From a virus: a stretch of 64,000 bases of DNA. The position numbers were made by a program, and so were the translations under genes. Shown piece by piece: positions 1 through 64,000 of this stretch (position 1 is the stretch's first letter; each line of letters begins with the position of its first letter). Location: the IMG/VR virus record IMGVR_UViG_3300026189_000002, positions 49,063-113,062 of that record; one strand, given 5' to 3'. The notes under the pieces were generated by a model, which saw only the letters and a program-made list of their open reading frames with translations, searched no databases and was not told the DNA's origin.

Positions 1-621
1 TCTGCTAGACTAATAAACTCAGAAAAAGGTTTAGACCAAAACATATTTGAATTTATTACTTTGCAGCCTCCTAGATATTATACGGCAAGTTATGAAGTGA
101 CTTTTTGGACTCAGTATACTACGCAAATGAATGACATGATGATGAGCATGATGTCGCTATATCAATCTTTTTCTCAAAGAACATTTAAGTTATCGACTGA
201 AAAAGGTTACTGGTTCGTTGCTTACGTTGGCGAAGAGTTTAGTCCAAGTAGCAACTTTGAAGAATTTACAGACGAAGAGAGATTAGTTAAACATTCTTTT
301 ACTATTAACGTGCCTGCTTATTTAGTAGGTTCTGTAGTGCCAGGTGGTCAAAAATTATTGAGAAAATCTTATTCCGCAACATCTTTAAGTTTTGGAATAG
401 AAACGGTTCATAAAGTTTCTTCTAAAAAAGCACCGGCCGGTATACAGTCTGGAAACGTTAATGATTATACTTTAGAAGATATAAGGACTACTGATGAACC
501 GCTTCCGGGCCAGTCTATAGCTGGTTCAGATTCAGACGCAGAGGTAGATACTAGAGGCCCGAATAAAGACACAACGAAAGAAGTGGAAATAGTTGCAGGC
601 ACTATTTCTAGAAATTCTTAA
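1..621 (+). CDS. Tail terminator / sheath-stabilizer protein (T4 gp15-like), 5'-truncated by window edge
   Basis: Frame is open from base 1; 'PPRYYTASYEVTFWTQYTTQMN' resembles the gp15/tail-completion P..Y(E/D)..(I/F)WT....N pattern; lies directly upstream of the sheath genes. Confidence 0.55.
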   Translation, partial: SARLINSEKGLDQNIFEFITLQPPRYYTASYEVTFWTQYTTQMNDMMMSMMSLYQSFSQRTFKLSTEKGYWFVAYVGEEFSPSSNFEEFTDEERLVKHSFTINVPAYLVGSVVPGGQKLLRKSYSATSLSFGIETVHKVSSKKAPAGIQSGNVNDYTLEDIRTTDEPLPGQSIAGSDSDAEVDTRGPNKDTTKEVEIVAGTISRNS

Positions 622-773
622 AAAGAGTTATATTTTTATTTGATATAACCGATTAAAGTTCCTGCTGAAAGATATTTAATATTAATGAGTGGATCCGTGC
701 ATAAGGTTCGTAGAATTTTTAACCTTTTGCTCAATACTTATTCAACGAAGATACACGCGCTCGAGGAGATATA

Positions 774-3700
774 ATGGCTGAGCAGACATTCAGATCACCG
801 GGATTTTTTGAAAGAGAACTTGATAGATCGGCACCGACTGTCACACCTAACAACGCTGTACCAGCGGGTATAATAGGAACTTCTGAGAAGGGTCCGGCCT
901 TCGTTCCAGTTACGGTTGGAAATAAAAACGATTTCAAAAATAAGTTTGGTAACAACAACATTTATAGATTTGGTCCATACGCGGCAGAAGCCATGTTTGG
1001 AAAAAACCAAAAGGCTATTACCTTTATCAGGGTTTTAGGTGCAGGTGCAAACGATAGTGTAACTGATATATCAAACACATTAACACAAGGAACAGTTAAA
1101 AACGCGGGCTTTGTTTTAAAAGGAAATGATGGCCACAGTGATGCCCATGTTCCTCCTAGAAGCAATTTAGGGGACCCGAACTCACCAACGCAGACGCTGG
1201 CTAACTTGGGCTCTAGAAAAATAGGTTCGATACAGTTCTTGACTGCTATACACAGCGTAAATGACGCAGAGCCCCAAGGATTTCCTATTTTTACAGATAA
1301 TAGAAGTACTCCTATGAATGCATCTGTACCTGACGGCGTCGCTGACGGAGATGTCTCACTTCTTCGTGCAGTATTAATGACTCCAAGCGGTTCTACATTT
1401 TTAGTCGGCGATCACGACGCAGCTACAGCAGACGACTACTTTGATACAGCTAGCACCGGTGACGTGAATCAGTTTAAGCTTCTTTTGACTTCTTCTTCCG
1501 GGGCTGGACTTGGATCTGATTTAAATGCAGGGTCTAGACTGTTTGATATATCTTTAGACCCTAACGCTGACAACTATATTTCTAGAGTATTAAACACGAA
1601 CCCTCTTAAGTTTCAAGAAGAGGAGCACTTACTTTACTTAGATTTTGCTGTAGAAAATGAAATTGCTCCAGTTAAAACCGGTGGTGGTGCAGCAAATAAT
1701 AGAAACGGGTCAACAGTAGCTTTGCTGATGGGTTCTAATAACAATACCGCAGCCGGCGGAATTAGCAATTCTCCATTTAGGGATCTCTTTGGAAGATATG
1801 ATACCAGATATCAAACGGCTAGAACATCCGCATTTATATCTCAGCCCTATGGATCCAAAGAATACGAGCTTTTTCATTTTGAAACAATAGACGACGGAGC
1901 ATCTGCATCAGATGAATTTAAGGTATCTATAGCAAACTTGAGAGCGTCTAACGATGAATCTAATCCTTATGGAACTTTTGAGGTTCAAATAAGGTCTTTT
2001 TCTGATTCAGACAAAGGACCAGAAATATTAGAGCGATATCCTTTTTGTAACTTAAATCCATCTTCAGACGACTTCGTCGCAAAAAAGATTGGAGACTATA
2101 AAGCAAGATATGACTTTGATCAAGCTGATCCTGATGAGCGTAGAATAGTAGTAACAGGAAGATATCCCAATATGTCTTCTAGAGTAAGAATTGTAATCAA
2201 CGAAGATGTATATAGTTCTGAAGTTCCAAGTAATGCTCTGCCTTTTGGCTTTAAAGGAATCCCGGTTTTAAGAACGTCGAATACTTTAACAGATAGGTCG
2301 GCTAATCCTTTACCAGGAGGAACAGCTGAAGCAGCAACAGCTAGACTCGCTGCTCCTTCATCAGGAATAGAAGCTGACGAGTCGCCGTTAGCACTTCAGC
2401 ACGCAGTAGTGCCACCTCTTCCGTTTACTTTTAAAGTAACTAGAGGCGAACTTTCACAAGCAGCAGGCGCTGCTTATTTATTCACTGGTATGCCCAGCGA
2501 TACAGAAAGAGTTGACAGTGCTTACTACTGGGGAGTTAAAACAACACGCCTCCCGCGCGCTGTAGACGTAGGTAGCGATGCAACTGCTGTTAGAAGATCG
2601 AATGAGAGTTCTATAATTAACCCGTTGGTTAGAGCATATACTAAATTTCAAGGAATAGAAAAGCTTGATGTTTTAGTAACAGGCTCTTCTAACGTAGACG
2701 ATTTTAATGATAATAAGTTTACATTGGCCAGAGTGGCTTTTTCACAAACTGGAACTGACTTAGGATCTATACAAACAGATTTTTCTGGTTCAGCTAGAGA
2801 GCACATGAAAGATGCTGCCTACATAAGAAACGGGGAACCTAACACAGTAACTTATACAGTAAACGACATAGACGCGAATGGACGACTTAACGGCGCTGTA
2901 GATAAGACAGACCGGTTTACGATGGCTAGCCTTTTAGCTACCAGTTCAATTATATTTAATAGATTTTCTTCTTACGCAAAATTTACTAACATATTCTACG
3001 GCGGTTTTGACGGCGTTAACATCCTGGATAGAGACCAGACGTTTTTTAGAGATAGAGCTCTATCTGCAGACTCTGACGGAAAAGCTAGAAAGGTAACTGG
3101 CGCTCCTGAAATAGTAGATAACGGCATAGCTGTTTCTAGTGCGACTGAAAATCCATTTGGATCAGGAAGAAAAAACAATTACGTCGCTTCTATTAATAGA
3201 GCGATCGATATCATGACTGACCCTACTGCTACTCGCGTTAATATACTCGCAATACCAGGAGTAAGAGAGCCCTTTGTTACTGATCACGCATTAGAAAAAA
3301 CAAAGCAATACGGCCAAGCACTATACGTCATGGATAGCATTCAGTACGATGAGCTAGGAAACAGGTTATACGACGACTCCGCCGCTCGCCCGGACGTAAG
3401 AGAGACATCAGAAAAATTTGAGGCTAGAGGACTAGACAATAATTACGGAGCTACTTATTTTCCAGACGTTTTTATAAGCGACCAAGATAACAACCAAGTC
3501 GTAAAAATGCCATCTAGTATCCCAGCTCTGGCTACTCTATCAAATACGGACGATTTAAGAGCACCGTGGTTTGCTCCTGCTGGTTTTGCTAGAGGGGCAT
3601 TAGATTTTGTTGTCAACGTAGACGTAAGATTATCTTCAGAAGACAGAGACGTCTTATACGACTCTAGAATCAACCCAATTGCGGTTTTTCCAAGAGCAGG

Positions 3701-4064
3701 CTTCGTAATTTTTGGTCAAAAAACTCTGCAGCAAGCTAAATCTGCTCTAGATAGAGTTAACGTCAGAAGATTAATGGTAGAAGTAAAAAGAAAGATTGTA
3801 GGAATTGCCCTAAATCTTCTTTTTGAGCCTAACAATGGAACCACGAGAGCAACATTTATTTCTGAAGCAGCGAGCGCTTTAGCAAATATACAACTCGGTG
3901 CAGGCATAGAGTCATTTAATATTGTTATGGATGATTCAAATAATTCACAGGAGGACATAGATTCAAACCGCCTAAACGGTAGAATCGAAGTTGTTCCTAC
4001 TCGTGCCGTAGAGTTTATAGCAATCGACTTTGTTATAACAAATAGCGGCGTAGAGTTTAATTAA
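774..4064 (+). CDS. Contractile tail sheath protein 1 (1096 aa)
   Basis: N-term 'FRSPGFFERELD..IIGTSEKGPAFVPV'; C-term 'PWFAPAGFARG', 'RINPI', 'IFGQKTLQ', 'LDRVNVRRL', 'PTRAVEFIAIDF'; GAGGAG SD. Confidence 0.93.
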   Translation: MAEQTFRSPGFFERELDRSAPTVTPNNAVPAGIIGTSEKGPAFVPVTVGNKNDFKNKFGNNNIYRFGPYAAEAMFGKNQKAITFIRVLGAGANDSVTDISNTLTQGTVKNAGFVLKGNDGHSDAHVPPRSNLGDPNSPTQTLANLGSRKIGSIQFLTAIHSVNDAEPQGFPIFTDNRSTPMNASVPDGVADGDVSLLRAVLMTPSGSTFLVGDHDAATADDYFDTASTGDVNQFKLLLTSSSGAGLGSDLNAGSRLFDISLDPNADNYISRVLNTNPLKFQEEEHLLYLDFAVENEIAPVKTGGGAANNRNGSTVALLMGSNNNTAAGGISNSPFRDLFGRYDTRYQTARTSAFISQPYGSKEYELFHFETIDDGASASDEFKVSIANLRASNDESNPYGTFEVQIRSFSDSDKGPEILERYPFCNLNPSSDDFVAKKIGDYKARYDFDQADPDERRIVVTGRYPNMSSRVRIVINEDVYSSEVPSNALPFGFKGIPVLRTSNTLTDRSANPLPGGTAEAATARLAAPSSGIEADESPLALQHAVVPPLPFTFKVTRGELSQAAGAAYLFTGMPSDTERVDSAYYWGVKTTRLPRAVDVGSDATAVRRSNESSIINPLVRAYTKFQGIEKLDVLVTGSSNVDDFNDNKFTLARVAFSQTGTDLGSIQTDFSGSAREHMKDAAYIRNGEPNTVTYTVNDIDANGRLNGAVDKTDRFTMASLLATSSIIFNRFSSYAKFTNIFYGGFDGVNILDRDQTFFRDRALSADSDGKARKVTGAPEIVDNGIAVSSATENPFGSGRKNNYVASINRAIDIMTDPTATRVNILAIPGVREPFVTDHALEKTKQYGQALYVMDSIQYDELGNRLYDDSAARPDVRETSEKFEARGLDNNYGATYFPDVFISDQDNNQVVKMPSSIPALATLSNTDDLRAPWFAPAGFARGALDFVVNVDVRLSSEDRDVLYDSRINPIAVFPRAGFVIFGQKTLQQAKSALDRVNVRRLMVEVKRKIVGIALNLLFEPNNGTTRATFISEAASALANIQLGAGIESFNIVMDDSNNSQEDIDSNRLNGRIEVVPTRAVEFIAIDFVITNSGVEFN

Positions 4065-4102
4065 AATAGTATTTAAGGAATGAGGATTTTAGGAGACACT
4101 AA

Positions 4103-7100
4103 ATGGCAGAGTTAACATTCAAGAGTCCAGGAGTAAGCACAAGAGAGATAGACCATTCGGGTCCTACTCCACAATCACCCACGGGTGTACCGGCCGGAAT
4201 TATAGGCCCCTCAGTTAGAGGGCCTGCATTTGTTCCAGTCACTGTCGCAACATTTCAGGACTTTGTTAACAAGTTCGGTAACGCTGATGGTAAAAAGTTT
4301 GGTCCTATAGCCATGAATGAGTGGTTAAACAATGCTGGATCAGGAACTTATGTTAGAGTCTTAGGCGTTGGAGATGGAAAAAAGAGAAACGCTGATGGAA
4401 CTGTAACAAACGCAGGCTTTGTTGTTGGATCTGATAAGCCGCAAGAAAACGGTTTGATAGGAAACAACGAGTATGCAGAAAGCGGAAGCGTTCCAGCAGT
4501 TACAGCTAAAGCCCACCTAGAAACAGCTGGAGTTGCTAGTGCTGAAGTAGACATAGACGTTGGTAATGCAGACAACGCCCGCTCAACTTTAACACTAGAG
4601 GATACAGAAGGCAATTCTTCTGAGTTTATGTTTGTTAATTCTGAGTCTCCTCGGGTTGTATTAACTTCCGGTACAGCAATTCAGGCCGACGACCCTATAG
4701 ACGCTCTCGCCGGCGAGAATCCCGCAGCCGGGGATACAGCTCAAGCGAATGATGCAGGCCGTATTGCAATAGCTCCTATAGGAACAGGGGGATCTGCACC
4801 AACCGCATCTATAAGACTAAAGCAAAGCGATCCCGCAAGTTTAGACGCACTGGCGGTTGACGACGGATCTTCTTTCGACATTGATATACCAGCTGCTGCT
4901 CCAAGCTCGGTCTCTGGAACGCTTACTATTAAGTTTGTAGCTGAAGCCAGCGTTACTTTAGACCAAGCAACCGATGGCGAGTTGAATACAGTTATAATAG
5001 TAACAGACAAGGATGACGGAGCCGACGGCTCGGAAGAAAACGCATTAAGATTAATCAAAGCAATTTTAGAAGGAACTGACATTACCACGGTGCAGCGCGA
5101 AGATGGCGTTACTAATTTCGATAATGCTTCAGTTCTTTACGCTTCTACAGGCGCTGTCGGTAGATTAGGACAAAACGATTACGGCCTAAGCGCTACGATA
5201 ACAAGCCAAGTGCCTAACGGGGCCGGCGATGCAGTCGAGACTGGTGCTTCTATTGCAATTGCTTCTGTAGTAACCAGTACTTTGGCTCATAGAATAAGCA
5301 TACAGACTGCGAATAACGACGCTGTACTGTCTATGGGGCCTGATGCTGCTGGATTACAAGCAGTAGAAGCCGCTGAAGCGACCACTCAAAACCTGGTTGG
5401 CGCTGTTATTACAAACGCAAACTTGCTAAGCGCAATAAAAGATGCTGTAAACGCTCAAGCCGGATTAAATATTACAGCCGGAAATGTAGACGGTAATGTC
5501 CTTCAGTTAGATCAAGACACTGCAGGCGACACTACAACTGCAATCGGTCAGACTGGGACTTTCGATGGAGACGATACTTTGATTGTTGCCGGCGGAACAA
5601 AAGCTGCACCTGCAGAAAATGCAGCAAATCGATTTGGCGGTGGCGACGACGGAGTAGCTGCTGCAGATTTATACGCCGGAAGAACATACGTTTTAGGCGC
5701 ATTTATGGTAGACGCCAACAGCAGCGGTCTGCTAGCTGACGCTGGAATTACCAATAACGCCGGCGGAGGTGCCCCTGTAGCTCGTGGTATTTTAATGTGC
5801 CCAGCAGGCGTTATACCTTCAATAAAGTCTGTTAGAAATTCAAATACGACCCCACAAGGAGTTCACACACAGGATTTAACAGCAGCCAATAGAAATCCAA
5901 CCAATCACGATTCTCCTGGGTCTTACCCTAGGTTTGGACCTAACTTTATGGCAGGAAATGAAGTAGGGGATTTAAATGATGATCTAACTACTTTTGACCT
6001 TTACCTTAACGGACTAAAGATTACGGGCAACGAATATATTAACAGCCGCACTTTAAAAATCTCCTTTGATCCAGATCAGCCCTCTTATTTTGTTAACAAA
6101 TTAAATACTGATCCAAGCAAGATCGAAGAGATGGGCCACTATCTCTATATGCACTTTGATATAAGCAAGCAATTTGCAACAATTGAAAACAGCGACGGCG
6201 TCAATGCAAATGACGACAATTCTGGAAGGCATGCCGTTTTCTGTTTACCTACTCAACAGCTTAGGGATACAAGCGTACCAAGCGCTAACGACCTTATCGG
6301 TGTTCCTAACCTGGAGTCTTTTGAGGATAGATATTCAACTGCAGTTTCACCTTTTGTTATATCTCAAAAGTTCGGTGGAAGAAATAGAGACCTGTTTAGG
6401 TTCCACGCTTTAGATGATGGCGCTGTTGGGGCTGGAGCTTATAAGATAACCATAGAAAATATAACATCCTCCAGATCGGGCGCTAATCCTTTTGGAAAAT
6501 TTGACGTATTGGTAAGAAAGTTTGACGATACGGATAAAACCCCGTTTGTTTTAGAAGCTTATAGGGGCGTCAATATCGACCCTTCATCGGATCGTTATAT
6601 AGCAAAAGTCATAGGCGATACTCACGCCTATTACGATTTTGATAAGAGTGCCGCAAGTCAAAAACTAGTTATATCGGGAAGATATGATAACAACTCTTCT
6701 TATGTACGCGTAGAAGTTTCTGACGATTTACTAAACAACAACATAGATAATACGGCTTTACCATTTGGGTTTCGAGGGTTAAACCACATGGTTTTTGACG
6801 GAACTGCTAAAGTAAATGCAAACGCAGGCGGAAATACCGGCTGTTCATCTATATTGGATCACGGTGATTGCGACACCGGTATCAAAGTAGACTTTCAGAC
6901 TGTAAAGATGCCTCCTGTGCCTATGAGAGAAAGATTGTCGGTTGGAACAGGCGTAAAGAAATCACTGGATTCTGATTTAACGTGGGGAGTTCAGTTTGAA
7001 GTTAAACCTAATCCTGCCGAGCCTAATGCTGGAAAGAAGATAGATGCATCTATACTTTCTCACGTAAGATTTATGCCATCTTTTGATACAACGGGATTAA

Positions 7101-8389
7101 AGTCTTCTGTAGGAAATAACGCTGGAGTCGCAGACATAGCAGGGGCTATATTGGATTCCGATCGTTATAACAACAATAAATTCTCTTTAGAAAATATAGC
7201 TGTTATACTCTCAGGGGATAAACCTGACAAAGAGCTTTGGGCTTATAGCAGATATATTAGAAACGGCGTTAACCCAGGAACTCTAGACGATGATGAGGGC
7301 GTTGCTCAAGTAGCTAGGTTAATAATCCCTTCGGATCTAGAAAACAATGCTGTTACAAAATACATGAAGTTTACACTACCTTTGACTGGTGGATTTGACG
7401 GAACAGATAAATTTGTTAAGTCTAAGGTTGAATTTACTAATGAAGCTGTTCACAACGAATCTTCAGATCCTAATGAAAATTCTGTAAGCTCTGCCACTAT
7501 AGCCTCTTATAGAAAAGCAATTGACGTTATGGAAGAAAGAGCGGATGTTGATATTCAGTTGCTTTCTGTTCCTGGAATAAGGAATCCAAAGGTAACAGAT
7601 TACGCAATGGAATCTGTAGAAAGACGATTCGACGCGCTGTATATTATGGATATAGAAGAAAGAGACGCGCAAAATAATGTTATTCTTTCTGATGCGCCTG
7701 TTTCTGTTTCAAACACGGTTGCTGGATTTTTAAATAGAGATATCGACAGCTCTTTTGCTGCCGCGTATGCTCCGGATGTTATTATAAAAGATCCAGGAAC
7801 CGGCACAAACGTAAAATGTCCCCCGTCCGTTGCAGTACTGGGAGCTATCAGCTTAAACGATACCATAAAACATCCTTGGTTTGCGCCTGCTGGATTTAAC
7901 AGGGCGTCTTTACCTTCTACAGTTGAAGTAAATACTAGGCTCAACAGATCAAATTTAGATGATCTATATGATGCAAAAATAAACCCAATAACTAAGTTCC
8001 CTGCAGCTGCTGGTACAACTCAGGCTAACCCTGTTATATGGGGCCAAAAGACTCTTCTTGCAGCTCCGTCTGCTTTAGATAGAATAAATGTAAGAAGGCT
8101 TTTAATAAATGTAAGAAGAAAAGTCAGGGCTGAAGCAAACAAAATATTGTTTGAACCAAATAGAGAAAGTACACTAGCACAGTTTAGCGCTGCGGTTAAT
8201 CCGATATTAGCTGATATACAAGCTAATCAGGGTGTCGATAGATTTAAGGTCGTTATTGATACTTCAACGACAACTCAAGCGGATGTAGAGAATAATACCA
8301 TTAGGGGCAAAATATTCTTGCAGCCGACTAGATCGCTAGAATTTGTTAGTTTAGACTTTGTTGTTAAAAATGCAGGCGCTGACATTTAA
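4103..8389 (+). CDS. Contractile tail sheath protein 2 (1428 aa) with large acidic Ala/Gly-rich insertion
   Basis: 'FKSPGVSTREID..GPAFVPV', 'PWFAPAGFNR', 'IWGQKTL', 'LDRINVRRL', 'PTRSLEFVSLDF'; AGGAG SD. Confidence 0.93.
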   Translation: MAELTFKSPGVSTREIDHSGPTPQSPTGVPAGIIGPSVRGPAFVPVTVATFQDFVNKFGNADGKKFGPIAMNEWLNNAGSGTYVRVLGVGDGKKRNADGTVTNAGFVVGSDKPQENGLIGNNEYAESGSVPAVTAKAHLETAGVASAEVDIDVGNADNARSTLTLEDTEGNSSEFMFVNSESPRVVLTSGTAIQADDPIDALAGENPAAGDTAQANDAGRIAIAPIGTGGSAPTASIRLKQSDPASLDALAVDDGSSFDIDIPAAAPSSVSGTLTIKFVAEASVTLDQATDGELNTVIIVTDKDDGADGSEENALRLIKAILEGTDITTVQREDGVTNFDNASVLYASTGAVGRLGQNDYGLSATITSQVPNGAGDAVETGASIAIASVVTSTLAHRISIQTANNDAVLSMGPDAAGLQAVEAAEATTQNLVGAVITNANLLSAIKDAVNAQAGLNITAGNVDGNVLQLDQDTAGDTTTAIGQTGTFDGDDTLIVAGGTKAAPAENAANRFGGGDDGVAAADLYAGRTYVLGAFMVDANSSGLLADAGITNNAGGGAPVARGILMCPAGVIPSIKSVRNSNTTPQGVHTQDLTAANRNPTNHDSPGSYPRFGPNFMAGNEVGDLNDDLTTFDLYLNGLKITGNEYINSRTLKISFDPDQPSYFVNKLNTDPSKIEEMGHYLYMHFDISKQFATIENSDGVNANDDNSGRHAVFCLPTQQLRDTSVPSANDLIGVPNLESFEDRYSTAVSPFVISQKFGGRNRDLFRFHALDDGAVGAGAYKITIENITSSRSGANPFGKFDVLVRKFDDTDKTPFVLEAYRGVNIDPSSDRYIAKVIGDTHAYYDFDKSAASQKLVISGRYDNNSSYVRVEVSDDLLNNNIDNTALPFGFRGLNHMVFDGTAKVNANAGGNTGCSSILDHGDCDTGIKVDFQTVKMPPVPMRERLSVGTGVKKSLDSDLTWGVQFEVKPNPAEPNAGKKIDASILSHVRFMPSFDTTGLKSSVGNNAGVADIAGAILDSDRYNNNKFSLENIAVILSGDKPDKELWAYSRYIRNGVNPGTLDDDEGVAQVARLIIPSDLENNAVTKYMKFTLPLTGGFDGTDKFVKSKVEFTNEAVHNESSDPNENSVSSATIASYRKAIDVMEERADVDIQLLSVPGIRNPKVTDYAMESVERRFDALYIMDIEERDAQNNVILSDAPVSVSNTVAGFLNRDIDSSFAAAYAPDVIIKDPGTGTNVKCPPSVAVLGAISLNDTIKHPWFAPAGFNRASLPSTVEVNTRLNRSNLDDLYDAKINPITKFPAAAGTTQANPVIWGQKTLLAAPSALDRINVRRLLINVRRKVRAEANKILFEPNRESTLAQFSAAVNPILADIQANQGVDRFKVVIDTSTTTQADVENNTIRGKIFLQPTRSLEFVSLDFVVKNAGADI

Positions 8390-8407
8390 TAGTTAAAAGG
8401 GTTATCT

Positions 8408-11400
8408 ATGTCAGAGTTCCCGCTAAAACACTCGGGAGTAACAGCCCGCTTTACAACAGGCAGTGTAAATACAGGTTCGTCTAACGTAATCACCGGTATT
8501 CCGTACTGTTTGATTGGCACTTCTGTATCCGGCCCTGCTTTTGTTCCGCTTTCTTTTGGAAATAAAGAAAAATTTAGCCAGATTCACGGAGATTTAGTTT
8601 CCGACCACTTGGCTCAAGTTACTACTGACGAGCTGTTAAATCTAGAACAAGATGTGACTTTTGTTAGAATATTAGGCACCGGTGACGGCAAACCTAGAAA
8701 CTTAGATGGAACAGTAACCAACGCTGGATTTATTGTAGGCGAAAATCAAATTCAAAACAACGTAGTAATAGATACTAGGCCTACAATTAACAATAATCAA
8801 CAGATGGATGAAATAGTAGAAACAAATACTCTGCTAGAAAGATCTTTAGGCAATAATAAATTTTCTCATTCTCCAATAAACACTGCTGAGGCATCAAATT
8901 CTCACGGTAGAACTTATATATTAGGCTGTTTTTTAAAGCCTTATATAATAAGCAGGGTCGCCGGTGGTGGCTTGTTTGATCTTCCTGATAATAGCAAAAT
9001 AAATACTTTTACCAGGTCTGGAATAGACATGAGTAAAAAGTCTGCTCCTATAATCAGAGCAGTCATAATGGCGGCATCAGGTGTTTCACTTTCAGTATCA
9101 TCTTCTATTGAAAATACTCATAACGAACCAATAGATCAAGGGGTTACTGGGATATTTGGAATAGGTAAAGACGCAGGCCATCAAATTGGCAATGTAGATA
9201 AAGGCCCGGGTGGTGCTCTTCAAGAATTTTGTTTGTTTCAAAATGGGCATAAAGATGCTTCAAAAAGAAAATTAAATCTCAGCTTTGATAAAACAAATGA
9301 TAGATTTTTTGCCTCTATATTGAATAGAGATCCAGATAGGCTTGAAGAAGAAGGCCACTATCTTTATACTAGCTATGATGACGTATATTTTTCTGATGCA
9401 GTCGTCGACAATGCTTACACAAATGCTACTCCTAAAGCACCGGAGGTTCAAGGAGATCAAGAGCTGCAGGGGATTGAAGATGGAGAATATTCGGTTTTTT
9501 GTCTAAGAACAAATTCTGGAATTGGAGCGCAGGCTCAACAAAAAGTATTAATTGCTCATGACGACGGCTTAAATGGAGAAACTATAATCATTACTATCCC
9601 TGCTAATATTCACGGTCAGGGAATACCCGCTCAAGCTACGCCAATAACTATTAAAATAAAAACTGTAGAAGCAGTAATTGAAGATTTAGATGGGCTAACA
9701 AATACTATCGTGGTCTCTATTGCAGGTTTGCAAGGCGTAGCCCTTGCAAGAATAGAAATAGCACAGAGAATCAAAGAAGTCTTAAACAGAAAACTAGATG
9801 ATCAAGGAAATCCAGATTTTCTTCACCATGTTCATAATTTGCCGGCAGAACTAACTTCTAGTGAATCCCTAATAAAAGGCATAATAGCAGAACACGATCC
9901 TGCGGTAGACACAGTTAATTTAATACTAAAGGCATTAGGCAACGGAATATACGGAAACTCTATTTTAATAGAAACTTCTGATGAATCAAAGATAGCCGCT
10001 CAAGGATCCACTTTTGAGGGCGGCATAGATAATCAGCCAGGATCTTCCGGAACAACTTCCACAGAAGACTATTTGGGTATTCCTAATTTTGAAAAATTTA
10101 GAAATAGATATACTCATCCTAAAACCCCGTTTTTTGTTTCCCAGACAGTTAATGGAAGAGTATACGATCTTTTTAGGTTACACGCCGTATCAGATGGAGA
10201 GCATAAGGAGCCAATAGTTGCAACTATAAAACAAATAAGCCCTTCGGCTTCTTCATTTCAGAACAGAATAGAAAATACTTCAGACCGTCAAGTTAATGTA
10301 GATTTATATGGAACGTTTTCTTTAGAGATATCTGGGTCGATTATAGGCGATCCTATACTGGCAGATAACTTAAGTTTAGACCCTAGTAGTCCGGACTTTA
10401 TCTCTAGAAGAATAGGCGACGTGCACTTGTATCACAACCTTGATTCTTCTGAAAAAACTGTAGTAGCTGGAAAATATCCAGCTTTCTCTAATGATCCTCA
10501 GACTTTTGGAAAAATAAGAGTAGAAGTAAACCCGGCAATCGAAAGAAAAGAAATACCACCAGAGTGTTTACCCTTCGGCTTCAGAGGAATGCCGCACTTA
10601 GCAACGGCAGGAAATACAGATGCTAATTCAAACGGCATTTTTTATTTGCAAGATGATTGCCCTGCGGTCATTAAAAATATGCTAAATTCAGTAACAGAAC
10701 CTCCTTTCCCATTAAGAGACAGAATTTGGGTAGATTTAAACTCTGAACCATCTGTAACAAACGTTAGTTGGGGAGCAGCAACTCAAGTATTAGGTACAAA
10801 CAAAAACTTGTTTAACAACATGTCTTTTACAAGATATTTTCCAGATTTTAATACTAACATTCAAAATCCATGGATTGTTGATAATACTAGCAAAACAATT
10901 CTCGGTGGCAAAGAAATTAATAACGACAAATTTAATAATAATGGATTTTCTTTAGAGAAAATATTAGTTCCTTGCAATGCAGATGAAGACGGCGTAAAGT
11001 CTATATTAGGCACATTTACAGACGGTGATATTACTAACCCCAGGGATCTTCCAGGATACTTTTGGAAAGCGGCCAGGTATATTAGGGATGGTATAGACGA
11101 CGGCGGTATTCTTCTCAACTATCCAAATAAAGACGACACGCGATTTAATTTAAGTGCCGGTAATTCTACAAAGTTTCTAGAATTAAAAGACTTATTAAAC
11201 ACCGGTGTCCAAACATTGGCAAAATTTTCTTGTTTGTTTTATGGCGGATTTGACGGATTAAATATTTTTGACAAGCAAAAAAGAAATATGACAAATTTGG
11301 CTCTGTATGATGAGCAGTCAGAGTTAAGCCATAATAAACACTTAGGCGGTCCAACTTTTAATGCGTATAGAACTGCTTTAGATATAGTAAAAGACAAGTC

Positions 11401-12403
11401 TTTTTCTGATTTTGACGTGTTATTAGTTCCATCGATAACAAATAGAAAAATTTGCCAAGAAATATTGGATTTGGTAGAGGATAGGTTTGATTGTGTTTAT
11501 ATAATGGATCTGGAAAAATTAGATCAAGCAGGAAATATTTTAGACCCCGAAATACAGCAGATTATACAAGATCGCTACGATGAGATTGCGTTAAGCAATT
11601 TAAATGAGTTTACCACGATCGTTCCTAATACGGTGCCTTTATATTCTGATGATAAAACTTTGGAAAACTTTAGAGACATTTCAGAAGATTCAAGCTTCTG
11701 TTCAGTTTTTTTTCCTGGCGCCAGATACAATAAAGAATTTGGGGGTGTTACAGAAAATATCGCAATCCCAGGTTCTTCTTGTGCAGCCATGGTTTTAGCC
11801 AATACGCAAAAAGAAAAATCGTTAGCAGTAGCTACTACTGGAAAAACTAACGGAAGTCTACCATTAGAATTAGCAGAAAGATCAATAGTTATAGGCCCAG
11901 ATATAGAAAGATCTAGATATTCAAGTTTAGGTATTAATTTATTTTTACCCAGCGAATCAGGATCTGGAATACACTTATCGGAAGCTAAAACCCTTATATT
12001 AAATACCTTAGGAAATAATTCAGGAAGAGATAGTAATCTATATTATCTTGCGCACAGAAGATCTATAATACACTTTAGAAGAGCGGTTAGGAATGCGTCT
12101 ATGAGAACACTTTTTCAAGAAAATTCCAAAACTAATACAACCAAACTTTTAAGAACTAGGATAAACGCGCTAGGTAGTTTAATGGTAGAAAACGACATTA
12201 TAGACAGTTATTCTATAGTGTTTCCACACCCAGGAGAGTCTACCGGTTTAATTAATATAGCGGATGCTGCAACTTCCTCTCCATCTATTATCTACGGAAC
12301 AGGAAATCAACTGGTAAGAGGATTAATTAATATAAAATTAAGGTCTTCAAATATAGAAGAAGAAATAGAAGCAGAAGCTGATGACGATAATCCGAATGCA
12401 TAA
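8408..12403 (+). CDS. Divergent tail sheath-like protein 3 (1331 aa)
   Basis: Shares 'GPAFVP', 'FVRILG.GDGK.RN.DGTVTNAGF', 'P.FVSQ....DLFR.HA..DG', 'LPFGFRG' and 'GGFDG' blocks with sheaths 1 and 2, but the C-terminal sheath motifs are eroded. Confidence 0.8.
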   Translation: MSEFPLKHSGVTARFTTGSVNTGSSNVITGIPYCLIGTSVSGPAFVPLSFGNKEKFSQIHGDLVSDHLAQVTTDELLNLEQDVTFVRILGTGDGKPRNLDGTVTNAGFIVGENQIQNNVVIDTRPTINNNQQMDEIVETNTLLERSLGNNKFSHSPINTAEASNSHGRTYILGCFLKPYIISRVAGGGLFDLPDNSKINTFTRSGIDMSKKSAPIIRAVIMAASGVSLSVSSSIENTHNEPIDQGVTGIFGIGKDAGHQIGNVDKGPGGALQEFCLFQNGHKDASKRKLNLSFDKTNDRFFASILNRDPDRLEEEGHYLYTSYDDVYFSDAVVDNAYTNATPKAPEVQGDQELQGIEDGEYSVFCLRTNSGIGAQAQQKVLIAHDDGLNGETIIITIPANIHGQGIPAQATPITIKIKTVEAVIEDLDGLTNTIVVSIAGLQGVALARIEIAQRIKEVLNRKLDDQGNPDFLHHVHNLPAELTSSESLIKGIIAEHDPAVDTVNLILKALGNGIYGNSILIETSDESKIAAQGSTFEGGIDNQPGSSGTTSTEDYLGIPNFEKFRNRYTHPKTPFFVSQTVNGRVYDLFRLHAVSDGEHKEPIVATIKQISPSASSFQNRIENTSDRQVNVDLYGTFSLEISGSIIGDPILADNLSLDPSSPDFISRRIGDVHLYHNLDSSEKTVVAGKYPAFSNDPQTFGKIRVEVNPAIERKEIPPECLPFGFRGMPHLATAGNTDANSNGIFYLQDDCPAVIKNMLNSVTEPPFPLRDRIWVDLNSEPSVTNVSWGAATQVLGTNKNLFNNMSFTRYFPDFNTNIQNPWIVDNTSKTILGGKEINNDKFNNNGFSLEKILVPCNADEDGVKSILGTFTDGDITNPRDLPGYFWKAARYIRDGIDDGGILLNYPNKDDTRFNLSAGNSTKFLELKDLLNTGVQTLAKFSCLFYGGFDGLNIFDKQKRNMTNLALYDEQSELSHNKHLGGPTFNAYRTALDIVKDKSFSDFDVLLVPSITNRKICQEILDLVEDRFDCVYIMDLEKLDQAGNILDPEIQQIIQDRYDEIALSNLNEFTTIVPNTVPLYSDDKTLENFRDISEDSSFCSVFFPGARYNKEFGGVTENIAIPGSSCAAMVLANTQKEKSLAVATTGKTNGSLPLELAERSIVIGPDIERSRYSSLGINLFLPSESGSGIHLSEAKTLILNTLGNNSGRDSNLYYLAHRRSIIHFRRAVRNASMRTLFQENSKTNTTKLLRTRINALGSLMVENDIIDSYSIVFPHPGESTGLINIADAATSSPSIIYGTGNQLVRGLINIKLRSSNIEEEIEAEADDDNPNA

Positions 12404-12446
12404 TCTACAAATGTATAATTGAAACGAAAAGTTTTTCTTTCAGTAC

Positions 12447-12453
12447 ATATTTA
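12447..12453 (+). promoter_or_regulatory. Putative late promoter ATAnTTA (representative copy, upstream of tail tube)
   Basis: The same heptamer recurs upstream of many structural/head genes (see findings). Confidence 0.45.
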
Positions 12454-12489
12454 ATATAGAGATACTCATTGAGTTAGGAGATTTACAAA

Positions 12490-12978
12490 ATGCCAAATAC
12501 TTTACCAGTATCGGACATGCTGCCAAATAAGTTTGAGCCCAAAAGAAAGTTTAGATGGGTTTTTGCTATTGAAGGTATAGACGCTTTTCTTATGAAGACA
12601 GCAAACCGTCCGACTATAAATACTGAAGAGATTACAATTCCTTACATGAACCACACAAGGTATGTAGCTGGAAAGACTACTTTTGATACAGTTTCAGTCA
12701 CTCTTCACGACCCGATTGCTCCTTCAGGCGCACAGCAGGTTATGGAATGGGTAAGAACCCACTTTGAATCTGTTTCAGGTCGAGCTGGTTATGCTGATTT
12801 TTACAAGCGCGATTGTCAATTAAAGCTTCTTGATCCTGTTGGAACCGTTGTTGAACTATGGGACCTAAAAGGAACTTTTATAACAAGCGCCGGCTTTGGA
12901 GATTTAGATTACGGTGCTAGTGATCCTACCGAAATATCTCTAACGCTACGATTTGATAACTGTATACTCCAGTATTAA
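12490..12978 (+). CDS. Tail tube protein (T4 gp19-like)
   Basis: 'FEPKRKFRW', 'TLHDPIAPSGAQQVMEW', 'YKRD..L.LLDPVG.VVE.W.L.G', 'ISLTLRFD'; follows the sheath genes; AGGAG SD. Confidence 0.9.
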   Translation: MPNTLPVSDMLPNKFEPKRKFRWVFAIEGIDAFLMKTANRPTINTEEITIPYMNHTRYVAGKTTFDTVSVTLHDPIAPSGAQQVMEWVRTHFESVSGRAGYADFYKRDCQLKLLDPVGTVVELWDLKGTFITSAGFGDLDYGASDPTEISLTLRFDNCILQY

Positions 12979-13009
12979 TAAAAAATTAGTTAATTTTTTC
13001 TCCCTGGTA

Positions 13010-13038
13010 TTTACATTAGCAATAAAAAAAATTACATT
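13010..13038 (+). promoter_or_regulatory. Sigma70-like promoter TTTACA-17-TACATT upstream of tail chaperone
   Basis: Spacer counted from sequence; intergenic. Confidence 0.4.
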
Positions 13039-13072
13039 TATTTGGAATATAAAATAGAAAAGGGTTTTTTTT

Positions 13073-13924
13073 ATGTCAAATGACAACAGGGAGAATAATG
13101 CTATCTTCACTGCAGATGCAGCTCAGCGAGCTGGGTTTCAGGCTAGAAATGTATTAAAAGACGATTTCGGTCTAGAAATTCCAGTAGAGTCAATTCCACT
13201 TCCTTCGGGTGGAAAAGTATACAGCGCAGACTCTGCTCTATACGGAAAAGAAAGTATAGAAATAAGAGCAATGACAGCAAAAGAGGAAGATATATTAACC
13301 TCTAGAGCTCTTATTAAAAAAGGCACTGTAATAACAGAACTAATAAAGTCATGCTTAATAGATAAAACTATAGACGTAGACGAAATGATTGCAGGGGATA
13401 GAAATGCAATCATGACTGCTTTAAGAATTACCGGTTACGGTTCTGAATATAATGTAGAAGTAGACTGCCCTAATTGTGGCGGTAGAAGTAAACACGATTT
13501 TCAACTATCTGAGCTTCCTATAAACTATCTAGAAAAAAACCCAGTTGCTGAAGGCGCAAATTTATTTGAGTTTAGTCTTCCTGTTTCTAAGAAAAAAGTA
13601 CATTTTAAATTTTTGAATGGCAAAGATGAGACAGAGATAGCTGTAGCTCAAGAAAGAAGAAAAAAGCAAGGGATGAAGTCTGATAACTTAATAACAACAA
13701 GACTTCAGTATGCAATAGTTGCAGTCGAAGAAATAACCGATAAGAACAAGATAAACACTTTTATCAGAAGTATGCCTGCAAGAGATTCTTTAGCTCTTAG
13801 ACGCTTTATAGATTCTACTGAGCCAGGAATAGAAATGAAAGCGTGGATGGACTGCCCCCACTGCGATGAAAGTTCGGAGGTAAATCTGCCCTTAGGGGCC
13901 TCGTTTTTTTGGCCTGAATCCTGA
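13073..13924 (+). CDS. Tail/baseplate assembly chaperone (T4 gp26-like) with two CxxC pairs
   Basis: 'LPSGG..Y', 'MTAKEEDILT', 'GDRNAI..LRI.GYG.EY', CPNC and CPHC, ends in FFWP; position between tube and tape measure. Confidence 0.8.
   Translation: MSNDNRENNAIFTADAAQRAGFQARNVLKDDFGLEIPVESIPLPSGGKVYSADSALYGKESIEIRAMTAKEEDILTSRALIKKGTVITELIKSCLIDKTIDVDEMIAGDRNAIMTALRITGYGSEYNVEVDCPNCGGRSKHDFQLSELPINYLEKNPVAEGANLFEFSLPVSKKKVHFKFLNGKDETEIAVAQERRKKQGMKSDNLITTRLQYAIVAVEEITDKNKINTFIRSMPARDSLALRRFIDSTEPGIEMKAWMDCPHCDESSEVNLPLGASFFWPES
13904..13912 (+). other. Putative programmed frameshift slippery site TTTTTTTGG (+1 or -2)
   Basis: T7 run at the chaperone 3' end; the shifted frame is open from 13896 through 14174 and contains the next ORF. 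Confidence 0.65.
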
Positions 13925-13961
13925 GGATAAAAACATATTTTTAGAAGCCATATTTACCTTA

Positions 13962-14174
13962 ATGTATTATATGGGCTTTACATATAGAGAAGCTTATATG
14001 CTTCCTATATGGCAGAGAATATGGTTTATTAATAGAATATCTGAAGAGTTTAAGAGAGCAAACGAAAGGCAATCTCAAGCTTCAAGAGCTGCTCACGACA
14101 ATACGCCCGACATGAGAGCCCTCCAGGGCAATTCCAGAAGCCATGTACCTTCTAGATTATCTAGGTTTACTTAA
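13962..14174 (+). CDS. Tail chaperone C-terminal extension (gpT / gp51-like), probably made by frameshift
   Basis: 'YYMGFTYREAYMLPIWQRIWFINR' resembles gp51/gpT-type helical motif; no SD; frame open upstream (FFGLNPEDKNIFLEAIFTL). Confidence 0.7.
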   Translation: MYYMGFTYREAYMLPIWQRIWFINRISEEFKRANERQSQASRAAHDNTPDMRALQGNSRSHVPSRLSRFT

Positions 14175-14239
14175 AATAATGTCTAAGGTGAACTTAGGCA
14201 ATATAATAATTATTTCCATGAAGATTTTGGTAAAGTAAT

Positions 14240-17200
14240 ATGGCTGATGAAGATTTAGGAAACCAACTTAAAATTCAGCAGCAGATCAACAACGTTCTCG
14301 CTAAAAGGCAGAAAATGTTGCTTGATCAAGTCCAAACGCTTGGTGCTCAAGCCAAGATGGCTAAAGAAATATGCAAAGGTCTAGAGTGTAAAGAGCTAGA
14401 CGGCATGGACGAAAGAATTAATAGTATAAATGGAGGATTAAAAGACGTAAGAACTCGCACCGATGAACTAAACGGTGCACTAGATCAAACCGGTAAAAAT
14501 GCTAATAAAGCAGCTAAAGGCATTTTTAATATGAGCAACGCTGTTAAAGCGGCAGCTTTAGTAGGTTTCGCCGGCGGCGTAGTATCTGCTTTTAAGGGCG
14601 CATTAACTATAATAAAAAACGTTATATCCGCTGCTGTAACTTTAGTTAAAACAATCTACAATATAGGTAAAGCCGTTGTAAGCATACCATTTCAGGTAAT
14701 GGAAGGATTATCTAAAATGGCTGCCAAAACGCACGATATGTTAATTCCCGTAAGGGAAGCAGTTCAAGACATAGTAAGAGAATTTGGCAGCTTATCTTCG
14801 AACGAAGGCAAAGCTGTAATTGGTACATTTAAAACGCTGCAGAAACAGTCTAAGACTTTAGCAAAGGCTGGAATAAGTTTAGGAAACGCTTATGGTATAG
14901 ATGAGGCCGGCGCTGCAGCTAGACTAAAGGCTATGAATGAAATGGGGAAAGCTGCAGGCGCAGGAATTCACATTTTATCAAAAGATATTAAAGAAAATTC
15001 CATTGTTCTAGACGTTATGAGAAGAACCATAGGTCTTACAGCTGAACAGCAGGCCTTTATGGGTCTTATGGCTAAAAAGTCCGGAAAGTCAATGCTGCAA
15101 GCTCAAAAAGATTTTCACGAAGCCGCAATAGCTGCCGGCGTAGGAAGCAAGATAAGCTCAAAAGTTATCGGAAAAGCTATGGGTGAAATAATATCCGATT
15201 TCGAAGAGTTTGGAGAAATGGCCCCAGAAGCTCTTGCTAACACTGCAGCTTTTGCTTTAAAATTAGGCGTAGAAATCAAATCGTTAAAGGGGCTGCTTAA
15301 GTTTGATAATTTTGAAACAGCGGCTAAATCTGCAGCAAAACTTGCAGGAGCTTTTGGCATTAATGTTGATGCAATGAAGTTAATGAGAACTCAGGATGTT
15401 GCCGAACGCTTAAAGTACTTACAGCAACAGTTTAAAGCTTCTGGAAAAACTATAGAAGGTATGAGCCGAATTGGATTTAAAAATCTAAGTAGCGCTTTAG
15501 GCGACATGGACAGAAAGACAATAGAGTTAGCTTTTTCTAACGAAGGTCTAAATTTGTCGTACGAAAAAATAAAAAATGCAACTAAGGATAATAAGAAAGA
15601 AGGAAGAAGCACGGAGCAAATACTTTCAGATGTTGCTGACAACTTAGGAAAAGTTGTCCATAAAATGGAGAAAGAATTTAAAGGGTTTTTTGATGCATTT
15701 AAATCCGGTTTTCTTGACGGGATTTTTAGATCTAAAGAAATGCGAGGTATGCTAGTTAATTTAGCATCTGCATTAAGACAAACTTTTTATGCCGGCAGAG
15801 AAGTAGGCTACATGTTTATGGCGCTGTTTCCAGGTGTCTCTGACATGGCCGGCGCACTAAAAGAGTTTTTTAGTCCCAAGGTAATAGGTAGATTATTATC
15901 AGGAATAAAAGATGCTTTTAGACAGCTTTTTTTAGATTTACAGGCTGACCCTAATTCAGGCTTCGAAGGTTTTATACATCGATTAAGAATAGCGTTTTCT
16001 AATTTCTTTGCTACAAATGGATACCTCTACAATATTCTTGTCGAAGGAGCACAAACAGCGCTTACTGCACTTTCTGGATTAGCAGCTCAACTAGTTGATT
16101 TTATAGTTCCTCAAATAGCTACAGGCCTAGGTCACCTTGCTGACTTTTTAAGAACTGGAAGTTTCGATACATTGAGAGCTGTAGGAGGGTGGTGGACAGA
16201 TATCATGGATCCTCTCCTAACATCTCTTGAAAACAACCTTCCAATATTGGGTTCTGCCTTAGGAGATTTTTTTACAGTAGCGTGGGATTTAGCAAAACCT
16301 CACGTCATGGCCGGCCTTAAAGAATTTGGAAAGTGGCTATTATATTACATGGGAGCCGTCATAGTCTTTAGCACAGGTAAAGCTGTAGTCAGCACTGTTT
16401 TAGCAGGCATAGTATCATCTATGCTTTTCGGCGGAGCTATTGGCACACCTGGAATGGCTGCCGCGCAAACAGCTGAAATGAGAACAGTAATAGGCGGGCT
16501 GGCAACTATGTCAACCGGCGAGATTGCAAGAGCGTCAGCTAATCTAGCGATAATAGGCACTATACTTTTAGTAGCGCTAGGAGGAGCTGTTACTGTTATT
16601 GCGATGATGATAAAAGGAGCAAAGGTTTCTCTAGAGCAAGTCGGCTCTGCTGCCATAGCCTTAATAGGAATAACTGGATCAATTGCACTTATGGCATACG
16701 CAGCAACAGCCTTGGCTGGTATATCAGAAGGCTCAATATTTAAGGCAACCTCCGCAATGATCGCAATTGGCGTGTTTACTGGCGTTTTAGGTTTAGCGGC
16801 TGTAGGATTAGCTAGCTTGATGAAGTGTGTTCCTATAACTGCAGTAGCCGCGTTTGCTGGAATGATGGTAACTTTAGTAGGTTCAATAGTTGCAATAGCA
16901 TTTACTGCTAAAACTCTGGGTCTAGCTTTTGCTGGACCGCAAGCATTAATAGCAGGCCCTGCTTTATTAGCTGGAATGGTAGTCTTAGGAAAAGTATCTT
17001 TGGCTGTCGTTGGCTTTGCAACAGCTTTTATACTGGCATTTAAATCATTTAATCCAAGCGATATGGATAATGCAGTTAAAGCATCGACTGTAACATTCGA
17101 TTTAATGAAAACAGTTGTAATGGTTGCAGCTGCTACTCTAGCTTCAGGAATGTCTCATGCTTTTACAGCAATAGCAGTAGGAAGAGATCCAGTTGCAGAC

Positions 17201-19378
17201 GGCCTTAGAACTTTAGAGGGCGTAACAAAAATAATGCAAGACTTTTTGCCTAAAATAATAAAAAATATAGTGAAGGCACTAGAAGGAGTTAACGTAGAGG
17301 AAACAAAAGCAACAGTTCAAGCAGTAGAATCGGTAATGAATGCATTAAGCCCCATGATAAACGTCACCGCGGCTTTAGGACAAACAGCTGCCGGCTTAGC
17401 GTCTGCTCAAAGAGATAATCCAGTTGACCCTCAAGAAATAAAAGAAGTTTTAAAAACTGTACAAGATGGAATGAGCAGCGTTTTTACAGGCGTTCAAGAT
17501 GTAGTGAATACAATAGTTTCTAGTCTTACAGAACTTACTCCTGGTCAAATAAAAGCTGCGTCTGCAGCTGCTCCTGTAATGAAAGCTACTGGCGCAATGT
17601 TAAGCGCAATTATGGGCCCAGTCAATACTGTTCTTAAAGGCGCGCGTGATATTCGCGACGGAATCAAAGAAGGCGAGACTCTTTTTATGGCCGCTGATTA
17701 CGAAAGAAGAGACTACGGTATAAGCGCAGACAAAGTAAAAGACACGATGAAAGCTTTGGGCGAGACTCTTCCCGGAGTAATGAAATCCATGGGTGCTGCT
17801 GTAACGTCCATAATGGGAGCAATAAAAGAGTTTACCATAACAGAATCAGAGGGTAAAAATATATCAAGGGTTGCTAAGATAATGAGGCCTGCCGGACAAG
17901 CTGTTTTAAACATTTCTAAAGCCATGTCGGGATTTATGGAAATGCTAAAGTCTCTGGGAGGTGAAAAATGGAATGACTACCCTGTTTTATTTGATAGCAT
18001 TAACACGATGGGAATGCTTTTAACTGGAGGATCCGGCTTCTACTTAGACGAAGACGGCAACGAAAAAGCAGGAACACGCGTAACAACATCGGGGCTTTTG
18101 CCTATAATAAAAGGCATGATAACTTTCTTTGACGGAGTTACAATAACAGGAAACTTACAAACATTAAAAGCCAAATCAGAAGCTATAGCTGGAGTAGTAA
18201 GCGCAATAGGCGCAGTAACTGGAACACTAGGTGGTGCTATAAGCACTTTATTTGGATCAAGCGCTAAAAAACACGGCATAGATTCAATGTCCGCAACGAC
18301 CATAGCTAACACTGTGCTAAAAGCAAAAATGATAGTTGATGGAATGATAGCAGCTGGATTTGGCGAAACAGGTTTCGTAAAAGATTTAATGGACAAAATA
18401 TATAGTTTTGGAGACGATGCTTTTGGAAAAGGCGGTATTAAAAAAGTAAGATTTGTTGCTAAAAAAGCAAAACTTATAGGCGAAATAATGGGCGTTATAC
18501 CTACGCTGACTACCATGGTAACCTCTATAAAGACAATGCAAAAGATGATAGGCCCTAGTATTTTTGATTCCATACTAGCAGAAGCCGATCCAGAGGCTGC
18601 AGCTAATAAATTTAATAATCCTATACAGTCTCTTTGGGATAATACAATTAGCAAGTTTTTTGGCGAGGACGGAAAAATTGGTCCTCTTGAGCTGATATTA
18701 AGTCACATGCAGCAAGTAGCTTCTATTATAAAAGAGCCTAAAAAACTATCTTCTAGAGTAAGTGCAATGTCGTCTGCTTTCGATGCTGTGGGAAGAATGT
18801 CTACTCTACTACAAAGATTTGGTTCAGATCCTCAAGAAGGAAACGGAAAGCCTCCTCCTCCAAGTGCATACACAGCCGCTCAAAAAGGAGCATCTCGATT
18901 AGCGACTATATTAAGCAACGAAAATTTTACTAAAGTAATAAACAGGGTCAAACTTTTCGCAGGAAAAGGCGATATGTCACTTCCTAATACAACTCAGAGC
19001 AAATATACTATAGCCAGACTAAAGCATATGTCTCTAGCTTATGCAGAAATGCAAAAAGTATTAGAAGGCAAAAGCTCTGGAGACTTTTCAAAAATGGTTA
19101 ACGACCCAGATTTTGCAGCTAATTTTGTAAAAAATATAAACAACATAAACAAAGTGTTTAAAGAAACCGGTGGAATACAGTCTGTCGCCGCAAAACTAAA
19201 CGAAGGCGGAACTATAGAAGTAAAACACAGTTTAAGAAATGTTCAAATGCATATTGCTGTCCACATAGATTCACAGCAATTAGTGAAAGAGTTGTATGAT
19301 GTCTCGGCTATGACTGTGGGCAAAGGAAACCAAAAAGCTCAAAAGCGCAAGCTAAACTACGTTTTAGCTACTCCATAA
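14240..19378 (+). CDS. Tape measure protein (1712 aa)
   Basis: Very long helical Ala/Gly-rich protein with a central hydrophobic multi-helix region; canonical position after the chaperone. Confidence 0.85.
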   Translation: MADEDLGNQLKIQQQINNVLAKRQKMLLDQVQTLGAQAKMAKEICKGLECKELDGMDERINSINGGLKDVRTRTDELNGALDQTGKNANKAAKGIFNMSNAVKAAALVGFAGGVVSAFKGALTIIKNVISAAVTLVKTIYNIGKAVVSIPFQVMEGLSKMAAKTHDMLIPVREAVQDIVREFGSLSSNEGKAVIGTFKTLQKQSKTLAKAGISLGNAYGIDEAGAAARLKAMNEMGKAAGAGIHILSKDIKENSIVLDVMRRTIGLTAEQQAFMGLMAKKSGKSMLQAQKDFHEAAIAAGVGSKISSKVIGKAMGEIISDFEEFGEMAPEALANTAAFALKLGVEIKSLKGLLKFDNFETAAKSAAKLAGAFGINVDAMKLMRTQDVAERLKYLQQQFKASGKTIEGMSRIGFKNLSSALGDMDRKTIELAFSNEGLNLSYEKIKNATKDNKKEGRSTEQILSDVADNLGKVVHKMEKEFKGFFDAFKSGFLDGIFRSKEMRGMLVNLASALRQTFYAGREVGYMFMALFPGVSDMAGALKEFFSPKVIGRLLSGIKDAFRQLFLDLQADPNSGFEGFIHRLRIAFSNFFATNGYLYNILVEGAQTALTALSGLAAQLVDFIVPQIATGLGHLADFLRTGSFDTLRAVGGWWTDIMDPLLTSLENNLPILGSALGDFFTVAWDLAKPHVMAGLKEFGKWLLYYMGAVIVFSTGKAVVSTVLAGIVSSMLFGGAIGTPGMAAAQTAEMRTVIGGLATMSTGEIARASANLAIIGTILLVALGGAVTVIAMMIKGAKVSLEQVGSAAIALIGITGSIALMAYAATALAGISEGSIFKATSAMIAIGVFTGVLGLAAVGLASLMKCVPITAVAAFAGMMVTLVGSIVAIAFTAKTLGLAFAGPQALIAGPALLAGMVVLGKVSLAVVGFATAFILAFKSFNPSDMDNAVKASTVTFDLMKTVVMVAAATLASGMSHAFTAIAVGRDPVADGLRTLEGVTKIMQDFLPKIIKNIVKALEGVNVEETKATVQAVESVMNALSPMINVTAALGQTAAGLASAQRDNPVDPQEIKEVLKTVQDGMSSVFTGVQDVVNTIVSSLTELTPGQIKAASAAAPVMKATGAMLSAIMGPVNTVLKGARDIRDGIKEGETLFMAADYERRDYGISADKVKDTMKALGETLPGVMKSMGAAVTSIMGAIKEFTITESEGKNISRVAKIMRPAGQAVLNISKAMSGFMEMLKSLGGEKWNDYPVLFDSINTMGMLLTGGSGFYLDEDGNEKAGTRVTTSGLLPIIKGMITFFDGVTITGNLQTLKAKSEAIAGVVSAIGAVTGTLGGAISTLFGSSAKKHGIDSMSATTIANTVLKAKMIVDGMIAAGFGETGFVKDLMDKIYSFGDDAFGKGGIKKVRFVAKKAKLIGEIMGVIPTLTTMVTSIKTMQKMIGPSIFDSILAEADPEAAANKFNNPIQSLWDNTISKFFGEDGKIGPLELILSHMQQVASIIKEPKKLSSRVSAMSSAFDAVGRMSTLLQRFGSDPQEGNGKPPPPSAYTAAQKGASRLATILSNENFTKVINRVKLFAGKGDMSLPNTTQSKYTIARLKHMSLAYAEMQKVLEGKSSGDFSKMVNDPDFAANFVKNINNINKVFKETGGIQSVAAKLNEGGTIEVKHSLRNVQMHIAVHIDSQQLVKELYDVSAMTVGKGNQKAQKRKLNYVLATP

Positions 19379-19399
19379 TTTAAAGAAAGGTTTTATGTC

Positions 19400-19672
19400 A
19401 TGGTAGATAAAAATGAAATGTATAAACTTCAAGCTTTAGCAGAATGGAAAAGGCAGCTTGAAAACAACGAAGGCATTCCTGCAATGTATAGAAAAATGTT
19501 TCCGGAAAATACAGAATTTTGGGATAAGATAATAGAAAAGTATGTAAAAGAAGTAGCTTGGCTTGGTTTTTCTGCCAAAGATAATTTTTCTGGAGTAACA
19601 GAAAAAGATATCGAGAAAACAGTAAACGATTTAAAAAATAGGCCCAGCGGTTATAAAGAAGATAAAAAATGA
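19400..19672 (+). CDS. Hypothetical protein (90 aa), tail module
   Basis: ORF with AAGG upstream; ATGA overlap with next gene. Confidence 0.55.
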   Translation: MVDKNEMYKLQALAEWKRQLENNEGIPAMYRKMFPENTEFWDKIIEKYVKEVAWLGFSAKDNFSGVTEKDIEKTVNDLKNRPSGYKEDKK

Positions 19673-22600
19673 CTAGAAAAACACTCGGCGACTTTATCGA
19701 CACTAGAGGCACTGGAAAAAGTGTTGACAAATCAGAGCTAAGAAAATCTGCGGCTGAAGCAATATCTCCTCGCGCCACCGCGGTCGCCTCTGAAGAAGTT
19801 TATGAAAAAGAAGCCAGAGATTTTTATTCTAAACTAAGATTTAAATCAGAAGCGGATGTTAACGCAATGTTTGCTTTAGAGGACGATTTAAGAAATTTTA
19901 ATGGAGAGAGCGGAACTCGCGACGTTTTAAGTTCAGATTCAAAATTTTCTGGAGCAAAAATAAAAGGTTTAGACGATCAAGGCATAAAAATATCCCAGGG
20001 AGACCTTCAAAGATCTTCTATTTTAAAAGATTACTTTGAATCTTTAAAACTACCAAACGATAAACCTACTGGTGAATACTTAGATCCTTCTTCAGAGATT
20101 AAACAGGAATCAGACATTGTAGTTTCTGGCCTTTTGCAAGCTTTAAAAGATTCAAACCGCTTTACTCCAGGTAGTAATACTCCATTTATACAAGAAATAG
20201 GCGGAGTAAAAAGAATCACAAAGGACATACATCATGTATATGATGCAGCATCACTGACAAGGGCTCAAGATGGCGGATTAGATTCTACAACTCCTAATGC
20301 GTTCGGTAGATATCAAAGCATTTTTTCAGAGATAAAAAGTCTTCCTTTGGTAGATATACAAAGAATGGCAATTAGCAACTTGGCAGGAGCAACAGGCGTT
20401 GAAACTTTTTTTACTAGAAAGCCTTTTAACAAAGACGGCGATTATCCCAGCGATGACTTTTTAGATGAAGTCAAAAGGGGCTTTGATAAGGTCACTGGAG
20501 GAGTAATACCAAATTTACCCCTTGTTTCTCAGGGCGAATGGAAAATACCGGTAAGCACAATGGGCATTTCATCTTTTTCATTAATAGATAGAAATGGAGA
20601 CGGAGGAGAAATAGGCGACGATAGAGAAGATTATGGCTCTTCAGACCCTATGAACAACAAATCTTTTGGTGTTATGAATTTTCCCGGTGGCCATTTTAAA
20701 GAACCTTTTAACTTTGGAATGTTATGGCCTGCCTTATTATCTTTAATATTTTTGTTCGTTATACTATATGCTTTCCAACTTCTTTGGGAAGCTTTTGGCG
20801 CTATAAGAAGGCTCATGAGCGGATCCTTTTTAGATCCTGAAGATTCCCAGTTAGACGAAGACACTGAGCACCTTCCGGATCCAAAATATGAACTAGACGC
20901 TATGGCTATGGGGAGTAGGCATACACCCGACAGCAAATCAGACGCGCTAGAAGCTTTATTTGATATGCTGTACGCTGCTTTAGATTGGCCCAGGTGGACA
21001 AGGTTTGGATTTTTTGCTAATGCTTTTAGAGGTCTATTAATGTTTATGGGCTTTGGAGTACAAGCCCATAAAAGCATCTGGGTACCGGATGTTGAACCTC
21101 AATCGGCCGTCCAAGCTCTTATAGAATTAATGAAAAACCCAGGCTATTACGTTGTTGTACTTAAACAAGTATTCAGAGAAATAAGTAATATAGCAGCCGG
21201 GTTTGGAAGTTTTAGTGCGGCAAATTTTGCCGCATTTGTAAGCAGCTTGATAGGGCTCTTTGACGCTATAAGAGAGTCGGCTACTTGGAGGTTTATTTTA
21301 ATATTATCCGATTTAGGAGAACAAGCTGCAAGAGCAACCATGTTGCGCGCAAAAGCACCCTGGATAGGTCAGGCAGGAGCAGTTGCAAAACTGGCTGAAG
21401 GTAAAAATTACGCTAGCGACGTTATAGAAGACGTTTCTAATTACAGGCATTTAAACAGAGTGAAAACTAAGTCTTCGTCTCCATCTAGGTCTGCTTTATC
21501 AATTCACATGTTTAGATCCGTGATTTTATCAGGTCAGCCTTACGGATCAACCGCCGGAACAGAGCAATTGATCGATTTAACTAAATTAACTGACATTTCT
21601 GCCGAAGTCGGCGATGCTAAATCAGACATTATTAAAGTCGGACCAACTAAAGAAGCTGATGCTCAGCTTACTAGAATACCTAAAGAATTAGTTGAAAAAT
21701 ACGAAAAACAGCTATCAGCTGAATATTGCCCTTTCTATATACAGGACCTTAGAAATAATGAAATTATACAACTGCCGGCTTTCATAACGCAGTTAAACGA
21801 TAATTTTGCAGCAGAATACAACGCTTCAAGCGGATTTGGAAGAACGGACGCTGTAAAAACTTATTCAAAAACGCAAAGATCCATACAGATTGGCGTTAAG
21901 TTAGTTGCTATGAGTAAAGAAGATCACAGTCACATGTGGTTTGTTATAAACAGACTAATTTCTATGCTTTATCCTCAAAGGTCTTTAGGAAGAATAAAAA
22001 ATGTTCCAGGCGGAGGAACAAAGTTGCAGCCATTTTCTCAAGTTCCTACTTCTAGCCCTATGGTTAGGCTAAGGCTAGGGGATTTGTATAGGAGTAACTA
22101 TACTGATTCCGCTTTTGCAAAAATGTTAGGCTTTCCGGGCTACTTAAATCCTCCTGGAGATGGTGATAAAAACATTTTCAGCGATGACGAAATGAAAAAG
22201 CTTCAAGTTTTTGGTTCTACTATACCTTTAAAGCTAAGAAAAGCTAAGCAAAAACTAATAGACGAATTTAATGAAGTAATGAAAAAAAAGGAATCTTCTG
22301 CTACAGATAAAGTCGAAGCAGTAAAAAAATTAGCAGAATCCTCCGACAAAAACCCGTGGGGCGGGCATATTCTGTTAAAACCAGGTATGCCTATATATTT
22401 GAGAGGCTACAAGCCCCCAAACCCTTTGGATATGCTAGGTGATTTATTAGGCGGAGGCGACGGAGACGAAAAAGTTGGAAATGCAGATTTCGAAATAAAA
22501 AATTTAATTTACGCTAAGCCGTTAGCTGCTAAAGCGAAGGACGAAGCAGCTTACATATGCGCTCAAACAAACGTTTTTAATCCACAAGAAAACTCAGACC

Positions 22601-23391
22601 TTAAAGAACTAGTCAAAATAATGAATGATTATTATGATGTTCCAGACGAATCTCGAATGGGCTTCGGTGCCAAAGATTCTAGTAAAAAAATTAGCAAAGC
22701 AGACGCTAGATTATACGCTTTTAATCATAATAAAAACAAATTTTTTGTCAGTAACAAAAAACAAATGATGAGGCTTCAAGATATATGTAAAGACTCTACT
22801 TCTACTGTTGTAGAAAGTATAGCTAAGATTATAAAAAAAGATTCTGAATATAAGATTGTTTGTTGCTTTGAGGCAGGAAAAACAGAAAAATACGCCGTAG
22901 TTCCAAGCATTCAAAAAATATACGACACTATGGATAATCAAGAGGTTGCAAAGATTCTTAAAAAATCTGCAACTGGAGACGAAGGAAAAAATTTACAAAA
23001 AATAAGAGAATTTATACAGAATGATGATATGTATAAATTTTTTAAAGAAACATCAGGATACGGATTAGCAGGTTTTATAACACAGATGTCTTTAGATTAC
23101 GGAGATTCTACTTGGGAAATAGATCAAGGGTCTAAGGCTCCTAAAAAAGTAGAGCTAACTCTAAGCTTTGACCCTATTCATGATTTAACACCAGGAATTG
23201 ATAATTCAGGCAGAATGCAAAACCCAGTTTTTCCTGTCGGCGAATATTCAGGCGGTGATTTAGACCCATGGACAAAGGATATTTCTTCTTACTCTATGTT
23301 TGAACAAGCTAAAACAATGATAGTAGATGCAACAGGAGATAACCCTGTTCCGGAACCAGAACCGCCAGGTTTTCCAGGTAACTTATTATAG
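19669..23391 (+). CDS. Large baseplate / tail-tube-initiator-like protein with hydrophobic N-terminal half
   Basis: 'PFYIQDLRNN..LPAFITQLND.F..EY....FGRTD.V.TY..T.RSI' and 'GFITQMSLDY...WEI.....PK.VELTLSF.PIH' match gp48/gp54/CIS tube-initiator style folds; predicted TM helix near 20713-20805. Confidence 0.6.
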   Translation: MTRKTLGDFIDTRGTGKSVDKSELRKSAAEAISPRATAVASEEVYEKEARDFYSKLRFKSEADVNAMFALEDDLRNFNGESGTRDVLSSDSKFSGAKIKGLDDQGIKISQGDLQRSSILKDYFESLKLPNDKPTGEYLDPSSEIKQESDIVVSGLLQALKDSNRFTPGSNTPFIQEIGGVKRITKDIHHVYDAASLTRAQDGGLDSTTPNAFGRYQSIFSEIKSLPLVDIQRMAISNLAGATGVETFFTRKPFNKDGDYPSDDFLDEVKRGFDKVTGGVIPNLPLVSQGEWKIPVSTMGISSFSLIDRNGDGGEIGDDREDYGSSDPMNNKSFGVMNFPGGHFKEPFNFGMLWPALLSLIFLFVILYAFQLLWEAFGAIRRLMSGSFLDPEDSQLDEDTEHLPDPKYELDAMAMGSRHTPDSKSDALEALFDMLYAALDWPRWTRFGFFANAFRGLLMFMGFGVQAHKSIWVPDVEPQSAVQALIELMKNPGYYVVVLKQVFREISNIAAGFGSFSAANFAAFVSSLIGLFDAIRESATWRFILILSDLGEQAARATMLRAKAPWIGQAGAVAKLAEGKNYASDVIEDVSNYRHLNRVKTKSSSPSRSALSIHMFRSVILSGQPYGSTAGTEQLIDLTKLTDISAEVGDAKSDIIKVGPTKEADAQLTRIPKELVEKYEKQLSAEYCPFYIQDLRNNEIIQLPAFITQLNDNFAAEYNASSGFGRTDAVKTYSKTQRSIQIGVKLVAMSKEDHSHMWFVINRLISMLYPQRSLGRIKNVPGGGTKLQPFSQVPTSSPMVRLRLGDLYRSNYTDSAFAKMLGFPGYLNPPGDGDKNIFSDDEMKKLQVFGSTIPLKLRKAKQKLIDEFNEVMKKKESSATDKVEAVKKLAESSDKNPWGGHILLKPGMPIYLRGYKPPNPLDMLGDLLGGGDGDEKVGNADFEIKNLIYAKPLAAKAKDEAAYICAQTNVFNPQENSDLKELVKIMNDYYDVPDESRMGFGAKDSSKKISKADARLYAFNHNKNKFFVSNKKQMMRLQDICKDSTSTVVESIAKIIKKDSEYKIVCCFEAGKTEKYAVVPSIQKIYDTMDNQEVAKILKKSATGDEGKNLQKIREFIQNDDMYKFFKETSGYGLAGFITQMSLDYGDSTWEIDQGSKAPKKVELTLSFDPIHDLTPGIDNSGRMQNPVFPVGEYSGGDLDPWTKDISSYSMFEQAKTMIVDATGDNPVPEPEPPGFPGNLL

Positions 23392-23400
23392 GATATATGC

Positions 23401-23685
23401 ATGACTTTTTCAAGATATAGTAACGATCCAGCGTTTAGTAATCATCTAGGGACTTCTTTAAAAACTTCTAAAATAAGAGCCCTTGTTCAAGATGGTTCTT
23501 TAGAGATAACTTTGTATACCACCAAAGAAGGTGAAAGATTAGACCACATTTCTGGAAAATATTACGGTGATGGAAGATACTGGTGGATTATCGCCGCGGC
23601 TAGCAACATTGGTTGGTGGCTACAAGTACCGGCTGGCACAAGCCTAATTATACCATTAAACTTAGATGAAATTGAAGTTTTATAA
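23401..23685 (+). CDS. Baseplate wedge LysM-like protein (gp53 / P2 gpX-like)
   Basis: 'EGERLDHISGKYYGDGRYWWIIAAASNI......GTSLIIP'. Confidence 0.85.
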   Translation: MTFSRYSNDPAFSNHLGTSLKTSKIRALVQDGSLEITLYTTKEGERLDHISGKYYGDGRYWWIIAAASNIGWWLQVPAGTSLIIPLNLDEIEVL

Positions 23686-26600
23686 TGTTAGTTGATTTTG
23701 AAGGAAACCCTATAGTATCCGACCAGGGTGACGTCAGCGTTGCAGCAGAATACAAGCGTATGATGATATCGATGGGAATTGCGCAAAAAGAGCACGAAGC
23801 TAGATGCTCCATACCCATTGCATCAGAATCAAAAAAAGATGCAGAGGAAACAAAAGCTGGACCCAAAAGCAGCGCAAACGCCTCGCGCAGAGGTACAAAA
23901 AAAAGAAGGCGAAAAAAATCTAAAGATCCTAAAAAAGGTGAACTAGAAAAAAGTATAGACAGCAGTTTTGCTGGTCTTCTAGACTCAAATAGAGCCGCTA
24001 TAAAACAAGAAGCTGAATTTAGATCTAATAAACAAATGCAACTACCTGTAGACCTATTGGACTTTGCTGCTTTTTCAGATTCCCCTGTTTATTTTCCAAT
24101 ATACAACATGAATATATTCGAAGCCCAGGGCGATGCTACTTCAGGCTTTATAAAAAAAGGCAGTTTTGCAGACTCTATGAAAAAATTGCAAGGAGCTAAA
24201 CTAGGATATTATTTGTCTTACGATTCTGGAGTTATGCATAAAGCTAGCGCCGACGCTAACGCTTCTTTAAAAACCAGAGAAGACCGCGGCGCTGCAGGAA
24301 TTCTTTTAAAAGAAAAACCCGGGCATCTTGAATATCTTTCAATAGGTAGTGGTCTAGACAGAACAAAAATATTGAGTCAGTATAGAGACCCGTCGACAAC
24401 ATCTACTGACGGCATCTATCCAGGCGTAGGAGCTTTTTTAGTTTTTGATTCTCAAGATTCTGTTAACGAGACTTCAGTTCAAAGCCCTTCTTACTTTTCT
24501 ACTATTTGTAATACTAAACTAATGTCTTCTGCTGTTCCTTTTTTAGATATCAAAGTAATAAATTCAATACCTCAATCTAATGCAGATAACAATTTTAAAT
24601 CGACAGAAAGTTTTAGTACATTTCCAATGAGCATGGAATTATTTTTAGACCAGGGAGTCGTTAGAAAAAATCCCTCAATAGGCGTTACAACAATCGGGGA
24701 ATTCCATTCTGGCGATAAAATTAATGTAGCCACATCGGGAATGGAAATATTTACATCCCCTCAAACTCTTACAAACCCTAAAAGAAAAATATCTAGAAAT
24801 GATACCAAAGATACTATGAGGCCTTTTTTGTCGGTTATAGACCTTTCTATAGATGTAGTCGGATTGGGAGCCGGAGTTCTTTCTTTTAAATTGGCAAAAT
24901 TAAAATTAAAATTACACGACAGAACAAACTTAAGGTTAATAGGAAATTTAATTTCGCCCGACATGTACGATTCGGTAAGGTTTGAAATAGACTATGGGTA
25001 CTCTTTAAATGTTAATAAATATAGTTCAAAAGCTGAACATTATATTAACAACATGAGAATGAAAGAAACTTTTCAAGTTGCAAATAGCGCTTATACGGTT
25101 TCTGAGTCAGAAGTTGATATAGACTTGACATTAGTCAGTTTAGGATCTACGTCAGTTGACGAAGTAGACTTATCTATGCCGCCTGGATCCGGCCCTTCTT
25201 ATGAAGATTTAGTTAAATTATTATATGAAGCAAGAAAAACAATACTCGGGTTACCAAATTTTGCGGACTTAAAAGTCCCTACAGTTATATCTGGTGAAGG
25301 ATATCACAAATTTATGTCTTTTACAGATAAAGAAATTCAAGAAATACTAAGTTTTTCAAAAAAGCTAAGAAACCAAGGTGAAGACGGTATAGAAGCAGCT
25401 AAAAAGCTAGTAACGATGTTTCAAGATGAAAACAAAAGGAAAAAGAAAAAATTAGGGACTGCTAGAAAAAAGACGCAAGACATATTAAAAAGTATAAAAG
25501 AAAGATTAAGCAAAGCGCCTACAAAAGATAATCCGGACCCTTTTTTGCACAAACAGTATTTTCCTTTAAAAGCAGATGGTAAAAAAATAAAATCTGGTTC
25601 AACAACACAGAGATCACACAAGCAATATATATCTTTAGGCCACTTATTGATGTCCATGATTGCTCCGCATTTACATAAACAAGGCGGAGGAACAGAGGTC
25701 CTTTTTGTTTTCGGCTGCTGTAATAAAAATGCTGGAGCTAGTTTTGTAGAAAATTTAGCTAGTTTTCCTCTAGAAAGAAAAAAGGTCTTGGATGTTCTTG
25801 TTAATAATAAAGACGCTCTTTTTAAGCAAAACAAAAAAATATCTATAAGAAAGTTTGTAACAGCGGTAGCAAACAGTTTAGTTGCGGACATTAACTCTGT
25901 AGGTTATTTCGGAAAAGACTATAAAAGTTACGAGAATAGAACAAAAAAAGAGGCGCAGCTTAGAAGAATTTATTCTACTACCGCCCCTTTAAAGTCGCAG
26001 GCTGATTTAACACCCATTTCTTTAGGGATGAAGCTTGATTCTGGTCCTATGGTAAACACTGAATCTAACGTTCCAGGAGCTAAAGATCCAGACAGAAAAT
26101 TGACTAGAATAACTTTTTATGATAATGCTCACAATCCAAAACAATCTGTAAGTAAAATTTTAAGTGGATTATCATCTGGGAAAATTACTTTTCCTTATAA
26201 AAACGAAGGTGAAAGAAAATTTGCTCCTAGGCATTTTAAGGCGTCTTTAGAGCAAATACAGAGCTTTAATTTTGCTCTAAAGCCTGATCTTAACAATAAA
26301 TCTGAAACAGATCTACCTGCTTACGTGGTAACCCGCACAGAAGATGCTCCTGAATCTGTAAAAGACCACATAAGGACAATTAGTCCTACACTAGATTACG
26401 CTACAGAAAACTCTTGTATAATAAAGGCCGACCTTTCTTTAGAAACAGATGCCGACTTGCTAAGTATGAGATTGACCAATACAAATACAGACGCCGCAAC
26501 TACAGCACCGGTAGATATTCCGTTGACTGTAATGCCTGGAAGTTTAAAAATAGAAACTTTTGGATGCAATCATTTTGCTATTGGGCAACAGTATTTTATA

Positions 26601-26831
26601 GACTTTGGAACAGATACAACTTTAGACGGATATTATGGCGTCACGTCTATAAGCCATTCTTTATCTAACGGAAAGTTTTTAACGAGCGTTGGGCTACAGC
26701 CTACCGGTACGCAACCGCACTATAGTTCAATAAACTCTCTAGCTAGGTCTTTAAAAACAACTCCAGATGTTATCGTCGAAGGTGACGCAGGTCAGAAAAA
26801 TCAGCACATAGGAGCCTCCGCGATTGGTTAA
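23685..26831 (+). CDS. Baseplate hub-like protein (gp27/gpD type)
   Basis: C-term 'LKIETFGC..FAIGQQYFIDFGT.TTLDGYYGVTSISHSLSNGKFLTSV' resembles hub/late-control-D beta-barrel ends; position in baseplate cluster. Confidence 0.6.
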   Translation: MLVDFEGNPIVSDQGDVSVAAEYKRMMISMGIAQKEHEARCSIPIASESKKDAEETKAGPKSSANASRRGTKKRRRKKSKDPKKGELEKSIDSSFAGLLDSNRAAIKQEAEFRSNKQMQLPVDLLDFAAFSDSPVYFPIYNMNIFEAQGDATSGFIKKGSFADSMKKLQGAKLGYYLSYDSGVMHKASADANASLKTREDRGAAGILLKEKPGHLEYLSIGSGLDRTKILSQYRDPSTTSTDGIYPGVGAFLVFDSQDSVNETSVQSPSYFSTICNTKLMSSAVPFLDIKVINSIPQSNADNNFKSTESFSTFPMSMELFLDQGVVRKNPSIGVTTIGEFHSGDKINVATSGMEIFTSPQTLTNPKRKISRNDTKDTMRPFLSVIDLSIDVVGLGAGVLSFKLAKLKLKLHDRTNLRLIGNLISPDMYDSVRFEIDYGYSLNVNKYSSKAEHYINNMRMKETFQVANSAYTVSESEVDIDLTLVSLGSTSVDEVDLSMPPGSGPSYEDLVKLLYEARKTILGLPNFADLKVPTVISGEGYHKFMSFTDKEIQEILSFSKKLRNQGEDGIEAAKKLVTMFQDENKRKKKKLGTARKKTQDILKSIKERLSKAPTKDNPDPFLHKQYFPLKADGKKIKSGSTTQRSHKQYISLGHLLMSMIAPHLHKQGGGTEVLFVFGCCNKNAGASFVENLASFPLERKKVLDVLVNNKDALFKQNKKISIRKFVTAVANSLVADINSVGYFGKDYKSYENRTKKEAQLRRIYSTTAPLKSQADLTPISLGMKLDSGPMVNTESNVPGAKDPDRKLTRITFYDNAHNPKQSVSKILSGLSSGKITFPYKNEGERKFAPRHFKASLEQIQSFNFALKPDLNNKSETDLPAYVVTRTEDAPESVKDHIRTISPTLDYATENSCIIKADLSLETDADLLSMRLTNTNTDAATTAPVDIPLTVMPGSLKIETFGCNHFAIGQQYFIDFGTDTTLDGYYGVTSISHSLSNGKFLTSVGLQPTGTQPHYSSINSLARSLKTTPDVIVEGDAGQKNQHIGASAIG

Positions 26832-26911
26832 TAAAAAGAGTATGTAAAAACTAAACTGCAATGATTGGCCAAATATAAATGTAAAAGCTTTTTTTACTTA
26901 TAGGTTTTATT

Positions 26912-27952
26912 ATGAGCAATTTTTACCCGATGAATAGCTATGCATCAGCAATCTCTATAGCAGAAATTTTTGGTTTTTCTAACGAAATACCGCCAGAATA
27001 CAAAAAAATGATGGACTGCCTGGGCTTAAAAAGTGGGTGTAAAAAATATATGCCTTCATTTTTAACAAAAAAAAGAGACGATAATTTATCTGCTTTTTTT
27101 AAATCCATTGTAGAAAATAAAGACAACTTTAAATACGCTGTTTTCCATCAGGAGTGCTTAGATTTTATAAGCAGCCTACACACTCCTAATTTCGATATAG
27201 GGTCAACAAAAAAAGCTAAGAAAAAATACGCGAATATATCAAACATAGACTTTAGGTTTATAGAAAAAACAAAATATTCTTGCTCAAAAACGTCGACAGG
27301 AAGAATGACCGTAGTAGAAGGTTTTAACATACTAACTGCTCCTGCAGAATTAAGATCCTGTATAAGGTCTAAATACAAAAATGGAAAAATAATGCAAATA
27401 GACCTTGTTTCTGCTGAGCCTAAATTTGCGCTTTTTACTTCGGGCAAAAAAATGCCTAAAGATGTTTATGATGACATATCAAGCGTTTGCAATCTAGAAA
27501 AATTAACTAGACAGCAGGTGAAGATGTCAGTAATTTGCAGCCTTTACGGTCAATCTTCTTTTAGGTTGTCTAATTCATTGCCAGGCAATTTTAACTCTGA
27601 ATCAATCATACGATCGGTAAAAAAATACTTTTCGTATAATGAGTTGTTAAAAAAATTAACAGACGATCACAGCATAGGTAATTTTAGAAATTTTTTTGGA
27701 AGACCGCTAGCAACAAAAGACAGCTCTCTGTTGATTAGTCACTATCTGCAAAGCAGCGTAGCTGACTGTTCTTTGGCACTATTTAAAACCTTTTGTAAAA
27801 ATAACAGCGATCTTATAACTCCGTACTATTTAATACACGATGCTTTAATATTTGATGCATCTCCTGAATTTTTAAAAATCTACTCTCATGAAGACTATGT
27901 AGATTTACAGTATTCGAATATAAGATTAATGGCAAAAATAAGCGAGGTTTAA
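26912..27952 (+). CDS. Miniature family A DNA polymerase (polymerase domain only, 346 aa)
   Basis: 'TGRMT', motif A 'QIDLVSAEP', motif B 'RQQVKMSVICSLYG', 'NFFGRPL', 'LQSSVAD', motif C 'LIHDALIFD'. Confidence 0.8.
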   Translation: MSNFYPMNSYASAISIAEIFGFSNEIPPEYKKMMDCLGLKSGCKKYMPSFLTKKRDDNLSAFFKSIVENKDNFKYAVFHQECLDFISSLHTPNFDIGSTKKAKKKYANISNIDFRFIEKTKYSCSKTSTGRMTVVEGFNILTAPAELRSCIRSKYKNGKIMQIDLVSAEPKFALFTSGKKMPKDVYDDISSVCNLEKLTRQQVKMSVICSLYGQSSFRLSNSLPGNFNSESIIRSVKKYFSYNELLKKLTDDHSIGNFRNFFGRPLATKDSSLLISHYLQSSVADCSLALFKTFCKNNSDLITPYYLIHDALIFDASPEFLKIYSHEDYVDLQYSNIRLMAKISEV

Positions 27953-27963
27953 TATTTATATTC

Positions 27964-28554
27964 ATGGAAAAATTGCAAAACATACATTTTATCCTTAGGG
28001 AAGTATTAGGCGAAGAAAATAAAAGTTCGGATAATTCTGAAAAAACTAAAAGTACGGATAACTCTGAAAAAACTAAAAGTACAGATGGCCCTAAAAAAAA
28101 TAAAAATAAAGCTAGCAATAGAAATATAATATCAACTAAGGGGGCTTTTGGATCTGGGGGTAGGCCTCAAAAATTTGTATCTAGTTTAAAATCTAGAGCT
28201 AGGACTCCTTCTACAGCCCCGGGACTTTTAAAAGACCTAGGAATTAAAAGCCGCCCTTCTGGAGATGACTTAGATAAAGTTTTAGAAGTACTAAACCAAG
28301 GTATACACGGAAACCAGCTTTTATCTAGGGCCTATTTAGGCGCAGTTATTTCTAGCGACGCTAGAGATATATCAGGAGAAAAAATATCTGAAAAAGTTGT
28401 AGAGGTTACTGTTTCAGAAATAGATAAAAAAAACGGCGTAAGATTTTTAGCAGAAATGCTTAACGCATGCATAACCGCAGAGTTTATTAACTTAAAAGCC
28501 GGTATCCAGTTCGTTCAAGGTAGATCAAATACAATTCTTCTTCAATCTTTTTGA
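27964..28554 (+). CDS. Hypothetical, probable head-internal protein
   Basis: N-terminal 'IHFILREVLGEE' motif; ATATTTA 5 nt before ATG. Confidence 0.55.
   Translation: MEKLQNIHFILREVLGEENKSSDNSEKTKSTDNSEKTKSTDGPKKNKNKASNRNIISTKGAFGSGGRPQKFVSSLKSRARTPSTAPGLLKDLGIKSRPSGDDLDKVLEVLNQGIHGNQLLSRAYLGAVISSDARDISGEKISEKVVEVTVSEIDKKNGVRFLAEMLNACITAEFINLKAGIQFVQGRSNTILLQSF
28021..28086 (+). repeat. 27-bp tandem repeat (about 2.4 copies) encoding KS(S/T)DNSEKT
   Basis: aaaagttcggataattctgaaaaaact / aaaagtacggataactctgaaaaaact / aaaagtacagat. Confidence 0.9.
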
Positions 28555-28579
28555 ACATGTAAAAAAAACCTGTTATCTT
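28551..28579 (+). promoter_or_regulatory. Sigma70-like promoter TTGAAC-17-TATCTT (extended -10 TG)
   Basis: 17-nt spacer counted in sequence; -10 ends 5 nt before ATG 28585. Confidence 0.45.
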
Positions 28580-28584
28580 TTATC

Positions 28585-29151
28585 ATGAATAAAGAACCAG
28601 AAAAATTATTAGAAAATTACAAAAGATTTATCTCGATACTTTCAAAAGTTGTTGACAAGTCATCTGTTGAAAAAATAGAAAATCAGCTTGCTGAAAGATT
28701 AATATTGTCACCCCGAGGATTAAAATTGTCTGAAGGAGGCTATCCAGGAGCTCTACTAGAGTTTTCTATAGACGTAGCGACAGCCGCCAGTTCTATGTCT
28801 TCATATTTTGACAATAAAAAGTCCTTAGTTAAAGTATCTTTGCTTCATGAAATTGGAAGGTTAGGCGATTTAGATAACGACCTATATATAAATCAAGAAT
28901 CAGAATGGCATAGAGATAAACTAGAGCAGCATTTTAAGTACAATGAAAGCTGTCCAAAAATGTCTATATCGCATAGAACTCTATGGCTTTGCTCTCATTT
29001 AAATATAGCCTTATCACAAAGCGAATATCTTTCTATACTGACCGGCCAAGGTTTACATCTTCCTGAAAATCAATTTTACGGAAAACTTAATGACCCAATT
29101 GTATCTGGGCTGCAGGCTTCGCGTGGAATAGTTTTGTCTACTCATAATTAA
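28585..29151 (+). CDS. Degenerate HD-domain phosphohydrolase-like protein
   Basis: 'LILSP......GGYPGALLEFS', 'SLLHEIGRLG', 'MSISHRTLWL' follow the phage HD/YhaM-like layout but with HD->HE and other His ligands lost. Confidence 0.55.
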   Translation: MNKEPEKLLENYKRFISILSKVVDKSSVEKIENQLAERLILSPRGLKLSEGGYPGALLEFSIDVATAASSMSSYFDNKKSLVKVSLLHEIGRLGDLDNDLYINQESEWHRDKLEQHFKYNESCPKMSISHRTLWLCSHLNIALSQSEYLSILTGQGLHLPENQFYGKLNDPIVSGLQASRGIVLSTHN

Positions 29152-29155
29152 GTTT

Positions 29156-29401
29156 ATGAAAATAACAGAATCACACCTAAGAAAAATAATAAGGGTTATT
29201 TTAGAAAAAAAGAAGCTATTATCTGAACCCGATCTAAATAAAAAAGATAAAGAAAACGAGGCTTCTGTATCAGGCTCTGTTGCTGGAGTCACGGTTCCGC
29301 TAGGAGCTGAATCTACATATCCAAACAAAAAAAAGAAAAAAAGAAAGCCTCCTCACAAGGTAGCCGGTAGAGCTTTTGGAAATGCAAAATTAGCTAAATA
29401 G
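29156..29401 (+). CDS. Small basic probable head-internal protein
   Basis: 'MKITESHLRKIIRVILE' motif, Lys-rich tail. Confidence 0.55.
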   Translation: MKITESHLRKIIRVILEKKKLLSEPDLNKKDKENEASVSGSVAGVTVPLGAESTYPNKKKKKRKPPHKVAGRAFGNAKLAK

Positions 29402-29479
29402 TTACTATACAATCTAGCCTTTGCTCTAATATTTTAATTACTAATTTGATAGTTGCTAATTAAAAATTTGGAGGTTAAA

Positions 29480-30271
29480 ATGGCAATTGATTTAGACGCA
29501 ATTCGTAGAAAGCTAAACCAGCTTTCAGGTCAAAATACAAAAAAGAACACTATGTGGCGGCCAGTAGAAGGAGAAGAGCATACTGTTAGAATTCTTTCGT
29601 TTCCTGATAACGACGGACAACCTTTTAAGGAAAGGTGGTTTTACTATAACATTGGTAACAACCCCGGTCTTTTGGCTCCATATCAGTTTGGTAAGGATGA
29701 TCCAATTCAAGAGCTAATAAATAAATTAAGAGATGATGGATCAAAAGAGTCTTACGAGCTAGCTAAAAAGCTTTATCCTAAAATGAGGTGTTATGCACCA
29801 GTTGTTGTTAGGGGTGAAGAAGACAAGGGAGTAATGCTCTGGTCTTTCGGTAAAATGGTATACCAGTCTTTATTAAACATTATGCTAGACGAAGACTACG
29901 GAGATATCACGGATCCTATCGATGGCCGTGACGTTAAGGTTATCTGTACAAAGGCGCCAGGAAGAATGTGGGCTTCTACAGAAGTAAGGCCACGAGGCAA
30001 GGCTTCAAAGCTTGCGAATTCTTCAAAAGAGGTATCTACTATGATGGAAAGCATACCTTCTTTAGACGAGCTTTTTACTCTTAAGTCTTACGAGGAGTTA
30101 GAAAAAATAGTAAACGACTGGCTGAATGGAGATTCAGAAGAGTCTACTTCCGAAGGGACTTTTAGAGGAGGGAATACTTCTAGCTCAAGTACAACCACTA
30201 CCGGTAGTTCAAACGAAACAACTAAGTACAAGTCTCTAGATGACGCTTTTGCAGACCTAGAAGATCTATAG
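29480..30271 (+). CDS. Single-stranded DNA-binding protein (T4 gp32-like)
   Basis: GGAGG SD before ATG 29480; 'W.P..G...VRIL', 'PVVVRGEEDKGV.LW.FGK.VY..LL', 'DYGDITDP..GRD', acidic C-tail 'LDDAFADLEDL'. Confidence 0.88.
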   Translation: MAIDLDAIRRKLNQLSGQNTKKNTMWRPVEGEEHTVRILSFPDNDGQPFKERWFYYNIGNNPGLLAPYQFGKDDPIQELINKLRDDGSKESYELAKKLYPKMRCYAPVVVRGEEDKGVMLWSFGKMVYQSLLNIMLDEDYGDITDPIDGRDVKVICTKAPGRMWASTEVRPRGKASKLANSSKEVSTMMESIPSLDELFTLKSYEELEKIVNDWLNGDSEESTSEGTFRGGNTSSSSTTTTGSSNETTKYKSLDDAFADLEDL

Positions 30272-30285
30272 GGTAGGAATTTAAA

Positions 30286-31473
30286 TTGGCTAAAAAATCA
30301 AATAAAGCGCAGGATTTTACAGACGATCTGATAAAATCTTTAAACAAAGAACACGGTGCAAAAATAGCTTACAACTTAGCTCATGACGATTCTCCTACGC
30401 ACGTAAATAGGTGGATTAGTACTGGTTCTAAGCTTTTAGATTATACAGTCTCTAATCGGCCTGATGGTGGGCTTCCGGAGGGTCGAATTGTCGAAATTTT
30501 CGGCCCTCCGTCTATAGGTAAATCTCATATAGCAATACAGATAGCCAAGTCGACTCAAGACTCTGGGGGTATCGTAGTATACATTGATACAGAAAACGCG
30601 ACCAGCGTTGAAAACCTGTCTTTATTGGGCGTAGATATTAGCAAGAGGTTTGTTTATGTTGATACTCACTGCACAGAAGAAGTTTTATCGATAGCAGAGG
30701 CTACTATTTTAAGAGCTAAAGCTATGAACAAAGACGTTCCTATTACTATAATTTGGGACTCTGTTGCAGCTACATCCCCTAAAGCTGAACTGATAGGTGA
30801 TTATGATAAAGACAGCATTGGCCTTCAGGCTCGAGCTATATCTAAGGGAATGAGAAAAATAACCGGAGTTATAGCTAATCAAAATGTTTTGATGGTTTGC
30901 TTAAATCAAATAAGAACAAAAATAGGCGTAATGTTTGGAGATCCTACAACAACTCCAGGAGGAAAAGCTATACCTTTTCACTCTTCGGTTAGGATAAAAT
31001 TAGGCGCTGGTCAACCTATATTAGACAAAAACAAAGAAGTTATAGGAATAAACGTATCTGCTAAGACTATAAAAAATAAAGTTTCGCCACCGTTTAGAAC
31101 TGTTAATTTTGAAATACACTTCGGAGTGGGCATAAAAGAACATGAACAAGTTTTTGATGTTTTAAGAAAACACGGCCCAGAAAATTTAGAAGGAAGAACC
31201 GTTGCAATAACAGGAACCGGTGCTTGGAAGTCTCTTATAGTAAATGACTCTAATACCGGAGAAGTAATTGTGGAAAAAAAGTTTTATAAGTCAGATTTTG
31301 ATGAAATATTAAAAAATCCAGAGTTTGCTCCTTATTGCGATTTTCTACTTCAGAAAGCAATGATTAAAACTATGTCCGATAACTCCAACGTAGACATAGA
31401 TGTAGAGTCCTACGAAGAAGTAAAAAGTATATCGATGGAAATGTCTGATGAACTAATAGATCCGGAGGAATAA
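30286..31473 (+). CDS. recA: RecA/UvsX recombinase
   Basis: 'ISTGS..LD', 'GGLPEGRIVEIFGPPSIGKS', 'YIDTE', 'WDSVAA', 'LNQIR.KIGVMFGDP.TTPGGKA'. Confidence 0.95.
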   Translation: MAKKSNKAQDFTDDLIKSLNKEHGAKIAYNLAHDDSPTHVNRWISTGSKLLDYTVSNRPDGGLPEGRIVEIFGPPSIGKSHIAIQIAKSTQDSGGIVVYIDTENATSVENLSLLGVDISKRFVYVDTHCTEEVLSIAEATILRAKAMNKDVPITIIWDSVAATSPKAELIGDYDKDSIGLQARAISKGMRKITGVIANQNVLMVCLNQIRTKIGVMFGDPTTTPGGKAIPFHSSVRIKLGAGQPILDKNKEVIGINVSAKTIKNKVSPPFRTVNFEIHFGVGIKEHEQVFDVLRKHGPENLEGRTVAITGTGAWKSLIVNDSNTGEVIVEKKFYKSDFDEILKNPEFAPYCDFLLQKAMIKTMSDNSNVDIDVESYEEVKSISMEMSDELIDPEE

Positions 31474-32429
31474 TGAAAAGGCCTGTTCTTCTAATAGATG
31501 GCCTAAATTTATTCATGAGGCACTTTGTCGTTAATCCTACAATAGATGACTCCGGAAATCACGTTGGCGGAGTTGTTGGCTTTTTAAAATCTTTAGGTTA
31601 CCTAGTAACAAGAGTTAATCCTTCTAGAGTAATAATAGCTTGGGAAGGAGGAGGCTCAGCTAGAAGAAGAGCTATATACAAAGACTACAAAAACAATAGA
31701 AGGCCTCAAAAGTTAAATCGTTATTATGGCGATCAAATACCAGATACGGTTGAAAATAGAAACAGCCAAATATCAAAAATAGTATCGATACTGAGGTCTG
31801 TTCCTGTTGATCAAATATATATTGACGATTGTGAAGCAGACGATATAATAGGATACATTGTAAAAAATAAAATACAGGAAAGGTCTGTTATAGCCTCTTC
31901 TGATAAAGATTTATATCAGCTTCTTTCAAAAAAAACTATACAGTGGTCTCCTGGTCAAAAAAAGTTTATAACTAAAAAAGACCTAATAGACAAATTCGGA
32001 ATATCCGCAACCAACTTTTGTACAGCTAGGTCTTTTATAGGAGATTCTTCAGACGGCGTCGATGGAGTAAAACTAGCGGGTTTTAGATCTTTGTCAAAAA
32101 GATTCCCAGAGCTATCCGAAGATGCTTTTTTTAGCGTTCAAGATGTTTTTGATAGTTGTAAAAAAATAGAAGATAAGAAAAAGCTAAAATTGCACAACAA
32201 CATAATAGAATCGATTGACTTAGCTAAAAGAAACTGGAAGCTAATGTATTTAGATATAACCAATTTGTCTGCAGAGCAAATTAAAAAAATAGATTTTTGT
32301 TTAGAAAATAAATGTAAATCCGCAAACAAAATGCAACTATTAAAATCAATATCGAAATTGGGAATAAAAAATTTCGATATTGATTCTTTTTACTCAAATA
32401 TGATTATTGTTAGGAAAAATAATGTCTGA
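31473..32429 (+). CDS. 5'-3' exonuclease / flap endonuclease (PolI N-terminal / T4 RNase H-like)
   Basis: 'LLIDGLN', 'YK.NR', 'EADDIIG', 'SSDKDLYQL', 'GDSSDGVDGV'. Confidence 0.9.
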   Translation: MKRPVLLIDGLNLFMRHFVVNPTIDDSGNHVGGVVGFLKSLGYLVTRVNPSRVIIAWEGGGSARRRAIYKDYKNNRRPQKLNRYYGDQIPDTVENRNSQISKIVSILRSVPVDQIYIDDCEADDIIGYIVKNKIQERSVIASSDKDLYQLLSKKTIQWSPGQKKFITKKDLIDKFGISATNFCTARSFIGDSSDGVDGVKLAGFRSLSKRFPELSEDAFFSVQDVFDSCKKIEDKKKLKLHNNIIESIDLAKRNWKLMYLDITNLSAEQIKKIDFCLENKCKSANKMQLLKSISKLGIKNFDIDSFYSNMIIVRKNNV

Positions 32430-33831
32430 AGATTTTTTGCCAGCTCGATCAAGCAATCCGCATTTTGGACAATACGGAAAATCTTTTCAAGAAAAAATAT
32501 TTCAATCTCTTATTTCAGATAGAGAATGGGCTGCACAAATGGTTGAGGTTATGGATCCAAACTTTTTTGATGTATCATACCTAGAATACTTAAGTGACAA
32601 GTTTTTTTCTTACTATAGAAAATATAAATGTTTTCCAACTCTAGGATTGCTTGTAACGATTATAAAAGATTCTCTTTCGGAAAGAGACGATACTATATTA
32701 AGAGATCAGATCGTACAGTTTTTACACAGAATAAAATCTAGCCCAGATGTTAGTGATCTTGCTTTTGTTAAGGATAAGTCTTTAGATTTTTGCAGAAAGC
32801 AAGCATTCAAAGATGCTCTAGAGCAGGCAGTAGACTTGATACAAACAGAGAAATTTGAACACGTATTAACTCTTATGAGGCACGCTGTTTCTGTAGGATT
32901 ACCTAGCAGCACTGGACACGACTTTTTTGAAGATGCTGAAGCAAGATTTGTAAAAATAAATAGGCAGGTATGCCCAACTGGTCTTCCTAGGCTAGATGCA
33001 AAAGATGTGCTTCAGGGAGGTCTAGGTCGAGGCGAAATAGGCGTAGTTACTGCAAACACTGGCGTAGGAAAGTCACATTGGCTTGTAGCTATGGGTGCTA
33101 ACGCAATGAGAAACGGTAAAAATGTTTTACACTATACGTTTGAATTAACGGAGCACGCCGTAGGACTTAGGTATGATTCGAATCTTTGCAATATACCTTC
33201 TAATGAAGTGCAAGATAGAAAATCTAAAGTTATGAAGCATTATGAAGATTCGGATTACGGAAGATTAGTAATTAAAGAATATCCTACAGGCTCAGCTACG
33301 GTTATAACGATTAGAAACCACGTAGAAAAACTAATGCTTAAAGGATTTAGGCCCTCTGTTATTATAATCGATTATGCAGATATTATGAGGTCTACTAGAA
33401 GTTATGACTCTTTAAGGCATGAACTAAAGCTAATTTACGAAGAATTAAGAAATCTAGCTATGGACTTAAACATACCGATTTGGACAGCTTCTCAAGCAAA
33501 CAGGGATTCTGCAAATTCTGATATTGTAGGACTAGAAAATATGTCTGAAGCCTATGGAAAAGCTATGGTAGCAGATTTAGTAATATCGATATCTAGAAAA
33601 GCAACAGAAAAATCTACAGGATCAGGAAGATTGTTTGTAGCAAAAAATAGAGCAGGAAGAGACGGAATACTTTTTCCTATTCACATTGACACTTCCAGAA
33701 GTACTTTTGAAATATTAGATGAAAATTCGCTAACTCTAGAAGAAGCAGTAAATCAAAACCAAAATGATATGAAGATGCTGCTTAAGAAGAAGTGGAAACA
33801 GGTGGAGGCTGAAAATGGAAAAGCAGGTTAG
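32422..33831 (+). CDS. dnaB: Replicative DNA helicase (DnaB / T4 gp41-like)
   Basis: Walker A 'ANTGVGKS', 'IKEYPT', 'IIIDYAD', 'WTASQANR', 'KNRAG'. Confidence 0.92.
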   Translation: MSEDFLPARSSNPHFGQYGKSFQEKIFQSLISDREWAAQMVEVMDPNFFDVSYLEYLSDKFFSYYRKYKCFPTLGLLVTIIKDSLSERDDTILRDQIVQFLHRIKSSPDVSDLAFVKDKSLDFCRKQAFKDALEQAVDLIQTEKFEHVLTLMRHAVSVGLPSSTGHDFFEDAEARFVKINRQVCPTGLPRLDAKDVLQGGLGRGEIGVVTANTGVGKSHWLVAMGANAMRNGKNVLHYTFELTEHAVGLRYDSNLCNIPSNEVQDRKSKVMKHYEDSDYGRLVIKEYPTGSATVITIRNHVEKLMLKGFRPSVIIIDYADIMRSTRSYDSLRHELKLIYEELRNLAMDLNIPIWTASQANRDSANSDIVGLENMSEAYGKAMVADLVISISRKATEKSTGSGRLFVAKNRAGRDGILFPIHIDTSRSTFEILDENSLTLEEAVNQNQNDMKMLLKKKWKQVEAENGKAG

Positions 33832-34303
33832 TTTTAGATTTACTTCTGATTGTTTAGATGAATTAGTTTCTAGCAATCAAAGCCCAAGAGAAGTTGCAGA
33901 TCAAATAATAGGCGTTGGCCACATAGATCTTTTTAATATGTCTGAAGACACGACAATCTTAGGAAGAACAAAGTATGTAGCTTTCGGAGAAGAAAACTGC
34001 AGCACTATTAAAACCGGAATTAAATTAGCTTTGCCCGAAGATGTAATTGGAATACTTTCGGGAACTGAAGAGCTAAATAATACCGGAGTGATAGTAAGGC
34101 AAAATATATTTTTTCACGGAAATACAAACGAGGTTTTAGTTAGTTTTTTAAACTTAGGTGAAAAAGACGTTGTTTTAAAGAAAGGGTTTAGGGTTCCTGC
34201 AAAAATTATTTTTGTTTCTTCGGCTAAGTCTATAGACGTCGTTAGCGATTTAGAATACTTAGATAAGACAGCCGTCGATCAACAAAATTCGGAGAATCAA
34301 TGA
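33815..34303 (+). CDS. Degenerate trimeric dUTPase-fold protein
   Basis: 'HIDL', '[11 protein letters not shown]', '[24 protein letters not shown]' retained; RSG, GVIDxDY and RGxxGFGS motifs absent. Confidence 0.55.
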
Positions 34304-35265
34304 ACGAACCAATTCTGCTAGAAAATAAAAATAGATTTGTAATTTACCCAATAAAACATGACGATATATGGTCTTCTTTTAAAAAACAAGAAGCTAGTTT
34401 TTGGACAGCCGAAGAAATAGACTTAAATCAAGATCTTGTCGATTGGAAAAAATTAAGTAATGACGAAAAACATTTTATAAAGCATGTACTAGCATTTTTT
34501 GCCGCTAGCGATGGCATAGTAAATGAAAACCTATGTTTTAGGTTTATAAACGAGGTCCAGTACCCTGAAGCTAGAGCAGCTTATACTTTTCAAGCAGCAA
34601 TGGAAACTATACACAGCGAAACTTACAGCTTACTTATAGACACTTATGTTGAAAACGAAGAAGAAAAGCTCAGCCTTTTACACGCTATAGAAAATCTCCC
34701 GTCAGTATCTAGAAAAGCAGACTGGGCCATGAAGTGGATAGACAGTGATACAAGCTTTGCTCATAGATTAGTGGCTTTTGCAGCAGTAGAAGGAATATTT
34801 TTCAGTGGTTCTTTTTGCGCTATATTCTGGCTAAAGCATAGAGGGCTAGGTATGCCTGGCTTGACTTTTTCAAACGAATTAATTAGTAGAGATGAAGCTA
34901 TGCATACAGATTTTGCAATTATGCTATATAGGCGCCATCTTCAGAATAAATTAGACGAAGAAGAGGTTAGACAGATTATTTCTGAAGCAGTATCCATAGA
35001 AAAAGAGTTTGTATGCGAGTCTTTGCCGGTTTCTTTAATAGGCATGAATTCTGAATCAATGTCTTCTTACATAGAGTTTGTAGCAGATAGGCTTTTGACA
35101 GACTTAGGATATTCTAAGCTTTATAATACTAAAAATCCATTTCAGTGGATGGAAATGTTGGCGTTAGAAGGAAAAACTAATTTTTTTGAAAGAAAAGTTT
35201 CGGAATATGCAAAGGCCGGCGTAGTATCAGGAAATAATGACCTTACTTGGGATGAAGAATTCTAA
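34300..35265 (+). CDS. nrdB: Ribonucleotide reductase class Ia beta subunit
   Basis: 'FWTAEEIDL', '[12 protein letters not shown]', 'ETIHSETYS', '[10 protein letters not shown]', 'SRDEAMH', 'KTNFFE'. Confidence 0.97.
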
Positions 35266-37619
35266 TGCACCAATACGTTATTAAGAGCAGTGGCGAAAAA
35301 GAAACGATAAAATTTGATAAAATAACTAGAAGAATAAGAAATCAGTGCAAAGGCTTAAACAGCAATTTTGTAAGCCCTTTAAATGTAACTAGGAAAGTTG
35401 CTGAATCTGTTATTGATGGAATAACAACAGAACAAATAGATTACATGATTTCTCAAGAGTGCGCAAGAATGGTCACGATACACCCCGACTATTCTTTGCT
35501 AGGAGCTAGAGTTTTAATAACTAGATGGCAAAAGTCTATACCTCTTAGTTTCTCTGAAAATATCGGTATACTATATGATTATATAGATCCAACTACCGGA
35601 AAGCATGCTCCTTTAGTTAGTTCTGAAATACAAGAATTAGTTTCAAAACCTTCTTTCGCTAGAAAAATAGATCGATCTATTATACACGACAGAGACTATA
35701 ATCTAGACTACTTTGGCTTGATGACTTTACAAAGAGGTTATTTAAAATCTCACAACGGGCAAATATTAGAGACCCCTCAGTTTATGTGGATGAGAGTTGC
35801 TCTAGGTATTCATGGAGAAGATATAGTTAGTGCGATAAGGTGTTATGAGAGTATGTCTCAAGGATACTATACTCATGCAACCCCAACCTTGTTTAATGCA
35901 GGAACATCTAGACAACAAATGTCGTCTTGCTTTTTGCAAGCTATGAAAAACGACTCTATAAAAGGGATATTCGAAACTTTCTTAGAAATGGCAGAAATAT
36001 CAAAGCACGCCGGCGGAATTGGTGTTCACATACACGATATAAGGGCAAAGGGTTCTTACATAGCAGGGACTGGAGGAACTAGCAACGGAATAGTTCCCAT
36101 GTTAAAAGTAATGAACGAAGAAGCTAGGTATGTAGATCAAGGCGGCGGGAAAAGAAAAGGGTCTTTTGCTGTTTATCTAGAGCCTTGGCATGCAGATATA
36201 GAGGATTTCTTGGAATTAAAGAAAAACCACGGAAAAGAAGAGTTGAGAGCAAGAGATCTTTTTTATGCCCTTTGGATACCAGACCTTTTTATGAAATCTG
36301 TAAAAGAAGATGGCGACTGGCATTTAATGTGCCCAAAAGAATGCCCAGGCCTTTCAGAAGTTTGGGGAGACGATTTTGAAAATCTGTATAATTCTTACGT
36401 AGAAAAAAACAAATTTAGGGAAAAATTAAAAGCTAGAGAACTTTGGGTAAAAATTATAAAAGCTCAAATAGAAACTGGAACTCCTTACATATTATACAAA
36501 GACTCTTGTAATAAGAAGTCTAATCAAAAAAACCTAGGGACTATAAAATCCAGCAATCTTTGCACAGAGATAATTCAGTACTCTAAGGATGGGGAGACTG
36601 CTGTATGTAATTTAGCGTCTATAGCAGTTAACAAGTTTATATCTGGAAAAAATGTAGACTATGATAAAATAGCTTCTGCATCTTACGAAATAACTGAAAA
36701 TCTAAATAAGATTATAGACAGAAACTATTATCCTACAGAACCAGCCGAAGTTTCTAATATGCTACACAGGCCTATCGGTATCGGAATACAAGGGCTAGCA
36801 GACCTTTTTGCTGCTCTTAAGCTGGATTTTGATTCTGAAAAATCTAGAGAAATAAACAAGAGAATATTTTCTTCTATATACTACGGAGCCCTTAAGGCTT
36901 CTTGTGATTTAGCTAAAAACTCTGAGCCTTATAGTTCTTTTGAAGGCAGCCCAGCGAGTGAAGGCATTTTGCAATTTGATTTATGGGGAATAGATCCGGA
37001 CGAAAATTACAACTGGAAATCTTTAAAAAACAGAATTAAAAAGCACGGTTTAAAAAACTCGCTGCTAATAGCTCCCATGCCGACAGCTTCTACTAGCCAA
37101 ATATTAGGAAACAACGAGTGCTTCGAGCCGTTTACTTCCAACATTTACGTTAGAAGAGTTTTATCCGGCGAGTTTATAATGGTAAACAAGCATTTAGTTA
37201 GAGACCTAATAGAAATTGGCATGTGGTCAGAAAATATAAAAGATGATATAATCAGGGGAAATGGGTCTATACAGCATATCAATTACATACCTGAAGAAAT
37301 AAAATCTAGATACAGAACGGTTTGGGAGATGTCTATGAAATCAATTATAGAAATGGCCGCAGATAGAGCTCCATACATTTGTCAATCCCAGTCTATGAAC
37401 TTATTTTTAGCAGAGCCCAACGTTGGAAAAGTTAACTCTATGCATTTTTACGCTTGGGAAAACGGCTTAAAAACAGGCATGTACTACTTGAGATCCAAAC
37501 CAGCTAGTCAGTCAAAGAAAATTACGATAGAAGAAAACAGCAACACTCAAGCAGAAGATCAGGAAGGCTTGATGTGTTCATTAGAAAACCCAGAATCCTG
37601 TGAAATGTGTAGTGGATAA
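35265..37619 (+). CDS. nrdA: Ribonucleotide reductase class Ia alpha subunit with ATP cone
   Basis: 'THATPTLFNAG', 'SSCFL', 'SNLCTEI', 'AVCNLAS', 'APMPTAST', 'KTGMYY', C-terminal 'CEMCSG'. Confidence 0.97.
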   Translation: MHQYVIKSSGEKETIKFDKITRRIRNQCKGLNSNFVSPLNVTRKVAESVIDGITTEQIDYMISQECARMVTIHPDYSLLGARVLITRWQKSIPLSFSENIGILYDYIDPTTGKHAPLVSSEIQELVSKPSFARKIDRSIIHDRDYNLDYFGLMTLQRGYLKSHNGQILETPQFMWMRVALGIHGEDIVSAIRCYESMSQGYYTHATPTLFNAGTSRQQMSSCFLQAMKNDSIKGIFETFLEMAEISKHAGGIGVHIHDIRAKGSYIAGTGGTSNGIVPMLKVMNEEARYVDQGGGKRKGSFAVYLEPWHADIEDFLELKKNHGKEELRARDLFYALWIPDLFMKSVKEDGDWHLMCPKECPGLSEVWGDDFENLYNSYVEKNKFREKLKARELWVKIIKAQIETGTPYILYKDSCNKKSNQKNLGTIKSSNLCTEIIQYSKDGETAVCNLASIAVNKFISGKNVDYDKIASASYEITENLNKIIDRNYYPTEPAEVSNMLHRPIGIGIQGLADLFAALKLDFDSEKSREINKRIFSSIYYGALKASCDLAKNSEPYSSFEGSPASEGILQFDLWGIDPDENYNWKSLKNRIKKHGLKNSLLIAPMPTASTSQILGNNECFEPFTSNIYVRRVLSGEFIMVNKHLVRDLIEIGMWSENIKDDIIRGNGSIQHINYIPEEIKSRYRTVWEMSMKSIIEMAADRAPYICQSQSMNLFLAEPNVGKVNSMHFYAWENGLKTGMYYLRSKPASQSKKITIEENSNTQAEDQEGLMCSLENPESCEMCSG

Positions 37620-38221
37620 TGAAGTACGTATCTAAAATATCGCCATTAATAAAAGAAGTAGAGCTAAGAAAAAACCCTATAATGATAAGGGTTAATAAGT
37701 TTGATGAAGATTCTGCAAGAAAATTCTCTGCTGAAATAGCTGCTGCTCACAATACGGGTCAAAAAATAATACCAATTGTTATTGACTCTTACGGCGGCCA
37801 AGTTTATAGCCTAATGTCTATGATTGGAGCAATACAAAATTCAGAACTTCCTATAGCCACAATAGTAGAAGGAAAAGCGATGTCGTGCGGCGCTGTACTT
37901 TTTTCTTTTGGTGAAGAAGGAAGAAGATTTATGGATAAAAATGCAACGATTATGATACACGATGTTTCTTCTATGGATTTTGGAAAAGTAGAAGAACTAA
38001 AAGCAGGCGCAAAAGAGGCAGACAGATTAAATAAAATAATATATAAAATGATGGCTCAAAACTGTGGTCATGATGATGACTACTTTATGGAAATAGTCGA
38101 CAAGAAAAAGCATGCAGATTGGTTTATTGACGCTAAAGAAGCATCCAAGCACAACTTGGCCAACCACATAAGAATTCCCACTATTGATATTGACATATCG
38201 GTTAAGATTAGGCTAAAATGA
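37619..38221 (+). CDS. clpP: ClpP-family serine protease
   Basis: 'IDSYGG.V', 'GKAMSCG' (Ser), 'MIHDVS' (His), 'DWFI.A.EA' (Asp). Confidence 0.85.
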   Translation: MKYVSKISPLIKEVELRKNPIMIRVNKFDEDSARKFSAEIAAAHNTGQKIIPIVIDSYGGQVYSLMSMIGAIQNSELPIATIVEGKAMSCGAVLFSFGEEGRRFMDKNATIMIHDVSSMDFGKVEELKAGAKEADRLNKIIYKMMAQNCGHDDDYFMEIVDKKKHADWFIDAKEASKHNLANHIRIPTIDIDISVKIRLK

Positions 38222-38937
38222 AAATTGATCTGTATGATGACGGAATAGGCTCTCTGGATTACGTTCAACACGTTGGTTCCGATCTAACAATAGTAAATTC
38301 CGCTAGAGTATCTTTTGGAAAAGAAAAAGAGGAAATAGACGAAAAGGATAAAAAGCTAATAAGCTACCTTATTAAGCATAAGCATACTTCTACTCTAGAG
38401 CACAATATAATTACTTTTAGGTGCAAAGTTCCATTGTTTGTTAGGTCTCAGCATCACAGGCATAGAACTTGGTCTTACAATGAAATAAGCAGAAGGTATA
38501 CTAGTATAGACATGCAGTTCTATGAGCCTAAAAGTTTCAGAACTCAGCACAAGTCAAATAGGCAATCAAGTAACGACGAATTAATTAATCCTGATATAAA
38601 CGATTTTAATAATAGGCCATTACCTGTTTCTGCATATTATGCAAATCAGGCAGTCAAGGATCACAATACCAGAAGTTTAGGATTATATAATAAGCTTCTG
38701 GAAAAGGGTATTTGTAGAGAGCAAGCCAGGGGAGTTTTGCCACAAAGTCTTTATACTGAGTATTATGCAACTTGCAATCTTAATAATCTATTAAAGTTTG
38801 TTTCTCTTAGAACGCATGAAGGAGCGCAATGGGAAATAAGGCAGTTGGCTTTAGCCATGTTAAAAGTTGCCAAAGACTTGTGGCCGATCACTATAGAATC
38901 TTATGAGAGTGTAAACGATGTCAAATTATCCGGTTAG
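38218..38937 (+). CDS. thyX: Flavin-dependent thymidylate synthase ThyX
   Basis: 'ARVS', 'HTSTLEH', 'RHRTWSYNEISRRY', 'REQARGVLP', 'AQWEIR'. Confidence 0.96.
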   Translation: MKIDLYDDGIGSLDYVQHVGSDLTIVNSARVSFGKEKEEIDEKDKKLISYLIKHKHTSTLEHNIITFRCKVPLFVRSQHHRHRTWSYNEISRRYTSIDMQFYEPKSFRTQHKSNRQSSNDELINPDINDFNNRPLPVSAYYANQAVKDHNTRSLGLYNKLLEKGICREQARGVLPQSLYTEYYATCNLNNLLKFVSLRTHEGAQWEIRQLALAMLKVAKDLWPITIESYESVNDVKLSG

Positions 38938-39718
38938 AGGCTACGTTAAAGATGAAAAGTCTTTTCACACATACAGAGACTGGAGTTCCGCAGTTGATTT
39001 TTTGTTATCTTCTCAAAATCTAGGAATTGATACTCGTGGAGGAAATTTGTCTTGCAAGCTAAAAGATTGTGATGAAAAAGAGCTTCAGACAACCGAAGAG
39101 GTAATAGACTATTTTTTTGGTCATATAAAGCAAGATATAGATAGATACGATTTACTAAGCGAAAAATCATATTTTGACTTCATAGAAGATTTTATAAATC
39201 ACAAATTTTGGGCATTAGAAAAAAACTACTCGTCTTATTTTAAAGATTTTAAAACGTGCAGGCTTTCTTTTTTATATAGCAGAGGCGACATAGAACCCTA
39301 CGTTTTAATAGATGATAACTTTACTAACCAAATTTACGGAAGCCTTTTTAATCCAATCGAAGTTATCCACTATACAACCCAGGATGGATTACAAAATATA
39401 AAAAAATCAATCGATAGTGGTCTGCAATTTGACATAAGCACTATGACTATAAAGTCTAGAGACTTTTTTGATAGTAAATCAAACGTAGAAGTCAGGCTTT
39501 TAGGAAACGCTAAGGCCATCTTTAGAAGTGACGTAAAGTCATTTGCTGTTTCAAATGGTAATAGAGCAGCGAATTTATTAAGGTTTGAATATCCGGGAAA
39601 AAATATTACCAACCTATGCTATAATGCTTTGGGCTGCGAATCCGAATTAAAAACGGGTATATGGAACGAGATAATAGCAACTCCAATAAAAATTTTAGAT
39701 TTTAAGCTTATAAATTAG
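38918..39718 (+). CDS. Hypothetical protein, possible ADP-ribosyltransferase-like fold in C-terminal half
   Basis: 'VIHYTT..GL.NI', 'ISTMT', 'WNEII' are spaced like the H/S/E strands of ART folds; weak. Confidence 0.35.
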   Translation: MSNYPVRGYVKDEKSFHTYRDWSSAVDFLLSSQNLGIDTRGGNLSCKLKDCDEKELQTTEEVIDYFFGHIKQDIDRYDLLSEKSYFDFIEDFINHKFWALEKNYSSYFKDFKTCRLSFLYSRGDIEPYVLIDDNFTNQIYGSLFNPIEVIHYTTQDGLQNIKKSIDSGLQFDISTMTIKSRDFFDSKSNVEVRLLGNAKAIFRSDVKSFAVSNGNRAANLLRFEYPGKNITNLCYNALGCESELKTGIWNEIIATPIKILDFKLIN

Positions 39719-39770
39719 TTCACCACTCTTATAATTTTTATGACATTAAAAGTCTTAAGAAAGGATAAAC

Positions 39771-39992
39771 ATGAACTATAAAATGTCTGATTTTAGTATC
39801 TCTCAAATTGTTAGATTAATTCAAATGGGTATATTGACAGGTACAGATGTATCTGATCAACTAAGAACATTCGAGCTTTGCGTAAACAGCGAAGGTAATT
39901 TAGACCCATCCCCAGAGTTTATTGATAATTTTCAAAACAATATTACTAAGTTAGAGAAGCAAGCTCTTGAAGCACAGGCAGAAACAGAATAA
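39771..39992 (+). CDS. Small hypothetical protein
   Basis: AAGGA SD, 73 aa. Confidence 0.6.
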   Translation: MNYKMSDFSISQIVRLIQMGILTGTDVSDQLRTFELCVNSEGNLDPSPEFIDNFQNNITKLEKQALEAQAETE

Positions 39993-40182
39993 TCTATTGT
40001 CAAAAATAGTAAAGGTTAATGCTAACTCTAGTGGTTTCATAATGGAGGCAAATAGTCCTTCTTATATAAACAATAGATTTTCTAGCTATCACCTTTGCGT
40101 AGACCATTTCCACGAAGAAATAGGCATACTGTTATCCAGCGGAGACATAGCTTATTTTAATTTAGAAAACATATCTTTTTAA
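39967..40182 (+). CDS. Possible small hypothetical protein
   Basis: Fills the gap before dnaE; TTG start, no clear SD. Confidence 0.3.
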   Translation: MKHRQKQNNLLSKIVKVNANSSGFIMEANSPSYINNRFSSYHLCVDHFHEEIGILLSSGDIAYFNLENISF

Positions 40183-40234
40183 GTGCAGATCTTTTAATAT
40201 CGTGTTAAAATTATATTAACAGATTAGGAGTAAC

Positions 40235-43200
40235 ATGAAAAATAAACCGAACAGATTCTTTGGATTACACGCACATTCAGGGTTTAGTACTTTTGATGGT
40301 CTAGGGTATCCAAATGAGCACATGGACTTTTGTTTGCAAAACGGCTTAGATGGCTGGGCTTTAACAGACCACGGCCACATGAACGGTTTTGGTTATGCTC
40401 AATTACACGCAGACAAACTTAAGTCAAAAGGCGTAAATTTTAAGTTTATTCCAGGTTGCGAAATGTATGTTCATCCATCTTTGGAAACTTGGCAAATAGA
40501 TTATGATTTAAGGGCTGCAAGAAAACGCGGGGATTCTCAAGCAGAAAAAATTCTTTTAGAGCAAAGAGAGCAGATAATTACTCCTATTCACGCAGTTACA
40601 GATGGAGACGATGAGGTTTTAGACGTAGGTTTAGATGAGGCTTCTCTTACTGTTGAAAACGAAGAAGAAACAAAGTCAGCAAAGTTTTATGACCCTATTA
40701 AAAGAAGGCATCACTTAGTTGTTCTTCCAAAAACTAGTATCGGATTACAAAGGCTTTTTTCTTTAGTATCTAAAGGCTATACTGATGGCTTCTATAGGTT
40801 TCCAAGAGTGGACTACAAAATGCTTAAAGAGGCGGCTTCTGGAGGCCATCTAATGGTTTCTACGGCATGCTTAGGCGGACCTCTTTCTTATGAAGTATTT
40901 AGGTTTTTGCAAAATATAGAATTTGATAATCTAAGCCAAGATTTGTTAAACGACGAGTCTATTTCTAAAAAGATAATTGAGTCAATATCTAACTCGTATG
41001 ACGATTTATCTTTTGCTATGGGAAAAGATAATGTTTTCTTAGAGTTACAATTTAACAAACTGCCTGCGCAACATTTGGTCAATAGAGCGATAATAGAGTT
41101 TTCTAGAAAACACGGACTAACAGATAAGCTTGTAGTGACTTGCGATTCTCATTATTCTAGTCCGGACCACTGGAAAGAAAGAGAGATATATAAAAAGCTA
41201 GGATGGCTAAACTACAAAGATTTTGATCCTTCTTCTCTACCTTCATCTCGTGATGAATTAAAGTGTGAGCTTTATCCTAAAAACGCTGATCAAGTTTGGG
41301 ATTCTTTTTTAGAAACCACAGAAGATATGGATTTTTATGACGAACAAGAAATTATTTCTGCTATAGAGAGAACACACGACGTAGCTCATGACCTTATAGG
41401 AGAAATATCTCCAGATCGTTCAATGAAGCTACCTTCATATGTTATACCTAAAGACACTACGGCTGATCAAGCCCTAGTTGATATGTGCAAAAAAGCTTTA
41501 GTAGAAAAAGGGTTTAATAAAAATAGCGAGTATGTAGAAAGAACAATAAGCGAACTAAAGGTCATAAAGCAAAAAAAGTTTTCCGAATATTTTCTGACTA
41601 TGAAGAAAATAATCGACGTTGCTTGGAAAAAAATGATTGTAGGCCCGGGCAGAGGTTCTGGCGCTGGTTCTTTAGTAAACTATCTTTTAGGCATAACTAA
41701 CATCGACCCGATAAAATATGATTTGTTATTTGAAAGATTTCTTGACCCACTGCGTACTGAGTATCCGGATATAGATACCGACGTCGCGGATAGAGATGAG
41801 TTAATCGCTCTACTTAGAGACGAGTTTGGAAAAAACAACGTAGTACCCATATCAAACTATAATACCTTTAAGTTAAAGTCCCTGATAAAAGATGTGTCTA
41901 GATTTTACGGAATACCATTTCAAGAAGTCAATAAAGCTATTTCTTCTCTAGAGAGAGACGTAAACAATGGAAGAAGAAGAGATAAAGTTTCAGACGCTAC
42001 TTTTGATATTCAGCTTGAAGAGGCGCTAAAGTATTCTTCTAGTACAAGAGAATATCTAGAAAAATATCCAGAAATTTTAGAGCCTATTGGCGTTCTTTTT
42101 AAGCAAAACAAAAACCTAGGTAGGCACGCTGGGGGCGTTATAGTTTCTGAAAACATAGAAGACAGAATGCCTTTGATACTAGCCAAGGGAGAGCTACAAA
42201 CTCCTTGGATAGAAGGCATGACCGCTAAGCACCTTGAAACTTTTGGTTGGGTAAAATTTGACCTTTTAGGATTAGAGACTCTAAGAATAATAGAGAGCAC
42301 GATTAAATTGATACTGATGAAGTCAGGTGTTAGTGATCCTACTTTTGAAGACATAAAGAAGTGGTATAATGATAATCTAGATCCTTCTACAATGGACTTA
42401 AGTGACCAAAGCGTCTATGAAAACATTTATCACTCAGGTAGGTTTGCTGGTGTATTTCAATGTACACAAAAAGGTGCTCAAAAGCTTTTTACAAACGCAA
42501 AGCCTAATTCCATTATTGATATAGCTACGCTAACGTCAATATACAGGCCAGGACCTCTTAGCGCTAAAGTAGACAAGATATACATTGGAGCAAAAAAAGA
42601 TCCATCAAGCGTCGATTATGGCCATCCTTTGATTAAACAAGTTCTAGAGCCGACGTACGGCTGCATAGTTTTTCAGGAGCAAGCTATGCAACTGTGCCAC
42701 GTCGTTGCAGGAATACCTAAGCTAGAATTAAATAAGATAAGAAAAATGATGAAGCCTGGCGGAAACAGTGACGAAAACGTCGAGAAAGCTATGGCGCTAA
42801 AGGAAAGGTTTATTACAGGTGCTGTAGAAAATGGTGTAGAAAAAAACACTGCTGAACGCTTATATGAAAAAATACTTTACTTTTCCGGCTACGGTTTTAA
42901 TGCTAGCCACGCTGTTTCTTATGCAATTATATCTTACTATTGTGCCTGGTTTTTAACTCACTATGAAAAAGAATGGATAACTGCATACCTAGAGTCTTCT
43001 TCTGGCAACCCAAAGAAATTATCAAAGGCCATATCGGAAGCTAAAGGCTTAGGCTACAAAATATCTCGCATCGATATAAATCTTTCTGACAGAATGTGGA
43101 CTTGCACAGACGACAAAGTTTTAGTACCTTCTTTCTCTTCATGTAAAGGTATAGGTGATGCGGCTGTACAAGAAATATTGTCGCAAAGGCCTTATACCAG

Positions 43201-43825
43201 CGTAGAAGATTTATTTTGGAATAAAGACGGCTCGTGGAAACATTCTAAGTTAAACAAAAGGGCGATATCAGTTTTATTGCAACTAAGAGCTTTTGACTCT
43301 ATCGAATGGAAAAGTATGTTTAACTCGTATAAACACTTTCACGACGTTGTAATAGAGAATTGGAACGATATTAAAAAGAGCACTAAGAGAGACCCGGAAA
43401 AAGGCAAAAACTTTCTTAAGTCTTTTCTTTTAGAAAACAACACCTCTACAGAATGGACAATGCAAGAGTTAGCAGAAAATAGCATGGCTTTGTTAGGAAC
43501 TGTTAATGTAGAGATGATAATGCCGGATAATCTTCTAGATAGGCTTTCTGAAAAAGGCGTGTATTCTATAGACGAGTGGTCTGGAGAAAATATTCACTGG
43601 ATGCTATTGACCGATTACATCTCTAAAAAAACAAAGAAAAACAAGCCTTATTTTATACTAACTGGAATGGGAACTTCCGGAAAAAAGCATAAGATATTTT
43701 GCTGGAATCCTCCCGCTGATAAAAAACCTAGTAAGTACAAAGTTTTTGCAGTACAATTGCAAAGCGGCGATTACGGTTTTTCTACAACTTGGAGCAAACT
43801 TATGGAACTACGTCAAGGTAGTTAA
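40235..43825 (+). CDS. dnaE: DNA polymerase III alpha subunit (family C)
   Basis: PHP 'LHAHSGFSTFDG', 'LTDHG', 'TCDSHY'; 'GPGRGSGAGSLV', catalytic 'PDIDTD', 'RHAGG', 'KFDLLGL', 'YGFNASH'. Confidence 0.96.
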   Translation: MKNKPNRFFGLHAHSGFSTFDGLGYPNEHMDFCLQNGLDGWALTDHGHMNGFGYAQLHADKLKSKGVNFKFIPGCEMYVHPSLETWQIDYDLRAARKRGDSQAEKILLEQREQIITPIHAVTDGDDEVLDVGLDEASLTVENEEETKSAKFYDPIKRRHHLVVLPKTSIGLQRLFSLVSKGYTDGFYRFPRVDYKMLKEAASGGHLMVSTACLGGPLSYEVFRFLQNIEFDNLSQDLLNDESISKKIIESISNSYDDLSFAMGKDNVFLELQFNKLPAQHLVNRAIIEFSRKHGLTDKLVVTCDSHYSSPDHWKEREIYKKLGWLNYKDFDPSSLPSSRDELKCELYPKNADQVWDSFLETTEDMDFYDEQEIISAIERTHDVAHDLIGEISPDRSMKLPSYVIPKDTTADQALVDMCKKALVEKGFNKNSEYVERTISELKVIKQKKFSEYFLTMKKIIDVAWKKMIVGPGRGSGAGSLVNYLLGITNIDPIKYDLLFERFLDPLRTEYPDIDTDVADRDELIALLRDEFGKNNVVPISNYNTFKLKSLIKDVSRFYGIPFQEVNKAISSLERDVNNGRRRDKVSDATFDIQLEEALKYSSSTREYLEKYPEILEPIGVLFKQNKNLGRHAGGVIVSENIEDRMPLILAKGELQTPWIEGMTAKHLETFGWVKFDLLGLETLRIIESTIKLILMKSGVSDPTFEDIKKWYNDNLDPSTMDLSDQSVYENIYHSGRFAGVFQCTQKGAQKLFTNAKPNSIIDIATLTSIYRPGPLSAKVDKIYIGAKKDPSSVDYGHPLIKQVLEPTYGCIVFQEQAMQLCHVVAGIPKLELNKIRKMMKPGGNSDENVEKAMALKERFITGAVENGVEKNTAERLYEKILYFSGYGFNASHAVSYAIISYYCAWFLTHYEKEWITAYLESSSGNPKKLSKAISEAKGLGYKISRIDINLSDRMWTCTDDKVLVPSFSSCKGIGDAAVQEILSQRPYTSVEDLFWNKDGSWKHSKLNKRAISVLLQLRAFDSIEWKSMFNSYKHFHDVVIENWNDIKKSTKRDPEKGKNFLKSFLLENNTSTEWTMQELAENSMALLGTVNVEMIMPDNLLDRLSEKGVYSIDEWSGENIHWMLLTDYISKKTKKNKPYFILTGMGTSGKKHKIFCWNPPADKKPSKYKVFAVQLQSGDYGFSTTWSKLMELRQGS

Positions 43826-43835
43826 GGAGATTATT

Positions 43836-44657
43836 TTGAAAAAATTTAAAAGCTTGCAAGATGTTTTTCTAAACTACTGTAAAAACATCACAAAAGCGCC
43901 TTTAGTAAATAGCAGAGGTTCTACTCAAAGAGAACTGTTGTTTGAATCGTTTGAAATAACAGACCCTACTGCAATAGACATAAAAGTAGATGATAGAAAG
44001 TTTTCTACAAATTATGCCTTAACCGAATGGCTATGGTATCTTTCTTGCGATAGAAACGTAAACAACATAGGTAAAATGGCAAAAATATGGAATCAGATAT
44101 CTGACGAAAAAGGTGAAGTAGAGTCAAACTATGGAACCTACATAGCTCCTCAATGGTCTTGGATATTAGGAGAGTTAACTGACGATAGAGACTCTAGAAG
44201 AGCAACCATAGTAATAAACCAAGTTCATCATAAGTTTTCTAACGAAAAAGACTATCCTTGTACCCAGTACATACAATTCTTCATAAGAGAAAATAAGCTT
44301 CACATGGGTGTAAACATGAGATCCAACGATTTAATTTTTGGATTGTGTAACGACGTTTTTACATTTTGTCTTTTTCAACAGCTAATGTTAAATGATTTAA
44401 ATGACAGGGGCGCAGAGTTGGAGCTAGGAAGTTATTTTCATCATGCTGGAAGTCTTCACGTTTACGAGAGGCATTTTAGTATGGTTTCTGGTATTAATTC
44501 AAAAAATCACAGTAGCGAAGAGTGCAATAAATTTGAGCTTTCTTCGGGAATAACAATGTCTGGGTGCCCAGTCTTGCCTCAAATGGATATGCCCAAGCAG
44601 GAAATGCAAAAATATACTAAGAGCGTAAAGGAGAAAATATTCCGTGAATATTCTTGA
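43836..44657 (+). CDS. Thymidylate-synthase-fold enzyme, predicted dCMP hydroxymethylase-like (T4 gp42 type)
   Basis: TTG start after AAGGAG; 'DSRRA', 'DYPCT', 'MRSNDLIFGLCND' (Asp at the E. coli ThyA Asn177-equivalent position), 'GSLHVYERH'. Confidence 0.8.
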   Translation: MKKFKSLQDVFLNYCKNITKAPLVNSRGSTQRELLFESFEITDPTAIDIKVDDRKFSTNYALTEWLWYLSCDRNVNNIGKMAKIWNQISDEKGEVESNYGTYIAPQWSWILGELTDDRDSRRATIVINQVHHKFSNEKDYPCTQYIQFFIRENKLHMGVNMRSNDLIFGLCNDVFTFCLFQQLMLNDLNDRGAELELGSYFHHAGSLHVYERHFSMVSGINSKNHSSEECNKFELSSGITMSGCPVLPQMDMPKQEMQKYTKSVKEKIFREYS

Positions 44658-44910
44658 AGAAGCAAACTCAATAGTAAACCAGAGGTCAGAAGAAAAAGAA
44701 AGGCAGTATGGTCCTTTTAGCGAAGGAATGAAAAGGGCAGCTTCAATAGCTTCAGGCATGTCGGGAAAAGATGTTGATGCAAACGATATGTACATTGCTT
44801 TAGTAGCTTTAAAGCTTAGTCGTCAAAGCTATCATTTTAAAGATGATAATTTACTGGACGCTGTGGCCTATTTAGGAGCTTGGCACAATTTTATAAAGGA
44901 TGAAAAATGA
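44644..44910 (+). CDS. DUF6378-like small helical protein (nucleotide-modification associated)
   Basis: 'ILEEA..IV..R....RQYG', 'LVALKLSR....FK.DNLLDAVAY'. Confidence 0.65.
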   Translation: MNILEEANSIVNQRSEEKERQYGPFSEGMKRAASIASGMSGKDVDANDMYIALVALKLSRQSYHFKDDNLLDAVAYLGAWHNFIKDEK

Positions 44911-45344
44911 AAATTTGTAAAACAAGAGAAGTAAAAACGCCGAACAGAGGAACCCCGGAGTCTGCAGGTATAGACTTTTTTGTTCCTGACGATTTTGAAA
45001 AGTCAGAAATACAACCCGGCCAAGCTATATTTGTACCCAGCGGAATAAAAGCTGATGTTCCTAAGTCGCACGCCCTGATTGCTTTTAATAAAAGCGGAGT
45101 AGCCCTAAGGAAAAATTTAGCAGTAGGAGCTTGCGTAGTAGATGAAGATTACCAGGGAGAAATACACCTACATCTTTATAATTTTGGAACTGAACCTGCA
45201 ACTGTATCGCCAGGAGAAAAGCTTGTTCAAATGGTGTTAGTACCCGTATCTTATGGAGACGTAGAAGTAGTAAACGAAGAATCTCTCTTTCAGCAAGAGT
45301 CCGAAAGAGGATCAGGCGGATTTGGCAGTACTGGAATTTTCTAA
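44907..45344 (+). CDS. dut: Trimeric dUTPase (variant motifs)
   Basis: 'SAGIDF', 'NKSG', 'VVDEDYQGEI', 'ERGSGGFGSTG'. Confidence 0.88.
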   Translation: MKICKTREVKTPNRGTPESAGIDFFVPDDFEKSEIQPGQAIFVPSGIKADVPKSHALIAFNKSGVALRKNLAVGACVVDEDYQGEIHLHLYNFGTEPATVSPGEKLVQMVLVPVSYGDVEVVNEESLFQQESERGSGGFGSTGIF

Positions 45345-46348
45345 TGTCTTTAGTTATTAGTCCAATAACAAATCACGCAAATAGAGACCACAGCCATAGA
45401 ACGGGCTGGGGAAGAATGTGGGCTGCATCTTTAAATAGCAAGCTAGGCTTTAATAAAGACTGGACTAAAGAAGACAAGGTTTATTTAGAACACGGAATGG
45501 AATTTAACGCTAAGTCTAAGGGTGTAAACGTATTTCTAAAAGAACCAAAGTCGTGGGATAAACTAGCTGAAAAAGCTAAAATGTTATCTAACTTTAATGG
45601 AGAATTATACTCTTTAGATATAGACTGTCCGGACTATGGAGAAAGACTAAAGACAAGAGTTAGGCCTCATTCTACAGACAACTATAAAAATTTAGATTTT
45701 GATAAAATATCAGCAGTTTGTAAGAAAGCTAAAACAATTAGGCAAAAAGATTTAAACAAAAAAGGCTTGGTTTTAGGCGATTCTCACTCTTTATCTGCCT
45801 GGAGAAAAGATGCGCATCTTTGTAGAAATGATGGACAGACTTTAAATGGAGCAATCAATAAGGGTTTTGATTTATGGATAGACGATTTTAAAAAAACTAA
45901 TTTAAATTTTATTAGAACCTATTTTGGAAATATTGATATAAGGCATCACATCTGTAGAATATCAACAGGACAAAAAGAGCAGTTATCGACTGTAAGCAGT
46001 CTTGTTTCTAGATATTTTAATGAACTAAATAGAGTTAAAGAAAAATACAGCCTTGACTTAATAGAAGTTGTGGCTGTTTTGCCTATAGAAAATATATCTA
46101 GAAAGCTTCCTAAAACTGGATACTATAAAGGAAAACCATATTGGGGATCTTGGGAGGAAAGAAACAGAGTGCATATTCATTTTAATGAAGAGTGCGAAAA
46201 ACTTTGTTTAAAAAATGGTTTTAGTTTTATAAAATGGCCTAACAGTTTTTACAACGAAAAACTAGAAATGGGATTTGAAAACATGGAAAAGCCTAGGTCA
46301 GTTCATGTTAGTCCTAAAAAATATATGTGGGAGGCATTTAGTGACTAA
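45344..46348 (+). CDS. SGNH/GDSL-fold protein with N-terminal extra domain
   Basis: Block I 'LVLGDSH', block III-like 'YFGNIDIR', block V-like 'PRSVH'. Confidence 0.6.
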   Translation: MSLVISPITNHANRDHSHRTGWGRMWAASLNSKLGFNKDWTKEDKVYLEHGMEFNAKSKGVNVFLKEPKSWDKLAEKAKMLSNFNGELYSLDIDCPDYGERLKTRVRPHSTDNYKNLDFDKISAVCKKAKTIRQKDLNKKGLVLGDSHSLSAWRKDAHLCRNDGQTLNGAINKGFDLWIDDFKKTNLNFIRTYFGNIDIRHHICRISTGQKEQLSTVSSLVSRYFNELNRVKEKYSLDLIEVVAVLPIENISRKLPKTGYYKGKPYWGSWEERNRVHIHFNEECEKLCLKNGFSFIKWPNSFYNEKLEMGFENMEKPRSVHVSPKKYMWEAFSD

Positions 46349-47387
46349 AATAACAACAAATTTATATTTTGAAGATTTTTTAAGATATTACGAACTTGCA
46401 AAAAAAGTTCAGAACGAATGCAACCTAGGCGGTAAACCTTACGTAGGTTCATGCGGTGACGACTTAATTGAGAATGTTACGATATACGATACTGTAGAAA
46501 GAAGGCACGCTGGCTTTCAAAATATGCTTCAGGATATATGGCTAGGATCTAAGGCTCCAAAGTTTTATAAGTGGGACGAGGAACATAAAAAAAGAAATAA
46601 AACGTATGACAACCTTCATGAAAGATTTAGTAAATACGAGTGGTTGTTCTTATTCGTTCTTCACAGAATAACAGGATCAGGCGCTTCTTTTGAATCTGAT
46701 CACGGATATAGAAACACAGCTATTCCTGATTTAGTTGGTCAAAAATCGTATTATATGATGATGAATACAGTAAGGTATTATCCAAAACCTATGTATACTA
46801 GCATAGGAAACCAAATACCTGCATTTCCAAAGCCTTCAATGGGATATCAAACAGGAGGAAAATTTTGGTGGGGCCAGCATTCTATTAATTTGGTAGACGA
46901 TGTTTGGAAATTTATAGATGGCATAAATTCGTCAGGAAAAAAAGCCAGCATAAGAGAAATAGTTGATTTTATGTGCGAATGGAATAAAGAACGCGGTATG
47001 AAAAGGTTTCATTTTCAATATACTGCTATTGCTGCAGACTTAGCGGATTATTATCCGGATATTGTTGATGAAACTAGTCACATGTATTATGGAAAAAACG
47101 CAAAGGAAGCCATGGATCTTTTTGCAGAAAAGCCTAAGAGCGTAAATAAAAACGATTTCTATGATTTAGTAATGGAAGAATCTAAAAAGAAAACTGGCGG
47201 ACTTCCCAAAGACTTGGAAGACGTTATGTGCGACTATATAAGGTATGTTGAAAACTATATACCGGATAACAAGCAAAAAACCTATTCGCACCTAGATAGA
47301 ACAAAAGTTTGGAATACTAGTCTAATAAAAAATCACCCTAAAGGACGTCAAAAGTGGATGCTGAACACACCAGAGTGGAAATGGTAG
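46341..47387 (+). CDS. aGPT-Pplase / amino acid:DNA transferase superfamily protein (DNA base hypermodification)
   Basis: GTG start after GGAGG; 'DDLI....YDTVERR', 'FQYTAIAADL..Y', 'YGKNAKEA', 'DLEDVMCDYIRY' parallel the aGPT-Pplase F.AY.I..DL / GPGA..G / E..LCE..KY motifs. Confidence 0.6.
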   Translation: MTKITTNLYFEDFLRYYELAKKVQNECNLGGKPYVGSCGDDLIENVTIYDTVERRHAGFQNMLQDIWLGSKAPKFYKWDEEHKKRNKTYDNLHERFSKYEWLFLFVLHRITGSGASFESDHGYRNTAIPDLVGQKSYYMMMNTVRYYPKPMYTSIGNQIPAFPKPSMGYQTGGKFWWGQHSINLVDDVWKFIDGINSSGKKASIREIVDFMCEWNKERGMKRFHFQYTAIAADLADYYPDIVDETSHMYYGKNAKEAMDLFAEKPKSVNKNDFYDLVMEESKKKTGGLPKDLEDVMCDYIRYVENYIPDNKQKTYSHLDRTKVWNTSLIKNHPKGRQKWMLNTPEWKW

Positions 47388-47396
47388 GTTTATCAC

Positions 47397-48275
47397 ATGG
47401 CACATAATAATCACGTAATAGATGGAATTAATAAAGATTTATCTATAAGAAGTAGATCTGAATGGTTAAAAATTACCGAAAACTGGAAAGATCCTTATGG
47501 AATTCCGGAGGTCTCAGTTCACGATGGAGTTCACGTAGTCAGAGACGATTATATGGTCGGTTCAAAATGTCGATTTGCAGACCTTCTGATGAAAAATACT
47601 AAAGAAGATACCTTAGTTTATGTACAACCTAGATTTGGATTAGCTGGACCTTCTATACTTGAAGCTGCTAGCAGGTATAATAAAAAAGTGGTATTGTTTA
47701 TGCCTTCATCCAAAAAAGTTTCTCATCACCAAGCAGTGTGTATAGAAAGAGGGGCTGAGGTAAAATTTAGAAGAATAGCAGCCATGCCGGTTTTAAATAA
47801 ATACGCAAGAGAATGGGCAGAAGAAAATGGGGCATCTTTTATTCCGCTGGGCTTAAAACACGAATTAGTAACAGCTTGTGCAGTAAGAGTGGTTGAAAAC
47901 TTGAGGCAAAAGCATGGAATGCCAGGACACGTCTGGTTTGCAATATCTACCGGCGTATTAGGTAGATCGTTACAAATAGGTTGGGATAAATCTAAGCATC
48001 ATGCCGTAGCAGTGTCTAGAAATTTAAAGTCTGGTGAGCTAGGATCTGCCTCCGTAGTATCAGACCCTAAATCTTTTACGGCAAAAGAAAACAAGGACGA
48101 TCTTCCTCCTTTTCCAACTGTTTCTAATTACGATGGAAAAGTTTGGAAGTATATTCCTAAAGGCAGGCTAGAAGAAAATCACTGGATGTGGAATGTTGGA
48201 AAAGAGCCTGAATTAATTAACCAGTCCATATATGATGAAGTTGATAGCTATAGAGACTGGGGAGAAGTAAGATAA
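47397..48275 (+). CDS. Fold-type II PLP-dependent enzyme (ACC deaminase / D-cysteine desulfhydrase-like; putative DNA-base tailoring enzyme)
   Basis: 'VRDD..VGSKCR' with Schiff-base Lys (codon 47565), 'FIPLG', 'AISTG', 'YDGKVW'. Confidence 0.75.
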   Translation: MAHNNHVIDGINKDLSIRSRSEWLKITENWKDPYGIPEVSVHDGVHVVRDDYMVGSKCRFADLLMKNTKEDTLVYVQPRFGLAGPSILEAASRYNKKVVLFMPSSKKVSHHQAVCIERGAEVKFRRIAAMPVLNKYAREWAEENGASFIPLGLKHELVTACAVRVVENLRQKHGMPGHVWFAISTGVLGRSLQIGWDKSKHHAVAVSRNLKSGELGSASVVSDPKSFTAKENKDDLPPFPTVSNYDGKVWKYIPKGRLEENHWMWNVGKEPELINQSIYDEVDSYRDWGEVR

Positions 48276-48331
48276 TTTTAAAAAAATGCTTGACGGCTAA
48301 TAAAATTATCTAGTTATATTGGATTTTTATT

Positions 48332-48892
48332 ATGTATGAACCACAATTAAGAATTTATACCGGTCCAATGTTTGGATCTAAGACTACAAAAATGCTAGCT
48401 TTTTTAGAAAGGTGCTCTTATCAATCTAGAAAAGTTGTTGCTTTTAAACCCAAAATAGACGAAAGGTATTCAGAGGGTGAAATATGCACCCATTTTGGAA
48501 TGAAATTTCCGGCTATAAATGTCAATTCAGGCTCTGATATAATAAGAGAATCTTCAGGTTTTGATGTCATAGGTATTGACGAGGCTTTTATGATAGATGA
48601 ATGTTCTGATGCCGTTTTAAATATTTTAAAGCAGGGTAAAACAATAGCAGTTTCTTCAATACAAATATCTGCGAATGGTAATCCTTTCGATGAAATAAAA
48701 AATATGCTTCCTTGGGCTACCCACATAGAAGTTTGCCCCGCAGTTTGTCCTGTTACAGGAAAAGATGCCTATTATACCGTTAGCAAAGTAAGTAGCCTCT
48801 CAGAAATAGAAGTCGGCGGAGCTGATATTTATGAACCCAGGGCTTGGACGCATACGCCCTTTATGAACCATAAATACGGGAGTAATTTATGA
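48332..48892 (+). CDS. tdk: Thymidine kinase (type II), divergent
   Basis: 'GPMFGSKTT', 'KPKIDERY', 'IGIDEA', 'EVGG...YEP'. Confidence 0.8.
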   Translation: MYEPQLRIYTGPMFGSKTTKMLAFLERCSYQSRKVVAFKPKIDERYSEGEICTHFGMKFPAINVNSGSDIIRESSGFDVIGIDEAFMIDECSDAVLNILKQGKTIAVSSIQISANGNPFDEIKNMLPWATHIEVCPAVCPVTGKDAYYTVSKVSSLSEIEVGGADIYEPRAWTHTPFMNHKYGSNL

Positions 48893-49758
48893 TTGAACCA
48901 TCTAGCGTAGACTGTGTAATATATCACGCTGATTGTACAGACGGTTTCGGGGCAGCTTATTCTGCTTGGAAACTATTAGGCAATAGGGCAGAATATCACG
49001 CATGCAAGCATGGAACTCCTCCGCCTGATGTAAAAGGTAAAAACGTGGTCGTGTTAGATTTTGCTTTTAATAATGCTACCACTAAAAAAATGATTGAAAT
49101 AGCAGATTCTTATTTAGTGATCGATCATCACAAGACTGCAATGGTCGAGTTGCACGACATACCCAACACGCATTTCGATATGACTAAATCTGGCGCTATG
49201 TTATCTTGGGAGTTTTTCCATCCGGGCAAAGAGCCTCCTAAGTTTATTAGGTATATCATGGACAGAGACCTATGGACTTGGGAACTAGAGTATTCTAAAG
49301 AGTTTAGTGCTGCTTTTGATATGGTTCCTTTTGAGTTTGAAGAGTTTGAAAAATTTGAAGATGATTCAGTTTTTGACGATGCGGTGAAAAGAGGAAGCTA
49401 TATTTTAGCATACTCTAAAACTGTAGTTAAAAAAGTTTGTGAAAAAGCGCAACAAAGAAAATTAGACGAAAAAGACGTTCTAGTCGTTAATGCTTCTCAC
49501 TGGATGTCAGAAATAGGAACTAGGTTAGCCCCAGACTGCGACTTAGCCATGATATGGTACTGGGATCATGAAGCAAAGCACACCAAGGTTAGCCTAAGAG
49601 CTTTTCATGATATAGTTGATGTTGGAGAGATTGCTAAAAAATTTGGAGGTGGCGGCCATAGAAAAGCCGCAGGTTTCCAACTACCTGCAGGAAAACACAT
49701 AGAAGATATTTTCGATAAGCCTAAAAGGTCTAGAACTAGAAAATCTAAGCAGGAATAG
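48889..49758 (+). CDS. DHH/DHHA1 phosphoesterase (NrnB-like)
   Basis: 'YHADCTDG', 'VIDHHKT', 'DRDLW', 'SLR', 'GGGGHRKAAG'. Confidence 0.88.
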   Translation: MIEPSSVDCVIYHADCTDGFGAAYSAWKLLGNRAEYHACKHGTPPPDVKGKNVVVLDFAFNNATTKKMIEIADSYLVIDHHKTAMVELHDIPNTHFDMTKSGAMLSWEFFHPGKEPPKFIRYIMDRDLWTWELEYSKEFSAAFDMVPFEFEEFEKFEDDSVFDDAVKRGSYILAYSKTVVKKVCEKAQQRKLDEKDVLVVNASHWMSEIGTRLAPDCDLAMIWYWDHEAKHTKVSLRAFHDIVDVGEIAKKFGGGGHRKAAGFQLPAGKHIEDIFDKPKRSRTRKSKQE

Positions 49759-49760
49759 CC

Positions 49761-50186
49761 ATGAACAGGCCTAGCTGGGATCAAATATGGATGGAGTTTG
49801 CAGAATTAATATCTAATAGATCTTATGATCCAAGATATAAAGTTGGAGCGGTAGTAGTAACAGAAGATAATACGCAAGTTTTGTCTGTAGGTTACAACGG
49901 TAATTATTCTGGCGGACCAAACGAAGTAGAGTCTACTGTGCCCGGACAGTCAGGAATGCTTCATGCAGAAATCAACGCGCTGCTAAAAATGGATTATAAC
50001 AATCCAAAAAATAAAAAAATATACTTGACTCTATCTCCCTGCAGATCTTGTTCTAAAGCCATAGTAAACGCTGGTATAGATGAAGTTATTTTTAAAGAAC
50101 AGTATAGAGATATGTCCGGCATTGAAATACTTAAGAATACTGGCATTTTAGTTAGAAAATATTCGGAGATTTTTGATGAGCAATAG
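49761..50186 (+). CDS. dCMP deaminase
   Basis: 'RPSWD', 'VGAVVV', 'GYNG', 'HAEINAL', 'SPCRSC'. Confidence 0.9.
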   Translation: MNRPSWDQIWMEFAELISNRSYDPRYKVGAVVVTEDNTQVLSVGYNGNYSGGPNEVESTVPGQSGMLHAEINALLKMDYNNPKNKKIYLTLSPCRSCSKAIVNAGIDEVIFKEQYRDMSGIEILKNTGILVRKYSEIFDEQ

Positions 50187-50526
50187 ATTTTTAGAGTCCG
50201 ATTTAGAGGATGAGCATGGCAACATACTGATATCGCCAGGTTTAAAAGTTAGGCATATAGACTCTCAGTACGAATACACAGTCGACAGCGTTGTAAAAAA
50301 TGGTGAAGACATAGAGGTAATTCTAAGACTTCCTACAGAGCCTAGATTTGAGCCTAGTAGTAGCTCTGAGTTAATACAATCAAGATCTTCGAGTAGTCCT
50401 AATATCATGTACGAAATAGATCCCAACGCTGTTTTTTACGAACCAGATTCTGAGGAAGAAGATGAGGGCGAAGGTTTAATTTCTGTAACTCAATCTGAAT
50501 TCGAAAAAGAATACGAGGTTAAATAA
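50176..50526 (+). CDS. Acidic hypothetical protein
   Basis: GGAG SD; coupled to neighbours. Confidence 0.55.
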   Translation: MSNRFLESDLEDEHGNILISPGLKVRHIDSQYEYTVDSVVKNGEDIEVILRLPTEPRFEPSSSSELIQSRSSSSPNIMYEIDPNAVFYEPDSEEEDEGEGLISVTQSEFEKEYEVK

Positions 50527-51206
50527 TGAATTCAATTAAAAAAAATTTACAGTCTGCAATAGACGAAGTTGTTTCAAGCAAAATAAACGAAGCTTATGTT
50601 TCTGAGCCTAAAAAATTTAATCTTAAGACCGATTTCATATCGGAAAAAATTAAAAAATATAGACAGGAAGATTTCGAAAACTATGTAAAAGCTTTAAATA
50701 AAGTTTCTGCTAAATTAGACGGAGCAGATAGAGAAAACGCTAACGATAAGCACAGTGATTTTAGAAGCCTAAAACTTGATGAAGTGCATAATATGAATGC
50801 AGCTTTTTTAAGAGCTCTTCATTTTGAAAATATAAGTGACCTATCCAGTAAGATAACCATGGACATGTTTTGTTTTTTAAGGCTGGAAAGAGATTTTGGT
50901 TCATTCGATAACTGGCAAAAAGATTTTATAGCATGCTGTCTATCTTCTAGAGACGGTTACGCAATGACTGGATACTCTGTTTTTCTTAAGAGGTATGTTA
51001 ACTTCGTTATTGACACAGAGGCTTTAAATGTACCTATGGGAGTAATCCCAGTTGTAGTATTAGACGTAGCAGAAGGTTCTTACGTAAAAGATTATATGGG
51101 CGATAGAAGATCTTACGTTTTAGCTATGATGAAAGAGTTTAACTGGTCTCATATTGAAGAGAGATTCGAAAGAGCTGAAGCAGTCTCAAAGGTTTTTGCA
51201 AAATGA
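50526..51206 (+). CDS. Fe/Mn superoxide dismutase-fold protein, predicted inactive
   Basis: 'YVKALN', 'FGSFDNWQKDF', 'PVVVLDVAEGSY..DY...R..YV......NWS.IE.RF'; WEHAY is replaced by AEGSY and the His ligands are absent. Confidence 0.7.
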   Translation: MNSIKKNLQSAIDEVVSSKINEAYVSEPKKFNLKTDFISEKIKKYRQEDFENYVKALNKVSAKLDGADRENANDKHSDFRSLKLDEVHNMNAAFLRALHFENISDLSSKITMDMFCFLRLERDFGSFDNWQKDFIACCLSSRDGYAMTGYSVFLKRYVNFVIDTEALNVPMGVIPVVVLDVAEGSYVKDYMGDRRSYVLAMMKEFNWSHIEERFERAEAVSKVFAK

Positions 51207-51808
51207 GGGATTTAACTAAAGAAGAATTTGAAGCATTTGTAAAAAGAATGTTAAGAGAAGCCCCTGGCGATGAAGATGAGTTAGACTTAGAGACAGAAGA
51301 TGAGGCCGAAGAAGAGTCTGAAGAAGCCGCTGCAGAAGAGGAAGAAGCTGAAGAATCTGAAGAGGATGCTGAAGGCGAAGAAGATGAAGAAGATGAAGAC
51401 TCAAAGGAAGATGAAGTAGTCGTAACTAAAGGGTCTGAGTTAGACAAAGAAATACAGTCAGTGCTAATAGACTTTGAATCAAGCGCCCTTGCCCCAGTCG
51501 AAAAAAACGAGTCTTTAATATATAAAAACGGAATATCTTTATTGGTAGAAAAAAACATGCAATTTAGCTTAGACGCTTTTGCATCTGATGTAGCTAGATT
51601 AATAAAGAATTATGAAAATTTGTTAGATATGGAGTCGATAATATTGAATAAATCCATAACTTTCGTAAAAGAAAAGTATGGAGAAGATACTGCTAAAGAT
51701 TTAGAAAATATATTATCTAACTCGCACTCTATAGATATGGAAGAAAAAGACCCAGTCCAAGCTCCGATTGCTGTAGGGGCCTCTAAAGAAGGCGCAGATG
51801 CCAGTTGA
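51203..51808 (+). CDS. Highly acidic probable head/scaffold-associated protein
   Basis: 'LTKEEFEAFVKRMLRE' motif then Glu/Asp low-complexity tract. Confidence 0.55.
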   Translation: MRDLTKEEFEAFVKRMLREAPGDEDELDLETEDEAEEESEEAAAEEEEAEESEEDAEGEEDEEDEDSKEDEVVVTKGSELDKEIQSVLIDFESSALAPVEKNESLIYKNGISLLVEKNMQFSLDAFASDVARLIKNYENLLDMESIILNKSITFVKEKYGEDTAKDLENILSNSHSIDMEEKDPVQAPIAVGASKEGADAS

Positions 51809-52097
51809 TAAAAAGACTCGCAGATTAATAGATTTTGAAACAAAAAAGTCTATTCATATAAATTTAACGAGAGAAACTCATTCGGGTTTTAAAAAGTTTT
51901 TATTTGACTATGGTTTATCTATGCAGGAAGTTTTTGAATATTTTGCATCTCAAGTAGCAGAAGAAGACAATTACGCAGTAAAAATAGTAATGGGTTCTTA
52001 CAAAAAAAAGAGAGACAAGATTATTAACAAGGTTTCTAAAAAGGAGGTTGAAAATCTTTACGATGCAATTTCTCACGAAGATCCTTTCAAAAAATAA
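51798..52097 (+). CDS. Small basic protein, possible ribbon-helix-helix DNA binder
   Basis: 'KKSIHINLTRETHSGFKKFLFDYGLSMQEVFEYF' fits a beta-alpha-alpha RHH pattern. Confidence 0.45.
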   Translation: MPVDKKTRRLIDFETKKSIHINLTRETHSGFKKFLFDYGLSMQEVFEYFASQVAEEDNYAVKIVMGSYKKKRDKIINKVSKKEVENLYDAISHEDPFKK

Positions 52098-52359
52098 AAA
52101 TTATGATAATTCTAAAATAGAAAAACTAGAATCTAAAATTAAAGAATTAGAAGCTTCTTTAGCTGATCACGAATCAGCTATATTGATTTTAACTGATACC
52201 ATTAATCGTTATTCTATAATAAACGAGCAGCTTTGCCGAGAAATGAATTTAGTAGGTAGATGGGCAGCTTCGGTATCAAATTATGTAGATGAAGAAAAGG
52301 AAGAGTTAGTCGACGCATTTGGCTTAGATATTGATGACGATGATGAATACTTAAACTAA
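52063..52359 (+). CDS. Coiled-coil hypothetical protein
   Basis: Heptad 'KIEKLESKIKELEASL', acidic C-terminus. Confidence 0.5.
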   Translation: MQFLTKILSKNKNYDNSKIEKLESKIKELEASLADHESAILILTDTINRYSIINEQLCREMNLVGRWAASVSNYVDEEKEELVDAFGLDIDDDDEYLN

Positions 52360-52371
52360 GGAGGTGTTCTC

Positions 52372-52575
52372 ATGGTAGAATCTTTAAAGGCTTTCTCTGA
52401 CAGATACGTGGAAAGGTTTATTTCTAGAAAATTTTTAGCTTGGATAGTGGCAACAGGATTATGCGCTTACGGTACTGTAACCAGCGATAACTGGACTGCG
52501 ATAACTTTAGCATACATAGGAACCCAGGCTTTGGTTGACATGGCCGTAAGATGGAAACACGGACCAAAAGATTAA
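52372..52575 (+). CDS. Putative holin (2 TM)
   Basis: 67 aa, 'ISRKFLAWIVATGL..' plus second hydrophobic helix; strong AAGGAGGT SD. Confidence 0.5.
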   Translation: MVESLKAFSDRYVERFISRKFLAWIVATGLCAYGTVTSDNWTAITLAYIGTQALVDMAVRWKHGPKD

Positions 52576-52576
52576 A

Positions 52577-52930
52577 ATGTGGTTTTTCTGTAAATTAAAG
52601 ACATACTGGAAACAAGCCCTAGGTTTTATTTCAATTATTCTAGGTTATTTTCTTTATAAAAGAAATGAAAATAGTTGGAAAAAAAACTACCAGAATTCAA
52701 TAGATAACGAAAAAAAATCTAGGGAAGTAGAAGTAAATTCTTTAAAAAAACAACAGTCTGAAAAGCAAAAAATAGAAATAGACCATTTAAATTTACAGAA
52801 AGATAGCAAAAAAGAAATTGAGACCTTAAAACAAGATTTAGAAAAAAAGAAAAAATCTTCTATTGGTGAAAAATCTATAGCAGAATCTATAGCAGAATTA
52901 ACAGGTGCCGAGCATGTTAAAAAAGATTAA
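52577..52930 (+). CDS. Membrane-anchored coiled-coil protein (i-spanin-like)
   Basis: N-terminal TM 'ALGFISIILGYFLY' followed by charged coiled coil. Confidence 0.4.
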   Translation: MWFFCKLKTYWKQALGFISIILGYFLYKRNENSWKKNYQNSIDNEKKSREVEVNSLKKQQSEKQKIEIDHLNLQKDSKKEIETLKQDLEKKKKSSIGEKSIAESIAELTGAEHVKKD

Positions 52931-53366
52931 GGTTTTTTTTCATATTTTTTTATGCATAATTTTAATATGTCCTTGCGCTTATTCTCAAGGAAAAGTTACA
53001 GAATTGTCTGAGGGAGATTTAGCGCCTTTTTCCGGAACGTTAATGACCAATGACGTTGCTACAAAACTTTATTTAGATTCAAAATTTTCTAAAGAAGAGT
53101 GCAATATAAAAATAAAAGAAAAAATAGACACTGCTTCAATAGCTTGTAATAAAAATATTAAAATATTAGAATCTAAGCTCAGTATAGAGTTAGAAAAATT
53201 TGAAAAACTTATAGAGATAAAAAACGATAGAATTAAATTTTTAGAAAAAAACTGGCATCCAGATCCTTGGTATGAAAAAAACTCTTTTTGGTTTTCTACA
53301 GGAGTTATAGCCGGTGTCATAATTACTATTGCTGCCGGATATGCAATCGGCCAAGCTTCGAGGTAA
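52914..53366 (+). CDS. Signal-peptide protein with C-terminal TM (spanin-like)
   Basis: N-terminal hydrophobic signal '...PCAYS|Q', coiled coil, C-terminal TM 'FWFSTGVIAGVIITIAAGYAI'. Confidence 0.4.
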   Translation: MLKKIKVFFHIFLCIILICPCAYSQGKVTELSEGDLAPFSGTLMTNDVATKLYLDSKFSKEECNIKIKEKIDTASIACNKNIKILESKLSIELEKFEKLIEIKNDRIKFLEKNWHPDPWYEKNSFWFSTGVIAGVIITIAAGYAIGQASR

Positions 53367-53367
53367 A

Positions 53368-54516
53368 ATGAAGAATATATTTTTAGAAGATGTTGCTTAT
53401 GGTATATACGATAGACCTAAGAAAAGCAAAGAAGAAGAAGTTACTGTTCCTACAGACCTGCCTGTAAGCGCTAGTGATCACATGAGTAACCAGCTAACGC
53501 AGCAAAGGCCTCCTATAGAAGATGAAGATTTTGTTCCAAAGACAAAAGAAGAATTGTCTAGAGCCGTTCACGCTATAGGATTATTAGTTCCTAATGACCA
53601 AGTTGAATTTTTTTATAATTCCGCAAAAAAATTACTAGATGCATGTAACGACAGAGAATTTGATAGAAAATTAGGAGAACCAGAAAGCAAAGAAGACAGC
53701 TCTAAAGAAAGCGCAGTGTCCGAAGCGATCAAAAAAACTCTAAAGGGGATGATAAATGAAATTCAATATGGAAGCCCTGATGAGTATGATGAATTTAGAG
53801 GCGTAGATAGAAGAAATGATACTGCAATAGATTATTTTGGAGAAAACGAGCCTTTAGAAAGTAAAGAAGAGGCTGACGGCGAACTTACGCTAGACCAGAT
53901 TGCTGCTAAATTAGGATACAAAAGCGCTTCAGGTGTAAGGCAAGAAATAAAAAGATTAACAGACAGGCTTCAATACTTTGTTACAAAAGTAGAGCCCGCG
54001 GAATTAGAGCAGTTAACTGATGAGGCAGCTAGTTCTTATATCGATATATGGTCTCAAAGCGAAGATCTAGACCCAGAAGACGTAAGTGACTTAAAAAGTA
54101 TAGGCCTATCTAGAATAAAAAAGCTGCCAGCTTTTAGATACTTTTTTGTAGATAACTTTATAATGCCTTCATACAGGGAAGCAACTAGAGAGGCAACCCG
54201 CGCCCTAAATACTGCAATTGACGAACTAGGAGTTCCTGAAAATTTAAAACAAGCCGTTTTTAATGAAGTTACAGGCGCTTCATCTCCAGGAACAATAGCA
54301 AAAAGAATGAGCGATTTGGTAAAAAATGGGTCATTGACAAAAGAACAAAAGCCTATGATGTCTAAAGTTTTGTCTAGCATATCTAGCTTAAGAAAAATTG
54401 CTGAAAAACAAGCAGATTTTATACAGAGGTCTAGAGATAAATGGAACTCTAAATCTAACAGAAACAAAAAGATATCCGTAGGAAAAGCTATAGAAATGGC
54501 GCACTCAGAGAGTTAA
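53368..54516 (+). CDS. Hypothetical protein with possible HTH, probable head-internal
   Basis: GAGG SD; 'IKKTLKGMINE' motif; 'LTLDQIAAKLGYKSASGVRQ' is HTH-like. Confidence 0.55.
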   Translation: MKNIFLEDVAYGIYDRPKKSKEEEVTVPTDLPVSASDHMSNQLTQQRPPIEDEDFVPKTKEELSRAVHAIGLLVPNDQVEFFYNSAKKLLDACNDREFDRKLGEPESKEDSSKESAVSEAIKKTLKGMINEIQYGSPDEYDEFRGVDRRNDTAIDYFGENEPLESKEEADGELTLDQIAAKLGYKSASGVRQEIKRLTDRLQYFVTKVEPAELEQLTDEAASSYIDIWSQSEDLDPEDVSDLKSIGLSRIKKLPAFRYFFVDNFIMPSYREATREATRALNTAIDELGVPENLKQAVFNEVTGASSPGTIAKRMSDLVKNGSLTKEQKPMMSKVLSSISSLRKIAEKQADFIQRSRDKWNSKSNRNKKISVGKAIEMAHSES

Positions 54517-54522
54517 TTCGCT

Positions 54523-54882
54523 ATGAATAAAAAAGTTCAATTACTTATGAAAGAATATTTTTCATACCCTGTTCAAAACAGAGAAGAGCTTTATGATTGT
54601 CCAATTACTCCATCTAAAGAGACTTGGTCTGTATTTGAATCTCCAGAAAGATTAGAAAAGAAATTTAGTTTTTCAAGTAGAAGCCAAGCAAAAGATTTTG
54701 TTATAGAAATAATGAATATAGAAGATTCTATGTTTCATCATGGAAAAATAACAATAGACCATACGGATGTAAGCGTCAGCGTATATACAAAAGACCTAAA
54801 TAGAATAACAAATAGAGATAAAGAATACGCAAAACACGTAGACAATATTTTTAGAGATGTCCAAGATTACAAATATGGATGA
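54523..54882 (+). CDS. Pterin-4-alpha-carbinolamine dehydratase (PCD/DCoH)-fold protein
   Basis: 'W......L.KKF.F......F', 'HHGKI', 'V.VYT..L..IT.RD...AK.VD'. Confidence 0.75.
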   Translation: MNKKVQLLMKEYFSYPVQNREELYDCPITPSKETWSVFESPERLEKKFSFSSRSQAKDFVIEIMNIEDSMFHHGKITIDHTDVSVSVYTKDLNRITNRDKEYAKHVDNIFRDVQDYKYG

Positions 54883-55219
54883 TCTAAAAGCCCAGTCAGA
54901 AAAATCTAACATCATATACAGCGAATCCTTAGAGGGTATACTTCCGGAAGATTTAACCGAAAGTAGTCATAAAAATAGATTTATTCTAAATTTATTAGAA
55001 CATACATATGACCTTTCTTTTATATCAGCAAAAAAAACAAAAAACGGTAACATCTGTGCTTTTAAGATATATAATTTTAACTCAATTAGTTTTTTAAAAA
55101 ATGATAAATGTTCCATTGTTATAGATGGAGAAAGTTACGAAGCGGATTTTGTTAAGATAAGCGAAAATAGCGAAAATAAAGATAAATTTATTGTAATCAC
55201 GGTTTTACTGAAGACCTAA
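54875..55219 (+). CDS. Hypothetical protein
   Basis: ORF overlapping the end of the previous gene. Confidence 0.45.
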   Translation: MDDLKAQSEKSNIIYSESLEGILPEDLTESSHKNRFILNLLEHTYDLSFISAKKTKNGNICAFKIYNFNSISFLKNDKCSIVIDGESYEADFVKISENSENKDKFIVITVLLKT

Positions 55220-55244
55220 TAATTATTCCTTAGAGGTTTATAGC

Positions 55245-55952
55245 ATGGATATAACTAATTTAAATTTTTTAAATTCTCTTATTAGAAAAAACGCAATAAG
55301 AGCGGTTGAGTCTATTTTAGAATCTAGAGCAGATTCAGACGAAAGAAAAAAGCAAAAAGATTTAAGCTCATTTATATCTAAGAGAGGGCTTAAGGCTAGC
55401 GAAGATAAATCTAAAGACGTAGATGACGTAGATGAGGTAGAAAAAGATTCGGATTCTAACGTAGTAGATAAAAAGCCTGGCTTGGAAAAAAAAGAAAAAG
55501 AAAAAAGAGAGGATAGGACGGGAGGAAAAGGAACTGCCGATTCTGTAAAGGCTAAAACACCCAAAGAAAAAGTTTTTAAAGATCCTTCCTTGGTAGATTT
55601 CGTAAACAAAATAAACGTCTTAAGAGGAGGAAAATCTGTAGATTCTCCTAGCATAAAAAAAGCCTTGTCTTCTTACTTAGATTCTTTATCAACTGGAGAA
55701 AAAAGAAGCATGCTAGTTTTTTTAACTGCCGTATCACAAATAATGGTAGGCAAAAAACAAGGCGCCGACGCTTTAGACCCTGAAGAAGCCGGAATTAAAA
55801 CAGCAATACAAAAGCCAATAGAGAAAACAATCAGCCAGAAAAATAAGTCTGCCTCTAAAGTAGGAACTGAAAAAGTGCCTATAGTAGTAGGAGAAGTTGC
55901 TAATAAAGAAATGGTTAGAAAAATATTGGAAAAATATAAGGGCATGAAATGA
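55245..55952 (+). CDS. Hypothetical, probable head-internal protein
   Basis: GAGG SD; 'IRAVESILES' and C-terminal 'MVRKILE' motifs. Confidence 0.55.
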   Translation: MDITNLNFLNSLIRKNAIRAVESILESRADSDERKKQKDLSSFISKRGLKASEDKSKDVDDVDEVEKDSDSNVVDKKPGLEKKEKEKREDRTGGKGTADSVKAKTPKEKVFKDPSLVDFVNKINVLRGGKSVDSPSIKKALSSYLDSLSTGEKRSMLVFLTAVSQIMVGKKQGADALDPEEAGIKTAIQKPIEKTISQKNKSASKVGTEKVPIVVGEVANKEMVRKILEKYKGMK

Positions 55953-56218
55953 ACTATTTTTTGTTAAAAAGAAAAGTTAAAAAACTTCTATCTGAATCTA
56001 GCGCAGTAGAAATGCACAGATGTATGAACGGAGACTTTGTAAAGTTTGGTTCTGAAAAGTGCATTGACGATATAGACGATAGAATCAATGACGCAAGAAT
56101 AGAAAGAGACTGTTGCCCTGGAAGAACTGACGCTAGAGAACACTATAACGGAATACTTAAGGTTCTAAGAAGAAAAAAAAGAAGAGCTTTAAAAACTAAC
56201 CTAGGAAGCGAGTTATGA
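55949..56218 (+). CDS. Small Cys/His-containing basic protein
   Basis: 'KRKVKKLLSE' motif; H-x-C...C...CC. Confidence 0.5.
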   Translation: MNYFLLKRKVKKLLSESSAVEMHRCMNGDFVKFGSEKCIDDIDDRINDARIERDCCPGRTDAREHYNGILKVLRRKKRRALKTNLGSEL

Positions 56219-57327
56219 AGTCACTAAAAGAAATATACGGATTTAATAATACTAAAAAAATAACTACTAAAGAGTTGAAGAGTATTATTCTGGAAGAAAT
56301 GAATCTTATAAAAGAAGAAGAAGATTCTCAATACCAACCTATAGACAACGGAACTAATATAGCAGATGTTCCTGGGAAAGAAGTATATAAACAGCTTACT
56401 TCTGGAGATATGAACGCACCTTTAATTCAGGCTATGTATAAAGCAACAGAAAAAGCAGACAAAGAGACAGGAGAAGTTAAGTCAGGCTGGGCGCCAGGTG
56501 CTATTAAGTCTGCAGGCGGCCCTGAAGCTATTAAAGCTTGGGCTGAATCTCTAGGAGAAGAAACTATTACTTCTAGAATAGCTAAAGTTGCAAGCGATCT
56601 ACCATCAACCGGCCTTCCTAAAAAAGAAATGCCTGCGTTAGAAGGAGGTGATGCAGACAAAGTAAAGGATGCTTTATCCCCTGGAGGAAAATACAACATA
56701 GACCTTGAAGCACAGTATGCTGGCGGAGAAGAAAGCGTGGATAGCTGGATGGATTCTCTTTCTGACGAAGACAAGGCAAAACTTGCTTCTGGCGAGGAGC
56801 CCGAAATAAAAGAAGAGGGTGTCATTAGAGAAGAAAAATATCCTGCGCCTGGAACAATAACTGGCGGAAGCACAGAATCACCTGTCGGACAAGCGCTAGC
56901 GTTTTTAGTAAAAGGTAAGCATGACGGAGATGATTCTGACGACAATATCCAAGTTAAAGTAAACGATAAGATGAAAAATAGCAGTATGATTCCAACTCAA
57001 AAAAATATACTGATAGGCAAATCTTTACTATTTGCTTTCTTACATACAACAGTTGGAGGCATATCTGATCTTTCCGATATGGGTGGAGCTTTTGTAACTT
57101 CTGCAGGAGAAATACTTGACGGCCACCATAGATGGTCAGGCGCTTATATAGCGACAGGCGGAACGCTTGAACACGATAACGTCCATATAGTTCAAGGAAA
57201 TAAAGACGACCTTTTACCTGCTTTAACTACCATTGGAAATGCAATAGGTAGAGACCAAAAAGAAAGCAAGCAAAATTCTGATAACGTTATAATGGAAAAC
57301 TGGCGCCGGTTAGCCGGTATTCTATAA
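56215..57327 (+). CDS. ParB/Srx-like domain protein, probable head-internal
   Basis: 'MIPTQ..I', 'FVTS.GEILDGHHRW'; N-term 'KITTKELKSIILEE', C-term 'IMENWRRLAGIL'. Confidence 0.65.
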   Translation: MKSLKEIYGFNNTKKITTKELKSIILEEMNLIKEEEDSQYQPIDNGTNIADVPGKEVYKQLTSGDMNAPLIQAMYKATEKADKETGEVKSGWAPGAIKSAGGPEAIKAWAESLGEETITSRIAKVASDLPSTGLPKKEMPALEGGDADKVKDALSPGGKYNIDLEAQYAGGEESVDSWMDSLSDEDKAKLASGEEPEIKEEGVIREEKYPAPGTITGGSTESPVGQALAFLVKGKHDGDDSDDNIQVKVNDKMKNSSMIPTQKNILIGKSLLFAFLHTTVGGISDLSDMGGAFVTSAGEILDGHHRWSGAYIATGGTLEHDNVHIVQGNKDDLLPALTTIGNAIGRDQKESKQNSDNVIMENWRRLAGIL

Positions 57328-57339
57328 GAGGAGTTTCCA

Positions 57340-59526
57340 GTGATTGAAGCTCGTTTACGGAAAATAGTAAGAAAAGTATTGTTGGAAGATAGATCTAAGC
57401 TAGATGCAGAATCTAGATCTGATTTCAATATACCTACAAAGCTTAATCCTAACTCAATCGATCAGATAGAGATAGGATCTCACTATTTCATTTCTCCGGA
57501 TCAACAAATTTGGATAATACGACGAGAAGAATTAGATAAAATCCAGCAAGATATTCCTGTCTCGCTTAAAAATAAAGACAAGACAGATCCGGTATCAGAA
57601 GCTGGCCCGGGTGTTCACGCGCTCAGAATACAGCAAAAAATAAAAGCTAAAATCGGAGGAGGAAGAGTTGTTGAAGATTATCTAGCAGCGACGATTGTTG
57701 TCTTAGGTAAAAATGAAGACGGAACAACTAATTTCGACGATGAACACGACCCAGTAATCGTAAAATTAGGTAGTGCAAAAGGGCCGACAATAGAGTCTCT
57801 TGGTGGATATGAAGCTCAGTGGGCCGATGCTTCAAATGCTCTTCCCGAATTACAAATTCCAAAAGTAAGGGCTACCATTGCAGAGCTGTTGGCTCCTAAA
57901 GGCGTAAAGATTACTTGGCAGTACGCCATAGATCAAATGGTTGCAGCCGGCTATACTCCAAAGACGAGACAGTACGAAACAGGTGAATTTACCGATGAAG
58001 ACGTTGATATTGAAAGAGATGTAGAGCCGCCAACTCAAGCAAAACTCGAAGGAAGAGGAGAACGTTTACTGTCTTTTATTTTTCCGAACCTATATCCAGT
58101 CGGGGCCGATGCAACCACTGCAGGAGTCGATGTTAGAAACTCTGGCGAAATAGGTGGTTGGCCAGCCGCTGAAGTTAAAGAGACAGAGTTTAGAATCGGA
58201 GCCGAAGGAAGAGCGCCGGTTTATAAGTTTATGAAAAAAGTTGTTCCTCTCGCCGGGCTAATGCATGAATTAGTTTTAAGGGCTTCGGAATCTTCGGAAG
58301 ATAGCCCTGTGTTCCAGAGATTTTTACAGCAGTTCGATGATAAGATGCTAGAAGCTTTATCTTCGGCTGATCTTAATTTATGCGGCGATTCTCGAGATAA
58401 AAAAAAGGTTGCAAAAGCAATTTATAATACTGCCATGCCCATCCAAACAAGAGATAGTTTTAGGCTAGTTTTGCAAATAACAAATGCGGTTTGCAACATT
58501 TACTCAGATAAAACAGCATCATCTCCTAATGCTACGATAGATAACGCCAGTGCTTACGATATAACAAACGCTGAAATTGCTGACGCAAGATTAAAATATG
58601 TAAAGATGGATCTAGATGCACGCGGTAGGTACGGCCGACAGACAGCCGGAAGTTTTGAAGCCGGTGAAATAGCTGTTTCTCACATAACAGATATGGCTAG
58701 CCAGTTGGAAGAAGCAATAAGTAATCTGGGCGGGCTAGATGGCATGGATCAAGAAACAAGGGATCTTGCGGTTTCATCTGCATACGGAGAAAAGGTCGCT
58801 AACGCGAGCTCTTTAATTGATGCCGTAAAGTCAGACCTTAGAGAAACGCTTAGGGGAACGACGATCTTTGGAAAAAAAGCGGTAATAATTCTAGATAAAA
58901 AAGTCGGTTTTACAGTTGTAGATTCAGAGGATTTAGAGAACGCTTTTAAATACGGCGATGAAAGTTTAGAGACTTTGCTGTTGGGAAGAATTACTCAAGG
59001 CGGTCAAAAATTAAATCTAACAAGTAGGTTTAAAACTTTAAAAAGCATCGAGGATCAAATTAGCCAAGACGACGTGACTGGCGTCACCAACTCCGGCGAG
59101 TTAGAGGTAGTTGATGCCCCGGTCGTTGTTACCACAACACTGGACAACCCAATTGGCGATGCAAAAGTTGAGCAGATACAAGATGGCCTAATAAGAGCTG
59201 CGGTTCACGCTTTATTAAAAGAAGAGTTAACCCGCACCGACAAAAACGATATTGAGCGCATTGCTAGAAGACAGGCTAAAAAATATTTCGATCAGCAGAT
59301 CTCTAGATCTATAGAAACAGAAATAGGTAAAAGCTTTTTAGGAAAAAGAGGAAAAATTAATAAACACGTAGATGATGCTATAACTGACCGTTTTAAAAAA
59401 TCAAAAAATGACAAAGATTTTGACGAAGCTGTTATAAGGGTCTGTAGAAGAGTTTTAAAGGCTATGACAGACATGCATTACAAAAGAAGCAATTTAATCG
59501 ATCAAATGCCTGTTCCTAAGTCGTAA
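57340..59526 (+). CDS. Large probable head-internal protein with putative PD-(D/E)xK nuclease domain
   Basis: 'LRKIVRKVLLE' N-terminal motif; central 'GRGERLL...GVDV...AEVK'; C-terminal module after 'VHALLKEE'. Confidence 0.5.
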   Translation: MIEARLRKIVRKVLLEDRSKLDAESRSDFNIPTKLNPNSIDQIEIGSHYFISPDQQIWIIRREELDKIQQDIPVSLKNKDKTDPVSEAGPGVHALRIQQKIKAKIGGGRVVEDYLAATIVVLGKNEDGTTNFDDEHDPVIVKLGSAKGPTIESLGGYEAQWADASNALPELQIPKVRATIAELLAPKGVKITWQYAIDQMVAAGYTPKTRQYETGEFTDEDVDIERDVEPPTQAKLEGRGERLLSFIFPNLYPVGADATTAGVDVRNSGEIGGWPAAEVKETEFRIGAEGRAPVYKFMKKVVPLAGLMHELVLRASESSEDSPVFQRFLQQFDDKMLEALSSADLNLCGDSRDKKKVAKAIYNTAMPIQTRDSFRLVLQITNAVCNIYSDKTASSPNATIDNASAYDITNAEIADARLKYVKMDLDARGRYGRQTAGSFEAGEIAVSHITDMASQLEEAISNLGGLDGMDQETRDLAVSSAYGEKVANASSLIDAVKSDLRETLRGTTIFGKKAVIILDKKVGFTVVDSEDLENAFKYGDESLETLLLGRITQGGQKLNLTSRFKTLKSIEDQISQDDVTGVTNSGELEVVDAPVVVTTTLDNPIGDAKVEQIQDGLIRAAVHALLKEELTRTDKNDIERIARRQAKKYFDQQISRSIETEIGKSFLGKRGKINKHVDDAITDRFKKSKNDKDFDEAVIRVCRRVLKAMTDMHYKRSNLIDQMPVPKS

Positions 59527-59568
59527 TAGCTAAAATGTACAATTTAAAATTTCTATTAAAATTAATTT

Positions 59569-60081
59569 ATGGGAATTTTGCACGTATTTGATTTTGACGA
59601 CACTTTAATAAAATCTGAATCTAGCGTAAAAATATCTCATAAAAACGGAAGCACTTCCATACTTTCTTCTGAAGAATATGCAAAATATAAAGAAGTAGAT
59701 GGAGACATTTTTGATTTTTCTGAATTTGACTCTTATCCTAAAGGCGCTGAAATAATAGAGCCGGTTTTCAGCGAATTAAAAAACTCCATATCACAAGATG
59801 GAAAAAATTCTGTAATTATATTAACTGCCAGGTCTAAATCAAAACCCGTATCTAATTTTTTGTCAGACCATGGAATAGACGGAATAAAGGTTGTGGCAGT
59901 AGGTAGCAGCGATCCTATAGACAAGGCCGTTTATATAATGTCTCAATTGAAACAAGGAAACGTTGATTTAGTAAGAGTTTTTGAAGATAACGTTAAAAAC
60001 ATTAGAGAGATAAGAAAGATGATGGTTAACGGAAAAACAAAACTACAGACTCATAGAATAAAAAACGGCAGGATAGTTTAA
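59569..60081 (+). CDS. HAD-superfamily phosphatase
   Basis: 'VFDFDDTL', 'ILTAR', 'K', 'FEDN'. Confidence 0.8.
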   Translation: MGILHVFDFDDTLIKSESSVKISHKNGSTSILSSEEYAKYKEVDGDIFDFSEFDSYPKGAEIIEPVFSELKNSISQDGKNSVIILTARSKSKPVSNFLSDHGIDGIKVVAVGSSDPIDKAVYIMSQLKQGNVDLVRVFEDNVKNIREIRKMMVNGKTKLQTHRIKNGRIV

Positions 60082-60146
60082 GATATTAGCTATTTCTGAA
60101 AACTAAATTACTTTACCAGCAGCATAGTTAGTATTGAGGAATTTTT

Positions 60147-61277
60147 ATGAAAAAAGTAATAAAAACAGAGGCAGAAATAAAAGCTTCTATTGAATATAGA
60201 CAAATTTTAAAAGAAGAGCAGCTTGTTTATGATACTTTTATAGCTCCATTTTCAAGGCTATTTACAGCAATAAAATTGACAGCAAAAACGGTACTAAATA
60301 TTGCTGGTTTAGCTTGGGGCATGTTTACTTTAAGCCCGTCTAAAATGGAAAAAGCTAGAACCAATTTTGAAGGTCGACAAAAAGAAATAGAAGCTGAATG
60401 GAAACCTGTCATAGAAGAAAGTGAAAAATATTTGAAATCAGGCGAAGCCGCTTTAGCTTCTCTTATATTTGCACCGGCAGCAACAATAACAGCGGTCGCT
60501 ATGAAAACTGGCTTTGACGGAACAACAGGGACATTAGACGCTTTGAATAAATCAGGCCTTAGAATACCTTTAGTTGGTGCTTTAGGTGGATTGTCTGGAG
60601 ACTACACATATGAACCAGAAAAAACAACAGATTCGAAGCCAGAAAAAGAAAAATCGCTTCTTCAAAAAATTGCGGGACTTTTTTATATAGAGAGTTCTTG
60701 GCTAGAAGGAGATCTCATATTAGAGGCTGAATCAGGAAATAAAAAATTCGGAGTTTCTAATTTTAAAAAAGAACTTCCTGTTTGGCTTAATTCGACCGGA
60801 ATCATGAAAAAATTTAAGAGCTCTGCTGATGAATATTACAAAGCCCATGAAGAGCCAATACAGTCTATAATCGAAGATGCAGAAATAAAAATTTCAGTTC
60901 TTAATTCTTTATCAAAACTTTCATCCTTTGACGAAGCCAAAAGAGTAATGGCAGGAAGTAATATGGATTCAGAATCAATAATGAAAAATTTTAACGTCGC
61001 AAAAGAAAAAATAAAAAAAGATAAAAATTTTACAGCCGGTGTTCCAAAAGAAATAAAGAAAAAAAATCCTACCCCTGAAGAGATAAACGAACAAGCAGAA
61101 AAAGCGGTTTTAAAAACAGCAACTACAAGAATACAAGTAATAAAAGAGGAAGCTAAAAAAGCAATCGACTCATTTAAACCTAAGGATTTAGACACGGATC
61201 TTTTATCTACAACTAACGCTGGAAAAAAATTTATTCAACTGTTTAATAATGCTAAACTAAGTGTTGACGGCCTTTAA
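60147..61277 (+). CDS. Hypothetical, probable head-internal helical protein
   Basis: GAGGA SD; 'YRQILKEE' motif. Confidence 0.55.
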   Translation: MKKVIKTEAEIKASIEYRQILKEEQLVYDTFIAPFSRLFTAIKLTAKTVLNIAGLAWGMFTLSPSKMEKARTNFEGRQKEIEAEWKPVIEESEKYLKSGEAALASLIFAPAATITAVAMKTGFDGTTGTLDALNKSGLRIPLVGALGGLSGDYTYEPEKTTDSKPEKEKSLLQKIAGLFYIESSWLEGDLILEAESGNKKFGVSNFKKELPVWLNSTGIMKKFKSSADEYYKAHEEPIQSIIEDAEIKISVLNSLSKLSSFDEAKRVMAGSNMDSESIMKNFNVAKEKIKKDKNFTAGVPKEIKKKNPTPEEINEQAEKAVLKTATTRIQVIKEEAKKAIDSFKPKDLDTDLLSTTNAGKKFIQLFNNAKLSVDGL

Positions 61278-61298
61278 TATATCACTAAAGGAGTTAAA

Positions 61299-61646
61299 AT
61301 GCAAAAAAATTGGATACCAGAGATAATGTATGAGGACCCTGCAGAAGTAGGGGCATCTAGCCATATACCCTTTATACCTGTCCCCCAGGGAGAAAGTATG
61401 CCTAGAATTATATTCATATTTGAATCTAGAGAAACAGGAGAAACAGAACCTGGTCCTAACGGAGAAGATCTTCCGGTTACCGAAATGGACTTACACCAAT
61501 ATGCCGACATGGCTGTTTTAAAAAAGGGCTTAAGCGGAGAACAGTTCGATGCTGTTAGAAAAGTATTAGGCTTAGAACCTTTAAGCGTTGCTGCCTCAAA
61601 AGGAATGAAAATTACAGGCGCTGTCAAAAATAATTTAGGACAATAA
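61299..61646 (+). CDS. Hypothetical protein
   Basis: AAGGAG SD; 115 aa. Confidence 0.6.
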   Translation: MQKNWIPEIMYEDPAEVGASSHIPFIPVPQGESMPRIIFIFESRETGETEPGPNGEDLPVTEMDLHQYADMAVLKKGLSGEQFDAVRKVLGLEPLSVAASKGMKITGAVKNNLGQ

Positions 61647-61675
61647 GTGTAAAAATAATATACTTGCTATATAAT
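61647..61675 (+). promoter_or_regulatory. Sigma70-like promoter GTGTAA-17-TATAAT
   Basis: Perfect -10 hexamer with 17-nt spacer in an intergenic region. Confidence 0.5.
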
Positions 61676-61723
61676 ATAAAAGTATAGTTTGTTTGATTTT
61701 TTAAAGCTTTTGGAGAAAATTAT

Positions 61724-62161
61724 ATGAATCTAGAGATTCAGAGCCTTGTTTTTGTACTTCAATCTTCGCCACCTAAATTAATACCTGGAAAAATTATAGA
61801 ACAAATAATTTCTAGAACTGTAGAAGGTGAACAAACTAAGCATGTAGTTCAGTTTTCTAATAAAAAGACGTTTATATTAGAAGAATTAAAAAAGCCTTGG
61901 TTTCCTAGCTTAGCTAATGCAAAAATATACCTGGAAGAAGAGGCAGAAAAGCTAGTAAACTCTGTTATAGGCGAAGCAGTAAGCACATCAGAAAGGCTGT
62001 TTGGAACAAAGCCAGAAGTATCAGAATCAGAAGAAGATGTGTTGTCCGGTCTTGAAAAACAAGTAGATTCTAAAAATTTAGAAGAAGACGAAGTTTATGT
62101 CGATATGGGAGATGGACAAAAAATGAAAGTTACCCTTCCGGAGGTTCTAAAAAAAAAATGA
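61724..62161 (+). CDS. Hypothetical protein
   Basis: GGAG SD; ATGA-coupled to next gene. Confidence 0.55.
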   Translation: MNLEIQSLVFVLQSSPPKLIPGKIIEQIISRTVEGEQTKHVVQFSNKKTFILEELKKPWFPSLANAKIYLEEEAEKLVNSVIGEAVSTSERLFGTKPEVSESEEDVLSGLEKQVDSKNLEEDEVYVDMGDGQKMKVTLPEVLKKK

Positions 62162-62938
62162 AAATCCTAATAATCGATTCTTACAACATGATTCATCGAG
62201 CTAGGCATTCGTTTAAATTCAGCAAAGACAATACTACTTTTGGGTTTTTTAGATGCCTAAAATCAGAAATTGATAGACATGAACCTGATTCTGTTTTTAT
62301 TGTATCCGAAGGAAGCCCGAAACACAGAAAAGAGCTATTCCCTTCTTATAAGGCTAATAGAGATAAGAAGATAGATAAGGATTTCTTGAGGCAGATTGAC
62401 GATATATTCGAATTGTGCAAATACTTGCCCTTAACAGTAATAAGGCACCCAGACTATGAATGCGATGACGTCATAGCTATGATATGCAACAATTCTCCAG
62501 ATTCAGAAATAACTATTTGCTCTTCTGATTCTGATTTTATTCAATTGATAGAAGAAAACGTAAAGCTTTGGAATCCTATAAAAAAGAAGTTTATAGAGAA
62601 ATGGCCTGTTGATTATCTTATATGGAAATCACTAAAAGGGGATTCATCGGATAACATACCAGGAGTCAAGGGTGTTGGAGATAAAACAGCTACTAAGTTA
62701 GCTGCTTCAAGTGATAAGTTGAATGAATTTTTTGAAAAAAAGCCGCTACTAAAAAAAGATTTTGACCTAGCTTTAGAGTTGATAAAATTTAAAAACATAG
62801 ATTTAAATGATAACATGCTTGAGTGCAGCAGTTATAATTTCTCTGAAGATTTACTAAAATCTTCATTTGAGAAACTTTCTTTCAAGTCTATAACTGAAAA
62901 GTCTTGGGGGTCTTGGAAAACAACTTTTGGAGCTTTAA

Positions 62939-64000
<1,062 letters not shown>

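What the first reader, a model, noticed from the sequence alone, without database searches (positions are those of the whole stretch)
43836..48275. Candidate novel cytosine hypermodification operon: dCMP-type TS enzyme + aGPT-Pplase/AADT-like + PLP enzyme + SGNH protein
Seen: six overlapping or abutting genes right after dnaE (TS-fold, DUF6378-like, dUTPase, SGNH-fold, aGPT-Pplase-like, fold-II PLP enzyme). Established: aGPT-Pplase/amino acid:DNA transferases and PLP enzymes hypermodify 5-hydroxymethyl-URACIL DNA in phages such as phiW-14, ViI and M6, after a P-loop 5-hmdU DNA kinase activates the base. Here the TS-fold partner has the dCMP-type signature, dTMP is supplied separately (ThyX, TK, dCMP deaminase, dUTPase), no 5-hmdU DNA kinase or glycosyltransferase is visible in the operon, and an SGNH protein is present instead. 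Inference: hmC is made, an amino acid or amine is attached and then PLP-tailored, with SGNH acting as an acyl-activating, transferring or trimming step. This would give a cytosine base I cannot match to a described pathway.
Basis: partly seen in the sequence, partly recalled or inferred. Interest (0 to 1): 0.9.

Follow-up and report, generated by a model that had tools for sequence, protein, structure and literature searches.

The report
Kinase-less hydroxymethylcytosine DNA hypermodification cassette
An uncultured marine T4-like phage makes T4's hydroxymethylcytosine, but instead of sugar-adding enzymes it carries three conserved, physically linked enzymes that most likely put an undescribed amine-type decoration on the cytosines of its DNA.

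Summary
The six genes are real, at the stated coordinates, and translationally coupled downstream of dnaE. Gene 1 is a T4 gp42-type dCMP hydroxymethylase. It has Asp at ThyA positions 177 and 143 and keeps Asp169, so it is neither a dTMP synthase nor a 5-hydroxy-dCMP synthase. ORF4 is a chimera of a T4 beta-glucosyltransferase-like N-domain and an SGNH domain with invariant Ser147 and His321. ORF5 has the HhH-glycosylase-derived fold of amino acid:DNA transferases; its best solved match is PaMx11 gp46. ORF6 is a homologue of M6 gp52, a PLP decarboxylase shown to act on DNA-borne amino acids.

In 80 related viral contigs, ORF4 accompanies ORF5 in 67, ORF6 in 63 and the TS homologue in 55. All 55 TS homologues are Asp-type. 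Natural ORF4::ORF5 fusion proteins exist. I found no kinase or glycosyltransferase.

Best reading: hydroxymethylcytosine in DNA is hypermodified after replication, with ORF4 replacing the usual DNA kinase. The chemistry is inferred. I found no paper describing this pathway. This scan has already flagged the same cassette on many other genomes.

The parts
43836..44657 (+). T4 gp42-type dCMP hydroxymethylase (5hmdCMP synthase), 273 aa, TTG start
   Evidence: Best solved relative is T4 dCMP hydroxymethylase 1b5e (E 1.5e-25), then CMP hydroxymethylase MilA. Canonical TS scores only 1e-12. BLASTP against T4 gp42 gives 34% identity, E 4e-31. 'DYPCTQ' supplies Cys146 and L143D. 'RSNDLIFGLCND' keeps D169 and carries N177D. 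The meaning of these signatures comes from PMC13326640 and PMC8670742.
44644..44910 (+). DUF6378 small helical protein, role unknown (possibly nucleotide-pool related)
   Evidence: Pfam DUF6378 E 1.1e-10. Conserved next to the TS gene in the closest relatives L002, L006, L008 and in L018.
44907..45344 (+). dUTPase-fold enzyme
   Evidence: Pfam dUTPase E 3.7e-23 and phrog_135. No similarity to T4 gp56.
45344..46348 (+). ORF4, a two-domain protein: beta-glucosyltransferase-like N-domain (about residues 1-130) plus SGNH-fold domain (133-334). Proposed enzyme that acylates, and so activates, hmC in DNA
   Evidence: AF2 model pLDDT 90.5. SGNH fold: VIA Z 15.4, rmsd 2.8, 171 aa to 2hsj; Foldseek E 4e-6. 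Invariant G145-D146-S147-H148 and H321 in 33 homologues. N-domain against a 7-member BGT profile: hhalign Prob 90.4%, E 1.4e-6, residues 1-108 to BGT 1-114. Fused to ORF5-type or Pfam HMUDK_hel domains in other phages.
46341..47387 (+). ORF5, an amino acid:DNA transferase-like (aGPT-Pplase/HMUDK_hel superfamily, HhH-glycosylase-derived fold) protein. An ATG at 46305 is the alternative start
   Evidence: AF2 model pLDDT 92.4. Best of 48,161 solved chains is PaMx11 gp46/PUGT 8z2m_A (Z 9.8, rmsd 4.2, 209 aa), followed by the queuine-salvage enzyme DUF2419 and HhH glycosylases. BFVD Foldseek hits include AADT-named proteins, SP10 5-hmdU DNA kinase and Pplase1. E293 is conserved in 36/36, D294 in 35/36 and C297 in 35/36 homologues.
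47397..48275 (+). ORF6, a fold-type-II PLP enzyme homologous to the M6 gp52 decarboxylase
   Evidence: hhalign of the ORF6 family against M6 gp52: Prob 95.5%, E 1.4e-8, 221 columns. phrog_7093 E 4.5e-38. K57 and S184-T185-G186 are invariant. Weak PALP and cysteine-synthase hits.
48332..50186 (+). Downstream nucleotide-pool genes of the same run: thymidine kinase, DHH/DHHA1 phosphoesterase, dCMP deaminase
   Evidence: Pfam TK 3.9e-29, DHHA1 2.6e-8, dCMP_cyt_deam_1 3.2e-20. A dCMP deaminase is linked to the cassette in 25 of 80 loci.
38218..38937 (+). ThyX, an independent dTMP source
   Evidence: Pfam Thy1 E 1.2e-50.

Best explanation
The cluster hypermodifies cytosine by a route that needs no DNA kinase.

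Before replication, the gp42-type enzyme converts dCMP to 5-hydroxymethyl-dCMP. ThyX, TK, dCMP deaminase and dUTPase keep dTTP supply separate. 5hmC is then incorporated into the DNA.

After replication, ORF4 docks on hmC-DNA through its beta-glucosyltransferase-like N-domain. Its SGNH domain (Ser147/His321) transfers an acyl group onto the 5-CH2OH. This takes the activating role that the P-loop 5-hmdU DNA kinase has in thymidine pathways.

ORF5 is AADT-like and is its partner, fused to it in some phages. It flips the base and attacks C6 with Cys297, helped by Glu293 and Asp294. The leaving group is expelled and an amine or amino-acid nucleophile adds to the exocyclic methylene.

ORF6, the M6 gp52-like PLP enzyme, then decarboxylates the appended amino acid to leave an amine.

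Status of the steps:
- Shown by sequence or fold: the enzyme identities, their tight linkage, the fusions, and the exclusive association with Asp-type TS homologues.
- Inferred: that the substrate is DNA, that ORF4 acylates, the order of steps, and the identity of the adduct.

My odds are about 0.8 that ORF4-6 modify an hmC-derived base, about 0.65 that this happens on DNA with these roles, and about 0.35 for acyl activation specifically.
For: TS signature and T4 gp42 homology were read against PMC13326640 and PMC8670742.

At least 554 viral contigs encode ORF5 relatives. In the 80 fetched:
- ORF4 is present in 67, ORF6 in 63 and the TS homologue in 55, mostly adjacent and co-oriented, in varying orders.
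- All 55 TS homologues carry 'RSND....G...D', as T4 does.
- In T4-like relatives the cassette lies between gene 42 and genes 45/44/62, where T4 has beta-gt.

ORF4::ORF5 fusion proteins exist: P0136, P0137, P0166, P0127, P0128, P0193, P0124, P0125, P0208 and P0267. Their N-terminal parts score E 1e-68 to 1e-100 against the ORF4 profile. Their C-terminal parts score E 1e-43 to 1e-118 against the ORF5 profile for nine of them, and 2e-18 for the truncated P0267. Other ORF4 fusions carry a Pfam HMUDK_hel domain above its cut-off (P0122, P0126).

The ORF4 N-domain is homologous to the BGT N-domain, and its SGNH Ser and His are invariant. ORF5's best solved match is the glycine:DNA transferase PUGT. 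PUGT's catalytic Cys247 and metal ligands Glu243/Thr244 (PMC11472151) have the same spacing as ORF5's conserved E293-D294-x-x-C297. ORF6 is homologous to M6 gp52, the PLP decarboxylase of the 5-NedU pathway. An ORF6-like domain is fused to a DNA methyltransferase in an Erythrobacter phage.

No kinase was found in the genome or among the conserved neighbours.
Against: Nothing is biochemical.
- ORF5 and 45 relatives give no Pfam hit.
- hhalign finds no significant link from ORF5 to PaMx11 gp46, M6 gp51 or Pfam-positive HMUDK_hel domains. Superfamily membership therefore rests on fold alone, at a Z value (9.8) that helical proteins can reach by chance.
- The Cys297 to Cys247 equivalence was not superposed.
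- DUF2419, which acts on a mononucleotide, scores nearly as well (Z 9.2).
- SGNH enzymes are mostly hydrolases, and no acyl donor is evident.
- M6 gp52 needs a radical-SAM isomerase upstream, which is absent here.
- No gp1-like dNMP kinase was seen, and the genome is only about 34% complete.
Confidence: 0.65

Rival explanations
1. ORF4 and ORF5 form one enzyme. ORF5 is only the base-recognition and base-flipping module, as the helical domain is in 5-hmdU DNA kinases. The SGNH domain installs the final group, an O-acyl or O-aminoacyl ester on hmC. ORF6 trims that group. No substitution at C7 occurs.
For: ORF4 is fused either to ORF5-type domains or to Pfam HMUDK_hel domains at the equivalent position. 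Aeromonas T4-like phages have the ORF4-like plus helical fusion and gene 42, but no ORF6 homologue. BFVD hits to kinase helical domains score about as well as hits to AADTs.
Against: ORF5 keeps an almost invariant E-D-x-x-C motif with the spacing of PUGT's metal ligand and catalytic Cys. A pure binding module would not need this. Many loci also carry a second ORF5 paralogue with the same motif.
Confidence: 0.15
2. The three enzymes act before replication on free 5hm-dCMP or related nucleotides, or they make a small-molecule donor. The finished base is then incorporated by the polymerase.
For: The genes sit inside a nucleotide-metabolism operon with dUTPase, TK and dCMP deaminase. The mononucleotide hydrolase DUF2419 is the second-best fold match of ORF5 (Z 9.2).
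Against: ORF4's N-domain matches the N-terminal domain of beta-glucosyltransferase, the DNA-binding half of that enzyme by my recollection of the BGT-DNA structures. ORF6's characterised homologue gp52 acts on DNA. An ORF6-like domain is fused to a DNA methyltransferase. The best fold match of ORF5 is a DNA-bound transferase.
Confidence: 0.08
3. The TS homologue makes 5-methyl-dCMP or 5-hydroxy-dCMP, so the downstream enzymes work on a different handle.
For: Asp177 alone is shared by all three product classes.
Against: An acidic residue at position 143 and a retained Asp169 match the hydroxymethylase signature and not the D169N signature of 5hodCMP synthases. A methyl group offers no handle for group transfer.
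Confidence: 0.05
4. The linkage is incidental. ORF5 is a DNA-repair glycosylase, ORF4 an esterase and ORF6 a metabolic PLP enzyme, with no role in base modification.
For: HhH glycosylases populate the fold-match list of ORF5. SGNH and PALP are broad families.
Against: The genes co-occur with gp42-type enzymes in dozens of divergent phages, in changing gene order. ORF4::ORF5 fusions exist. The family is almost absent from cellular genomes: 12 MAG contigs among 185,579 species.
Confidence: 0.03

Closest known systems
Thymidine hypermodification pathways of phages M6, PaMx11, ViI and PhiW-14 (Lee et al. 2018, 2021; PMC5889632, PMC8989533)
   Same: A TS-homologue makes a 5-hydroxymethylpyrimidine nucleotide. 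After replication, an HhH-derived transferase works at C5 and a PLP enzyme tailors the product. ORF6 is homologous to M6 gp52. ORF5's best solved fold match is PaMx11 gp46.
   Different: The base is cytosine (Asp-type TS in 55/55 linked loci). There is no P-loop 5-HMUDK. A BGT-N/SGNH protein is the obligate partner instead. There is no radical-SAM isomerase, FAD lyase or acetyltransferase. The ORF5 family is not detected by the Pfam aGPT-Pplase/HMUDK_hel models.
T4 gene 42 / beta-glucosyltransferase system
   Same: A gp42-type dCMP hydroxymethylase is present. The hmC-modifying genes sit beside gene 42 near genes 45/44/62 in T4-like relatives. The ORF4 N-domain is homologous to the BGT N-domain.
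   Different: There is no UDP-glucose-binding domain and no glycosyltransferase. An SGNH domain replaces the donor-binding domain. Two further enzymes (ORF5, ORF6) are required.
5-carbamoyloxymethylcytosine pathway found by MetaGPA (PMC8670742)
   Same: A non-sugar decoration of hmC in uncultured phages. An Asp-type TS homologue is linked to a group-transfer enzyme and to dCMP deaminase and MazG-type genes.
   Different: That pathway uses a TobZ-type carbamoyltransferase, apparently acting on nucleotides. None is present here.
ORF233c of Aeromonas T4-like phages 44RR2.8t, 31 and 25 (uncharacterised)
   Same: Its N-terminal 335 aa match the ORF4 profile at E 1e-93. These phages have a gp42 with the hydroxymethylase signature and no glucosyltransferase (PMC2993671).
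   Different: It is a 795-aa fusion with a divergent helical domain (Pfam HMUDK_hel E 0.0036, below the cut-off). No ORF6 homologue was found in these phages.

Membership tests
T4 gp42-type dCMP hydroxymethylase (5hmdCMP synthase) | Thymidylate-synthase fold with the catalytic Cys (E. coli ThyA C146) | tested here: met
   Pfam PF00303 E 9.7e-20. 'YPCTQ' aligns with T4 'FMCTN'.
T4 gp42-type dCMP hydroxymethylase (5hmdCMP synthase) | Asp at ThyA N177 (dCMP specificity) | tested here: met
   'GLCND' aligns with T4 'GFRND'. The same residue is present in all 55 linked homologues.
T4 gp42-type dCMP hydroxymethylase (5hmdCMP synthase) | Acidic residue at ThyA L143 (hydroxymethyl rather than methyl product) | tested here: met
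   'D-Y-P-C' against T4 'D-F-M-C'. The criterion comes from PMC13326640.
5-hydroxy-dCMP synthase (RB69 gp48 type) | Asn at ThyA D169 | tested here: not met
   'RSND' keeps Asp. The criterion comes from PMC13326640.
Amino acid:DNA transferase / aGPT-Pplase (Pfam aGPT-Pplase, HMUDK_hel) | Match to the Pfam family models | tested here: not met
   No hit at E <= 1 for 36 members or at E <= 0.1 for 10 divergent members. PF18723 finds nothing in the genome.
Amino acid:DNA transferase / aGPT-Pplase (Pfam aGPT-Pplase, HMUDK_hel) | HhH-glycosylase-derived helical fold like PaMx11 gp46 | tested here: met
   8z2m_A is the top match of 48,161 chains (Z 9.8, rmsd 4.2, 209 aa). BFVD Foldseek gives prob 1.0 to AADT-named proteins, SP10 HMUDK and Pplase1. 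The Z value is moderate for a helical protein.
Amino acid:DNA transferase / aGPT-Pplase (Pfam aGPT-Pplase, HMUDK_hel) | Catalytic Cys with an acidic metal ligand four residues upstream (PUGT E243/C247) | tested here: inconclusive
   E293 (36/36) and C297 (35/36) have the same spacing. No residue-level superposition was possible. hhalign to gp46 is not significant.
Amino acid:DNA transferase / aGPT-Pplase (Pfam aGPT-Pplase, HMUDK_hel) | Works with a P-loop 5-hmdU DNA kinase on hmU | tested here: not met
   No kinase was found in the 113 kb or among the conserved neighbours. All linked TS homologues are dCMP-type.
M6 gp52-type PLP-dependent DNA-amino-acid decarboxylase | Full-length homology, with the Schiff-base Lys and the phosphate loop | tested here: met
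   hhalign Prob 95.5%, E 1.4e-8, 221 columns. 'GSKCR' aligns with gp52 'FSKIR', and 'ISTG' with 'ISSG'. K57 is invariant. The Pfam PALP score of 19.3 bits is below the 35-bit cut-off.
SGNH/GDSL hydrolase superfamily | SGNH fold with the block I Ser and the block V His | tested here: met
   Z 15.4 to 2hsj and Z above 10.5 for all 50 rows listed. GDSH 145-148 and H321 are invariant. The canonical DxxH Asp is absent and block III reads GNID. There is no Pfam Lipase_GDSL hit for this protein.
T4 beta-glucosyltransferase (GT-B) | Both GT-B domains, including the UDP-glucose-binding C-domain | tested here: not met
   Only residues 1-108 align, with BGT 1-114 (Prob 90.4%). The rest of the protein is SGNH fold.
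5-hmdU DNA kinase (5-HMUDK) | P-loop kinase domain plus HMUDK_hel domain | tested here: not met
   No PF18723 match and no suitable Walker-A protein in the genome.

The most novel reading that the evidence does not exclude
hmC in DNA is activated by O-acylation rather than phosphorylation. The enzyme is a chimera of the DNA-binding half of beta-glucosyltransferase and an SGNH acyltransferase. An AADT-like enzyme then displaces the ester with a side-chain-linked amino acid, and a gp52-like PLP enzyme decarboxylates it. The product would be a cationic base such as 5-(2-aminoethoxy)methylcytosine, unknown in any organism, yet common in marine and freshwater T4-like phages.
Probability: 0.3. Interest if true: 0.85.

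Novelty: new variant of a known kind. Interest (0 to 1): 0.78.

Why it matters
All described amino-acid or polyamine hypermodifications of phage DNA are on thymine and start with a DNA kinase. The known decorations of hmC are sugars and a carbamoyl group. This cassette would add a new class of cytosine base and a new way of activating a nucleobase hydroxymethyl group.

It would also explain what several gene-42-positive, glucosyltransferase-negative phages do with their hmC. That question was left open for Aeromonas phages 44RR, 31 and 25 in 2010 (PMC2993671).

The cassette is abundant in uncultured aquatic T4-like phages. It therefore bears on restriction and CRISPR evasion in the sea, and on sequencing and enzymatic-conversion artefacts in viromes. 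It is also a possible source of new DNA-modifying enzymes for biotechnology.

Tried and rejected

Searches that found nothing:
- ORF5 has no tblastn match in 50,697 phage records and no PDB sequence match, even as a profile.
- Foldseek against the PDB gave no match to the ORF5 model at E <= 0.001 (best 0.29); gp46/PUGT appeared only at rank 47 (E 2.1). VIA-align was needed.
- hhalign of the ORF5 profile against 44RR ORF233c, PaMx11 gp46, M6 gp51, P0126 and P0122 was not significant.
- ORF6 gave no PDB hit as a single sequence and only a weak cysteine-synthase hit as a profile. No longer fused forms were found.

Ideas rejected:
- The local hhalign match of ORF5 C212 to gp46 C247 was rejected, because C212 is conserved in only 20/36 homologues against 35/36 for C297.
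- The ORF4 8-43 similarity to the Hpy99I HNH region (E 0.007) is probably chance.
- T4 gp56 is unrelated to either dUTPase-fold gene.
- DUF6378 shows no BLASTP link to the DUF1599 gene of relatives.

Limits of other checks:
- Sequencing-run search returned only assembled contigs from marine metagenomes. There were no raw nanopore reads that could show miscalled cytosines.
- Four literature searches found no paper on an hmC plus AADT-like pathway.

Full report
**Context.** The window is bases 49063-113062 of a 113,062-bp IMG/VR virus record that CheckV estimates at about 34% complete. Coding is almost entirely on the + strand. The window holds:
- gp32-like, RecA/UvsX-like, DnaB-like and RNR genes, ThyX and a ClpP-like gene upstream;
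- a 1196-aa DnaE;
- then the cluster in question.

Near-identical DNA occurs only in contigs from marine metagenomes of several studies. Earlier notes of this scan call the virus a giant marine T4-like phage.

**Observation.** Six ORFs follow dnaE, separated by overlaps of up to 14 nt or gaps of 9-10 nt. The run continues with TK, a DHH phosphoesterase and dCMP deaminase. Promoter-like and terminator-like sites are at background level. Pfam and PHROG confirm the TS fold, DUF6378, dUTPase, TK, DHH and dCMP deaminase. ORF4 and ORF5 have no Pfam hit, and ORF6 has a sub-threshold PALP hit. The only correction is that ORF5 may start at the ATG at 46305, as its 98%-identical 360-aa homologue implies, rather than at the GTG at 46341.

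**The TS homologue.**
- Its best solved relatives are T4 dCMP hydroxymethylase (E 1.5e-25) and the CMP hydroxymethylase MilA. Canonical thymidylate synthases score 1e-12 or worse.
- It is 34% identical to T4 gp42 (E 4e-31).
- Three diagnostic positions are defined in PMC13326640 and PMC8670742. ThyA N177 is Asp here (dCMP substrate). L143 is Asp (hydroxymethyl rather than methyl product). D169 is retained, so the D169N mark of 5-hydroxy-dCMP synthases is absent.
- ThyX, TK and dCMP deaminase supply dTMP independently.

**ORF5.**
- The family has 290 members at E <= 0.001 in the 5.8-billion-protein set. It has 186 cluster representatives at 50% identity and at least 554 IMG/VR loci.
- It is present in only 12 MAG contigs among 185,579 prokaryotic species genomes and in no cultured phage.
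- The AF2 model is confident (pLDDT 92.4).
- Against 48,161 solved chains the best match is PaMx11 gp46/PUGT, the glycine:DNA transferase (Z 9.8, rmsd 4.2, 209 residues). Next come the queuine-salvage enzyme DUF2419 and HhH DNA glycosylases.
- BFVD Foldseek finds AADT-named proteins, the SP10 5-hmdU DNA kinase, aGPT-Pplase1 and PhiW-14 helical-domain proteins.
- Sequence-level links fail: no Pfam hit in 46 members and no significant hhalign to gp46, M6 gp51 or Pfam-positive HMUDK_hel domains.
- PUGT uses Cys247 to attack C6, and Glu243/Thr244 hold a metal at O4 (PMC11472151). ORF5 has an almost invariant E293-D294-x-x-C297 with the same spacing. I take Cys297 as the probable nucleophile. This is an inference and was not superposed.

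**ORF4.**
- The AF2 model (pLDDT 90.5) has an SGNH domain at residues 133-334. VIA gives Z 15.4 to 2hsj, and all 50 rows listed score above 10.5. Foldseek gives E 4e-6 to sialate O-acetylesterase.
- G145-D146-S147-H148 and H321 are invariant in 33 homologues.
- The N-domain recalled T4 beta-glucosyltransferase. hhalign against T4 BGT alone gave 29%. Against a seven-member BGT profile it gave Prob 90.4%, E 1.4e-6, with ORF4 1-108 aligned to BGT 1-114.
- ORF4 is therefore the N-terminal half of BGT joined to an acyl-transfer/hydrolase domain in place of the UDP-glucose domain. That this half is the DNA-binding half comes from my recollection of the BGT-DNA structures and was not tested here.

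**ORF6.**
- K57 (in 'VGSKCR') and S184-T185-G186 are invariant.
- The family profile aligns over 221 columns with M6 gp52 (Prob 95.5%, E 1.4e-8). gp52 is the PLP-dependent decarboxylase of the 5-NedU pathway (PMC8989533). The PHROG hit is consistent with this.
- An ORF6-like PALP domain is fused to an N6/N4 DNA methyltransferase in Erythrobacter phage vB_EliS_R6L.

**Linkage.**
- In the 80 fetched loci, ORF4 accompanies ORF5 in 67, ORF6 in 63, the TS homologue in 55 and a dCMP deaminase in 25.
- Gene orders differ between lineages, which argues for selection on the set.
- All 55 TS homologues have the T4-like 'RSND....G...D'.
- Neighbours in most loci are T4 core genes: gp45, gp44, gp62, RegA, UvsX, gp41, gp46/47. 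A MazG-type pyrophosphatase is also common. The cassette thus sits where T4 has gene 42 and beta-gt.
- In 34 loci a second, distant ORF5 paralogue (X) lies between ORF5 and ORF6. It is absent from this genome.
- No kinase appears among the conserved neighbours.

**Fusions.**
- Ten proteins carry an ORF4-like N-terminal part (E 1e-68 to 1e-100). Nine of them have an ORF5-like C-terminal part scoring E 1e-43 to 1e-118. The truncated tenth, P0267, scores 2e-18. The domain order matches the gene order here.
- Other ORF4 fusions carry a Pfam HMUDK_hel domain above its cut-off (P0122, P0126).
- Aeromonas T4-like phages carry a 795-aa ORF4-like fusion with a weak HMUDK_hel hit.
- Phage 44RR2.8t has a gp42 with the hydroxymethylase signature. 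It was long known to lack glucosyltransferases (PMC2993671).
- The architecture 'catalytic domain plus helical base-handling domain' parallels the 5-hmdU DNA kinase. The SGNH protein takes the kinase's place.

**Mechanism.** The best-supported reading is post-replicative hypermodification of hmC. ORF4 activates or loads the hydroxymethyl group by acyl transfer. ORF5 carries out Cys-assisted substitution at C7 with an amine or amino acid. ORF6 decarboxylates. PLP decarboxylation needs a free alpha-amine, and no radical-SAM isomerase is present. I therefore expect a side-chain-linked amino acid, by chemical analogy with the O-serinyl route of ViI, although a tblastn search with M6 gp52 found no ViI-type phages among its hits. 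These steps are inference. The rivals are listed separately: a single acyl or aminoacyl transferase, nucleotide-level action, a different TS product, and incidental linkage.

**Novelty.** Four literature searches and the key papers describe AADT-type chemistry only for thymine. For hmC they describe only sugars and a carbamoyl group. This scan has already reported the same cassette on many other genomes, with the same reading. Those are unchecked AI notes, not independent evidence.
- the TS signature test against the 5hoC class;
- the ORF4::ORF5 fusions;
- the BGT-profile and gp52 homologies;
- the conserved E-D-x-x-C motif;
- cultured Aeromonas phages as an experimental handle.

Noticed in passing
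window 33815-34303: A second, divergent dUTPase-fold gene (Pfam E 1.9e-7) lies directly upstream of the RNR genes. It could be a dCTP-directed enzyme and is unrelated to T4 gp56.
   Followed up: partly
window 48889-49758: A DHH/DHHA1 phosphoesterase (phrog_4771 E 2.4e-75) sits between TK and dCMP deaminase. A role in the nucleotide pool is possible.
   Followed up: no
window 50526-51206: A 226-aa protein with an Fe/Mn superoxide dismutase C-terminal domain (E 2.4e-12).
   Followed up: no
L083:4402-5925 (Aeromonas phage 44RR2.8t ORF234c): A sodium:solute symporter (Pfam SSF E 6e-53) is encoded directly upstream of the ORF4-like fusion ORF233c. It might import the small-molecule donor or nucleophile.
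   Followed up: no
L082 (Erythrobacter phage vB_EliS_R6L gp1): An 807-aa protein joins an N6/N4 DNA methyltransferase to a gp52/ORF6-like PALP domain. It lies about 1.4 kb from a PAPS-reductase-like gene. This may be a different DNA modification system.
   Followed up: partly
P0122 (979 aa, metagenomic): A triple fusion of an FkbM-type methyltransferase, a Pfam HMUDK_hel domain and an ORF4-like BGT-N/SGNH domain.
   Followed up: partly
L036, L044, L046, L047, L059, L062: These loci carry ORF5 plus paralogue X only. No TS homologue, ORF4 or ORF6 lies within 7-10 kb, so a reduced or different version of the system exists.
   Followed up: no
e.g. L014:9600-10000, L049:9574-9999: A small gene with a weak uracil-DNA-glycosylase superfamily hit (E 0.0018) lies between dCMP deaminase and ORF5 in 21 related loci. 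It is absent from this window.
   Followed up: no
window 45365-45472 (ORF4 residues 8-43): 'DHSHRTGWGR' resembles the HNH region of Hpy99I (E 0.007) but lacks the Cys ligands. It lies inside the BGT-like domain and is probably chance.
   Followed up: partly
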